A program made the position numbers and the translations under genes. This document shows positions 1-64,000 of a DNA stretch of 64,000 nucleotides, one piece after another. This DNA is from Scenedesmus sp. PABB004 (lineage: Eukaryota): the NCBI GenBank assembly GCA_014905635.1, contig JABVCE010000019.1, positions 620,001-684,000 of the forward strand, given 5' to 3'. Every line of letters starts with the position of its first letter. The first letter of the stretch is position 1. Below the pieces are notes generated by a model, which was given only the letters and a program-made list of their open reading frames with translations, searched no databases and was not told where the DNA came from.

Positions 1-474
1 CGGTAGGTGACGACGGCCTGGCTGGTGAGGAGGCCGCTCTGGTCAATGCCGCCGACCAGCGCCACCTGGCCCGGCGGGACGAGGAAAACGTAGCGGGCAA
101 GGGCGTTGATCACCCGCGCGTTGACCTGGGCGTTCACGACAGACCTGCGCGCGCGGCGGGCAGCGGCGGCGGTGCCGCGCTCCGCGCGCGGCGGGCGGCG
201 GCGGCGGTGCCGCGCTCCGCGCGCGGCGGCAGCGGCGGCGGTGCCTCGCACTGCGCGCGCTGCGCGCCGCGCAGCAGCAGCGGCGCGCAGCAGCAGCGGC
301 GGTGTCGGCGCGCGCGGCCAGCTCGCGGCCGCACCGCTTGGAGTTGTCAAACTGGATCGTCAGCGTGGCAGCGTTGCCGGCAGCGGCGCGCGGCGCCGTG
401 GCGGCCGGCTGCGCGCGCGCAGCGGCGAGCGCCGCGAGCGCTGCGATGGCGAGGAACACGTTGCGGGCGGCCAT
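1..474 (-). CDS. Secreted protein of unknown function, 5' part (runs off the window start)
   Basis: Signal peptide MAARNVFLAIAALAALAAARAQ. Exon 474-335, GT-AG intron 334-145, exon 144-1 continues in frame (RSVVNAQVNARVINALARYVFLVPPGQVALVGGIDQSG...). Confidence 0.7.
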
Positions 475-898
475 GGCGGCGGGGCTGGGCGGGCGGGCTG
501 GGGGGAGCGAGCGGAGGGTGTGGCGAGCGGCGCGGCGGGCGCCGGGTGTCGATGTGCGCGCGGGCGGCTTTGCAGCGTGACGGCGCCCGCCCCGGCGCGC
601 CGCGCGGCGAGCAACACTCCCGCCCTCCCGGCGGCGTGCGCGGTGCAGGCGCTTCCGGCAGCCTTCGGCGCGAAGCCGAGGCCGCGGCGGCGGCCGTGCG
701 GGGCGTGTGCGCCGGGCGGCCGCTCCTCGGCGGCGGGGCGCGCTGTGCTGCGGCGCTGCGGGCCTCCGGCCCGCTGGTCAGGCCAGGCAGGACGGAGATC
801 ACAGCAGCCCGCCGCCGTTTGCCGCCGCCGCTCTGCGCACCGCGAGACCTGAACCGCTCGCTGCTGCTCGTCGAATGCTCGGCGCCCGCCCGCGACAC

Positions 899-1026
899 GT
901 CCTTTTTCACGGACCTCCTGAGTGCAGCGACCGCAGGTGAGGGCCGCGCTGGGCAGGCGCGGCGCGGCGCCGGGGGCTCGCCGCCCGCCGGCCCATCAGC
1001 ACGAGCGCCGGGGCGCGCCGCCGCAG
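899..1026 (+). promoter_or_regulatory. RPL28 5' leader: pyrimidine tract (TCCTTTTTC) followed by a 5'-UTR intron 937-1026
   Basis: TCCTTTTTC at 900-908 in very T-poor DNA. CAG|GTGAG donor at 937 and CCGCAG acceptor at 1026, 17 nt before the ATG. Confidence 0.5.
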
Positions 1027-1043
1027 GCGGCAGCGTCGGCACC

Positions 1044-2251
1044 ATGGCCGCCATTCCCTCCGCGCTGGTCTGGGAGTGCGTGAAGGGCCACAACTCGTTC
1101 GTGCGCAAGAACCTGAACGGCGCCATCTTCAGCGCCGAGCCGGGCAACCTGTACAACAAGCACAGCTACAAGTACAGCGGTGCGCCCGCTGGGGCCGCGG
1201 CCGGCGCGGCGGCGGCAGCGCAGCAGCAGCGGCGGCGGCGGCGCGTCGGCAGCAGCGGCGGCAGCAGCGGCGGCCGGCGGCCGCCGCCGCCGCCGCCCTC
1301 TCGCGCGTGCGCCGCCCCACCGCGGATCGGCGCGCTGGCTGGAGCACACGCCGGAGCGACAGCGGGCGGCGCGTGCCGGGGCCGGAGCGCACGGCTGCTC
1401 GCAGCAGCAGCGGCAGCGGCCGGAGCTGCAGCAGCGTCGGCGCGGGACGGCGCCCGTCGCTGATCTGCGCAGCTGGTGGCGCGCACGGCGGCGCCGCCGC
1501 CGACGCGCGCGCACGCGCCGCACGCCGCAGGCGTGGCCAACGCCAAGACCGTCGACATCACCGCCGAGGGCGACGCCGTCAAGGTGGGTCGAGGAGGGCC
1601 GGGCCGGATAAGGGGCCTCGCCGGGCTGCTGGACGGAGCAGACCCGGCTGGCGACGGCAGCACGGCGGCTGGCTGGCGGCGCGCGGCACGCGGCACGCCA
1701 GCAGCCCGGCGCCGGCGCCGCCGCCCGCGCGCGGCCGCGGCGGGCGCCGGATCCTCTGCCCGCGCCGGCCGGCAGCCGGGCCGGCCGGCCGCCAGGTGCC
1801 GGGCGCCGCTGCCCCAACACGCCGCTGCGGCCGCCCGCGCCCGCGCCTGCCGCAGGTGAGCAAGAAGCGGTCCAAGACGGCGCAGCAGCCGGCCAAGGGC
1901 CTGGCGGTGAGCGCGTCGAAGAAGCCCGGGCGCCGCGTGCTCAAGGCGGTGGCCAAGGACGTGGGCAGCTACCGCCCCGACCTCAAGGTGGGAGGGTTTG
2001 GGGCGAGGGGGCAGGGCGAGAGTTTAGGGCAGGCGGGGGAGGAGGGTTAAGGGCGGGCGAGGGAGGAGGGGATGTGGCCGCGCGGTGCGGCGGAGGTTGG
2101 GAGTAGGGCGGGCAGCCGGCCGCCGCGGCCAGGCCGCCGACGCGCCGCGCCGCGCCGCGCTCGCTCCTGCGCGCAGGCCGCCGCCGTCGCGCGCGCGAGC
2201 GCGGTGCTCAAGAGCCTCCGCGTGAAGAAGGCCGCCGCCAAGGCCCAGTGA
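1044..2251 (+). CDS. RPL28: 60S ribosomal protein L28 (eL28), 4 coding exons: 1044-1179, 1531-1583, 1856-1987, 2177-2251
   Basis: Spliced product MAAIPSALVWECVKGHNSF...FSAEPGNLYNKHSYKYSGVANAKTVDI...SYRPDLKAAAVARASAVLKSLRVKK matches the eL28 signature. All introns are GT-AG. Confidence 0.96.
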
Positions 2252-2547
2252 CGCAGCAGACGCAGCAGCAGCGGCGGCGGCGGCGGCCGCGGCGCGCGCG
2301 GGACGCGCTGCCGCAGCGCGCGGCGGCGGGCCCGGACGCGCGGCGGCCGCGCGCGGTAACTGGCTCGGCCTCGGAGGGCTGCGACCGCAGCGCCGCGCGA
2401 TCGCGAGCGGCGCAGCGGCTGCAACGGCCGGGGCGGCGTTACGTACGCGCTCGGACCGCGCAGCACGCGTGCCGCCCTGCGGCGCGCGCAGCACGCGTGC
2501 CGCCCTGCGGCGCGCGCAGCACGCGCCCCTGCGTGCGGCGCGCACCG

Positions 2548-4728
2548 CTAGCTGCCCTCGCCAAACTCGCCCGCCTGCGGCGCGACGGCCTGCCGCTCAA
2601 ACCGATCCTCATCAAAGAAGGCGGCACGCACCTGCGGCAGGCAGGGGGGGGGGGGCGCGCGGCGCGGCGCCTCGCTGAGCCCCGCGCCGCGGCGGCGGCC
2701 GCGCGCAGGGCGCCCCTCGGCACGCGCGCGCTGCGCGGGGCTTTGCTCGGCGCGCGCGCGCGCGCGTGCAAGCGCGCGGCGCGCGCCTGGCGGCCGGCGA
2801 AGAAGCGGCCCTGCAGGTCGACCAGCGCGCGCGTCGCGGCGGCGACAGAGTCAAACTTGATGAAGATGCGCACCTGCTTGGGTGGAGGGGCAGGGGGGGG
2901 GCAGGGAGGGGGCGTGTGCGTGTGTGGGTGTGTGTAGGGGAGGGGGGGGGGCAGTGTGCGTGTGCGTGCGTGCGTGCGTGGGCGTGGGCGTGGGCGGGGA
3001 GGGAGGGGCGCAGCTGCAGCGGGGGAGCGCTGCGCGCCGCGTTGGCCGGCGCGCGCGCCGCCCACCTCGCCCACGCCAGCCGCCCCGCCCGCGCCTGCCC
3101 GCGCCCGCCCGCGCCCGCCCGCGCCCGCACCCACTCTCCCGCGCCCCGCGCGCCGCACCGCCTCTGCCGGCTCGTAGCCGGGCGTGGTGACCTCAAAGAT
3201 GACCACATCCTCAACCAACCCATACTTGGTGCACTCGTTGCCGACCTGGCCGGTGTGATGGGCGGCGCGGTGGGCCGGCGGGGCCGTGCGGGCGCGCACG
3301 AGAGCGCGTGCGCGGGCGCGCGAGGCGCGTGAGCGGGCGCGTGAGAGGGTGGGCGCGCGGCCGGCGGCGCGAGGGCGAGCGCCCCGCGTGCCGCACCTCC
3401 TCCTCCAGATCCCCGTCCACCTCGCCCGGGCCGACCATGTTTCGCAGCACGACGACGCGCGTCGGCACGCCGACGAACGACCCCCGCCGGGCCGGCCGCC
3501 GGGCGGGCCGCCGTCGGCGCTCACGATCAGGCCCGCGTGCGCGGCCGTCTTTTGCGCGACGAGCGGCGCCGCCATGCCCTGCCGGTGCCGGCCGAGGCCC
3601 TGGCCCTCCCGCCAGCCCATCTTCTCGAGAAGCTTCTGCGCCAGGCCCATGCCCCGCGGCCCGGCGCCGCCGCCGGGGTCCGCCGCGGCGGCGGGCCCGC
3701 CCGCGGCCGGCGGCGGCGGCGGCGGCTTCGCCGCCGCGCCGGGGCCGGGCCCGGCCGCGCCGCCGGCGGGGCTGGCGCTGCGGGCGCGGGGCGGCGCGCG
3801 CGCGGGCGGTGTGGGTGCGGCGCCTAGCCCCCGGCGCCCACTGCCGCGCGCCGCGCCGCCGCGCGCCGCGCCGCACCCGCTGAGCCGCGCGCGCGCCGCA
3901 AACGCCTCGTCGCCGCTCATGCGCAGCCGGCGCTGCCGCTCGCGCTCGTACGCGTCGTCATCGGCGGCGGCGGCGGCGCCGCCGCCCGCGGCGGCGGCGG
4001 CCGGCGCGGGGCCTGGCGCGCCGCCAGCGGCGCCGCGCGGCCCCGGCGGGGCGGTGAGCGGGCCGAGGGGGTCGTCCGCGTCCTCGTGCTTGATGGCCAC
4101 CGGCGCGGGCGGCGGCGCGCCGGGCGGCGGCCGCGCCGCGGCGGCGACAAACGCGGCGGCCTCGGCCTGCTGCCGCTTGCGCCGCTCAATCTCCTGCGGC
4201 GGCGCGCGGCGCGGCGCGTCGGGGCGCGTGGCGCGCGCGGGGCGCCCTGCGCGGCGGCGCGCGCAGCGCGCGCACCGCCTCGGCCTCGCGCAGCCGCGCG
4301 GCGGCCTCGGCCGCGGCCGCCGCCTCGGCCGCCGCGTCGGCGCGGGCGCGCATGAGCGCCTCATAGTCGTTGGGCGTCGCGGGATCGTACTCGTCACGCA
4401 GCGGCGCGCCGTCGGGGCCCGTGAGGAAGGCGGCCGAGCCGCCGGCGGCGTGCGCGGGCGCGGTCGCGCCGCGCCCGCCGGGCGCGCCGCCGCCGCGCGC
4501 GGGGACGGGGCCCGGCCCCGGCCCCCGCGCGCCGCCGCGGCCGCCGGCGGGCGCGCGGCCCGCCGCGCCGCCGCGGCCGGCCGCCGCGCGCACGACAGAC
4601 GGCGGCGCGAGCACTGCGGCGCCGCTGCGCGGCCGGGCCGAGACGCTCGCGGGCTGCAGCTTGGGCGCCGCCCAGCGCGCCGGCGCGTCCTCGTCCCGCG
4701 ACGAGGGCAGGTCGCCGTAGAGGGACAT
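2548..4728 (-). CDS. SPF45: Splicing factor 45 / DRT111 / RBM17 homologue (G-patch + UHM/RRM)
   Basis: MSLYGDLP start, DEYDPATPNDYE motif, G-patch AQKLLEKMGWREGQGLGRHRQGM, UHM PTRVVVLRNMVGPGEVD...ECTKYG...VRIFIKF...GRFFAGRQVRAAFFDE. Last intron has a GC donor (2786). One apparent 1-nt deletion at about 3494. Confidence 0.93.
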
Positions 4729-5237
4729 CGCCGCCGCCGCCGGCGCCGCCCGGCACGCACGGGCGGCGCCGCGCTCGGCCGCTGCCGCGCCGCCCCGCCG
4801 GGCCGGCTGCGGCCCCAATGCACCAAAGAGGGCGCCCGTGAGACGCTGGCGGAGCGCAGGGCGCTTGCAGGCGGGCGGCGGCGCAGGTGCTGCAGGAGCA
4901 GCGGGCGCAGGGCAGCGCGTCGGCGGCAACCGATGCGGCGGCTCGTGGGCGCGTGCTGCGCGGGGGCGTGCTGGCAGACTGCGCCCGCGGCGCAGCGCCT
5001 CAACCGCGGCGGCGCAGCGGCCTGCCAAAGCGCTGTGCCGCCGCCGCTCGACTTTGTCGCCCGCACGGCCGCCGGCCGCATCCCCATCCCCCCGCCCTTG
5101 ACTCCTTTTGCGCCTGTGCTGATCGGAGCCGATCCGTGCTGGCGGCACCGTAGAATTGCCTGGGCAGGGCCGATCTGGCCGCGCGCGGCGCGCGGCGCGG
5201 CACTCGCCCGCCGCTGGCACTCGCTGCCTGCGCCGCG

Positions 5238-6913
5238 ATGTCGCGGGCCGCCCTCTTCGACCTGGCGGCGGACCTGCACCCCCCGGCGCTCAGCGAGGGC
5301 ATCGCCGCGGCGGCGGCGGCGGCCTTCCGCGCGTCCCTGCCCGACGACGCGGCTGTCGATTCGACAGCGCCGGCGCTGGGCTGCGACCTGCTGTGTGAGG
5401 CCGAGCGCGAGGCCGAGGGCGGGGAGCCGCCGGCGAGGCCGAGTGCCGAGTCGCCGCGGGAGCCGGGCCCGCGGCGGCAGCGCAAGGCAAGGCCAGAGGT
5501 GCTGCCGCACGCGGCGGCGCAGCGCCAGGATGGCGCCGGCCTGAGCCTCGCGATGCAGGTCAGGCGCATGATCGCCGCGCTGCAGGTGCGCGGCGCCGCG
5601 CGCGTGCGGGGCTGCGCGCCGCCGGCTGCCGCCGAACCGCGCGCGTGCGGGGCTGCGCGCCGCCGGCTGCCGCCGCGCCGCGCGCGGGGGGCTGCGCGCG
5701 GTCGGTCGCCGCCGGCGCGGCGCGCCTCGCGCGACCCCCGCGCCGCGCCGCGCCGCGCGGCAGGTGCGCACGGAGCTGGTGGCCGACCCGGCCGTCGCGC
5801 AGCTGCTGGAGGACCTGCGGCGCTGGGACGTGGCCAAGCAACGGCCAAACGACCTGGTGCGGACAGCGGCGACCTTGCCGCCGCGGGTTGCGCGTGGGTG
5901 GGGCGCGGCGCCGCCGCCCCGGCCCCGCGCCTGCCGCGTGACGCGGCGGCCGCGGCGGCGCGCGCAGGTCATGGGCGCGGCCGTGCTGGACGGCGCGGGC
6001 GTGACGTACGCGTCGAGCGCCAATGCGCAGCTGCGATGCCCGGGCAGCGGCTGGCGCGGCACCATCGTCCGGGGCGCGGGCCGCGCCAGGTACCTCATCC
6101 GCTGCACCGGCTGCGGCGCCGGCTTCAGCCGCAACACGTGGGCGGCGCACCTCGGCGCGAAAGACAAGCGGCCGACGCGCCAGCTGGTCCTCGAGGACCT
6201 CCGGCTCAGCGTGAAGGTGAGGGGGCGGCCCCGCGCGGCGGCGTGAAAGCTGTGCGCCGCGAGTCGTGCCGCCGGCTCCGCCCGGCCCGCCCCCTTAACC
6301 CTAAACCCTGAACCCTAGGACTTTGCGGTCCTGGTCGGCACGCCGGACATGTCGCTGGCGTGCTGCTGCTACTGCGCGTGGAGCAGCGAGCCGACTCCCC
6401 CGACGCCCGACTGCCCCGACGGCGGCGAGGAGGGGCTCACGGTGTGCCGGAGCTGCCCGGTCGCCTTCCACGCCAGCTGCGCGGCGGCGCACGCCCCGGA
6501 GGCGGCGGCGGCGTTCGAGCAGCGCGACCGCGAGGCGGCCGCCGCCGGCGCGGCGCGGGCCGCGGAGGGCGCGGGCAGCAGCGCGGCCGCGGCCGCGGTC
6601 GGCGGCGCGGGCGGCGAGCACGCGGTGGTGTGCCCGAGCTGCGCGGAGGCCGCCGCGTGCGCCGCCGCGGGCTGCACCTGGTGCCGCGCGCACCCGTCGC
6701 CCGTACTGAACATGCAGGCCTTGGAGGAGCTGGTGTCGGACGCGGTGGCGCGCGACGCGGGCGCGGTGGCAAAGCTCAAGTCTGCGCTTGAGGCGGCCAT
6801 GCCTGCGGCCGCCGCCGCCGGGGCCGACGGCGCGGCGGCGCAGGCGGCCGCGGAGCAGGCGGTGGCGGCCGCAGAGGCGGCGGCCAGCGGCCGCGGCGTG
6901 GTGAGCGACGACA

Positions 6914-6962
<49 letters not shown>

Positions 6963-7827
6963 TGGGGGCCGCCCGGCGCGCGGCGGTCCGCCGCGCAGCG
7001 GCGCGGCGCATGGCGGCGCGTCGCGCAGCGGCGCGTCGCGCTCTGGCAAGCGCAAGCGCCCCGGCGTGACGGGGGCAGCCGCCGCGGAGCGGCCGCGCAA
7101 GCGCGGCCCGCCCTCGGACGCCACGGGCGGCGCCCGCAGTCGCGCCCGCAGCACGGCTGGGCAGCAGCCGCAGCCGCCGGCGACGCCGGCCGCCTCCAGC
7201 CCCGGGAGGGGACGGCGCGCGCCGGCGCAGGCATCGCCGCCCAAGCGCAAGAGGCGCGGGGGCGCTGCAGCGGCAGCTCTCACGCCGCCGGCGGCGGCTC
7301 AGCAGGCGCCGCCGCAGGGCCGCGCGCGCGCCCGCCGGACTGCGCAGCAGCAGCAGCAGGAGCAGCAGCAGGAGCACGAGCACGAGCACGAGCACGAGCA
7401 GGGGCAGCAGGAGGAGCAGCAGGAGGAGCAGCAGGAGGAGCAGCAGCAGGGCGAGCCCGCTGGCCAGCTGCAGCTGGCGGTCGTGCCGGCGGGCGCGGGC
7501 CACCAGCTGCAGCTGGCGCCTGGCGGCGGCGCCGGAGGCCTGCCGCCGGGCGCCGCACTGGCGCCCTTTGTGAGCGTGTCTCACGCCTGGGTGCAGCTGC
7601 TGATGCTGCTGGGTGAGCTGCAGCTGGAGCCGTCAGAACTGGAGGGCCTGGCGGCGCGCGTGGGGGCGGGCAGAGACGCGCTGCTCGGCCTGCCGGCGTC
7701 GGACGAGCGGGTGGCGGGGTTTGAGGCGGACTACATGCTCGTGGGCATGTGGGTGAGGGCGGGCACGCTGGGCGGCGCGCTGGGCGCGCTGGAGCAGCTG
7801 CTGGAGCGCCTGCTACGCGAGGCATGA
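5238..7827 (+). CDS. Putative chromatin protein: TDBD (Tify/Jas-TPL-binding, SAND-like) domain + extended PHD finger, paralogue 1
   Basis: Exons about 5238-5586, 5764-5856, 5968-6216, 6319-7827. IRCTGCGAGFSRNTWAAHLG...LVLEDLRLSVKD resembles the TDBD of IDM1-like proteins. CCYC...CRSCPVAFHASC...CPSC is a PHD finger. Basic NLS-like KRKR motifs. Confidence 0.75.
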
Positions 7828-8337
7828 GCGGCGTCACCACGGCTGGCCTCGGCACGCCGACGGTGCTGCTGCTGCCGGACCTGGGCGTGGGCGATCAGGG
7901 GAGCATGCTTAAGATGTTGCAGCGGCTGGCCGCGGGGCGCGCGCACGGGCGCCCGTGCGCGCGCCGGGCCGGCCCGGCGCGGCGGCCGCCGCGCGCGCGC
8001 CGGCGCCGCGCCGCCTGCGGCCGTGCCGCGGCGTGGCCGTGCCGCGCGCGTCGTGGTGGGCGCTGTGCTCGTCGCGGAGTGCCGCACGCCGCGGGGGCCT
8101 GCCGCATGGGGCGATGGCGGCACCGCGGCGGCGGCGGGGCGGCACACCGTTACGCGCGTCGGCCCAGGTCGCCGCAACAGGCCCAGGTCGCCGCCAGCCC
8201 GCCCGCCGCCGCACTAGTCGCGTCGATACAGCCCGCCCCCGTAGCCCGGCGCCATGGGCCGCTGAGCCGGGGGCGAGACACCCGCGGCCGCGCGCGGCCA
8301 ACTGCAGCGGTACGCGCCCCGCCTGGACGCGCGCGCC

Positions 8338-10151
8338 ATGGCCAGCTCGCCCGGCTGCGACGCGGAGATGTGCGGCGGCGAACCCTGCCCCGCCGAGCGC
8401 GGCGAGGGCCCCGTGAAGGCGCTGGTGGAGGGCCGACGACTGCGCGGGCTCTCGTGGAACAAGACGCACCTGCTCTGGCGCGTGCGCATTTACTACAACG
8501 GCAAGCTCCGCTTCGTTGGGCGGTGCGTGCTTTTGAGCAGCGGGCGGCGGCGCGCGGTGCGGGTGCCGCCGCGAGCCCGCGGCGCTCGGCCGCCGCCCCC
8601 AGGGGGATGAGCTGCGCGCGCGGGCCGCACTCCTCCTCCTCCGGAACGCTCACCCCGACACGGCGCTGCGCCGCACCAGCACGCCGCCGAGCGTGCGCCG
8701 GCCTCACGCGCCGCCTCGCGCCCACGCCGCGTGCGCCGCGCTCCGCTGTGCAGGTTTGACGACGCCGCCACCGCGGCCAAGGCGTACGACAAGGCCGCCG
8801 TGTACCTCTACGGCGCATCCGCCATCACCAACTTCGGCCTGGAGGCCTGCCTCGCCGACCCATCCGAGGTGCGCGCCGCGCCGGCGGGGCTGCGGCCCGC
8901 GGTGGGCGAGCTGACAGCCCTGCCGCCGCGCCTCCCCCCTCTGCCGCGGCCGCCCAGGTCGGCGCCTGCATTGTGCGGGCCAAGGAGGAGGCCGAGCAGC
9001 AGGCCGCCACGCGCGCCGCGCAGCCGCAGCTGGCGCACAAGCTGGCGGGAGGCGGCGGCGCCGCCGCCGCGCACCACGCCGGCCTCGCTGCGGCGAGCCT
9101 CGCCAGCCTGGCAGGCCTGCATGCTGCGGCAGGGGCGGCCAACTCGGGCTCCGCCCGCGCGGGCTCGCCCGGCAGCAGCAGCAGCCGGCAGTCGGCGACG
9201 CAGCCGGACGTCGCGTCGCTGCTGCTCGCTGGCCAGCTCGGCGGCGGCGAGCCGGGCCTGGCCGCGGGGCTGCACCTGGCCGGCGCGGACGCGCTCCTGC
9301 AGCAGCAGCTCCTGCAGCACGGCCTGCTGGGCCCCGACGGCCTCGCCGGCAGCACCGCGGCCGGCGTGCCGGTCAGCCTCGGCGCGCTCGTCGCCGGCGT
9401 GGCCGGCGGCGCCATCGCGAGCAGCAGTGCGCTGCTCTTCCCGCCGGCCTTCCCCGTGCAGGCGCTGCACATGCCGCAGCCGGGCGGCTGCGCGCGGCAG
9501 GGGCAGCTGCTGGTCGGCGGCCCGCCCGCACGCTCGACCAGCCTGCCGCAGCAGGGCCAGCAGTGGGCGGCCGGCGGCGACGCGTCGTCGTCGCTGCTGG
9601 GCGCCGCGGGCCTGAACGGCCTCGGCGGCTTTGACTGCCGCGAGCTGCAGGACAGCCTGGCCATCACCGCCGCGAGCGCGAGCGCCAGCGCGGGCCTCAG
9701 CGCCGCCGCGCTCTACGGCGGCCGCGCCAGCATCAGCCTGTCGGCGGACTGCCGCGCCGGCGTGGCGCTCGCGCCGCCGCCCGCCGCGGGCGGCTTCTTT
9801 GGCGCCGGGCAGCTGCTGCTCGCGCAGCAGCAGCAGCAGACCGCCGCGCTGCTGCGCCAGCAGGCCGCGATGGTGCAGGCGCAGCTGCAGGAGCTGGCGG
9901 TGCACGAGGCCATGGCCAGCTCTACCGCCGCCGCCGCCGCCGCCGCGGCGGCCGCATTTGCGGGCGGCGCCGGCTTTGCGCCGGCTGGCTGCCAGATGCT
10001 GTTCCACTCGGGCGGCGGCGGCGCTGCCGGCGGCGCGGCACAACCCGCGGCGGGCTACGCGGCTGGTGCCAGCGGCAGCCCGCCCGGGCTCCACGCCTCC
10101 ACCGGCTCCTCTAGCGGCAGCCTCAGCTCGCGCTGGAGCATGCCGATGTGA
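8338..10151 (+). CDS. AP2/ERF-domain transcription factor
   Basis: Exons 8338-8522, 8754-8868, 8958-10151 give LRGLSWNKTHLLWRVRIYYNGKLRFVGRFDDAATAAKAYDKAAVYLYGASAITNF (AP2 domain), followed by a Q/A/G-rich tail. Confidence 0.9.
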
Positions 10152-11394
10152 CCCTGCCGGGCGCTCGAATGCATGCATCGTACAATGCACGAATAAATGC
10201 ACGCCCACGCGCCCCCGGAGACTGACTGCGGGGGAATTTCGTGCACGGCCAACGGCCGCGAAAGGGGGGGCCCGCGTGTGCGCCCGTGCGCCGCGCGGCG
10301 CCCGGCTGAACATGGGGCAGCGGCCGTTGACCGCGCCACCGGCCGGCGGCCGCCGCCGCGCAGGCGGCCCGCACTCCCCCTGGTGTTGCCTGGGTGTGTG
10401 ACGTGTTGGGCGTGGGCCGGCGGCCGCCGCACTACATCATCTGCACTGCGGCCTGCCGAGGCGCCCGCTCTGAGCTAGCGTAGGCCACCAAACCCCTTGA
10501 GTTGAGTAGCCGCTCGCAGCGCTCTCGTGTCACACCTTGTTTCTTCCTTGTTGGTAGCTGCCTGGCCGGGGCTGGCCTTTGCCTGGCTTGCGTGCGGTCC
10601 TTGCCGGCAGCCCTGCCGCCATGGGGGGCCCGCACGCCAGGGCCGCCCTCAGTCTGCCGGCGGGCGCCCGCAGCCGCCGCCCTGGCCTGTGGCCGTGCCG
10701 GTGAGCGCCGCGGCGCACCGCGCACCTGTCGGCGCCCGCCGTGTGCGCGCGTGTCGGACGGCGTCGTCGGGCTGCTCTCAATGCAAGCCGCCCCACTCGC
10801 GTCACAGTGCGTGGGTGTACCCTTCCTTTGAACAGTTCCGCCAAGGCTAGACTAGATTAGAGCATCCGCCATGCGAAGAATCTACTGCCGCCTGTGTGGC
10901 GCGTGTTGTGTGGTTGTTGACGCGCGCGCGACAAGCCAGCGGGCGCGCACGCCCACGCTTGCCGCCGCCGCCGCCGCCGCCGCGTGACAGCAGCAACGCG
11001 CGCGGAGGTGGCGCGCGGCGCGCGTGTGTGTGCGCGCTGCGGCCCACGCACGCGGGGAGGCCAGAGGGGCGGCGGCATGCCCAAACGCATGATTGACCCA
11101 GCCGCAGCGCGGCAGGTGAAGGCTGGTGGATTCAAGGAGCAGGTGGGCGGATGGCTGGACGGCTGGCCGGCCGGGGCCGCCAATGCGCCCTGGCTGGGCG
11201 CAGCCGCTTCAGGTGGGCGGGGCGCGCAGCCGCTGGTCGCCAAACCACGTGTGTGTTTGACGGCTGCTGCAGGGGATATGGATATGGGAAGAGATCAGTT
11301 GACCGTGCGGCGGCAGGGCGCATGTTCGCAATCACGGTGCTCGCCCTGCGCCGGCCGGCAGGCATTGACCAGGGGTTGGGGCGTCGCCGCACAG

Positions 11395-12036
11395 CCCTGT
11401 CATCGGCGGCCCTGCGCAAGGGCCCCGCAGGCAGTCGGCGGCGCGCGTCGCGCCCGGCCGCCCCCTATGGAACCACGAGCGCTGCGGCCTGCCCCGTCCG
11501 CGCTGTGCGCGCCGAGCGCGCACCCACGGCCGCTGCAGCCCCGCCGCCCGCCGCCGGTGCGCCCACCACCCGCCTGCCGACGGCCGCTTGGCGCTGGCCG
11601 GCAAACTGCGCCGGCGTGGCTGCGCCCCGGTGAAGCGCCGCAGCGCGCGCTTTGCGCCGCCGCTGGTCCGACCCGCGTGCGCGTGGCCCCACGGCGCCAG
11701 TGCTCGCGTCCCAGCGCCCTCGCCACTCCCGCTCTAGCAGGCCCGCGACGGCGCCGCGCACGCCAGGCAGCGGCGAGCGGGGAGCGCGACAGCGTCGCTC
11801 GCTGCTGCCGCCCCGCGCCGCCCTGCATGGCGGCCGCGGGGGCGGGCGGCCTGCGGGGCGTGCTGGGTCCGGCCACGGCGACGCGGTGGGCGCGGGCGCA
11901 GCGCCAGGCCTGCGCCCGGCTCGGCGGCGGCAGGGGCGGCAGCAGCAGCGCACGCGCGGCGGTGCAGCGGCAGCAGGAGCAGCCGCCGGCGGCCGCGCAG
12001 CAGCTCGGCGAGCAGCAGCAGCTCGGCGAGGAGCAG
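11395..12036 (+). repeat. Direct segmental duplication, copy A (copy B at 14766-15388)
   Basis: About 620 bp near-identical to 14766-15388 (offset about 3370), with only a handful of substitutions and indels visible by eye. Confidence 0.95.
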
Positions 12037-13668
12037 GAGCAGGAGCAGGAGCAGGCGGCGGCACCGTCGTGGCCTGCTGCTGGCGGCGCGCGGCCCTCAG
12101 CAGCGTCGCCGAGGACGAGGCGTGCCACGGAGGCGCCACCGCAAGGCCAGGCGACCGGCCCGATGCTGGTTGCGCTGGGGGCGTTTGCGTTCTCGCTTGT
12201 CAGCTTGCAGGTGGGCCCGCACGCTGACGCCGGCGGGCCAGCCCGTCCTGCCAGCACGCCGACGCCGCAGCGCGCCGCGCACGCCGCCGCGCCGCGCACG
12301 CCGCCGCGCCGGTCCGCGGCAGATCAAGCTCTGTGATGCGCCGCCGCCGCCGCTGGAGGTCACGGCCGTGAACAGCGCAGCGGCTTGGCTGATCACGAGC
12401 GCAGCGATGCGGGCCACGGGTGCGGGTCGGGGCGCCGCAGCCGCGGCCGCGCCGCCGCCGCCGCTGCCGCGCTCCACGGCCCGCACCACCACGCGCCGCG
12501 CAGCCGTGCCGAGCGCCGCCGCCCGCCCGCCCGCCCGCGCCAGGCGTGCGCGCGTGGGGCGGGCCCGCGGCGCCAGGGCGCGCGGGCCTGCTGCTGCTGC
12601 GCGGCTGCTGCGGCGCCGCCGCGGTGTGCTGCTACTATGCAGCGCTGGAGGAGCTGCCGCTCTCGGGTGCGCGGGCGAGGGGACACGCGCCGCCGCTGGG
12701 CTGCCGCTGCCGCCCGCTGTTGTGTGTGTCACCGTTGCTTCACCACCGCCACCGCCGCCGCCGCCGCGCCACCCCGTCAGTTGCTGTTGCGCTGTTCTTT
12801 GTCCACCCGCTCCTCTGCCTGCTGCTCGAGGCGGCGGCGACGGGGCGCCGCGTGCCGCGCCGCGCTGCCGCATCGTGCGTGGGCACCGTTTTGGGTGTGC
12901 TGACTGTCGGGTTTCACGACGAGATCGCCGGCCACGTGCAGCAGGTGGGGGGCCCTAGGGCCGCAGGCCTGCGGCGCGGGCCTGAGTGTGTGCTTGCTGG
13001 GGGGCAGGGCTGGGCGTCGGGGGAGCAGAGCTGCTCCCAAACCCCAGCCTGCGCCGCCCCCCCCCCCCCCCCCGCCACAGGTCGCTGCGGCCGGCGGGCT
13101 CGCCGCGGCGCTGCCCGGCGCCGCGCCGCCGGTGGAGCTGCCGCTTTTGGGTGTCGCGCTCGGCCTCGCCGCTGCAGCGGCGAACGCGGGCGCCTTTGTC
13201 TGCGTCGGCGCGATCGGCCCGGACGTGTCGCCTCTGCGCCTCACCTGGTGGCAGCACGGCATCGTGACGGCCGCCGCGGTCGGCGGGCTGCTCCTGCAGG
13301 GCGTCGCGGCCGAGGCCGGCAGCGCCGCGCCGCTGCGCGGCCTCGCCGCCGACCTGGCCGCCGCGGCGCCGTCCTGGCACGACGGCGCGCTGCTTGGCGG
13401 CATCGTGGCGGCAAACTTCGTTGGCCAGCTGCTCATGAACGCGGGCCTCCAGCGCTGTGATGCTCCGCGCGGCGCGGCAATCAACACGAGCCAGGTGCTC
13501 TATGGCATTGCGTGGGAGGCCGCGCTGCTGGGCGCGCCGCCGTCGCCGCTGACGCTCGCCGGCGGCGCGGTGATCGCCGCCGGCGTGATCGGGTCCGCGC
13601 GGGCGCCTGCAGCCGACGCGGCGGCGTCGGGCGGCGCCCACCATGGGGAGGCCAACGGGCGTCGGTGA
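11827..13668 (+). CDS. EamA/DMT (SLC35G-like) transporter with an N-terminal extension shared with the neighbouring exonuclease
   Basis: Exons 11827-12210, 12323-12419, 12544-12666, 12781-12943, 13081-13668. EamA motifs LLLRGCCGAAAVCCYYAALEELPLSVAVALFFVHP and GQLLMNAGLQRCDAPRGAAINTSQVLYGIAW. The start could be the upstream ATG at 11467. Confidence 0.85.
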
Positions 13669-14702
13669 TGGGGCGGTGCTGCACCGCCCCGCCCGTGGGC
13701 GGTGCTGAACCGCCGCTGCAACGCCCCGCAGGCCGCGCAGGCCGCGCAGCGCAGCTGTGCCTCGCCGCTCTCGTCGCCCTCCTCCGGCCTGTTCAGTGCC
13801 TGCCAGTGAGCACGGCACGGCTCGCGCTGCCCGCACGTCCTCGCCAGCTTGCGAGCCCGGCAGCAGCGCGCGACCACACCGCCGCCGCCGCTTGGCGCGC
13901 CGCTCCCTCTGTCCCCCGCGCCTCGCGCTGCATGGCGCCGCGCCGAGACGACTGAGAGCGTACCGGCGGGCACGGGAGGAGGAGCGGCGTGCGCGGCGCC
14001 GGCAGCAGCATGAGCAGCTGCGGCTGCTGCCCTCGCTGGTGCTGGCCCTGGCGCACCAGCAGCGCGCAGGCCTCCCAGCTGCGTGAGGGGCTGGTGTCGC
14101 AGGGTGGAGGTGATGGCCGCTGCCTGCCGGCGGCGGCAGCAGCGGCAGCAGCGCCACGCGCTGCGTCCCCTGTCGCCAACCGCCCACCGCCAACCGCCAC
14201 CGCCCCGCCCCCCCCCTTCTGCCGCCACAGCGCCGCCAGAAGCGGCTGGCAACACCGCGCCGGCGTCGCCCGCGGCGGCGGGCAGCGGCGACGGCGCGGC
14301 GAGCAGCGGCTCGCTGACGCGGCTCATCCCGCCCGGCAGCAGCGGCAGCTGCCCCGACCTGACGCGCCTGGAGGGGCAGGGGCAGCAGGGGCAGCTGGGG
14401 CAGCAGCAGCAGCAGCGGCAGCAGCAGCCACGAACACCGCCAGGGGTCGGCGGCGGCGGGAGCAGCCCCAAGCCCGACCGGCGCGGCGGGGGCGCAAACG
14501 GACGGGTGCGCACGGCTGGCTCGGGCCTGCGCGGCGCGGCGCGGCGCGGCGGGGCGCCACGCGCTCACGCCGCCGCGGCCGCCGCGCACGGCAGGAGGTG
14601 GCCATCGAGCTCAAGCCCGCCGGCGGCAACCCGCTGCTGGGCGTTGACCACGTCGCGGGCGAGGCGCGGCTGGTCAAGCCGCGCCCTGGCGCGCTGCCCT
14701 GA
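13668..14702 (+). CDS. Hypothetical spliced gene of unknown function; exon structure only partly resolved
   Basis: ATG at 13668 (MGRCCTAPP...LCLAALVALLRPVQC) with a GTGAGC donor at 13806. Coding-like segments RAYRRAREEERRARRRQQHEQLRLL and SLTRLIPPGSSGSCPDLTRLE. Final GT-AG-joined exon EVAIELKPAGGNPLLGVDHVAGEARLVKPRPGALP*. Confidence 0.45.
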
Positions 14703-14765
14703 CGCGTGGGTGGGCGCGGCGCGCAACGCCCCGCCGAGCGGTTGTACAATGCAGAAACCCAACTC

Positions 14766-15388
14766 CCCTGTCAACGGCGGCCCTGCGCAAGGGCCCCGCA
14801 GGCAGTCGGCGGCGCGCGTCGCGCCCGGCCCCCCCTATGGAACCACGAGCGCTGCGGCCTGCCCCGTCCGCGCTGTGCGCGCCGAGCGCGCACCCACGGC
14901 CGCTGCAGCCCCGCCGCCCGCCGCCCGTGCGCCCACCACCCGCCTGCCGACGGCTGCTTGGCGCTGGCCGGCAAACTGCGCCGGCGTGGCTGCGCCCCGG
15001 TGAAGCGCCGCAGCGCGCGCTTTGCGCCGCCGCTGGTCCGACTCGCGTGCGCGTGGCCCCACGGCGCCAGTGCTCGCGTCCCAGCGCCCTCGCCACTCCC
15101 GCTCTAGCAGGCCCGCGACGGCGCCGCGCACGCCAGGCAGCGGCGAGCGGGGAGCGCGACAGCGTCGCTCGCTGCTGCCGCCCCGCGCCGCCCTGCATGG
15201 CGGCCGCGGGGGCGGGCGGCCTGCGGGGCGTGCTGGGTCCGGCCACGGCGACGCGGTGGGCGCGGGCGCAGCGCCAGGCCTGCGCCCGGCTCGGCGGCGG
15301 CAGGGGCGGCAGCAGCAGCGCACGCGCGGCGGTGCAGCGGCAGCAGGAGCAGCCGCCGGCGGCCGCGCAGCAGCTCGGCGAGGAGCAG
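14766..15388 (+). repeat. Direct segmental duplication, copy B (copy A at 11395-12036)
   Basis: Near-identical to 11395-12036. Covers the upstream region and about the first 60 codons of the exonuclease gene. Confidence 0.95.
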
Positions 15389-17251
15389 TCCCCGCAGCTG
15401 CCGACGCTGGAGCAGAGCCGCGACTCCTGGACGCTGGCCGCGGCGCCGGGCGGCGCCGCGCCGCCGCCGCCGACGCTGCTGCTGGTCGACGGCACAAACG
15501 TGGCCATGATCGCCGCGGGCGGGCGGCACAGCCGGCGCAGCCCGTTCCGGGAGCCCGTCGCGGCGCGCTTTGCCGCCTGGGTCGCCTTCCTGCGCGCCGC
15601 CGCCGGCGCGGGCGGGTGCGTCGTCGCCTTCGACAACAAGCTCACCGCTGGCGCTGGCGGCGACGCCCGCGCGGCGCTGCACCCCTCCTACCTCAGCGGG
15701 CGCCGGCGCCGGGCCGGCGCGCAGCACGCCGGGGCCGCGGGGCCGGGCGGGGCGCCGCAGGCGCAGCCGCAGCGCCTCGACGGCTGGGCATGGCTCGCGG
15801 ACGGCCTCGCCGGCGAGCCCGGGCTGGCCGTCGTGCACGCCGCGGTGGGATATGAGGCAGACGACGTCCTGGCCGCTGCCGCGCAGTGGGTGAGCTGCGC
15901 GCTCGTCCCGCGGCCGCTCGTCGTCGTCGCCAGCAGCGACAGCGACATGCAGGGGCTGCAGGACTCGCACACCTACTGGCTGGAGCTGCTGCAGGCGCGT
16001 GCGGGAGGCGGCCGACCGCGCCAGCTGGTGCCACAGCCGCGGCGCGGCGCCGCCGCCGACGCCGCGCCGTGCCGCGCGCCGCCGCAGGTCGCGTCGCGGC
16101 AGCACCCGTCGGGGCTACGGCTCCACAGCGCGGGGAGCTACGCGGCCGCCATGGGCTGCGCGGCGGCCGCGCACGCAGACTGGCTCGCGCTGGCAGGCAA
16201 GCCTGATGCGAGCATCCCTGGCGTGGGCCTGAGCGCCAAGGCGGCGCGCACGCTGCTGGGCCGGTGCGCCGCCCGCGCGCCGCGCCGCCGGGCGCCCGGG
16301 GGAGGAGGCCCCGCGCGCTGCACGCGCGCGCATGCCCCGACGCCCCGGGCGCGCGGCGCCGCCGGCGCTGCCGTCAGGTTTGGCACGCTCGGCGCCGTCC
16401 TCGCGGCGGCGGAGGCCGGCGGGCTGAAGCCCTTTGGGTCGGCGCACGCGCTGCTGGGCGGCGACGCGCCGGGCGCCGCCGCGGCGCGCGCCGCGGCGCG
16501 GCGGAACCGCGCCGTGCTGGCGCCGCAGCCCGAGGCGCAGGCGCTGCCTGAGGCCGCGCTCGCTGGCTGCTACGCTGCGGCCCTGCAGCAGCCGGCGCTG
16601 CAGCGCCCGGCCGGCGCCGCCGTCGCGGCGCTCCACCCGGGGCAGCGCGCGCACGCGGCGCAGGTGCGGCCTTATGTCGAGCAGCTGTCCGCAGCGCTCA
16701 CAGAGCTGGGGCTGGCGGAGCAGCGCGTCGGCTGGCTCAGCCCCGAGGGTACCTTTTGCGACCTGGCCGTGCGGCTACGTGGGCGCGGCGGGGAGCAGGA
16801 GCAGCAGCAGCGCGCGGCGCAGGAGCAGCAGGACGCCCCGCAGGAGCAACAGCGCGTGGCGCAGGAGCAGCGGGGCAGCGAGCCCGGCCCCGCGCCGAGC
16901 CCCGGCTGGCTCGTGCTGGAGGTGCTCGGCCCGGGCGACCTCGCCGCGGGCGCGCCGCCGCCCGGCGGCTGGGCGCGCGACGCGGAGGCGGCGGCCGAGC
17001 AGCTGGCGCAGCAGCTCGCGGCGTCGGCGGGCTGGCACGGCGGCGGCGGCGGCGGCGCGCCGGGGCACCCGACGCGGCGGCTGCTCGGGCACGCGAGCGG
17101 CGCAGCTCGGCGCAAGGTCGCCCTGCTGCGCGGCAGCGGGCGGCGCGCGGCGGTGGTGCCGTTCCACGAGCTGCGCCTGGCGGCGGCCGCCGGCGGGCGC
17201 GCCGCCGTCCGGGTGTTTGTCGCCGCGCTGCTGGAAGAGCACGGGTCGTGA
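15197..17251 (+). CDS. Organelle-type 5'-3' exonuclease (PolI/FEN 5'-nuclease fold) fused to a C-terminal RAP-like domain
   Basis: LLLVDGTN, VVAFD, R..LHPSYL..R, GYEADDVLA, VASSDSDM and helix-3-turn-helix ALAGKPDASIPGVGLSAKAARTLLGRFGTL. C-terminus CDLAV...VLEVLGP...ARRKVALLRGSGRRAAVVPFHEL is RAP-like. Introns 15995-16087 (GC-AG) and 16264-16377. TGTAA at about 17313. Confidence 0.85.
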   Translation: MAAAGAGGLRGVLGPATATRWARAQRQACARLGGGRGGSSSARAAVQRQQEQPPAAAQQLGEEQSPQLPTLEQSRDSWTLAAAPGGAAPPPPTLLLVDGTNVAMIAAGGRHSRRSPFREPVAARFAAWVAFLRAAAGAGGCVVAFDNKLTAGAGGDARAALHPSYLSGRRRRAGAQHAGAAGPGGAPQAQPQRLDGWAWLADGLAGEPGLAVVHAAVGYEADDVLAAAAQWVSCALVPRPLVVVASSDSDMQGLQDSHTYWLELLQARAGGGRPRQLVPQPRRGAAADAAPCRAPPQVASRQHPSGLRLHSAGSYAAAMGCAAAAHADWLALAGKPDASIPGVGLSAKAARTLLGRCAARAPRRRAPGGGGPARCTRAHAPTPRARGAAGAAVRFGTLGAVLAAAEAGGLKPFGSAHALLGGDAPGAAAARAAARRNRAVLAPQPEAQALPEAALAGCYAAALQQPALQRPAGAAVAALHPGQRAHAAQVRPYVEQLSAALTELGLAEQRVGWLSPEGTFCDLAVRLRGRGGEQEQQQRAAQEQQDAPQEQQRVAQEQRGSEPGPAPSPGWLVLEVLGPGDLAAGAPPPGGWARDAEAAAEQLAQQLAASAGWHGGGGGGAPGHPTRRLLGHASGAARRKVALLRGSGRRAAVVPFHELRLAAAAGGRAAVRVFVAALLEEHGS

Positions 17252-17550
17252 CGGCGCGGGGCACGGGCCGCGGCGTGAACCGCGCCTGGCGTCGTCCGCG
17301 TCCTGGTCCTGCTGTAACGCCGGCGCGGCCCCACAAGCCGGCGTTGTGCGCCGCAGCACCTGCAGCGGCAGCGGCAGCAGCGCCCGTGCCGCCGGTGCCG
17401 CCGAACTCCGTCGGGCGGGGCGCTCGCCCAGAGGCCCGCGATCGTCGACCTGAGCGTGCCGAAGCGCTCGCCGGAAGGGCCATGCGCCGTGTCGGTCAGC
17501 GCCGGGCCCGCTAGCCAGCGCCGCCGCGCCGCGCGCCCCCGAGTGGACGC

Positions 17551-23936
<6,386 letters not shown>

Positions 23937-24389
23937 CACAGGGCGGCGGTGTTTGTTTTTTCTGATTCACCTGAGCCGTGCAGGGCTCCAACATGTGTGA
24001 GCAAACTGGGACGGGCGGCAGCGGCAGCAGTCACGAACGACCGAGGTGCGCGTCGCGGTTGGTCGTCGCCGAGGAGGCGGGGGGCCTGGTGTTTTGCTGG
24101 CGGTCGAGGCGCGCAGCTGGTGCAGGTCCTGCTCTGTTCTGTCTGTTGGCGTCGTGGTCGCATGGTCGCATGGTTGGCCTCTCTTGCAATGTGTGAGCTG
24201 CGCGCGGCCGGGGCGCGGGCGCGGCCACGGTCGGGCGGTGTTTGAGTTTTAGGCGATCGTGAGCGCGGTTTCTTCTCTCTTGTATGTTGCCGTCGTGTGA
24301 TCGCTTCGTTCTCTTGTGGTCGGTTGGTGTTGTGCGCGTTGGACTCGTCGGGCGTGAGCGCGCAGGGCTTTGTGGGCGCCGCGTCGTGA

Positions 24390-27152
24390 ATGAAGGTCCA
24401 GCTTCTCGCCCCGTGTCCGCGCATCCCAGGTAACGTTCCAAGCGCGCGCAGCGTCCCTCGAGCGCGTTGCTGCCGCCGCCGCCGCCGAGCGCGGCGCCGC
24501 GCTGCTGCGGCGCCGCGGCACCCCCCCGCAGCCGCCGGCTCGGCCCACGCCGCCTCGAAATGTAGCCGCGGTCCAGCGAGTGGAGCAAGCAGGCAGCGGG
24601 TGCGGTTCGTTGAGAGCGGGCCCGCAGCGGCGGCATGCCCGCCGTTCAGCGCCGCGCGCCGCAGGCTGGGCGCCGATCAAGCTGGAGCCGGGCGTGCCCC
24701 CTCCGCCCCACCCGGGCGTGGCCGCGGCAGCGGCGGCGGCGTTCGACGCGACCGCCGCGCTGGGACGCGCGGGCTGGACGCCGCCGGCCGAGCTGCCGGC
24801 CTCGCCACGGCCGCCGCCGGCGGCGGCGGCGGCCCCCGCCATGCAGCAGGGCGGCAAGAAGCGCCGCGCGGTGGGCGGCGAGGCGGTGGCGGAGGTGCTG
24901 CCGCACGACGCGCCGGGCGCAGCAGGCATGAATCTGGCACGCCAGCTGGTGCGCGCCGACGCGGCGTACCGGGTGAGCCGTTGGTTCGACTCGCAGCCGC
25001 TGACGGGAGGCATCGTTAAGGAGCCGGGGGGAGGTGCCTGGCGCGTGCCGATGCGCCAGGCGACCGACCTGGTGATGGCGGCCCCCGTGCTGCGCGGCGC
25101 GCAGCTCACCTACGCGCCGGGTGCGGCGCGCGCGGCCGCGTGGCCGCGCGGCCGCGCGTGCGCCGCACCGCACCCGAGCGCCCCGCGCCTCGCCTCACCG
25201 CCGCTGGCCCGGGGTCGCGCAGGCCGCCGCGTGGCGGGCGCCACGCCCGCCTGCTGCCACGGCGTCATCGAGAGCGGCGACTTGGAGAGCGAGGGCAACC
25301 CTGAGGCCTACAGCATCCGGCATGCGCGGCGGCGCGGCGGCGCGGCGGCGCGGCGGCGCAGCCCTGCAGCGTGGCCCTCCCTGGGGGCCTCCCGGGACGG
25401 GGCTAACAGCGCGTGTGCGCGCGCCACCCACGCCCGCGCGCCGCCACACCCACCCACCCACCCGCCCGTGCGCAGGTGCGTCGGCTGCGGCCTGAGCGGC
25501 CTCTCTCGCCACGGCTTTGAGGTGCACCTCGGCTCGCGCCTCAAGAACGCGCCGGCGCAGCTGTCCGTCGACGCGCTGGGCATGTCGCTCCAGGCGCGCG
25601 CCGGCGCGGCGGGCCGGCCAGGGCGGCAGCTGCAGCGCCGCGCCCCGGGGGCACGCGGGCGGCAGCCAGTGCGCTGGCGCGCGCTGGCCCACGCGGCGCC
25701 CCGCGCCGCGTGCGTCCGCCGCCCGCGGCGCAGGACCTGGTGACCCAGGTGGGCGCGGTCGACCTGTCGTTGGCGGCCTGCGTGTACTGCCGCACCGAGG
25801 ACAAGTCAGACGGCACGCTGCAGACGTGCCGCTCCTGCCCCGTGGCCTACCACGCGGGCTGCCTCGCGCGCGCCGCGCCGCGCGCGGCGCGGCCCCGCTC
25901 GCTGGACGACGCCGACACCTGCGCGAGCTGCGCCGACGCCGGCGCGTGCGCGGCGCACGGCTGCGCCTGGTGCGCGGCGCACGCGCCGGCGCCGCCCGAC
26001 CTGGACGCGCTGTGGGCGGCGCGGCGGGCGGAGCTTGACGCCGAGGTGGTCGGCGCCGCGGGCGGCCTGGGCGGCGACGGCGCCGACGCCGGCGGCAACG
26101 GCGCGCTCGCTGCAGCGCCGGCTGCAGCGTCGGCCACCGCCGCAGCTGGCGCCGGCGCGGCGGCCGCGCCCGCCCCGAGCGCGCGGCGGTGGCAGCGGCG
26201 AGCCGGCGGCGCCGCCGACGCCGCCGGGGCCGGGGCGGGCGCGGCCGGCAGGGCCCGGCTCGGCGCCAGCCGCCAGCTGACAGCGCAGCTCGGCGACGGC
26301 TGGTGGCACCAGCAGCTCGCCGGCGAGGTGCTGTGCGAGCCGCAGCAGGCGGCGCGCAGGCAGCGCCGCCAGGAGCGGCAGCTCCTGCCTGACCTGCCAA
26401 CCGGCGGCAGCGACTCGGAGGCATCGTCGGGCGAGGACGACGGCGGCCTGGAGGCGGACCAGCTGGAGGGCGAGGCGCTCGCGCCGCCGTGGGCGGCGGC
26501 CGCTGCTGAGGCGGCGGCCGCTGCTCATTCTGCTGCGACCGGCGGCGCGGCGAGCGGGGTCGGCGCGGGCGAGCCTGATCAGGCTCGCCGTCATGACGGC
26601 GTGCTGCAGCGGGCGCCGGCGTCGTCCGGCGGTGCGCCGCGGCGGGCGTCCCATGTGCCCGCCACGCCAGCGGCGGCAGGCACGCCCTGGCACGGCGCCC
26701 CGGCGGCCTGCAGCGCGCCGTCGTCGGCCCCGTCGGCAGCCGGCGCCGCGGCGGCGGTGCCGCCAGGGGCGCCGCCGCGGCCCGGGAGCTCGGCCGAGTC
26801 GGACGTCGACGTGCCGCAGCTGCCGCTGCTGGACACGCGCGACCAGGGCAGCGTGCTGGACACGGCGGCGGCCGTGACGCGGCTGCTGCAGCGCTTGGTC
26901 ACCGAGCGCGTGCTGGACGGGGGGCGCGAGGTGGCCATCATGCGCGCGGTGCGCGAGTGCTTCCGACAGCTGCGGACCGGCGCGCCGGGCGCGGCCGCCG
27001 CCGGGCCCGGCGGCGGCGACGCGCAGGCTGATCAGGCTCGGCTGATCGAGTGCGTGCTGACGCTCGGCGCGGTGCGCGCCATCCTGCGCGAGCGCGGCGC
27101 CGGCTGGGCGGCGGCGGCGGCGGTGGAGCTGGAGCAGCTACTGCCGGCGTGA
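24390..27152 (+). CDS. TDBD-like + extended PHD finger protein, paralogue 2 (start uncertain: 24390 via an intron, or 24841)
   Basis: VMAAPVLRGAQLTY...YSIRCVGCGLSGLSRHGFEVHLGSRLKNAPAQLSVDALGMSLQDL...CVYC...CRSCPVAYHAGC...CASC. Collinear with 5238-7827. GC donors at 25320 and 25594. Confidence 0.75.
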
Positions 27153-27663
27153 GCGCGCGTTGACCGGCCGGCGCGCGCAAGGCCGGGAGCGGGGGGCGCG
27201 TGCGAGGGGGCACATGCATGCCGCGCGTGGAGTTGCGCCGGCCAGGTCGGCGGCCGCGGTGACCGTTGCCGCCGCTCGCGCGCACGGCGGCGCCTCGGGG
27301 GTATGTTACACGGCGCGCTCGAGAGAAGAGAGAGACGCCCGCCCGCCCGCCCACATGCACCGCCTACCCTATACGCGCCCGCCGTGCCTCGCGCAACTGC
27401 GCGCGCCGCGCCGCGCTCGCTGCGCGGGCGGCCGCCCGCGCCAGCCGCCGCTGCTGCCGCGCGCGCCGCCACCGCTCCCCCGTGCCGCGCCGCTGCCCGG
27501 CGGCGGCGCTGCCCGCGCCGGGCGCGAGGTGGGGAGGGGGCGGAGAGAGAAGGAAGAGGAGGCCCGGCGAGGAGCGAGGCCGCCGCCACGCAGCGCGCCG
27601 CCCGCTGCTGGCCGGCGCGCCTCCGCCGGGCGCGGCGGCGCGGGCGCGCATGCACCTGCATGC

Positions 27664-27666
<3 letters not shown>

Positions 27667-27735
<69 letters not shown>
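27667..27735. repeat. (CCG)n trinucleotide run just 3' of the UBC stop
   Basis: More than 20 uninterrupted CCG units. Confidence 0.9.
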
Positions 27736-27736
<1 letters not shown>

Positions 27737-27760
27737 GCGGCGTGCCGCGGCGCGCGGCGC

Positions 27761-29060
<1,300 letters not shown>

Positions 29061-29510
29061 TCACGCCGGCGGCCCGGGCACGCCACCGGCCAAGAGCGCC
29101 GCGCCCCGCCGCCGCCGGCGCGCCGGCCGCGGGTCGGTTGCGCGGCGCGCAGCAGCGAGCGGCGGCGGGCGCTGAGGCGAGCGCCGCGGCGAGCGGCGGC
29201 GGCGACGCAGTCAGCGGTGGCCCCTGCGGCGTGGCCGGGGTGCGGCTCGGGTGGGCGCTGCGTCTGCGCCTGCGCGGCAGGCGCGGCAGGCGCGGCGCAC
29301 GCTGCAGCGCGAGCGGGCGGCGGGCGAACGCGTTGGTCTTATTGTTCCCCTCCGCTCCGCAAGAAAACAAAACAAGCAGGTCGCCGCTGGTCAACGCACG
29401 CGCTGGCGCTTTTTTGTTGTACACGCGCGCGGGCCCGGAGAGGCCGCGCAGCCCCGTTCCTCGCGCCTCCGCCGCCGCCCGCCGTCACGACCGCCGCCGG
29501 CTCCGTGAGC

Positions 29511-29856
29511 TCACGCGCTGGGCCAGCCGCTGGTCACGTCCTTGAACTCGGCGGGCAGCGACGCGAAGCTGCGCGCCGCGGCGGCAGCGGGGCGGTGGGC
29601 GGTGGGCGGCGCGAGGGGCGGTGCAGCCCTGGCGGCGGCTGCCGCGCGTGCTCGCGCGCGCGCTCGCGCGCACGCACCGCGCCGCGCCGACGCGCTTGCG
29701 CCAGGCAGCCGCGTCGCCGTGCTCGCCGCCGCCGCCGCGCTCCGCCGCGCCGAAGCTCCCGGCCGCCGAGTCGACGCTGTTGCGCCTGCTTTCCTCGCTG
29801 TCCATGCTGCTGCGGCGCTTGATGTCCTGCGGCGCGCTCGGCGGCGGTGCCTCCAT
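29511..29856 (-). CDS. 78-aa two-exon microprotein of unknown function
   Basis: Exons 29856-29678 and 29568-29511 joined by a GT-AG intron stay in frame: MEAPPPSAPQDIKRRSSMDSEESRRNSVDS...WRKRVGAARFASLPAEFKDVTSGWPSA*. Confidence 0.6.
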
Positions 29857-30240
29857 GGCGCGCGTGCTGTAGCGCGGCAGGACGGCAGCGAGCGGTTTCG
29901 GAGCTAGCCTGCAGCAATCGCGTGAGTGCGGGGGCACTTGGACTGCGCGCGGGACGATGCGGTGAGGCGCGGGCAGCAGGTTTCGGGACTCGAAATGACG
30001 AGGCGCTTTAGGCACGGCGCGCCGCGCCCAGCCTGCGGGCCCAGAGTGACGTTTGCGAGCTTTAGCGACCGCCGCGACCGCGCGCGCGACGCAGCGGGGA
30101 CGCGCGGCGGCAGCAGCAGCGGCGCGCGGCAGCGACGGTGTCGCTGCCCGCCCACCGCCGTCTAGCAGCAGCATCGCCAGCAGTCCAAAAGCAGCAGAAG
30201 CAGCAGCAGCAGCCGCGCGCCCCGGCGGCAGCGGCCCCCG

Positions 30241-33200
30241 ATGCCGGCGACGATCGTGCTGCCCGGCGCGGTGCGCGGCGCGGTCGTCACCCGCTTCCCG
30301 CCGGAGCCGTCGTGGCTGCTGGACGTGGGGCACTGCAAGGCGGCGCTCGTCAACGAGGCCCTGGCCGCGCAGTTTGAGGTCGGCGGCGCCCGCGGCGCCG
30401 GGGACCGCAGCACACCGCGCGCGCCGCTCGCGCAGCTGGTCAGGTCAGCCCCCCGCATGCCGTCTCCTGCCCGCCGCCAGGGCGCGTGGCTGCTGCGCTA
30501 CGACGACACCAACCCCCGTGCCTGCTCCGCAGCGTGCGTTGCGGCGTACGAGCAGGTGCGCCCGCGCGCCGGGCGCGCAATCGTGGACGCCCGCGCGGGC
30601 TGTCGCCTCGCGCCCCGCGCCCGCGCGCGACCCCCGCCCCGCCGGCCGGCCGCCGCCGCCACGCCCCGCCGGCCGGCCGCCGCCGCCACGCCCCTGCGCC
30701 GCCCCTGCGCCGCCCAGGACCTGCCCCTGCTGCGCCTGTGTCCGTCGGGTCGGAGCTTCGCGTCCGACTTCTTTGGCGCCATGGCCGCCGACGCGGGGCG
30801 CCTCATCGCGTGTGGGTTCCTCTACGCCGACGACACGCCCCTCGACCAGGTGGGTGGGTGGGTGGGTGGGTGGGTGGGTGGGTGGGTGGGTGGGTGGGTG
30901 GGTGGGTGGGTGGGTGGGTGGGTGGGTGGGTGGCTGTGCGCGTGGCTGTGCGTGTGCTTTGGTGGCGCTGGTGGGCGTGCTTGCATTTGAGGGGTTGAGG
31001 GGGCCTGGGGCTCGGCGGCGTGGTCCAGCCGCAAGCCCCCCCCTCCCGCCGCGCCGCGCCGCGCCGCGCCGCGCCGCACCGCGCCGCGCCGCGCCGCGCC
31101 GTGCCGCGCCGCCGCAGATGCGCGCGCAGCGCCTGGCCATGCAGGCCTCAACTGCGCGGGGGCGACCGGCCGCGGAGAGCCTCGCCGCGTGGCGGGAGAT
31201 GCAGGCGCGCGGCGTGCGGCGGTGCACAGCGCGCGGCACACAGCGCGCTTGGCGGGCGGCGGCGCCGCGCGGCGCTGCGTGCGCCGCGGTCACCACCACG
31301 CGCTCCGCGGCGCGTCGCACGCCGCCACGCACGCGTGCGCAGGCCGGCGCCGGGGGCTGGGTGCTGCGCATGGCGCTGGACCCGGGGTCGGAGAACGGCG
31401 CGCTGCGGGACCCGGTGGCATTTCGCGTCATAACAGACGCCCGGCACTTCCGCACCGGGGCGCGCCGCGCCGCGCGGCGGGTGGCGGCGCGCGCAGCCCC
31501 GGCCTCCCAGGCGGGCGGGGCCCCGCGCACGCGCCGGCGGCGCCGCCGAGGCCTCGCCCGTCACTTGAAGCCGGCGCCCCTCAACGCCCTGATGAGCCGT
31601 CGAGCCCCGCCCCCGCCCCCGCGCGCCCTGCAGGCTGTGAGTTTGCGGCGTACCCCACGTATGACTTTGCGGCGCCGTGGCTCGACAGCGCGCAGGGCGT
31701 GACACACGCGCTGCGCACGCTGGAATTTCGCGACCGCGACGATTTGTACGCGGCGGTGCAGGCGGTGCGCGCGCGCCCGGGGGCTCCGGGCCGCGCGCGC
31801 CGCGCGGCAGCGCCCGCAGCGGCCGCGGGGGCGGCGCCGCCGCCGGAGCCGCCGCGCACCGCCGCGCCGGCTCAACCCTCAACCCCCGCAGGCGCTGCTG
31901 CCGCTGCACCCTGGCTGGCGGGCGACGCAGATCTTTGAGTTTCCCCGCATCCACATGGCCCACACGCCGCAGGCGCGCGCGGCGCGCCGGCCCCGTGCGC
32001 GGTCTAGGCCACGCGCGGCTGCGCTGCGGTTTCGGCCACGCGCGACTGCGCCGCGCCGCGGCAGCGCGCGACGCGCGAGCCCCAGCGACGAGCGCCCCGC
32101 CGCCGTCACCGCCGCCGCCGGCGGCGCCGCGGCCGCGCAGGCCAAGGCGCACCAGCGCGCGCTGCTGGGCGCGGGGCTCGTCGCCGGCCCGGACGACCCG
32201 CGGCTGCCGACGCTGCGCGGCCTCATGCGCGGCGGCTGCCACCCGGACGCACTGCGGGCCTTCCTGCTCGAACAGGCGCGGCGGCGGCAGCGCGGCAGCG
32301 CGGCGCGGATGCGCGCGGGGCTTGGCTGGCCGCGCGCCGCCGCCCCCGCGCACGCACGCGCGTCCCCACCGGCCCAGGTGACGCCGGCGCGCAAGGAGAC
32401 CTACCACTCGTGGGACAAGCTCTGGACCCTCAACCGGTGCGGCGGCGGCGCGGCGGACAGGTCGATGCGCGCGGGGGGGGCTGGGGGTGGGGGCTCTGGG
32501 GGACCGCCGCCCGCCGACCACGCCGCCCCGCGGACCGTGCTTGCCCACGCTCAGGCGGCTGCTGGACCCGGTGGCCTCGCGGCACATGGCGGTGGCGGAC
32601 GGGGGTGCGCCCCAGCCGCGGGGAGGAGCCGCGGGCCACCGCCGCGGGCCCCTCCCTGCGTGCGCGCCGCGCCACTCCCCTGCGCGTGGCCGTCCGCGCC
32701 GCGCGCGCCGCGCCACTCCCCTGCGCGCGGCTGTCCGCGCCGCGCGCGCCGCAGGCCACGTGCTGCTGGCGCTCGCGGGCGGGCCGGCGGAGCCGGAGGC
32801 CGCCGAGGTGCCGTGGAAGCAGGGGCACGTCGCCCGCGTGGTGCGCTGGCGGGAGGTGTGGCTCGATGGCGACGACGCGCAGGTGGGCTGTGTGCGGCGC
32901 CGCGCCCCTGAGCCCCTGTGCTCGCTGAACCCTGTGAGCCCTGAGCCCTGAACCCCGTGCGCAGGACCTGGACGTCGGCGACGAGGTCACGCTGCTCGCC
33001 TGGGGCAACGCCGTCATCACCGCGGTCACGCGCGAGCAGCAGCAGCAGGAGCAGCAGCAGCAGCAGCAGCAGACGCAGGAGCAGCAGGAGCAGGTGCAGC
33101 TCTGCGGCGGAGGCGGAGGCGGCAGCGGCGGGGGCGGCAGCGGCGGGGGCGGCAGCGGCGGCGGACGGGTCGTGCGGCTCGCCGCGGCGCTCCGTCCCGG

Positions 33201-33877
33201 TGGCGACCCCAAAACCAGCAAGGCAAAGCTCCACTGGCTCCCTGCCCTGCCCGAGGTGCGCGCGCCGCGCCGCCCACCCGCCGTCGCGCGCGCTCCCGCC
33301 TCGCCGTTGTCCCCCGACGCCGCGCCGCGCCGCCGCGCCGCGGCGTCCGCAGCTGCTCGTGCCGCTGCGGCTCGTCTCCTTCTCGCCCTGCCTGACCGAG
33401 GAGCGCGCCGTGGACGAGACGGACGTGGTTGCCGCGTTTGACAGGGCCAGCCGGCGCGAGGCGCGCGCGTGGGGCGACCCGTCGCTGCTGCGCAGCGCGG
33501 TGCGCGGCGCGGTGGTGCAGCTGCAGCGCAAGGGGCTGTTCATCGTCGATGCGGTCACGCTCGCCGGCGACAGCGCCAGCGGCGGCGGCGGCGCCACGCG
33601 CGCTGGGCTGCTGGCCCCGGCCGGCGCCGGCGCGGCGCCCGCAGCCGCGGGCGGCCCGCCGCCGGTGCCGACCGGCGGCGAGCTGCTGCACCGCCCCGAC
33701 GGCGGCGCGCCGGCGGGCATGGTCGCTGCCGCGTCGGCCGCCGCGGCGCTGGCGCCGCGCGACGTGGCCGAGCTGACGTGCATCGCCATCCCGGACGGCC
33801 ACACCAAGCGCGGGCCCTGGGTGGGCAGCCGGCAGCGCGCGAGCGAGGCGGGCGCCGCGTGCGACGGGGCGCTGTGA
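30241..33877 (+). CDS. Eukaryotic-type glutamyl-tRNA synthetase paralogue with degenerate HIGH and KMSKS motifs, 13 exons
   Basis: VVTRFPPEPS, LRYDDTNP, NGALRDPV, YPTYDFAAPWLDSAQGVTHALR, DDPRLPTLRGL, WDKLWTLNR, GDEVTLLAWGN, VVQLQRKGLFIVD, IPDG: catalytic and anticodon-binding domains collinear with cytosolic GluRS. Confidence 0.9.
30849..30932. repeat. (GGGT)n tetranucleotide repeat at the 5' end of a GluRS-paralogue intron
   Basis: About 20 GGGT units starting at the GT donor (30850). Confidence 0.92.
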
Positions 33878-34037
33878 GCGCTCGGGCGCGCAACCTGTTG
33901 TGTGTTGCAACGTCGAGCCAAGCTCGGCCAGCCGTGCCCGCGCCCCACACTGCCACACCGCAACTCTTCATCAACCGGTCGATCAATCAATTGAAGCACT
34001 CGCCCAGCCCCCGCCCTCCCTCCCTCGCACGCCCAGC

Positions 34038-37000
34038 TCAGCGCAGCGCCGCCGCGGGCGTCGGCCGCGCGCGCGCCGCGCCCGCCGCCGCGACGCGCGC
34101 CGTCGCGACCGCCTTGTCCACGGCCTTGATGGCCGCGAACTGGAAGCCCATGAACCGCACCGCGTCGTCGACGCTGCCCACCAGCAGCAGCGCGCGCGCG
34201 CTCGCGGCGGCCGTGCCGACGTCGCCGTCGTCCGCGCCGGCGCCGGCGCCGCCGCCGCGCGGCCGGAACGTGAGCGACGGCGCCGGCGGCGGCGCGCCGG
34301 CGGCGGCGCTCAGCTGCGCGCAGAGCTCGGCGAGCGCGGCGTTGAAGGTCCCGCGCACGAGCTGGTGCTCGCCCAGGATCTGCGCGTGCAGCGCGTGCCG
34401 CGTGCGCGACATCACCGCATACATCGCCACGCGCTGCTCCTCCAGCTGCGACAGCTGCGCCGCGGCCGGCGGGCGGGCGGGCGGCGTCGGCGGGCGGGGT
34501 CGGCGGGCGGGGTGTGCTGGGCCAGGGCGGGCGGGCGGGCGGGTGCTGTCGCTGAGGCGCGGCCCGGCCGGCGCGGGGCTGCGTGCCTGCAGCCCCAGCC
34601 CCGCAGGCCTCCCGCGCGCGCGCGCGCGCGTGCACGAGCGCCGGCGCCGGCGCCGCCGGTGGCGCACCAGGACGTTGACGGCGTGCACGCTGCGCGGGCT
34701 GGGGCGCGCGAGGGCGCCTCCGACCGCGGCGACGAGCAGGCCGAGCAGGCCAAACAGCCGGACGACCTCGGGGCCGAGGGGGACGCCATAGACAATGAAA
34801 TGACACCCGCTGAAGCCGCCTGGCGCCGGGGGCGGGAGTCGGGGACGGAGGGCGGCGGAGGCGGGGGCGGGGAGGAGGGGTGGAGGCGCGGCGGCGCCAG
34901 GGCGCGCGGCTGTGTTGGCGGTCGACCGGCGCGCGGCTGTGTTGGCGCCCCGCACCGGCGATGTTGGGCGGCGTCATCGCGCTCTGCAGCGCCGCGAGGC
35001 GGTCGAGCAGCGACAGCAGCGCCGACAGCAGCGCCGGGACGACCTGCGCCCGGGGTTGGCGCGGGCGCGGCGCGGTGGGCGGGCACGCGGCGGGCGCGGC
35101 GGCGCGGCCGCCGCGGCACGGCCGCCGCGGTGCCGCCCGCCGCCGGTCGTCGCACCGGCGGCGTCGCGAGCACGCCGCGGCTCCACGCGACGGTGTCGCG
35201 CTGCAGTGACGCCTGCACCTCCACGAGTGGCCCCGCGACGAGCGCCTGCAGCGCGGCGGGGCTGACCGGGTCGCGCGCCGCCGCCGCCGCCATGGAGGGC
35301 GCGGCCGTGAGCGCGGCGCCGCCGCGGCCGCTGCCGTCGCCGCCCCCGGCGCCGCCGCCGAGGGGGCTGTCAAAGTCGGGAAAGGCAAAGGCGGCGGCGT
35401 CCACCAGCGAGGCCGCCATCTTGCGCGCGGCCGCTACCTCGCCCGCGCTGCGCGGCGCGTGGGCGGCGCGGCGCGTGAGCGCGGCGGGCGAGCGGGGCGG
35501 CGCGGCGGGCGAGCGCGCGGGCCCCTCCTGGGGGCGCCGCCCACCTGTAGGTCAGGCAGCCGCGGCACCTGCTCGCCGCGTCCAGGTCGGGCGCGGCGTC
35601 GCCGCCGCGCCGCGCCGAGCCCACGCCCGCCGCGACCTTGGCGACCGCGCCGAGCGCGCCGCCGGCGCCGCTGCCGCCGCTGCGTGGCGGCGCGTCGTCG
35701 GGGCCGGCCGGCGCGGGGCAGGGCAGCGCGAACGACGCGACCGCGTCGGCGCCCTCCTGGAAGCAGCGCGCGTAGGTCTGGACCATCAGCCGCATCGCCG
35801 CCTCGTAGGTGTCGGCCATCACAGCGAGTGCCCAGTCGCCTGGGGGGCGGGGGGGGGGGGGGGGCGGCGAGCGAGTCGGGCGGGTGGGCGAGCTGGGCGG
35901 CGACCGCGGCGGCGGCGGCGGCGGCGGCGGCGCGAACGGGGGCCCGCGGGCCGTGCTGGAGAGCGCGGCGCGGCGCGGCGCGGCGCGGCGCTCACTCGTG
36001 TACCAGGGCAGTAGCAGGTGGCAGACCAGCGCGCTCACCAGCACGCCTGCGCGGGGCAGGCAGAGGGCGCGCGCCGGGCGCTCGGCGCGGCGCGAGACGC
36101 GGGCCGCGGCCGGCGCCGCGCCGCGGCCGCGCGCCGGCGCCGCTCGCCCCGCGCCCGGGCGTGCGCGGCGGCGCACCGGCGACGACCGAGACGACGCGCG
36201 CCGCCGCGACGGCGACGCTGCCGGGGCCGCAGCACTGGCAGCACACGAGCGCCGAGAGCGTCATGAGGGAGAGCGTCACCGCGACGCGCAGGCGCGTCGG
36301 CCCGAGCAGCCCCACCACCAGGGACGCGGCGGCCATGATGCCACCGAGGGCGACCGGCGACGCCGCGGTCGCGGGGTGCAGCATCGCCGCGTAGCCGAGC
36401 GCGCCGCCGGCGAGCGTGCCGGCGAGCCAGAAGCACACCTGGCGGGCGTGCGGGGCGCCGCGCGCGGGGTCGCGGTCAGCGAGGCTTCAGGGGCTCCCTG
36501 ATGAAGGCCCCCCGGCTGTGGCCCTCGGAACGCGCCCCGCCGCGCAGCTCCGCCCCCGTGCGGGCCAGCCAGCGGCCGCTCCACATGCGGCGCGGCGCGG
36601 CGTGGCGCGGCGGCGCGCGGAGGCGCAGCGGCGCGCGCGGCGCGGCGCGGTGGCGCGCGGCGGCGCGGCGGCGGGGACGCGCCCACGTGCCTTTGTGAGC
36701 GTCGCCTCGACGCGCTCGCTCATGGCGAGGCTGGCGGCGATGTAGCCGAACGCGGGCGACACGCGCACGAGGGGCGGGCTGGTGTGCATGCTCGCGAGCG
36801 TGGCGACGAGGCAGGCGGTCAGCACGAGCCAGTACTTGGCGCCCGCCTTGGTTTAGGGGGTTTAGGGGGTTTAGGGGTTTAGGGTTGAGGAGGTGCGTGA
36901 GCGTGTGAGTGAGAGGCAGGGCCAGAGGCGGGGCAGAGGCAGAGGCAGAGGCAGCCGGGCGGCGGTGCTGGCGTGGGCGCGGCGGGCGCGGCGACACAGC

Positions 37001-40000
37001 GCGGCTGTCGCGCGCTGCGTAGCCCAGCGTGCGCCGCGGGACCCACCTGCACGCGGCGGCAGCGCACGAGATCGGCCAGCCCTGCGATGCGCCGCGGCGG
37101 CGAATGAGCGTGCGTGCGTGCGTGCATGGGAGTGTCCGTGCGTGCCGGCAGGCAGCGCACGTGCGCTGCCGCGCCCGCCCCGCGCGCGCACCTGCCCAGC
37201 CCTGCCGCGCCGCGGTGGCCAGCACGCCGCCGGGGCCGAGCGTGCGGCGCCAGTTGGCCGCCAGCATCGCGCCGCCCGCGAGCGGCGCGAGCGGCTTGGC
37301 CCACGCGAGCCAGCGCGCGGGCGCGGTCGCGGGGCGCGGCCGCGCAGACCGCGGCGCTCGTGGCGCGCTCGAGGGCGTCCAGGGTATCAATCAGCGCGTT
37401 GGTCAGGGACCAGGCAAACATGAGGTGCCGCACCTGCGCCCCACGCGGACACACAGCGGCGCGGCGCGTGGGCCGCGGCGGTAGCACGGCGGCACGGTGC
37501 GGGGGCGCACGGCGCCGGCGCCGCAGCCGCAGCGCCCGCCGCCTCGGCCGCGCCTGCGTGAGCGCCGGCACGACCGCCACGCCGGCGTCGGCGCCCGGGC
37601 GCGTGAGCGAGCCCCAGTGCCGCTCCTGCTCGGTCGCGATCTGCGTCGCCAGCTCCGCCTTGGCCTGCGCCCAGCTGCGGCCAAACGTGCCGACCAGGCC
37701 GCAGAAGGGCCCGTCGGCGGCAACAAACTTGGCCCGCCCCGCCCGCACGACGCCGCGGCGCAGGTGGGGGCGGCCATAGCCGCGCAGCGCGTCGGCCTGC
37801 GGCGGAGGCGGACGGGCGGGCGAGTGGACGGGCGGGCGGGTGGGCGGCCGAGTGGACGACAGGCAGGCGAGCGGGCGGGCGATGCCGGCGGACGATGCCG
37901 CCGTGGGGCTCCCGGCGCGCGCGCGGCGCGGCGCGCGGCGCGCGCGCGGCGGCGGCGCGCGCTGCAGCGCGAGGCTCGCTGCCGCTGTGCTGTACACGAT
38001 CTGCAGCGCGTCGAGCATGGGCGGCGAGAAGGCGTAGCCCGTGCCCTGCAGCGAGCCGCCGTCCTCGATGATCGCCTCCAGCGCGCTCAGCCTGGCCGGG
38101 GGGGGGGGGGGGGTTGCGGGGCGGCAGAGCGGGGCGGGGCGGGGCGGGGCGGGGCGGGGCGGGGCAGGCCTTGGAGGGCGCGGGAGGAGGCGCGGGCCGG
38201 CGCGCCGCCGAGGCCGCCGAGGGCGGGGCCGCCGCTGGCTGCCGCGCGCGCACCGCGAGAGCAGCAGGGTGAGCACGTTGACGACGCGGCCCACGCGGCC
38301 GCGTCAAACCACGCCGCCGCGCCGCCGCGCATCCACTGCGGCTCCACCGCCGCCGCGCCCAGCAGCATCTGCGGAGCGCGCGCGCGCGCGGGCGGGCGGG
38401 CGTGTGCGTCTCGGGGCGGCCGCGCCGCGCAGCCGGCGCCGTCCCGCGCTGCGCCGCCAGCGCTTCCGCGCGCGCCGCGCGCGCGCACCCGCGCGGCCGC
38501 GAGGCGCGGCCGCAGCGAGGCGACGGGCGCCTCGGGCAGGGGGCAGCGGTACGCGCCCGGCGCGGGCGGGGGGCGGGGGTCGGTGTTGCGCCGCATGACG
38601 TTGCGCCACTCCTCGAGGGTCAGACTCTCTGCGACCACCAGCCCGCTGCCGGCGTCGCCCAGGGCGTAGAGACTCTCAGCCTTGGCCAGTGCCTCCACCT
38701 CGCGCGCGGCCGCCTCGTCGAGCGGGACCGGCCCCGGGCCCCCGCCGCCCGCGCCGGCGCCGCCGGGCGCGGCGGCCGCTCCGCACGGCCGCTCCGCCGC
38801 CGCGGCAAAGGGCGAGGCGCGCGCCGCGCCCGGGGGCGGCGCCGACTCCCACGCGGCCAGCGGCGCCTGCACGGACGGCAGCACCTGCGCGGCCGGCGGC
38901 GCCTCCGGGGCGGCGCGACCGCGTTGTCGCGCGTGGGGCCCGCGCCGCCGCAGCCGAAGCCCTCGCCCCGGGCCATCGGCCGGAACAGCCGCGCGGCGTA
39001 GCGGCTCGTGGCCAGGCCGGCGGCGGCCGCGACGCCGGCGAGCGTGTCCTGCACCTGCGATGCGCAGCCGGCGCGGCGCGCTCGGCGGCGGCGCCGCGCG
39101 CCGCGGCGGCGGCGCTGCGCGGCGCGGCCGGGCCTGGCGGTGCTGCGCGGCGCGTGGCGGCGCTGCGCGCGGCGTGCGCGGCGCGCCTCCTCCGACGCAA
39201 GCGTGGGCGCGATGAGCCCCGCACCACCGCAGCGATGATGGCGGCCGCCACCGACGCGAGCAGGACGCCGCCGGCGGTGATCCACACCTGCGCGGTGGCG
39301 GCGGCGGCGGCGCGGCGCGTCAGACGGCGCCGCGGCGGGCGGGCGCGCCCTGCGTTGCGGCGCTGCGCGTTGCGGCGCGCGCACTGACGTGGGCGACGTC
39401 GTGGAAGCGCCAGGTGGAGATGCAGACCATGCCGTAGGCCAGGCAGCATGACATGCCCTGGCTCCACAGCAGCGGCGGCGACGCCGCGACGCGGTTGGGG
39501 ACGAGCAGGGTCAGCCCCGCCGGGCCCAGCACGCACAGCAGCGCCGTCGACGCGACGCCGGGGCCGGGCGCCTTGCTGATGCTGCTCTGCGGAGGGCGTC
39601 GTGCGGCGCGCGGCGGCGCGGGGGCGTCGTACGGCGGCGCGCGGCAGTCGCGTGGCGGCGGTCGTGGCGGCGGCGGTCAGCCGCCCGCGCTCACCACGAC
39701 CGAGCCGCAGAGCCCGCCCGTCCAGATCGCGCCCAGCAGCGCCGCGCCGCTGTTGAGGCGCGCGCCTGCGGGGCGGCGCGGGGCCCGAGTGAGCGCGCGG
39801 CCGCCGCGCACGCACGCGCACGCGCACGCGCCGCGCCGCAGCGCCCCGCGGCGGGCGCCGCCGCCGCGCACCGAGCGTCGGGTTGGGGCTGCCCATGACC
39901 GCGACGACCAGGAAGAGCGTGGGCGTGATGCAGGACTGGGGGAACGCGATGGGCCGCACAAAGCTGAACAGGCAGGCCACGAGCACGCCGACCGAGATCT

Positions 40001-40151
40001 GCAGCGCGCTCTGCACGCACGCCGCCGCGGTCGGCCCCGCCGGCGGCGCCGCGGTGGGCCGGCTGCCGCCGCCGCGCCCCGCCGCCAGCGCTTTCGCCTT
40101 GGGCTCGCATGGCTTGGCCGCCGGGGCGGCGCTTTTTGCAGCTGTGGTCAT
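34038..40151 (-). CDS. Large ALMT/FUSC (aromatic acid exporter)-like membrane transporter with two hydrophobic modules
   Basis: Module 1 VQSALQISVGVLVACLFSFV...VMGSPNPTLGARL...GAIWTGGLCG. Module 2 AKYWLVLTACLVATL...YIAASLAMSERVEATLTKVCFWLAGTLAGGALGY...AARVVSVVAGVLVSALVCHLLLPWYT, the FUSC/ALMT R..GT..GG pattern in diverged form. Many introns and several apparent 1-nt frameshifts. Confidence 0.7.
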
Positions 40152-40449
40152 CTCTAAGCGTTTGCAGGTCGGCAGCAGCGCGTCGCTGCTGCTGCCGCCG
40201 CCGCCTGGCCGGCGCAGCTGGGCGCGACCGCACCAGGGGCTCGCAGCGCGCCGCGCGCGGCTGGGCGCGGCGCTGGGGTCGCGCGTGCTGCTGCGACGCG
40301 CCGCGGCAGCAGCAGCGGTGCGGCGGAGCAGGTGTGGCGGCGCGGCCGTCGCTGCCGCGGGCCGCGGCGCTGAAGCTGCCGTAGGGCGTGCCGGGCGCGC
40401 GCTGTTGTCGCACCACGCACTCACTACCGCGCCGTCACGACGCCGGGGT

Positions 40450-41311
40450 TCAGTCGTCCGGCTCGCGCCCGCCGCCGCCACCGGCCTCCAGCCCAACTCC
40501 CCGCCCGGGCGCAGCAGGCCGAAGACCAGGGAGTCGACGAAGCGCCCGTCCTTGAACGCGGCGGCCGCCAGGCGGCCCTCGGCCGCAAAGCCCACGCGCG
40601 CGAGCAGCGCCGAGCTGGGCGCGTTCCAGGCGTAAACCAGCGCCTCCAGCCGCGCGCAGTCGGGGAAGCCGGCCGGCGAGAAGGCGTGGCTCACAAATGC
40701 GCGCACCGCCGCGCCGCCGACGCCGCGGCCCCAGTGCTCGCGCCCGAGCCAGAAGCCCAGCTCCCGCGTGTGGCGCTGCACGCCACACCGGCGCGCCGCG
40801 CCGATGCCGCCGACGACGCCCGCGCCGCCGCGCAGCTCGATCGCGAGCTGGCTGTGCCGCGCGGGCTGGCCCGGCGCCGGCGGCGCGTCCGGCGTGAGGC
40901 AAACGTCGCGTATCCACTGCCGCGCCAGCTCCACCGTGAAGGGGTGTTGCCAGCGGTCGGAGCAGTTTATCCACACCTCGCTGCAGGCAGCGGCATCGGC
41001 GTGCGTGTGTGTGTGTGTGTGTGGGGGGGGGCAGCGGCGGCGGCGGCGGCGGCAGCGGCAGCGCGGCGGCGGCAGCGGCGGCACCGGCTCTTGCGGGCGG
41101 TGACGCTGCCGCCCGGCCGCGCTCTCCCCCGCGGAGCGGCAGCGCTTGAGCGAGGCAGCAGCACCCACCGGTCGCTGGCGTGGCGCGCAAAGGCCTCGGC
41201 GTCGTCCAGCCGCCACGGCCGCAGCCGGCCGACCGCGCCGCTGCCGCTGCTGAACGCCACGGCGCCGGAGCCGTCTTCCTCGCTGTCCCAGTCGCTGCTC
41301 GGATCCGCCAT
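40450..41311 (-). CDS. GNAT family N-acetyltransferase (RimJ/RimL-like), 2 exons; stop position uncertain
   Basis: RLRPWRLDDAEAFARHA..., ELGFWLGREHWGRGVG, RLEALVYAWNAPSSALLARVGFAAEGRL...KDGRFVDSLVFGLL. Intron 41168-40981. Confidence 0.92.
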
Positions 41312-41790
41312 CACCCCTCTGACGCAGGGGGGGGGGCGGAGAGCGGGCACTGCGCCGGCCGCGGCGACGAGCGTCACTCGACGCCTGACAGCTGACAGCC
41401 CTACCGCGCCTCGCCCCAACCCAAGTGGGAGGATCGGGGTGTTGCCGTGCGCCGCTGCCAGCGGCAACGGAACATGAGTGGCCCTCTGCGCGGCTGCAGC
41501 GGCCACCCGCGCCCGCCGGGGCGGCAAGTGATCTCAACCTGGCGCGCGCGCCGCCGCGCCCGCCGCCCGCCGGCCATCCTGTGCGGCCCGCCGGCCCGGC
41601 GCCGCGCCCCGCCGCGGGCCGCCGGCGCGCCAGCGCCAACATGGAGACGACAACGCCGCGCCCGTAAGGCGCGCCGCCCGCGCCGCGCCCGCGCCCCGCC
41701 GCCGCCGCCGGGCGGGGGCTCGTTATTCCGCGCCCGCCGCGCCCCTCGCACCCCGGCGCCCTCCCGCCGCAGCCCCGCGCGCCGCGCCGC

Positions 41791-44700
41791 TCATTGGCTG
41801 GCGCCCCGGCGCCGCCGGCGCCGCCGTCCGCCGCTGGCGCCGCCGCCCGCTGCCGCCGGCGTCCTTGTTGAGGGACTCGCCGATGCGCATGGAGGCGTCG
41901 CTCAGGGCCTTGACCTTGGCCGCAGGTCATCCAGATCCTCACCCTGGCGCGGGCACGGCACGGCACGGCGGGGGAGCGGGGGGGGGGGGGGGGGAGGGGG
42001 GGGGCGTCAGCGCCGGCGCCAGGCTCGCGCCGGCGCGCGGCCAGCCCGTCCACGCAGCCCCAGCCCCGGCGCGGCGCGGGCGCCCCTGGGTCGGTCCCGG
42101 GCGCCGCCGCGGCCTAGGGCCTAAACCGCAGGCCTGAACCTCCCCCGCACCTGCTGCGCGGCCTTGACGTCACCGAGGGCCTTGTTGATGTCGTCCACCA
42201 CCGCCTGCGGCAGCTTGTCCTGCAAGCAGCGCGGCGCGCGGTGCACGCGCGGCGGCGTGAGTGTGTGTGTGTGTGTGCCTGTGCGCGCGTCGGCCCTGCC
42301 GCCGCCCCCTCCCTCGCCGCGTCCCCCTCGCTCAGCGCGCGCCCCCGGCGCCTGTGCAGTCCTGGCCCGACCCCCCTCCTGCGGTCCCTTTGAACCCCTT
42401 GTGCCCTCAAACCCCCCTTGAATCCCCTGGGCCCCCCCGTGCCCCCTAAAACCCCTAAACCAATGCCCCCTGGGCCCCCTCCCGCACCTTGTACTCGGCG
42501 AGGCTCTTCTCCACGCTGTAGGCCAGCGTGTCGGCCTCGTTGCGCGCCTCAATCAGCGCCTGGGGTGTGTGTGTGCGTGTGCGTGTGTGTGTGTGTGGGG
42601 GGGGGGCATCGGGCAGCCGCGGCGGGCACACGGGCGGCGGGCAGAGGGCGGCGCGCGGGGCGGCGCGGCGCGGCGCCGCCGCACCTTGCGGCTCGCGTCG
42701 GCCGAGGCGTAGGCCTCGGCGTCGCGGACCATCTGCTGGATCTGGTCCTCGCTCAGCCCGCCTGGGGGCGGGGTTTAGGGGGGGGGGAGCAGGGTTTAGG
42801 GGCGGGTTCAGGAAAGGAATCGAGGGGGTGTGGGGGTGAGAGGGGCGCGGCGCGCGCGGCGGCGGCCCGCGCGCGGCGGCCCGCGCCGCCGCGAGTCCGT
42901 CCATGCGTGGCGCGGGCGCTGGTCTGCCTCACCGCTGGTCTGGATGCGGATGGACTGCTCCTTGTTGGTCGCCTTGTCCTTGGCCGAGACGTGGACGATG
43001 CCGTTGGCGTCGATGTCAAACGTCACCTCGATCTGGGGGTTTAGGGTTGAGGGGGGTTGAGGGGGGAGGGGCAGGCGCATACGCACGCGCACGCCCAGGC
43101 CGCACAGCCGCGCGCACACGCAGCCACACGTACACAGCCACGCGCGCGCAAGCGCAGCGCCGCGCACCTGGGGCACGCCGCGGGGCGCGGGCGGCACGCC
43201 CACGAGGTCAAACTGGCCCAGCAGCTTGTTGTCGGCCGCCATCTCGCGCTCGCCCTGGAAGACCTTGATGCCGACCTGGCGGGCGGGGTGTAGGGTTTAG
43301 GGGGATGGGGGCAGGGTGTAGGGTTGAGCGTTAAGAGGGAGGGGGGCAGGGTTCAGGGGGGGGGGGGGGGTGTGAGGGGGGCTGCATGTCGAGGGCGCCA
43401 GGGGCCGGCCGCGCGTGATCCGTCCCTCCCTCCCTCTGCCGCCCGCGCACGCGCCCCCTCCTCCCTCCCACACAAAACACGCGCGTGCAGCCCCCACCTG
43501 GGTCTGGTTGTCGGCGGCGGTGGAGAAGACCTGGGACTTCTTGGTGGGGATGGTGGTGTTGCGGCCGATCATGCGCGTGAACACGCCGCCGAGCGTCTCA
43601 ATGCCCAGGCTCAGCGGCGTCACGTCCAGCAGCAGGATGTCCTTCACGTCGCCGCGCAGCACGCCGCCCTGCGGGGTTTAGGGTGCGTGGGGGGCAGGGC
43701 AGGGTTTAGGGCGCGTGTGGGGCAGGGCAGGGTTCAGGGTGCGTGCGTGCGCCGGGCGCGGGCGCGGGCGCGGGGAGGCGTCGGTGCGGGCTGCGCGGTG
43801 CGCCGCAGCGGAGACGCCCAGACGCCCAGCGCCCCCCGCCTCCCCCGGCTCGCACACCCACCCACGCACGCACGCAGCCGCCCCAACCAACTGCGCAGCG
43901 CTCAGCCGCGCCCACCTGGATCGCCGCGCCCATGGCGACGACCTCGTCGGGGTTGACGCCGCGGCTGGGGTCGCGCGAAAAGATGGCCTTGACGATCTCG
44001 TGCACGCGCGGCATGCGGGTCATGCCGCCCACGAGCAGCACCTCGTGCACGTCCGCCGCGCTCACGCCTGACGGCGGCGGGGTTGGGTTTGGGGAGGGTG
44101 AGGGGGGGGAGTGAGGGGGCGAGGGTGTTGGGAGGGGGCGAGGGTGTTGGGCGGAGGGGGCGCGCGGGAGGGCGCGGGGCGGGGTGCGCGCGGGGGGGCG
44201 CGGGGCGCCGTGCCCGCTGCGCCGGAGCAGCCTCCTGCAAGCGCGCAGCGCGCGGCGTGCGCGCCTGCTGAGCCGCGGTGCGTGCCAAGTGGTACCGCGG
44301 CTCAAGCAGGCGCGCACGCCGCGCGCCGGCGCGCCGAGTGCTGCGCCGCTGCCGCCGGCGGCGGCGCACGCCAAACCAAACGGCCCCGTGAGCCCCCCTC
44401 AGCCCTAAACCCTAAAACGACCCCTCCAAAACCTCGAAAACCCCCTCCAAAACCCTGGCGCGCCTGCGTCTTTCATGCACTGTATGCAGGGCGCCTTGGT
44501 GCGCTCGAGCAGGTCGCCGACGAGGCTCTCCAGCTTGGCCCTGCGGGGCGCAGGGGGATGTGCGGGGCGGGGGAGGGGGGGGGGGCAGCGGGTCGGGGGG
44601 AGGGAGGGAAGGCGGGATGCCCCCCCGGCTGCAGCTGCCTCGCACACACGCACACACGCACACACACGCACACACAACACACAGATGGCAGCAGCACTCA

Positions 44701-46279
44701 ACTCACCGCGTGAGCGTGACCGCGAGGTGCTTGGGCCCCGCCGCGTCTGCCGTGATGAAGGGCAGGTTGATGTCGGTGCTCGTGGTGCTGCTCAGCTCAC
44801 ACCTGGGGTTTAGGGGCGCGCGGGGCGGGGCAGGGTTCAGCGGGGGCAGCACGGCACGGGGCGGCCGGCCGAGGGAACAGAGGCGGCGGCGGCGGCGCGG
44901 GGGCAGGCGCGCCCGCGCTGCTGCTGCGCCCCGCGCACTGCTGGGCCCCCGCGGCGGCGCGGCGCGGTGCCCCGGCGCGGCGCCGCGCGGCCCCGGGGCC
45001 CCCCGGGGGGGGGGGGGGCGCGTGCGTGCGCGCGCTCACTTGGCCTTCTCCGCCGCCTCGCGCAGGCGCTGCACGGCGAGCTTGTCGGCCGACAGGTCGA
45101 TGCCTTGCTCCTGCGCGGCGCGCCAAGGGGGGGGGGGGGGGGGTGAGCGGCGCGGCGGCTGCAGGGCCCCGACCAGCCGTGCCTACCCCGCCCGCCCGCG
45201 CCGCCTGGTGCCCGCCGCCCCCTGCCGCCGCCCCCTGCCGCCGCCCCCTGCCGCCGCCGCCAAAAAAACGCCCCCCCCCCCCCCCCCCCCCCGCTGCCCC
45301 AGCCGCCCCCCCCCCCCTCCTGCCCCTGCGCCCGCGTGCCCCCCGGCCCCCGTCCTGCCTCCCCTGCCCCCGCCCCCCGCGCCTTCTTGAACTCGGCGAC
45401 CAGGTGGTGCAGGATGGTGTTGTCAAAGTCCTCGCCTGGGGTTCAGGGCGCAGGTGCAGCGGACGGGGTTTAGCGCCGCGGCGGCGCGCGGCGGGCGCCA
45501 GGCTCAGCCCCTCACCCCTCCCTCCCTCCCTGCCTCCTCCCTCCCTCCCTGTCGCGGCTCAGCCCTCCCTGCCTCCCCCGCGCGGGTGCGGGCGCGGCGC
45601 GGCGCCCTGCGCCCCGCACCGCCGAGGAAGGTGTCGCCGTTGGTGGCCTTGACCTCAAACACGCCGCCCATGATCTCAAGGATGCTCACGTCAAACGTGC
45701 CGCCGCCCTGCGCGTGGTGGTGTGTGTGGGCGAGAGGGCGGGGGCGGCGGGGGCAGGGTTCAGGGCTCGGGCGGGAGGCTCCCAGGAGGAGCGGGCGCTC
45801 CGCCGCGGCGCGCGCGCTCCCCAGCAGCCCCCGCCCGCCCGCAGCTTCCCCGGCCCCGCCTGGCCTCGCCGCCGCTCGCTGGGCCCCGCCCCGCCTCTCA
45901 ACCCTGCCCTCCCTGAACCCTGCCCCTAAACCCTGCCCAGCCCCTAAACCCCGTCCAGCCCACCAGGTCGTAGACCGCGACGAGGCCCTCCTTCTTGTCG
46001 CTGCCGTACGCGAGCGCCGCGGCGGTGGGCTCGTTGATGATGCGCAGCACGTCCAGGCCTGGGGGGTGGCGGGGTGGCGGGGGTTTAGGGTTTGGGGGTT
46101 GGGGTTTTGGGGGTTGGGGAGGGGGAGAGGAGGAAGGAGAGCGTGAGCTGGGGCGGGGGCGGCGTGCGCTGCCCCGCTGGCGCCGCCGACGTCCCCGCCG
46201 CCCTGCCCACCCCCTCCCCCTCCCCCGCGTGCGTGCCGCGTCCCCGCGCCCCTCCCCCGCGCCGCCCTGCCCCGCACCC

Positions 46280-46329
<50 letters not shown>

Positions 46330-48245
46330 GGCCGGCACCGTCACGACCGCCTTGCTCACCGGGTTGCCCAGGAACGCCTCTGCGCGCCGCCGCGGGCACC
46401 GCGGGCGGGGCGGGGCGGCGAGGGTTTAGGTTTTGGGGACGCGCGATGGGGCTCGCGGCCGGCGTCGCGCGGGCGCCGGGCCGGCGCCGCCGCGCGCGGC
46501 CGAGGCGGCCGCAGCCCCCGAGCCCCGCAGCTGCTGCCGAGGCCTTCAACCCTTCAACCCTGAGCCCCCTGCGCCCCAACCTAAACCCCAGGGTTCACAC
46601 GACGCACCCGCGGTCTCCTTCATCTTGGTGAGCACAAAGGCCCCGATCTGGCTGGGGCTGTACTTCTGACCCCCCGCCTGGCGGTGGTGGTGGTGTGTGG
46701 GTGTGGGTGTGGGTGTGGGTGCGTGTGTGGGTGGGTGGGTGGGTTGGTGTCGGCGGCCAGCGCGGCGGCAAGCGCTGGGGCTGGGCGCGCGCGGGCGCGC
46801 GCCGGTCGCTGCCGCACGCGCGCACCTCGACCCACGCGTCGCCGCCCGGGCCGTCGATAATCTGGTACGGCACCATCTGAGGGGTTTAGGGGGTAGGGTT
46901 CAGGCGAAGAGGGTTCAGGCGAGGAGGGTTCAGGCGAGGGTGAGGCGTTGAGCGCGGGAGGGCGGCGCGGCGGGGCGCGCCGCCGCCGCCGCGCGGCGCC
47001 CGCCCCCGGCCCCGCGCGCTGCGCCCCGGCCCATCCTGCGCGCGCGCGCTGCACAGCCCCCGCCCCCTGAACCCCGCCCGCCCGGCCTAAACCCTGGCCG
47101 CCCACCTTCATCTCCTTCTGCGTCTGCTCGTCCTTGAACGCGCGCCCGATGAGGCGCTTGGTCGCGTAGACGGTGTTGGTCGGGTTGGTCACCGCCTGGG
47201 GGGTCAGGCGGCAAGGGGTCAGGAGGGGGTCAGAGGGTCGTCAGCGTAGCACGCGCGGCGGGGCGGCAGGAGTGGCGTCGACCCCATGCGCCGCAGCTGC
47301 GCCCGGCCCGCGGCCGCGGCGCGCGCGGGCGCTGGGCGCGGCTCCGGCTGCCGCGCGCCCCGCAGGCCGCTGCCGTCGCTGCCGCCGTCGCTGCCGCCGT
47401 CACCGTCGCCGCCACCGCTGCTGCTACCGCCGGCGCTGCCGCTGCCGCTGCCGCTGCCGCTGCCGCTGTGCCGCCACCGCTGCTGCCGCCGCAGCTGCTG
47501 GGTGGCGCCGTGCGGCCACCGCCGCCGCGTGCGGGGACGGGCGCTGCGCGTGCCGCCGCTGCCGTCGCCGCTGCCGGCGCCGCTGCCGCCGCCCACCGCC
47601 CGCCCGCCGCCACAGAGCAGCGGCGACGGCTGGCCGCGGCGCTCGCGCGCCCGCGCCGGCGCGGCGTCGCGCCGCATGGGCTCGCTGCGCCGCCCGGGGG
47701 CTGCCCGGCCAGGCGCTCTTGCGGTTCGCACCTGGCGCTTGGCCGGGATGCCCACCAGGCGCTCGCCGTCCTTGGTGAACGCGACGATGCTGGGCGTCGT
47801 GCGTTGACCCTCGGCGTTCTCGATGACGCGGGGCGTCTGCGCCGGTCGCGGAGGCACCACCGCGTCGGCGGCGCGCCTTTGCGCCGGGCGGCGCGGCGCC
47901 ACGCGCGGCAGGCGCGGCGCGGCGGGCGCACCTTGCCCTCCATCACCGCCACGCACGAGTTGGTGGTCCCCAGGTCGATGCCGATGACCTCATCCGCGGC
48001 CGCGGCCGCGGACACGCTGCGGAGCGGGCGGGACGCGCCTGAGCGCGCCCGCTCGCGGCGCGCGGGGGCCGCGGTGACCGCTGATGCGCCGCGCCGGCGC
48101 ACCTGATCGCCCGCGCGCCGCCAGCGCGCGCCAGCAGGCGCGGGCCGACACTGCCGGCCAGCATGCCCAGCGGCGCGCCCAGCTGCGCCAGCCCACCGCC
48201 GCCCGCAGCGAGCGAGCCACACGACTGCGCCGCCTGGCGCAGCAT
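41791..48245 (-). CDS. HSP70C: Mitochondrial Hsp70 (DnaK-type), about 21 exons; 3' end approximate because of apparent indels
   Basis: Presequence MLRQAAQ..., [104 protein letters not shown]. Confidence 0.96.
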
Positions 48246-48521
48246 GGTGAACGTGGAGCGTGCGTGCGCTGAGCGCAGAACGACGAAAGTGCGGGCGCCG
48301 CGGCCAGCGGTGCGGTCGACGAGCTGCTGCGCAGTAACACCGCGAGTCGAAGCGCCGCGAAGCCCAGCGCCTCCCCTTGCTCGCACGAGCAAGGCGCCCA
48401 TTCCCCCCGCTCCCGGGCCCGCGATCACGCCCCACGTCCGGCGCCGGCCGCTAGCCGCGGGCCGGGCGCGCGCCGCGGGGCGCACCGCAGCAGCGGCGGC
48501 GGCGGGGGCGCTGCCGGCGCC

Positions 48522-50066
48522 ATGCCGGTCATCCCCGAGAAGCGCCAGCTGGAGGACCACGTGGCGGGAGCGCTGGACGCGCAGTTCTGGGGCCAGGGCA
48601 TCACCGGCGCGCGGTGCGCGCGGCGGCGGCGCCGTCGCTCCGCTGCGGCCGCCGCTGCTGCGGCCGCGGCGCCCGCCGGCGCCCCGCCGGCGCGCGCGTC
48701 GCGCGCCGCGGCCGCTGCGGGCCCGGCCCCAGCGCCCACCCGCCCGCCGCCGCCGCCGCGCAGGGCGCTCACGGGCGCGGCGGTGACGGCGCCGGCGGAG
48801 CCGCAGCCGCTGCGCCTGCACGCGCCGAGCGGGCTGTCGCGGCCGCAGTTCCTCGTCGCTGCGCACGCGGTGCGCCTACCCGCCTTCCCTGGGTTCTGCG
48901 AGGAGCACGGCGGCGCGGTGCGGCGCGCGGCGCGGCGCGGCGCGGGCGTGCAGTGGGCGCGGCGCGCCGCGACGACGTGCGGCGCGGTGCGACGGCCCCG
49001 CTGCTCCGCGGCGCGCAGGTGGCGGACCGCGTGCTGCTGCAGTCGGGCGGGCGGCAGTGGTGGGGCGCGGTCATCGGCCGCGCCAAGCTGCAGCGCGCCG
49101 CGGCGCGGCACGCCGAGCAGACGACGCTGGTGCGCCGCGCGCGGGTGGCGCGCCGCGGCCGGCGGCGGCCGCTGCTCGCTGCTCATCGCTGCCGCCGCCG
49201 CCGCCGCAGCGGTCCAACCTGTCAGACCCTGACAACTACGCGCTCGCAGCCACAGGGCGGCTGCAGCTGTCACGGAGCACGAGCCTGCGCGCGACCGTGC
49301 AGGCGCGGCCGCCGCCGCCGGCGCGGCCGTGCGCCCGCGGCTGCCGTGCGCCGCGCCCACGGGGCCGCCCGCGCGCCGTCGCTGCGCCGCCGCGCAGGTG
49401 GACAGCCTGCGGTCGCTGCAGCCGCTGATGCCCCAGGGCGGCCGGGTGTGGGGCGCGGCCGCGGCGCAGGCCTCGGCGCCGCCGCCGGCGCAGCCGCAGC
49501 CGCCGCGCTGGCCGCACGCCGGCCCGGGCGGCGGCAGCGCGGTGCTGCAGCTGCGCCAGAAGCTGGAGGGCCTGGACCTCACCGCTGACCTGGCGCTGAA
49601 CGAGCCGGCGGTCGACGGCGTGCGACGCTACGCGGCCACGCCGCTGCGCCTCGCTGTCGACCTGGCCCCCAGCCACGCCGGCGGCGGCGGCATCGGCCGG
49701 CGCAGCGGCGCAGGGCGGCTGCGCGGGCTGCTCTTCCGGCTGGGCCTGCACGGCGCGGTCGCGCCGCTCGAGCACGGCGGCGCGCCGGCGGCCGCGCCGG
49801 CGCAGCCGGGGCAGGCGCCTGCGCCGCTGGCGGCGGCGGCGCCGCCGCAGCAGCACGCGCTGTCGGTGCATGCGCAGGGCGCCATCGCGCTTGCGGGGGC
49901 CAGGACGCTGTGGGAGGCGTCGCAGCGGCCGTGGCAGGCAGCGGCGGCCGACGCGAGCACGGCGCACAAGCGCGCGCAGCGGCAGCGCCAGGCCGCGGCA
50001 GCGGCGGCGGCGGCGGCGGCGGCAGGCGCCGCGGAAGCGCCGCCGCTGGGCCCCGAGGCCAACGGC

Positions 50067-50106
<40 letters not shown>

Positions 50107-51694
50107 GCGGCGGCCTGGCGGCGGCAGGCGCCGGCGACGCGCCCAGCTCGACCGGGGCCACGGCCGGCAGCTCGCCGGGCAGCGACGCCAGCAGCGCCTC
50201 CGGCGGCGCTGGCGGTGGCGGCGGCGACAGGCCAAAGCAGCGCGGGCGCAAGGCCGGCAGCGGCGCCAGCAGCAGCACCAGGGCGGGCGCCGCGAGGGCC
50301 GGCGGCGCCGGCCGGCGGCGCGTGCTGACGCTGCACGGGCAGGAGATTGCGCTGCCGCTGCTCAACCCGAGTGCGGTGCAGGAGGGCCTGCAGGACAGCA
50401 GCGCCGCTCTGGAGCGGCTGCGCACCGACCTGCGGCTGTGGCGGGGCCGCGTGGAGGCCGGCGAGCTGGCGGCCGTTGGCCAGCCCAAGCGCCAGCCAGG
50501 GCTGCTGGACGGGCTCACCCGTGCCGGCGGCTGCTGGAGCAGCTTCCTGCCCGGGCCCCACGTCAAGGTCGCGGGCCTCGTCGGCCTGCTCGGCCGCGTG
50601 CCCCTGCAGCAGCAGCGCCCCGTCACGCTGCCCGGCGCGGGGCCGCCGCCCCCGGCGGCGCCCAGCCTCGCGAGCAGCGGCAGCGCCGCGAGCCTCGCGA
50701 GCGCAGCCGCCGCGGCCGCCGGCGGCGACGCCGGCGCCGGCGCGGCGCCGGGGCACGCGCCGCCGAGCGGCAGGCCGCTCGCGCGCCGCGCGCGGGGGCT
50801 GCTCAGCGCGTCGGCCACACACCTCGACCGCCTGCTGCTCGGCTCCGCGCGCGGCCTTGGCGCGGCGCTCGCGAGCGAGAGCCTGCTGCGCCCCTTTGCG
50901 AGCGGCGGCGTCAGCGTGCAGCTCGGCGGCATGCGCGGCAGCCTGCTCGACTTCACACGCCTCGAGGCGCTGCTCGACTGCGGGCTTAACGCCCCCGACG
51001 CCGGCGCGCCGCCGCCGGGCCACCCCGGCGCGGCGCCCGCCGCGCCCGGCGGCGCCGCCGCGCCGGCGCGCGCGCGGGCGGCGGCGGCGGCGGCGCCGCC
51101 GCCGCCGCCGCGCCGCGGCCGCGCGGCGCGGGCGCGCACCCGCAGCACCACCGCCACCGCCACGGCGCGCCGCCGCGGCTGCCGCCGTCGATCGCGGGGC
51201 CGGCGCCGGCCGCGGAGCCGATGGCGGCCGCGAGCGCCGCGCAGCAGCAGCAGCCGCCGCAGCCCGCCGCCGCGGCGCTGCCGCCGCCTGAGGCGCAGCC
51301 CGCGGGCGGCGCGGCGGCGGCTGCGCCCGCGCCGCCGGCCACGCCGGCCGCGCCGCGCGGCGGCGGCAAGCACCCGGCGTTTGCGCTCGAGGAGCGGTGC
51401 GTGTGGCACGCGCTCACGCTGTCCGCGACGCAGCAGCTCGCCGGCCCGCTGCGCCTGCGCGGCGACTGGCGCTTCGCGCTCGACTCCTCCGCGCCCGCGC
51501 CGCGCGGCGCCGCGCTGTTCGCGCCGAGCGGCGGCCTCGCGCTCACGCGGCACGTCGCCGGCGTGCGGCCCGCGCTCGTGGACGCGGCGTACGGGCTCGA
51601 CTGCGTCGTCCCGGGCGGCGGCGGGCTGGTGCGGCTGGTGGGCTGGTACAGCCCCGGCCGCCGCGAGGGCGGCCTGGAGGTGCGGCTCATGTGA
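48522..51694 (+). CDS. TGD4: Trigalactosyldiacylglycerol 4 (TGD4)-like plastid outer-envelope beta-barrel lipid transfer protein
   Basis: N-terminal FW...LTGAA...LSRPQ, DRVLLQSGGRQWWGAVIG, SFLPGPHVKVAGLVG, LLDFTRL, TLSATQQLAGPLRLRGD and C-terminal LVGWYSPGRREGGLEVRL follow the TGD4 layout. GC donor at 49303. Apparent frameshift near 51060-51120. Confidence 0.85.
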
Positions 51695-51753
51695 CGAGCC
51701 GCACGGCTCGTGTGATGAGCCGCACGGCTCATGTAACGAGCCGCGCGGCTCGT
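51694..51753. repeat. Three tandem 21-bp units, each an 18-nt palindromic hairpin, directly after the TGD4 stop
   Basis: ACGAGCCG-CA-CGGCTCGT, ATGAGCCG-CA-CGGCTCAT, ACGAGCCG-CG-CGGCTCGT separated by GTG and GTA. Confidence 0.9.
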
Positions 51754-51849
51754 TGAGCGCGCGGTCGGTGGGGTTGTGTGCCTGCATGCGGGGAGCTAGC
51801 AGCGGCGCGCGCCTCGGACGCATGCGTCGGACCATGGTGACCGCTCGCG

Positions 51850-52380
51850 TTGCTGACCGCTAGGGGCGCGCTTGGGCAGAGATCTCAGGCCGCGGGACAG
51901 CTGCTACCGCGGCAGTGGCGGCTGCCGGGGGCGCAGCGGCGGCGGCGACGACGACGGCGCCGCGTGACGACGCGCGTGCTCGCTGCCGACGGTGGTGACA
52001 CGCGAGAGGGCGGGCGGGCATGCGCTGGGACGGTGCTGGGACGCATTCGGCGGCGCCCGGGCGGCGCCTGGCGCCTGGGAGAGCGGGGAGTGGCGCTGCG
52101 TGCGTGATCGTTGGCTCGCCGCCGCTGCTGCGGGCCGGCCCCGCCGCCAAGAGACGCGGCCCGGCCTCGAGGAGCGCTGCAAGCTGCTCTGGCGAGCCGC
52201 TGGCGCGATCGGGGCGGCGCGCGCGCGGGCGCGGCAAAGTTCGCGGTGGAGAGCTGCTGCCGAATTCCGGGTGAGCTTCGCACGAGCGCCGCTCGGGCTG
52301 CCGCTCCGCGCAGCCCCGCGCGGCGCCAGCCCCCGCCGCGGCGCCCGCGCGGCGCACCACGCAACGCACCGACCTACCCC
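51850..52380 (+). repeat. Long inverted repeat, left arm (partner 57065-57610)
   Basis: 52022-52079 is the exact reverse complement of 57367-57424, and 52181-52243 of 57203-57265. Similarity decays outward. Confidence 0.92.
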
Positions 52381-52535
52381 TACCCAACCCACTAGCAACC
52401 GCGCCCAAATAGCCGACCTAGCGGCAGCAATCACCTCGCGCCATCGAGCCCACCCTCGCACCAGCATGCCGGCCAGGCGCTCCGCAGCCCCCCTGACAGC
52501 ATTCTTGCATTGAGCTCGCCCGCATCCGGGCCAGC

Positions 52536-55364
52536 ATGAGCCCGCGCAGCGTGGCGCTGTGCCTGGCGTTGCTCGCGGGCGCCGCGTGCACCGCCAGCGC
52601 CAGCCGGGCGCTTGCGCAGACCATCCCCGACTGCACCAAGGTCAACGCCGCCTGTACCAACTGCCGCGCAGCCCGCGTGCCGGGCACACGCCGCACAGAG
52701 CTGCTGTGCAGCGCGTGCGCGCCCGGGTGGCGCCTGCGCCGCGACGGCCTCTTCAAGACCTGCGGTGCGTGTCGCGGGCGCTTGGAAGCACGCAGAGCCG
52801 CCGGGCGCGCGCAGGCGGGGGCGCGGCGAAGCCGCGGGAAGGGGAGCGGTGCCGGGATCCCGCGCGGTTGGGCGCGGTGCGCACGGGCCGCGGCGCGGTG
52901 GCTGCGCTGCCTCGCCACCTTCCGGGGGCCACAGCCGCATCGCCGGACGCAGCGGCAGCGAGCGCGGCCCGGTCGCCGCCGCGACTCACCCGCCCGCCGC
53001 TGCTCACCTCGCCCGGGGGTGACGCCCGCCCGCAGACTGCGCGCCCGGCTTCGCCACCAACGGCACCACGTGCGTCTCGTGCCCCGTGGGCAGCTACTGC
53101 CCGGGCGGCGACGCGGTGTCCAACCCGACCAACGCGGCGCTCTCGTGCCCGACCGGCCTGGCGACCACGTTTGCCGGCGCGCGCAGCAACGCGCAGTGCT
53201 TCACGCAGCCCGGCTACGGCCGCGCGACCAGCAGCGGCTCCAACGGCTACGTGATTCTGACCGCCGTCCTCTGCCCGCCCGGCACCTGTGAGCGCGCGGC
53301 GGCGGCGGCGCGGCCGCGGCGGCCGCGGCGGCGCGGCGGGCGGCGCGGCGGCGGCGGCGCGGCAGCGGCGGCTCACGCGTGCCTGCCGCCTGCCGCAGAC
53401 AACAACGGCCGCAACAGCGCTGGCTGCCAGCGTTGCATGGTGGGCCTCACCACGGTCGCGAGCGGCTCCAACAGCAGCGACGCGTGCGGTGAGCGCCCGC
53501 CGGCATGCGCCCGCCGCAGCTGTCCGCCGCGCCCGCCGCAGCTGCCCGCCGCGCCCGCCACGGCCGCCCGCCTGCGCGCGGCAGCGACCCACGCGCCGCC
53601 GCCGCCGCCGCCGCCGCCGCAGTCGCGCCCGCGGGCAGCTACTTTGATCGCGGCATCGGCAAGCTCTGCCCCCGCGGCACGTACTCGACCGACGCGGGGC
53701 GCCAGGCCTGGTGCAGCGCCTGCCCCGAGGGCCTCACCACGCCGGCGGAGGGCGCCAACAGCAGCGACGCGTGCACCCTCGCCGCGCGCGGGCGCTACCT
53801 GGCCAGCCCCGGCGTGAGCGCGCTGTGCCCGCAGGACACGTACAGCGACACCGAGGGCGCGGCGGTCTGCACGCCCTGCCCCAACGGCACGCGCACGCGG
53901 ACCAACGGCACCGACGGCGCCGCGCTCTGCCTCGTGCCGCCCGGCTTTGAGCTGCGCGCGGGCGCGGACAACATCACCGCGTGCGCGGTCGGCAGCTACA
54001 AGGCCGACTGGAACCGCAACCCCTGCCTGAGCTGCGGCACCGGCCTGGTCACGTCCGACGTCGGCGCCGTGTCGCGCGACGCGTGCCTCGTCCCCGCGGG
54101 CTGGGGCCTCGTCGCGACGTACCCGGCGCTCGTCGCGGCGCCGTGCACGCGCAACGTGTATGGCGCGGACGTGCCGCGGCCGGTCGTCTCCAACGCGCGC
54201 TGCGTGCCGTGCCCAGTCGGCATGTTGACGACCGACGTGCTCACCAACACCACCGCGCCGGCCGGCTACACCAGCCAGTCGGCCTGCCTCGTCCCGCCCG
54301 GCTGGGGCTACACCGGCGTCGCGCAGCGCTGCACGGCCGGGTACTACAACGCCGGCCTCAACCGCGCGGCGTGCACGCGCTGCCCCGCGCTGTGGACGAC
54401 GCTCGACGACGGCGCGACGAGCGCCGACGACTGCGTGGTGGAGCCCGGCTATGCGGTCGGCAACTTCAGCCAGCCGTCGCCGTGCGACGTCGGGACCTAC
54501 AGCACCGGTGGCACCGCGCAAAACCCCAACGCCACGTGCGTCCCATGCAACGCGGGCTTCTCCACGCAGACCCCCGCGTCGGCGAGCGCCGACGAGTGCG
54601 ACGGTGAGCGACGCGCGCGGCGCGGCGAGGCGCTGACGGCCGCGGCACGCCCGCCGCGCCCGCGCCTGCAGGCTGCTGCGCCCGCGCCCACGCCGCCGCC
54701 GCGCCCGCCGCCCCGCGTCCGCGCAGTGTGCGCCCCCGGCTACGGCGGTGCGCTCTGTGGCCAGTGCGGGTACGACAGCTACAGCGCCGGCGGCAGCACG
54801 TCCAACTGCACGCCCTGCGCGGGCGGCCGCGTGTCGGGCCTGGGGTCGACCGAGGTGGGCATGTGCTACGACGCGCTCATCGACCCCCGCTACGACGTGC
54901 TGGGCCTCTCCAACGCCTCCGCCTGGGAGGCCGCGGCGGACGCGTCGGGCAGCACGCTCGCGTGCGGCGCCGCGTGCGCGGCCGACCCGGGGCAGGGGCA
55001 GGGCGCGTGCATCGCGTACCGCTGGGCGGCCGACAACGCGACCAACGCGACGAGCTGCGAGCTCTGGCGCGAGGCCGCGCCCGGCAGCGGCGCGGAGGTC
55101 GGCGTCAAGGTCATGTCCCAGGGCGGCGCCGCGGGCGCGTACGCGGTGTATGCCATCCCCGCCGACCTCACCGTCGGCGTGCAGATCGGCGCGGTGCTGC
55201 CCGGCAGCAGCCGCGCGGCCTGCACGGCCGCGTGCGAGGCGGACACCACGTGCGAGCTCTACACGCTCGTCGGCACCGACTGCCGGCTCGTGGCCAGCGA
55301 GGCGAGCGGCACCTACCTGGGCATGCTCGCGGTGCGCGGCGACCACCTCGTCCCGGTGGCGTGA
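52536..55364 (+). CDS. Secreted cysteine-rich surface protein with ephrin-receptor-like (GCC2/GCC3-type) repeats and C-terminal PAN/apple-like modules (mastigoneme-like)
   Basis: Signal peptide MSPRSVALCLALLAGAACTASA. Repeated CPxGTY/CPxGLTT...GA.S...C units, many N-x-S/T sequons, and C-terminal C.AAC....C..Y....C.L modules. Exons 52536-52764, 53036-53287, 53399-53488, 53623-54603, 54727-55364. Confidence 0.85.
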
Positions 55365-57064
55365 CCAAACCCGCGACAACGCGGGCACGGCACCCGGGGC
55401 GAGGCGGCGCCGCGCGGCGCCGCGCATGCGGCGCCGCACAGCCAGCCAGGAGGCACAGGAGGGCGAACACGCGGGGCCGGGCGGCCACTTGAGGACAACG
55501 CGTGGGCCGCGCGCGCACGCAGGCGCTCGCGCGTGCATGTGCAGCCAGCGGCGCGCCGCCGCGGCCGCGGCGGCGCGCCCAGCACTGGATTGTTGCATTC
55601 TTTGGCATTGTTTGCTCGCTGTCCCTCCCCTTGCATCATCATCACATGCTTGCCGCACTTTCATGGCTTGAGCCAGGCGTCGTGCACACACAATCTCGGG
55701 CGGCGCCACCGACGCGCGCGCTTGAGCGCGCGGGGGGTTGGCAGCTGCACCTGCGTGCGTCCCGACCGGCGCGTGTGCCCCCGGCGCCAGGCGGGCGAGG
55801 GAGAGACGCCCCGTCTCACATCTCACCTCCGCCTCTGCGCGTGGACTCGATTGGTTTCTGGCCTGCCTGGGGGCGCCACCCGCGCCCCTGCACACCTCGC
55901 CCAAGCCACGCGCACCGCCGTCACCGGCCCCACCACGCCCGCCGGCCAACAACAACGGCGCGGCAGCGGGGCGCCCAGCCCCGCTGCCCCGTTGCGGCCC
56001 CATCCCCGCACGCGCGTGCCCCTTCCTTTGAGTGCTGGTCGGTCAGAGCAGGCGTGACGCCCCTTCCCTTCAATTCGGTTGTGTGCAGCCACCCCTGCTT
56101 CCCTCTAGAAGTGCCAGCCGCCGGCTGGCTTTGCTCGGCGACGCACTACTGACGCCGCCCGGGCAGCAGCCTCGTTTGGATCGTGAGGAGCCTCCAGGAG
56201 ACAGCGCTGTACCCCCGCGCGCGCGCCGTTGTGTTGGTGTGCTCACGTCTGTCCCCGCGAATGTGGGAGGGGGGGCGTCCGGCTGCATTGAGCTGCGGCC
56301 GGTCGCGCCGCAGCCCTGCGCATGGCGCAGGCTGCCATCATCCTGCACCCCACCCCATGTCGGTTGATTCACGGCCCCGCCCCCTGCACCGCACAGCCCG
56401 CACCAGGCCTGGCGCGGGCTGCAGCGCGCGTGGCGGCGGGGCCCACCACGCGTCCTCACACACCCCGCCTGCATTGTTTCTTGACTGCACCCACGCCTCC
56501 ATGCGGTGCCCTGCGGCGTGGGAGTCCCAATCGCGCTCCCACGCGCGCGCTCACCGCCCCTCCCCACCTCACCAGTTTGCACGCGACGCGGTTGCGCACG
56601 CACACTCGCTCGCTCTCTCCATCCGGCGGCTGAACCAACTGAATCTTCCCTGTGGGGCTTCGGATGCTTGGACGATGGCTCTGGATCCGTACACGTGCAG
56701 CGACTGTGCGGCCCCAAGCCTTTCCCTAAGGGTTCAGAGTTCAGAGTTGACCAGCGCGCGGCCACCAGCCGCAGGGCCGGGGCGCTTTCGCGCCACCCCC
56801 GCACGGGTGGCGCGGCTCACGAGGCCGCAGCAGCCACCTGCCCGCCTCGTCGGTGCCAATGTCCTTGGTGCCAATTGCCTTGCCTTCCTTCTTCCTCATT
56901 CCTTGCCAGCAGCGATGCCCTTTGGCGGACTGCGCGCCGCGCGCGCCGCCACCGGTAAAAGAAAGCGCGGCCTCTCTGACCAACTGCCCGCGCGCGTCAC
57001 CCGACTGGCGAGCGAGTCAGTCAGTGGCAGTGCAGTGCAGGCCAGACAGTCAGCTGCGAAGGGA

Positions 57065-57610
57065 GGGGTCGGTCGGTGTGTTGCGTGGTGCGCCCGGCGG
57101 GCGCCGCGGCGGGGGCTGGCGCCGCGCGGGGCTGCGCGGAGCGGCAGCCCGAGCGGCGCTCGTGGTGAAGCTCCGCCCGAATTCGGCAGCAGCTCTCCAC
57201 CCCGAACTTTGCCGCGCCCGCGCGCGCGCCGCCCCGATCGCGCCAGCGGCTCGCCAGAGCAGCTTACAGCGCTCCTCGCGTCCGGGCCGCGTCTCTTCGC
57301 GGCGGGGCCGGCCCGCCGCGGCGGCGGCGAGCCCCCGATCACGCCCCCAGTGCCACTCCCCGGTCGCCCAGGCGCCAGGCGCCGCCCGGGCGCCGCCGAA
57401 TGCGTCCCAGCACCGTCCCAGCGCCTGCCTCCCTGCCTCGCACGCGCGTCACCACCGGCGGCAGCGAGCGCCCGCGCGCGTCACTCGGCGCCGCCGCTGT
57501 CGCCGCCGCCGCTGCCGCCGCGGCCCCTGCCCAGCAGCCGCCACGGCCGCAGCAGCCCGCCTGCCGCGCCCGAGAGGCCCTGGCCGAGCCGGCCCAGCGT
57601 GCGGTCGACT
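57065..57610 (-). repeat. Long inverted repeat, right arm (partner 51850-52380); outer part overlaps the 3' end of the coiled-coil gene
   Basis: Reverse-complement match to 51850-52380, including 58-nt and 63-nt exact blocks. Confidence 0.92.
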
Positions 57611-58416
57611 GCCTTCCCCACGGCGTGGCCAACTAAGTCTGAGTCTTTGGCCTGACTGACCAGCGCGCCAGCAAAGACGGGGACCAGCTCGGCGTCACTG
57701 ATGCGTGACACCAGCGCGTCGGTGAACCCCGGCACGCTGAGCGTCACTCGCAGGTCGCCAGCCTGCCCCGGCGCCTGCTGCTGCCCCGGTGCCTGCTGCG
57801 GCGACCGCTGCTGCGGCGGCGCCTGCGGCGCGTCCGGCTCGCGCTGCGCGAGCGCCTCGCCGTCGCGCGCCCGCTGCTGCTCCGCGGCCGCGAGCGCGTC
57901 CTGCCCCGCGCGCAGGTCCGCCAGCTGCGCCTGCAGCTGCCGGCTCTCGTCGCCCAGCTGCGCCGTCAGCTCCGCGACGCGCGCCGCCAGCGCCGACTCG
58001 GCCGCCGCCAGCGCCGCGAGGCGCGCCTCCAGCGCCGCCTTGGCCGCCGCCAGCGCCGCCTGCTGCGCCGAGAGGTCCTGGCTGTGCTGTTCGAGCTGTT
58101 CTACGCGCGGATGCAGCAGCAGCAGCACGCCGCCCGCGCCCGCGAGGGCCAGCCCCGTGCCCGCCGCGCCCAGCGCCAGTGCGCGCAGCAGGCCCCGCCA
58201 TCGTGAGCGCTGTCGCCGCTTGGGCACAGCCGCGTCGGCGCCGCTGCTGCTGCTGCTGGCCGCCGGCAGCGCCTGCTGCAGCGCCTGCTGCGTCTGCTGC
58301 TGCTGCGTGTGTGGCAGGTGCAGGTGGTAGTGGACAGCCGCAGCCACAGCTGATGCGGCGGGCCAGCGCTCCGCCACGGCTGCCTCCTCCTCAACGACGA
58401 CGGCGTCCATTTGCAT
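57481..58416 (-). CDS. Single-exon protein with one transmembrane helix followed by a coiled coil; function unknown
   Basis: LLRALALGAAGTGLALAGAGGVLLLL hydrophobic helix, then heptad region VEQLEQHSQDLSAQQAALAAAKAALEARLAAL...QLQAQLADLRAGQ. Confidence 0.7.
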   Translation of the reverse strand: MQMDAVVVEEEAAVAERWPAASAVAAAVHYHLHLPHTQQQQTQQALQQALPAASSSSSGADAAVPKRRQRSRWRGLLRALALGAAGTGLALAGAGGVLLLLHPRVEQLEQHSQDLSAQQAALAAAKAALEARLAALAAAESALAARVAELTAQLGDESRQLQAQLADLRAGQDALAAAEQQRARDGEALAQREPDAPQAPPQQRSPQQAPGQQQAPGQAGDLRVTLSVPGFTDALVSRISDAELVPVFAGALVSQAKDSDLVGHAVGKAVDRTLGRLGQGLSGAAGGLLRPWRLLGRGRGGSGGGDSGGAE

Positions 58417-58691
58417 GGGCGCGCGGAGCACGCGCCGGCGCGCTGTGCGTGGTGTGGGATCGCTCGTGTGGCGGGTCAAGCCGGGAGGGGCGACAAATGA
58501 ACGGCGCCGCGCGCCCCTCAACCGCCGCTGCGCCGCAGCCTGCTCAGCCCCCGCCCCAGACCCGCCCACTCCCATCGCCGGGACGACGCACGCGTGACCA
58601 GCGCGCGGCCCCGGGCTCGCGATGCGCCGCCGCTGAGCGCAGCGCCGGGCGCGGCAGCGGCGCCGCCGGGCGCGGCAGCAGCGGCGCCCCG

Positions 58692-61192
58692 ATGGCGGAA
58701 GGCTGGGACCGCGGGCGCCTGCGCTCGGGCTGGGCGCACGGGCACCACCACGCGGAGGTGCGTGCAGTCACCACGCGCGCACGGCGCCGCACGCGCTGCC
58801 GCTGCCCGGCGCGAGCCGCTGCCGCCCGCCCCGTGCGCGGCGCGCGCCGCAGACGCCCGGCGGCAGCCCGCCGCCTGGCTCCCCCAGCAAGCAGGCGGGC
58901 CCCAGCGCGGCCGCGGCGGCGCTGTTGCACGCGTCGGCCGCCGCCAACCACCACCACCACCAGCACCACCACGGCGCGCACCACGCCGGCGCCGGCGCCG
59001 CCGCCGGCGCGGCGCCGCGCCGGCGCGGCCTGCCCGGCGCGGTGCGGCGCGCGGGCGCGCGCCTGCGCCGGCTGTGCGCGCGGCTGGGGGTGCGGCTGGG
59101 GCGGCTGGACGCTGAGATTCTGGTCAACGCGGTGGCCTGCGCCGGCGCGTCGATGGGCGACCCGGTGCGCGGCGCGCGGCGCGGCGGGCAGCGCGCGGCG
59201 GGCAGCGCGGCGGGCAGCGCGCGCGCGGCGGCGCATGGCACCCAGCGACCCCCCTCCCTTGGCCGCCGGGGCGCTGCCGCACGCCCCTCTGCCGCCGCCG
59301 CCGCGCCGCGTGCGCAGCTGATGTCGCTGGTCGACACCTACCACGCCGGCCGCCTCGGCACCGAGGCGCTCGCGGCGGTGCGGCCGCGCTCTCTCGCTCG
59401 TCTCCCTCTCCCTCTCTTTCTCGCGCGCGCACGCCTCCCCCCCCCCCCTCCACGTGCGCCCCGGCTCTCACCACACCCACCCACGCACGCACCCACGCAC
59501 CCACCCACACCCACACACCTCCACGCAGCTGGGCAGCGCGGGCGCGCTCTTCAGCGTCCTCTATTTTCTTTGCTTCACAGCCCTCGCTGTGCTCACCACG
59601 CAGGCGCGGCGCGGCGCGGCGCGCGCAGCACGCGGCGCGCAACGCGCGGCCGAGGCGCGATCAAAGCGCGCGGGCGGGGGTGCCGCCGCGGCGGCGCAAA
59701 GTGGCGCGCGCGCCGCGTCCCACGCGCCCGCAGGCAATGGCGGCCGCCAACTCGCGCGGCGACGCGGAGGGCTGCGGGCGCGGGCTGCTGCAGGGCCTGT
59801 GCGCGAGCCTCGCCGTCAGCGGGGTGCTCGTCGTCGCGCTGCTGTCGGCGCCGGAGGCGCTGCTTGGCGCGTTTGCGACCAGCCCCGCCGTCGTCGCGCC
59901 GGCCAAGGCGTACGTCATGATTCGGTGCGGGGGGGGGGGCTCCCCGGCGGGCTCCGCGGCTGGAGGGGCAGGGAGGGAGGGAGGCGCGCGCGTCGGCGCC
60001 GCCGCCGCCGCGCGCGGCGCGCGGCGCCGACCCCGGCCGATGCCCGCGCGCCGCCGCGCCGCCGCGCGCGCGCCGCCCGCGCCCACCCCGCAGCGCGCTG
60101 TCGCTGCCTGCCGCGCTGCTGATGAACACGTCGGCCGCGGCCTTCCGGTCGCTGCTCGACCTGGGCACGCCGCTCGCGGTCGTGGCGGCCGCCAACGCGG
60201 CCAACTGGGGGCTCGACAACGCGCTCATGTGGCGCGCGGGCTGGGGCATGGCCGGCTGCGGCTGGGCGAGCGTCGTGAGCCAGGTGCGCCCGCGGCGCCG
60301 CCGACCCGCCCCGCACACATGCCCGCCCCGCGCGCCCCCCGCGCTGGCCACGACCGCGCGCCGCCGGCGTCCGCGCCGTCCGCAGTACCTCGGCGCCGCG
60401 CTGTTTGCCGCCATCATCTGGCGCCGCCGCCGCGCGTTTGGCATCCCCGAGGCCCTCGCCGGCGCCGCGGAGCGGTGCGCCGCGCCGGGGCGGCGGCGCC
60501 GCGCGCACGCCGCCGCGGCCTGCCCACGCCGCGCCGCGCCGCGCCGCGCCGCGCGCACAGGCACCGCGCCGCGCACGAGGCGGCGACGGCGGCTGGCGGC
60601 GGCGGCGGGGAGCGCAGCTGGTGGCTCCGGCTGGCGGGGCTGGACGCGCGGCCGCAGCTGGACCCGGAGCAGCCGGGCGGCGGCGAGGGCCAGGTCTGGC
60701 CGTCGGGGTCGTACCGAATTCACGTGCTGCCGTCGCCCAAGTCCAGGGCCAAGGCGGCGCAGCGTGAGGCCGGCGCGAGCCCCGGCGAGCCGGGGCGCAG
60801 GGAGCAGCAGCACCGGGCGGGCGCGGCGCCGGCGCCGGCGGGCGGCCAGCAGCAGCTGCAGCACCTCGGCGGCGGCGGCGGCGGCGGCGGGGTCGGCGCC
60901 CCGCGCGCGCTGGCGGGGCTGGCGCACCACCCGCCCCTCCACCCGCCACGCTCGGCCACGCCGCCGCTCCAGCCCGCCGGCCAGCGCTGGGAGGCGGCCT
61001 GCAGCGGCGGCGACGCAGCGCACGGGCTCGGCGGCCAGCTGGCGCGGCGCACGTCGTCGGCCGGCGGCGAGAGCCGGCGGGGCTCGGTGGACGGCGAGGC
61101 GCTGCTGGGCGCTGCCGGCGCGCCCGCGCCCGCCCAGCCGGAGCCGCAGCAGCAGAGCGGCCGGCACCGGATTGTGCCGGGGCCGCTGCTGC

Positions 61193-61233
<41 letters not shown>

Positions 61234-62237
61234 GACGCAGCAGCACCAGCAGGAGCGGCGCTGCCGGCAGCGCACGGAGCCGGCGGGCGCTCAGGGCTGT
61301 CCGTGTCGTTCGAAGGCGGCGGCGGCGGCTGTGGCCCGGCAACGCCCCGCGGCGACGCCGCTGGCCTGACGCGGCTCGACTCTGCGGGCTCAGACTCCAA
61401 GCTCCCGCGGCCGCACCACGCCGGCGGCGCCGCGCGGCTCGCGCTGCTGCTGGCGAGCCTTGACTGGCGGGGCTACGCCGGCCGCGCGGTGGGCCTGGGC
61501 GCGCGGGGGCTGCTCATCCTGTCCACGTACGCCGCGGCCAGCATGACGGCCGCGCGCGGCGGCACCGCGGCGCTCGCGGCGCACCAGGTGCGCGCCGGCC
61601 GGGCGGCTGGTCGGTCGAGGGAGCGCGCCGGGAGCGGCCTGGCGAGGGGGGAGGGGAGCAGAGGGGCGCGCCCGGCCGCCAACCGCACCGTGCACCGCGC
61701 ATCGCGCGCCTGCGCGCGCAGGTGGTGCAGCAGCAGCAGCAGGCGCAGATGTCGCTCGCCTGGGCGTTCCTGCACGTCGGCCAGAGCATGGCCGCCAACC
61801 TGCTCCACGCGCCGCCGCCGGGCGGCGGGCCCGCGGCGTCGCGGCGCCTCTCCGCCCGCATCGTCGCCTGGGCGGTCGTGGTCTGCGGCGCGCTCGCGGC
61901 CGCGACGTACGCGCGCGCGCGGTCGCTGTGCGCGCTGTTCAGCGCCGACCCCGACGTCTGCGGCCGCGTGTCGGCGGCGGCGGGCCCCGCCGCTGTCATG
62001 CTGGGCCTCGCCTGGAACCAGGCGCTCGAGGGCGTGCTGCTCGCGGGCGGGCAGCAGGCCTACGTCGTCCGCGTGTACCCCGCCGCCGTCGGCGCGGCGC
62101 TCGCGGGCCTCGCCGCCGGCGCGGCGCGCGGGCGCGGCCTGCCGGGCGTGTGGTGGGCGCTGTGCGCGTACTACGCGGTGCTCGCCGCCGGCTTTGGCGC
62201 GCGCTTCTGGCTGCCGCCCCGCCGCCGCGCGCGCTAG
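58692..62237 (+). CDS. MATE (DTX/DinF-like) efflux transporter with a long low-complexity central loop
   Basis: LDAEIL...GDPLMSLVDTYHAGRLGTEALAALG, AKAYVMIRALSLPA, AFRSLLDLGTPL, GMAGCGWASVVSQYLGA, GTAALAAHQVV, GLPGVWWAL. GC donor at 59604. Confidence 0.9.
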
Positions 62238-62776
62238 CCCCGGGCGGGGTGCGCACCCTGGGTTTGCTCGAAGGGCTGGCGGGGGCGTGCCTTGAACGAT
62301 TCGCAGCTGCGCGCTGACCGAGGGGCGTTGGCCGCGGTGGGCTGCCGCGCGTGCTGCTGGGGCGCGCGCGGGGGGCGTTCTCAGTGCGAGGCGTGCTTAG
62401 TGCCTGTATCTCTCTCTGCTCTTGCGGCCATGTGCGGACGGACGGGCGGCGCCCCAGCGCCGCCGGCCGTGGGGGAGGCTGCGAACTGCGCTGTCCGTCG
62501 CCTGGCGGCTCGAGGGGCGGGGCTGGCCGGCTTTGAACCCTGGCGGCCCGCCAAGCTCGTGAACGCGACCGCCGCCGGTCGCGCCGTGCCGCCAGCGTCG
62601 GCCCGGGAGCCCACAGCGCGCCGCCGCAGCACCGCCCGCCGCAGCCGGCACCGCCGCTGCGCCGCGCCGCACCGCGCGGCCGCTATTTGGTGGCCTACCT
62701 CTCGCAGCGCGCACAGGCTCTGCTGCAGGAGGTGCTGCAGGGACTGCTGCGTCACGACCGCGCTGCAGGGAGCACG

Positions 62777-63892
62777 ATGCTGCAGCGGCAGCAGCAGCGG
62801 TGGCAGCAGCGGCGGCGCGGCGCGGCGCCGCCCGCGGCGCGCCCCTGCTGGGGGCTCATTCGCCCGCCGCGAGCAGTCCAGGCGGCGGCGCGCAGCACGG
62901 AGCGCGCGGAGGGCGAGCTGCAGGTGCGGCGGCGAGAGCGCGGCAGCACGCGGCGACCTGATCGGCCGGCCGCTCGCGAGATCGCGCGCCGCACCCGCGC
63001 CGCCGCACCCGGCGCGCAGGTGTCGCGCGTCAGCAACAGCGGCGGCAGCCGCAAGGCGTTCAGCGAGGTGCGCGCGCGCCGTGCCGCGCCGCGCGCCGTG
63101 CCGCGCCGCGCGCCGTGCCGCGCCGCGCGCCGTGCCGCGCCGCGCGCCGTGCCGCGCCGCGCGCCGTGCCGCGCCGCGCGCCGTGCCGCGCCGCCCCCTC
63201 ACGCCGCGCGCTGCGGCGGCGCGGCGTCCCCGGCAGGCCTTCTGCCGGCTGACGGGGCTGACCACGTCCCCCGTGGTCGAGATCACGCCCGAGGCGCTCG
63301 CGGCGGCGCCGTACCCGCGCTACACGCCGCCGCTGTCAGACGTCGCCGTGCGTGCCCGCCCGCGCGCTCGGGAGCCCGCACGCGCGCCCCGCCGCACCCC
63401 ACACTTGCACCCCTCCCGCCCCGCGCGCACGCTCGCTCACACGCGCGCACTGGCACACACACAACGCGCGCGCGCAGGTGCAGCAGAAGCGCCCGTACTG
63501 GGGCGGCGGCCGCGGCTACACCGACACAGACGTCGGCTACCTGGCCTTCTTTGGCGCCATGCACGCCATTGCCCTCGTCGGCGCGCCGCTCACGGCGTCG
63601 TGGGACTGCGCGCGCCTGCTGCTCGCCGGGTGCGGCGACGGGCCGCGGCACGGGGACGGCCGCGCGCGCGCGCGCGCGCGGGGGGCCTCCCGCCCCGCTC
63701 TTGCCCACAGCCGGCCATGCTGCCCCCCCCCCCCCCATACACACACACACACACACACCGCTCGCCCCCACCCGCTCCCCCGTCCACGCCCGACCCTAAA
63801 CCCCCGCCCGCAGCTACGTTGTGACTGGGTGCCTCGGTGTGAGCCTGAGCTACCACCGCCAGCTCAGCCACAAGGCCTTCCGCTGCCCCAAG
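62777..63892 (+). CDS. Plastid acyl-lipid desaturase, FAD5/ADS-like, 5' part (continues beyond the window)
   Basis: Transit-like MLQRQQQRW..., then DVGYLAFFGAMHAIAL...YVVTGCLGVSLSYHRQLSHKAFRCPK containing the first His box HRQLSH. Confidence 0.88.
63077..63190. repeat. Intronic 17-bp minisatellite (GCCGTGCCGCGCCGCGC)n
   Basis: About six tandem copies inside a desaturase intron. Confidence 0.8.
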
Positions 63893-64000
63893 GTGACGCG
63901 CAGCGGCACGGGCCGCGCGGGCCGCGCGGGCGGCGCGGACAGCCGCAGGGGCCGCCGGGCTCGCGGGGCGCCGCCAGCTCGATCACTCCGGGAGGGACCG

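Follow-up and report, generated by a model that had tools for sequence, protein, structure and literature searches.

The window, that is, the whole 64,000-nucleotide stretch of Scenedesmus sp. PABB004 DNA that was analysed, carries a GluRS-like paralogue gene on its forward (+) strand, at positions 30241 to 33877 from start to stop codon. In an orthologue-guided model, 13 exons join into a stop-free coding sequence of 1950 nt that encodes 649 amino acids, which bears out the open 13-exon frame reported in a preliminary description of this DNA. The same gene has been deposited as a "glutamate--tRNA ligase" of Scenedesmus sp. PABB004 (P0001, 750 aa). The deposited model treats three intron stretches as coding and departs from the 13-exon model at three or four places.

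Exon 1 (30241 to 30378; all exons lie on the + strand) encodes RFPPEP (30292 to 30309) and D-V-G-H (30322 to 30333), with S-W before the latter, and ends at a GT donor. Its junction, AAQFE/GAW, agrees with the orthologues, and intron 1 is coding in the deposited model. Exon 2 (30481 to 30555) carries DDTNP (30502 to 30516) and is followed by exon 3 (30718 to 30849) and exon 4 (31118 to 31213), which has canonical spacing via a GT donor at 31214; in the deposited model, exon 4 is 9 nt shorter and uses a GC donor. An ARAGORN call of tRNA-Arg(gcg) in intron 4 (31243 to 31323) was rejected as a GC-rich false positive, being without an Rfam match at the gathering threshold. The 3′ end of exon 5 (31343 to 31459) is uncertain, as no GT donor reaches the orthologue spacing; it could lie at a GC donor (31460 or 31464) or, further downstream, at the deposited model's GT donor, which lengthens the protein by 34 aa. 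Exon 6 (31642 to 31764, with a start possibly at 31634) holds YPTYDF (31651 to 31668) and THALRTLEF (31702 to 31728), which includes the Glu-specifying Arg. Exon 7 (31892 to 31972) ends at a GC donor with T-P-Q (31964 to 31972), the first half of the KMSKS equivalent, and exon 8 (32141 to 32275) opens with A-K-A-H (32141 to 32152), whose conserved Lys is at 32144 to 32146, and also encodes G-P-D-D-P-R. This junction is identical in the deposited model and compatible with all orthologues. On its 3′ side, exon 8 ends at a GC donor, or else intron 8 is read through in frame into exon 9 (32378 to 32436), which carries VTPARKETYHSWDKLWTLN.

The remaining exons encode the C-terminal half. An Arg in exon 10 (32555 to 32604) at 32580 to 32582 aligns with the U35-reading Arg341 of Escherichia coli GlnRS, and exon 11 (32755 to 32882) has W-K-Q-G-H where the canonical sequence is P-x-H-K-K. 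Within exon 12 (32965 to 33255) lies a low-complexity insert (33034 to 33165), Gln-rich and then Gly/Ser-rich, at the position of a disordered insert in the orthologues. Exon 13 (33353 to 33877) contributes a Gln (33518 to 33520) and an Arg (33527 to 33529) aligned to GlnRS Gln517 and Arg520, followed by a second, Ala/Gly/Pro-rich insert (approximately 33557 to 33781), IPDG, and the stop codon. Overall, three of the 12 introns (those after exons 5, 7, and 8) need GC donors, and the exon 5/6 junction is ambiguous in the model. Because the window is about 80% GC and stop-free frames are abundant (118 ORFs of at least 120 aa within 20 kb), the open frame is weak evidence of a gene. The real support for the gene is orthologue conservation and codon periodicity: GC content at the three codon positions of the exons is 0.79, 0.56, and 0.94, while the introns are flat at 0.85.

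A separate canonical cytosolic GluRS, for which the preliminary description had proposed a check, is present in the same species (P0051), and each of the three named species has such an enzyme (P0051, P0059, and P0066). Orthologues of the paralogue with the same motif changes, also proposed as a check, were found in other Sphaeropleales: P0002 from Monoraphidium minutum, whose gene model is the cleanest, P0003 from Scenedesmus sp. NREL 46B-D3, and a fragment, P0128. Public assemblies underlie the protein records KAF8059742.1, KAI8474393.1, and KAF6257709.1 of this family. All orthologues share S-W-x-L-D-x-G-H-C, T-P-Q-A-K, and G-P-x-D-P-R. The family ranges across Sphaeropleales (Scenedesmaceae and Selenastraceae), with a more divergent relative, P0354, from a GC-rich metagenome organism that keeps D-x-G-H and the Lys. 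Over 499 shared columns, pairs of paralogues are 66 to 69% identical, compared to 71 to 80% for canonical enzymes from the same species pairs. In the catalytic domain, the corresponding values are 71 to 72% and 76 to 87%, and the anticodon-binding domain of the paralogues is only 59 to 64% identical. The higher conservation of the catalytic domain relative to the anticodon-binding domain argues that the site is still used. Each paralogue is 40 to 43% identical to the canonical enzyme of its own species. The suggestion that the paralogue is maintained is thus upheld by orthologues that carry the same odd motifs at a conservation near that of the housekeeping enzyme, and, by these comparisons, the protein is neither a housekeeping enzyme nor a pseudogene.

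In quick tree runs, the paralogue nests among green-algal GluRS, and without constraints the family falls outside the canonical clade of core chlorophytes (SH-aLRT 89 and 94). A duplication within Scenedesmaceae plus Selenastraceae is not rejected in a tree from which P0128 and P0354 were excluded (delta lnL 2.6, p-AU 0.315). The stem leading to the family is long (2.2 to 3.6 changes per site) and is followed by tips of 0.44 to 0.55, which, like the identities and the codon periodicity, speaks for purifying selection.

Exon pieces of the window match the catalytic-domain family PF00749 of Pfam. The deposited protein P0001 matches PF00749 and the anticodon-binding families PF03950 and, weakly, PF20974, and its orthologue P0002 matches PF00749 (4.4e−57, profile positions 2 to 312 of 314) and PF03950 (4.5e−08). 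The catalytic domain begins at residue 15, and canonical P0051 has approximately 220 extra N-terminal residues, in line with the earlier observation that the N-terminal GST-like domain is absent. Because there is neither a GST-like domain nor room for a transit peptide, the paralogue is probably free in the cytosol. A structure prediction, which had also been proposed, returned an intact GluRS fold (AlphaFold2 mean pLDDT 84.9, pTM 0.83), with disorder confined to the two inserts; the predicted fold is complete, from the catalytic Rossmann domain to the two anticodon-binding barrels. The top Foldseek matches were chicken EARS1 and Plasmodium falciparum GluRS (target-normalised TM 0.88 to 0.90; for 7WRS, E 5e−54 and TM 0.90). 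GlnRS structures scored TM 0.81 to 0.83. Sequence matches in the PDB were led by GluRS (7WRS, E 6e−90), followed by GlnRS (2.6e−57) and YadB (1NZJ, 7e−4). A look-up in the ESM Atlas retrieved generic GluRS/GlnRS clusters only.

The ATP site departs from that of canonical GluRS. The HIGH equivalent reads P-S-W-L-L-D-V-G-H (30307 to 30333) in place of PSGYLHIGH, and the KMSKS equivalent reads P-Q-A-K-A-H at aligned spacing; both readings agree with the preliminary description, and T-P-Q/A-K-A-H, split across exons 7 and 8, is spaced like T-V-L-S-K-R-K in the species' own canonical enzyme. That description went further and considered both ATP motifs lost. The motifs are clearly altered, but they are not wholly lost: HIGH retains an invariant second His, and the Lys that matches E. 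coli GlnRS Lys270 in the alignment is invariant as well. At the first HIGH position, Asp replaces His, and Trp stands three residues upstream in place of Gly, so that the sequence here is D-V-G-H (D-L-G-H or D-I-G-H in orthologues) rather than H-[IVLM]-G-H. In the loop that canonically reads [LMI]-S-K-R-K, the Lys aligned to Lys270 is the sole residue kept; the Ser, Arg, and Lys beside it, invariant in 32 of 32 canonical sequences, have given way to Ala and to His or uncharged residues. In G-W-D-D-P-R, Pro has taken the place of Trp, giving G-P-x-D-P-R. Judged from the sequence, the substitutions together would remove about three positive charges where the ATP phosphates and pyrophosphate sit, which suggests that binding of ATP and pyrophosphate is impaired.

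These changes are not scattered. Among 180 columns that are at least 90% conserved across 32 canonical GluRS, every paralogue keeps 115, and the 65 that differ concentrate at HIGH, just after D-D-T-N-P, in the KMSKS loop, and in the following helix. The four Sphaeropleales members all share D28, G30, H31, C32, and K258. Of 304 relatives with a parsable motif, 5 have D-x-G-H and the other 299 have H-x-G-H, and G-P-x-D-P-R is found in 6 of 290; as judged from these relatives, the signature is unique to the paralogue family. The alignments therefore indicate ATP motifs that were remodelled and then frozen, rather than simply lost. A literature search on the roles of GlnRS His40, His43, and Lys270 returned nothing.

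The amino-acid pocket and the tRNA-binding parts had been described as kept, and the alignments of pocket and tRNA-contact residues confirm it. RFPPEP, DDTNP, YPTYDF, and THALR are all retained, and the pocket Arg (R-F-P-P-E-P), Asp (D-D-T-N-P), Tyr (Y-P-T-Y-D-F), and Arg (H-A-L-R) are invariant in the 37 aligned sequences or in all paralogues. The kept residues comprise R18, E22, S24, D54/D55, Y192/Y195, R213, E216, D219, K258, R330, Q557, and R560. By alignment, they map onto Arg30, Cys229 (Arg in GluRS), Asp235, Lys270, Arg341, Gln517, and Arg520 of E. coli GlnRS, so that the protein still has the Arg that specifies Glu, the Asp at the acceptor stem, and the Arg/Gln/Arg triad that reads U35. 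The roles assigned to the pocket residues follow in part from PMC2978374, which describes the amino-acid and U35 recognition roles of the GlnRS residues and the conservation of Cys229 and His215 (E. coli numbering) in GlnRS. In the homologous GlnRS-tRNA complex, the residues aligned with the retained ones touch the acceptor stem and read U35.

Given this combination, we suggest, with a confidence that falls a little short of an even chance, that the protein is a maintained, neofunctionalised green-algal cytosolic GluRS paralogue that binds tRNA(Glu) or Glu-tRNA(Glu) independently of ATP. In such a protein, Glu-AMP would no longer be made from ATP. tRNA(Glu) would be bound along with glutamate, whether free or esterified to A76, in the product-like mode of the synthetase, and the bound tRNA would be sensed, sequestered, or handed over. 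The paralogue probably no longer charges tRNA. Residual or altered adenylation may nevertheless persist, because the second His of HIGH and the Lys270-aligned Lys are invariant and active class I enzymes tolerate odd motifs, such as T-I-G-N in TrpRS and the ArgRS forms without the KMSKS lysines. The greater conservation of the catalytic domain than of the tRNA-binding domain would suit an enzyme no less well than a passive binder. The main alternative to passive binding is catalysis on Glu-tRNA, namely, a Glu-tRNA(Glu)-dependent glutamyl transferase or deacylase that holds glutamyl-A76 in the old pocket and uses the frozen Asp28, His31, and Lys258, or a metal. We regard this as possible but rather unlikely. 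The remodelled residues do not vary among the four Sphaeropleales members (with D-x-G-H and the Lys extending to P0354), the catalytic domain is the more conserved one, and the Glu pocket and tRNA contacts are kept; however, a high-affinity binder would show equal conservation, the analysis turned up neither an acceptor substrate nor a partner gene nor a conserved nucleophile, and the neighbouring genes offer no hint of a pathway. There are precedents in the cyclodipeptide synthases, which use aminoacyl-tRNA without HIGH or KMSKS (PMC3105412), and in SbzA, an IleRS homologue that moves Ile from Ile-tRNA (PMC9437257). The more specific proposal of a new eukaryotic ATP-free family built on a full-length GluRS, in which Glu-tRNA(Glu) would be the glutamyl donor (or be hydrolysed) at an Asp-x-Gly-His plus Lys centre, is in our estimate unlikely; if true, it would be the first synthetase-derived tRNA-dependent glutamyl transferase in eukaryotes.

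The same retained residues could instead belong to a working GluRS, that is, a second cytosolic isozyme with unorthodox motifs, perhaps for a tRNA subset or for stress. Every Glu-pocket and tRNA-recognition residue examined is kept, as are the HIGH motif's second His and the Lys at the Lys270 position, the fold is predicted to be intact, and it is common for duplicated, active aaRS to have special roles (PMC9437257). Yet the His-to-Asp and Gly-to-Trp changes and the loss of the KMSKS Ser, Arg, and Lys are seen in none of the other parsable GluRS/GlnRS relatives, the post-duplication stem is long, and the GST-like domain that links eukaryotic GluRS to partners is missing, making an active isozyme improbable. 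A shift to glutamine or tRNA(Gln) is more doubtful still, to the point of being very improbable. The preliminary description called T-L-E-F GlnRS-type, and it is indeed the E. coli GlnRS sequence at the equivalent place, and Cys straight after HIGH recurs in one GlnRS-like match (P0263). The pocket itself contradicts that label: in the alignment to E. coli GlnRS (1NYL), Arg replaces the Cys229 of all GlnRS and a small residue (Ala, or Cys in some orthologues) replaces His215 (conserved residues as in PMC2978374), which marks the aligned pocket as GluRS-type, not GlnRS-type. Moreover, a canonical GluRS (P0008) has T-I-E-Y at this place, the PDB matches favour GluRS over GlnRS, and the family is placed inside green-algal GluRS. 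Finally, a decaying pseudogene or annotation artefact, with an open frame that is a by-product of 80% GC, would accord with the stop-free frames all over the window, the three junctions that use GC donors or are ambiguous, and the discrepancies with the deposited model. This explanation is close to refuted: the frame is undisrupted in at least three species at an identity nearly equal to that of the essential paralogue, the substitutions themselves are conserved, exon GC differs strongly by codon position where introns are flat, and the predicted fold is of high confidence.

The closest known system is the eukaryotic cytosolic GluRS (PF00749, PF03950, and PF20974; 7WRS and P. falciparum 7WAI), to which the paralogue is homologous over the whole catalytic and anticodon-binding body and with which it shares the Glu-pocket residues and the U35-reading triad. 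It differs by D-x-G-H after Trp, P-Q-A-K-x, and G-P-x-D-P-R, by the lack of a GST/Arc1p-like N terminus, and by two long disordered inserts in the C-terminal half. Glu-Q-RS (YadB), the sole GluRS paralogue in Table 1 of a 2022 review (PMC9437257), is likewise GluRS-derived and acts outside protein synthesis; according to that review, it is bacterial, consists of the catalytic domain only, activates Glu, and loads it onto the queuosine of tRNA(Asp). The algal protein, in contrast, is eukaryotic-type and full length, with anticodon-binding domains and altered ATP motifs, and its match to YadB is marginal. Cyclodipeptide synthases are small, of TyrRS/TrpRS-like ancestry, and without a C-terminal tRNA-binding domain. 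Those such as AlbC and Rv2275 are comparable in having a class-I aaRS-like Rossmann domain that lacks HIGH and KMSKS, a kept amino-acid pocket, and a pre-charged aminoacyl-tRNA substrate (PMC3105412). The algal protein retains an entire GluRS body together with part of each motif; the likeness is one of logic, not membership. The HisRS-like domain of GCN2 and HisZ are aaRS paralogues with ablated or altered active sites, retained for tRNA binding or regulation. The pseudo-synthetase SLIMP (SerRS-like; PMC10570016) is another paralogue of this kind. All three are of class II ancestry and function within larger assemblies, as subunits or domains. GluRS is a monomer, and in the algal protein the pocket is conserved, not ablated. 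Literature searches did not turn up any account of a eukaryotic GluRS-like protein that carries these motifs.

Paralogues of aaRS have repeatedly been turned into regulators, tRNA modifiers, and tRNA-dependent transferases. The family described here offers a natural experiment, in which a full-length eukaryotic GluRS has kept its pocket and tRNA contacts while its ATP site was rewritten and has since stayed constant across algal families. If the paralogue binds Glu-tRNA(Glu), as in our preferred reading, it would point to a new use or control of Glu-tRNA(Glu) in the algal cytosol; an active protein would show instead that Asp can replace the first His of HIGH. The deposited name "glutamate--tRNA ligase" is also likely to spread through databases.

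Among 48 neighbouring ORFs, three belong to one ubiquitin-conjugating enzyme gene and one to a GNAT gene, and no functional link between these neighbours and the GluRS paralogue was found. In metagenomes, 214 stretches fitted the pattern in a scan based on the family alignment, and not one was confirmed. A scan based on P0354 recovered one 7.3-kb contig (L001) of approximately 71% GC, which carries the last 194 codons.

We found that window positions 30241-33877 (+) encode a second, conserved protein of the GluRS type. It has kept the fold, the glutamate pocket and the residues that contact tRNA; its nucleotide site is rewritten and invariant. The preliminary description, which had proposed from sequence that this GluRS-like protein lost both ATP-binding motifs, reported a real finding, better founded than its author could know. 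All of its motifs occur at the spacing given: P-S-W-L-L-D-V-G-H takes the place of P-S-G-[YF]-L-H-I-G-H, T-P-Q-A-K-A-H that of T-V-L-S-K-R-K, and R-F-P-P-E-P, D-D-T-N-P, Y-P-T-Y-D-F and T-H-A-L-R-T-L-E-F are all present. The GST-like N-terminus is likewise absent, with only 14 residues preceding the catalytic domain; the canonical cytosolic GluRS of the same species (P0051) has ~220 additional N-terminal residues with an Arc1p_N-like match.

The G+C content is ~80% across the whole window, and translated pieces of the locus match the Pfam class I Glu/Gln synthetase catalytic domain. The gene model, assembled by eye and then compared with orthologous proteins by tblastn, comprises 13 exons on the + strand (1,950 nt, 649 amino acids); its start codon is the ATG at 30241 and its stop codon the TGA at 33875-33877. 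GT donors are found in 9 of the 12 introns; those that follow exons 7 and 8 require GC donors (CAG/GCGCG), and intron 8 is equally readable through in frame. Because no GT donor reproduces the orthologue spacing at the exon 5/6 junction, that junction is provisional. The open frame is no evidence for the gene, because 118 ORFs, each stop-free over 120 amino acids or more, crowd both strands of the surrounding 20 kb (22000-42000, ~80% GC); frame openness is uninformative in the PABB004 genome, where genes modelled ab initio are fragile. Codon periodicity, unlike the open frame, does weigh as coding evidence: exon GC at codon positions 1, 2 and 3 is 0.79, 0.56 and 0.94, and introns stay flat, at 0.84-0.85, whichever frame is read.

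When the stretch covering exons 1-3 served as query in a word-indexed search, the window's own gene came back as P0001 (KAF8059742.1, 750 amino acids, "glutamate--tRNA ligase [Scenedesmus sp. PABB004]"). The deposited model translates three stretches that are intronic in ours, namely intron 1 (30379-30480), part of the intron 5 region (about 31460-31633) and intron 8 (32276-32377), and stops exon 4 9 bases early, at a GC donor. The deposited product name probably overstates the protein's function. The same search returned orthologues from a Monoraphidium minutum MAG (P0002, 645 amino acids) and Scenedesmus sp. NREL 46B-D3 (P0003, 722 amino acids). When a profile of these three proteins was run with HMMER against 1.84 billion cluster representatives, P0001 scored 1172 bits and a 303-amino-acid fragment (P0128) 631 bits, with ordinary GluRS from 403 bits down. 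In a 90%-identity collection, the three named proteins scored 1173-1286 bits versus at most 497 for canonical enzymes, and no others scored above the canonical ones. The motif substitutions recur in P0002, P0003 and P0128. The fragment is 85% identical to P0003 and derives from an assembled public sequencing run, on contigs no longer than 1197 nt. It continues uninterrupted over the seven intron positions of window exons 1-8, which hints at, but does not prove, a spliced transcript. A much more divergent member at 288 bits (P0233) and its longer cluster mate (P0354), both from metagenome assemblies, were recognised by S-F-P-I-D-L-G-H, V-P-L-D-K and G-P-S-D-P-R. P0354 carries 40 additional, Ala-rich residues at its N-terminus, absent from the Sphaeropleales members, and its source is ~71% GC (contig L001, positions 4-585, covers part).

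A search with canonical chlorophyte GluRS recovered a normal cytosolic GluRS on other contigs in all three named species (P0051, 732 amino acids, in PABB004; P0059 in NREL 46B-D3; P0066 in M. minutum), each with H-I-G-H and L-S-K-R-K; the paralogue is thus not the housekeeping enzyme. Across the 499 columns without gaps in all six proteins, identity is 66-69% between paralogues and 71-80% between the canonical enzymes of the same species; between paralogue and canonical enzyme within one species it is 40-43%. In quick maximum-likelihood trees, the family is a single clade (SH-aLRT 99-100) nested among the cytosolic GluRS of chlorophytes; placing the duplication within Scenedesmaceae and Selenastraceae costs just 2.6 lnL units (p-AU 0.315). 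The family stem of 2.2-3.6 changes per site is followed by tips of 0.44-0.55 (corresponding canonical tips, 0.05-0.35; P0354 tip, 4.9), a pattern that points to a burst of change and then constraint. A pseudogene is close to excluded.

Of the 180 columns that show at least 90% conservation across 32 canonical GluRS, all paralogues retain 115; the other 65 differ. The HIGH region carries Gly25 to Trp, His28 to Asp and Ala32 to Cys; Lys60 and Glu61 are lost after D-D-T-N-P; in the KMSKS loop and following helix, Leu256 is changed to Gln, Ser257 to Ala, and Arg259, Lys260, Leu261, Trp263 and Phe264 are each replaced. Tyr217 is changed to Phe, and Trp273 to Pro in G-W-D-D-P-R. Every carrier of D-x-G-H (5 of 304 fetched relatives with a parsable motif) or G-P-x-D-P-R (6 of 290) is a family member.

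Literature numbering was transferred by HMMER alignment to E. coli GlnRS chains, where chain index + 7 recovers Arg30 and Cys229. The paralogue keeps the second His of HIGH (GlnRS His43), the lysine aligned with Lys270, and Arg30, Asp235, Arg341, Gln517 and Arg520. Because Arg30 is kept and the Cys229 and His215 positions hold Arg and a small residue, both GluRS states, the pocket is a glutamate pocket. The preliminary description was right that T-L-E-F resembles GlnRS, but this is the sole GlnRS-like trait, one canonical GluRS of the set has T-I-E-Y, and the pocket itself lacks GlnRS character; a GlnRS-like protein is close to excluded. The amino-acid recognition residues of GlnRS are described in PMC2978374. 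According to the same paper, it is Arg341, Gln517 and Arg520 that read anticodon U35 in the GlnRS complex, and archaeal GluRS conserves all three.

An AlphaFold2 model of P0002 (37-sequence alignment) bears out the fold (mean pLDDT 84.9, pTM 0.83), with low confidence limited to 412-466, about 581-612 and the tail. Foldseek placed chicken EARS1 and P. falciparum GluRS at the top (TM 0.88-0.90 by target), with GlnRS structures next. The two low-confidence segments are family-specific inserts, at the same sites in all orthologues and unrelated in sequence and length; their window counterparts are Gln/Gly-rich, with poly-Gln/Gly (33034-33165), and Ala/Gly/Pro-rich (about 33557-33781). In the P0002 model, both inserts are predicted to be disordered.

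Replacement of His by Asp, with loss of Arg and Lys beside the KMSKS lysine, would remove about three positive charges from the triphosphate/pyrophosphate site. Because of this removal, ATP-dependent activation is probably lost or very weak. What would remain is a product-like binding mode, with tRNA(Glu) gripped at anticodon and acceptor stem and the glutamyl group in the pocket. For this reason we tentatively favor a cytosolic ATP-independent tRNA(Glu)/Glu-tRNA(Glu)-binding protein, although with less than even confidence. Ranked second, and rather unlikely, is a Glu-tRNA-dependent transferase or deacylase acting through the frozen Asp/His/Lys set. Two things speak for it: the precedent of the cyclodipeptide synthases (CDPS; PMC3105412), and a paralogue catalytic domain that is more conserved (71-72% identical) than the anticodon-binding half (59-64%), a trend also seen in the canonical enzyme. 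A still-active synthetase with odd motifs ranks third and seems quite improbable.

By sequence and fold, the paralogue belongs to the Glu/Gln synthetase superfamily, but intact HIGH and KMSKS motifs, both of which define a functioning glutamate-tRNA ligase, are missing from it. It differs from YadB/Glu-Q-RS, which has no anticodon-binding domain and still activates Glu; YadB is the sole entry under GluRS in the aaRS paralogue table of the review PMC9437257. CDPS (PMC3105412) and pseudo-synthetases such as SLIMP (PMC10570016) are comparable by analogy at most. Full-text searches of a literature collection thin in subscription journals turned up no eukaryotic GluRS paralogue of this type. The family is small, conserved and apparently undescribed, its members being aaRS-derived paralogues deposited publicly as ordinary glutamate-tRNA ligase.

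Intron 2 of the gene contains a duplicated ~29-nt block (about 30640-30697). In intron 3, a (GGGT)n microsatellite (30850-30926) has its first base exactly at the exon 3 donor, and a (CGCGCCG)n-like run (about 31045-31115) lies ahead of the exon 4 acceptor. Because no Rfam family reaches its gathering threshold in any part of the window, the tRNA-Arg (anticodon gcg) called by ARAGORN in intron 4 (31243-31323, +) is probably a GC-rich false positive. Upstream of and divergent to the GluRS-like gene is a ubiquitin-conjugating enzyme gene (PF00179) of at least 3 exons (about 27761-29060, -), and a GNAT acetyltransferase domain (PF13302, E = 1.2e−14) lies at about 40587-41003 (-) within a long minus-strand open frame.
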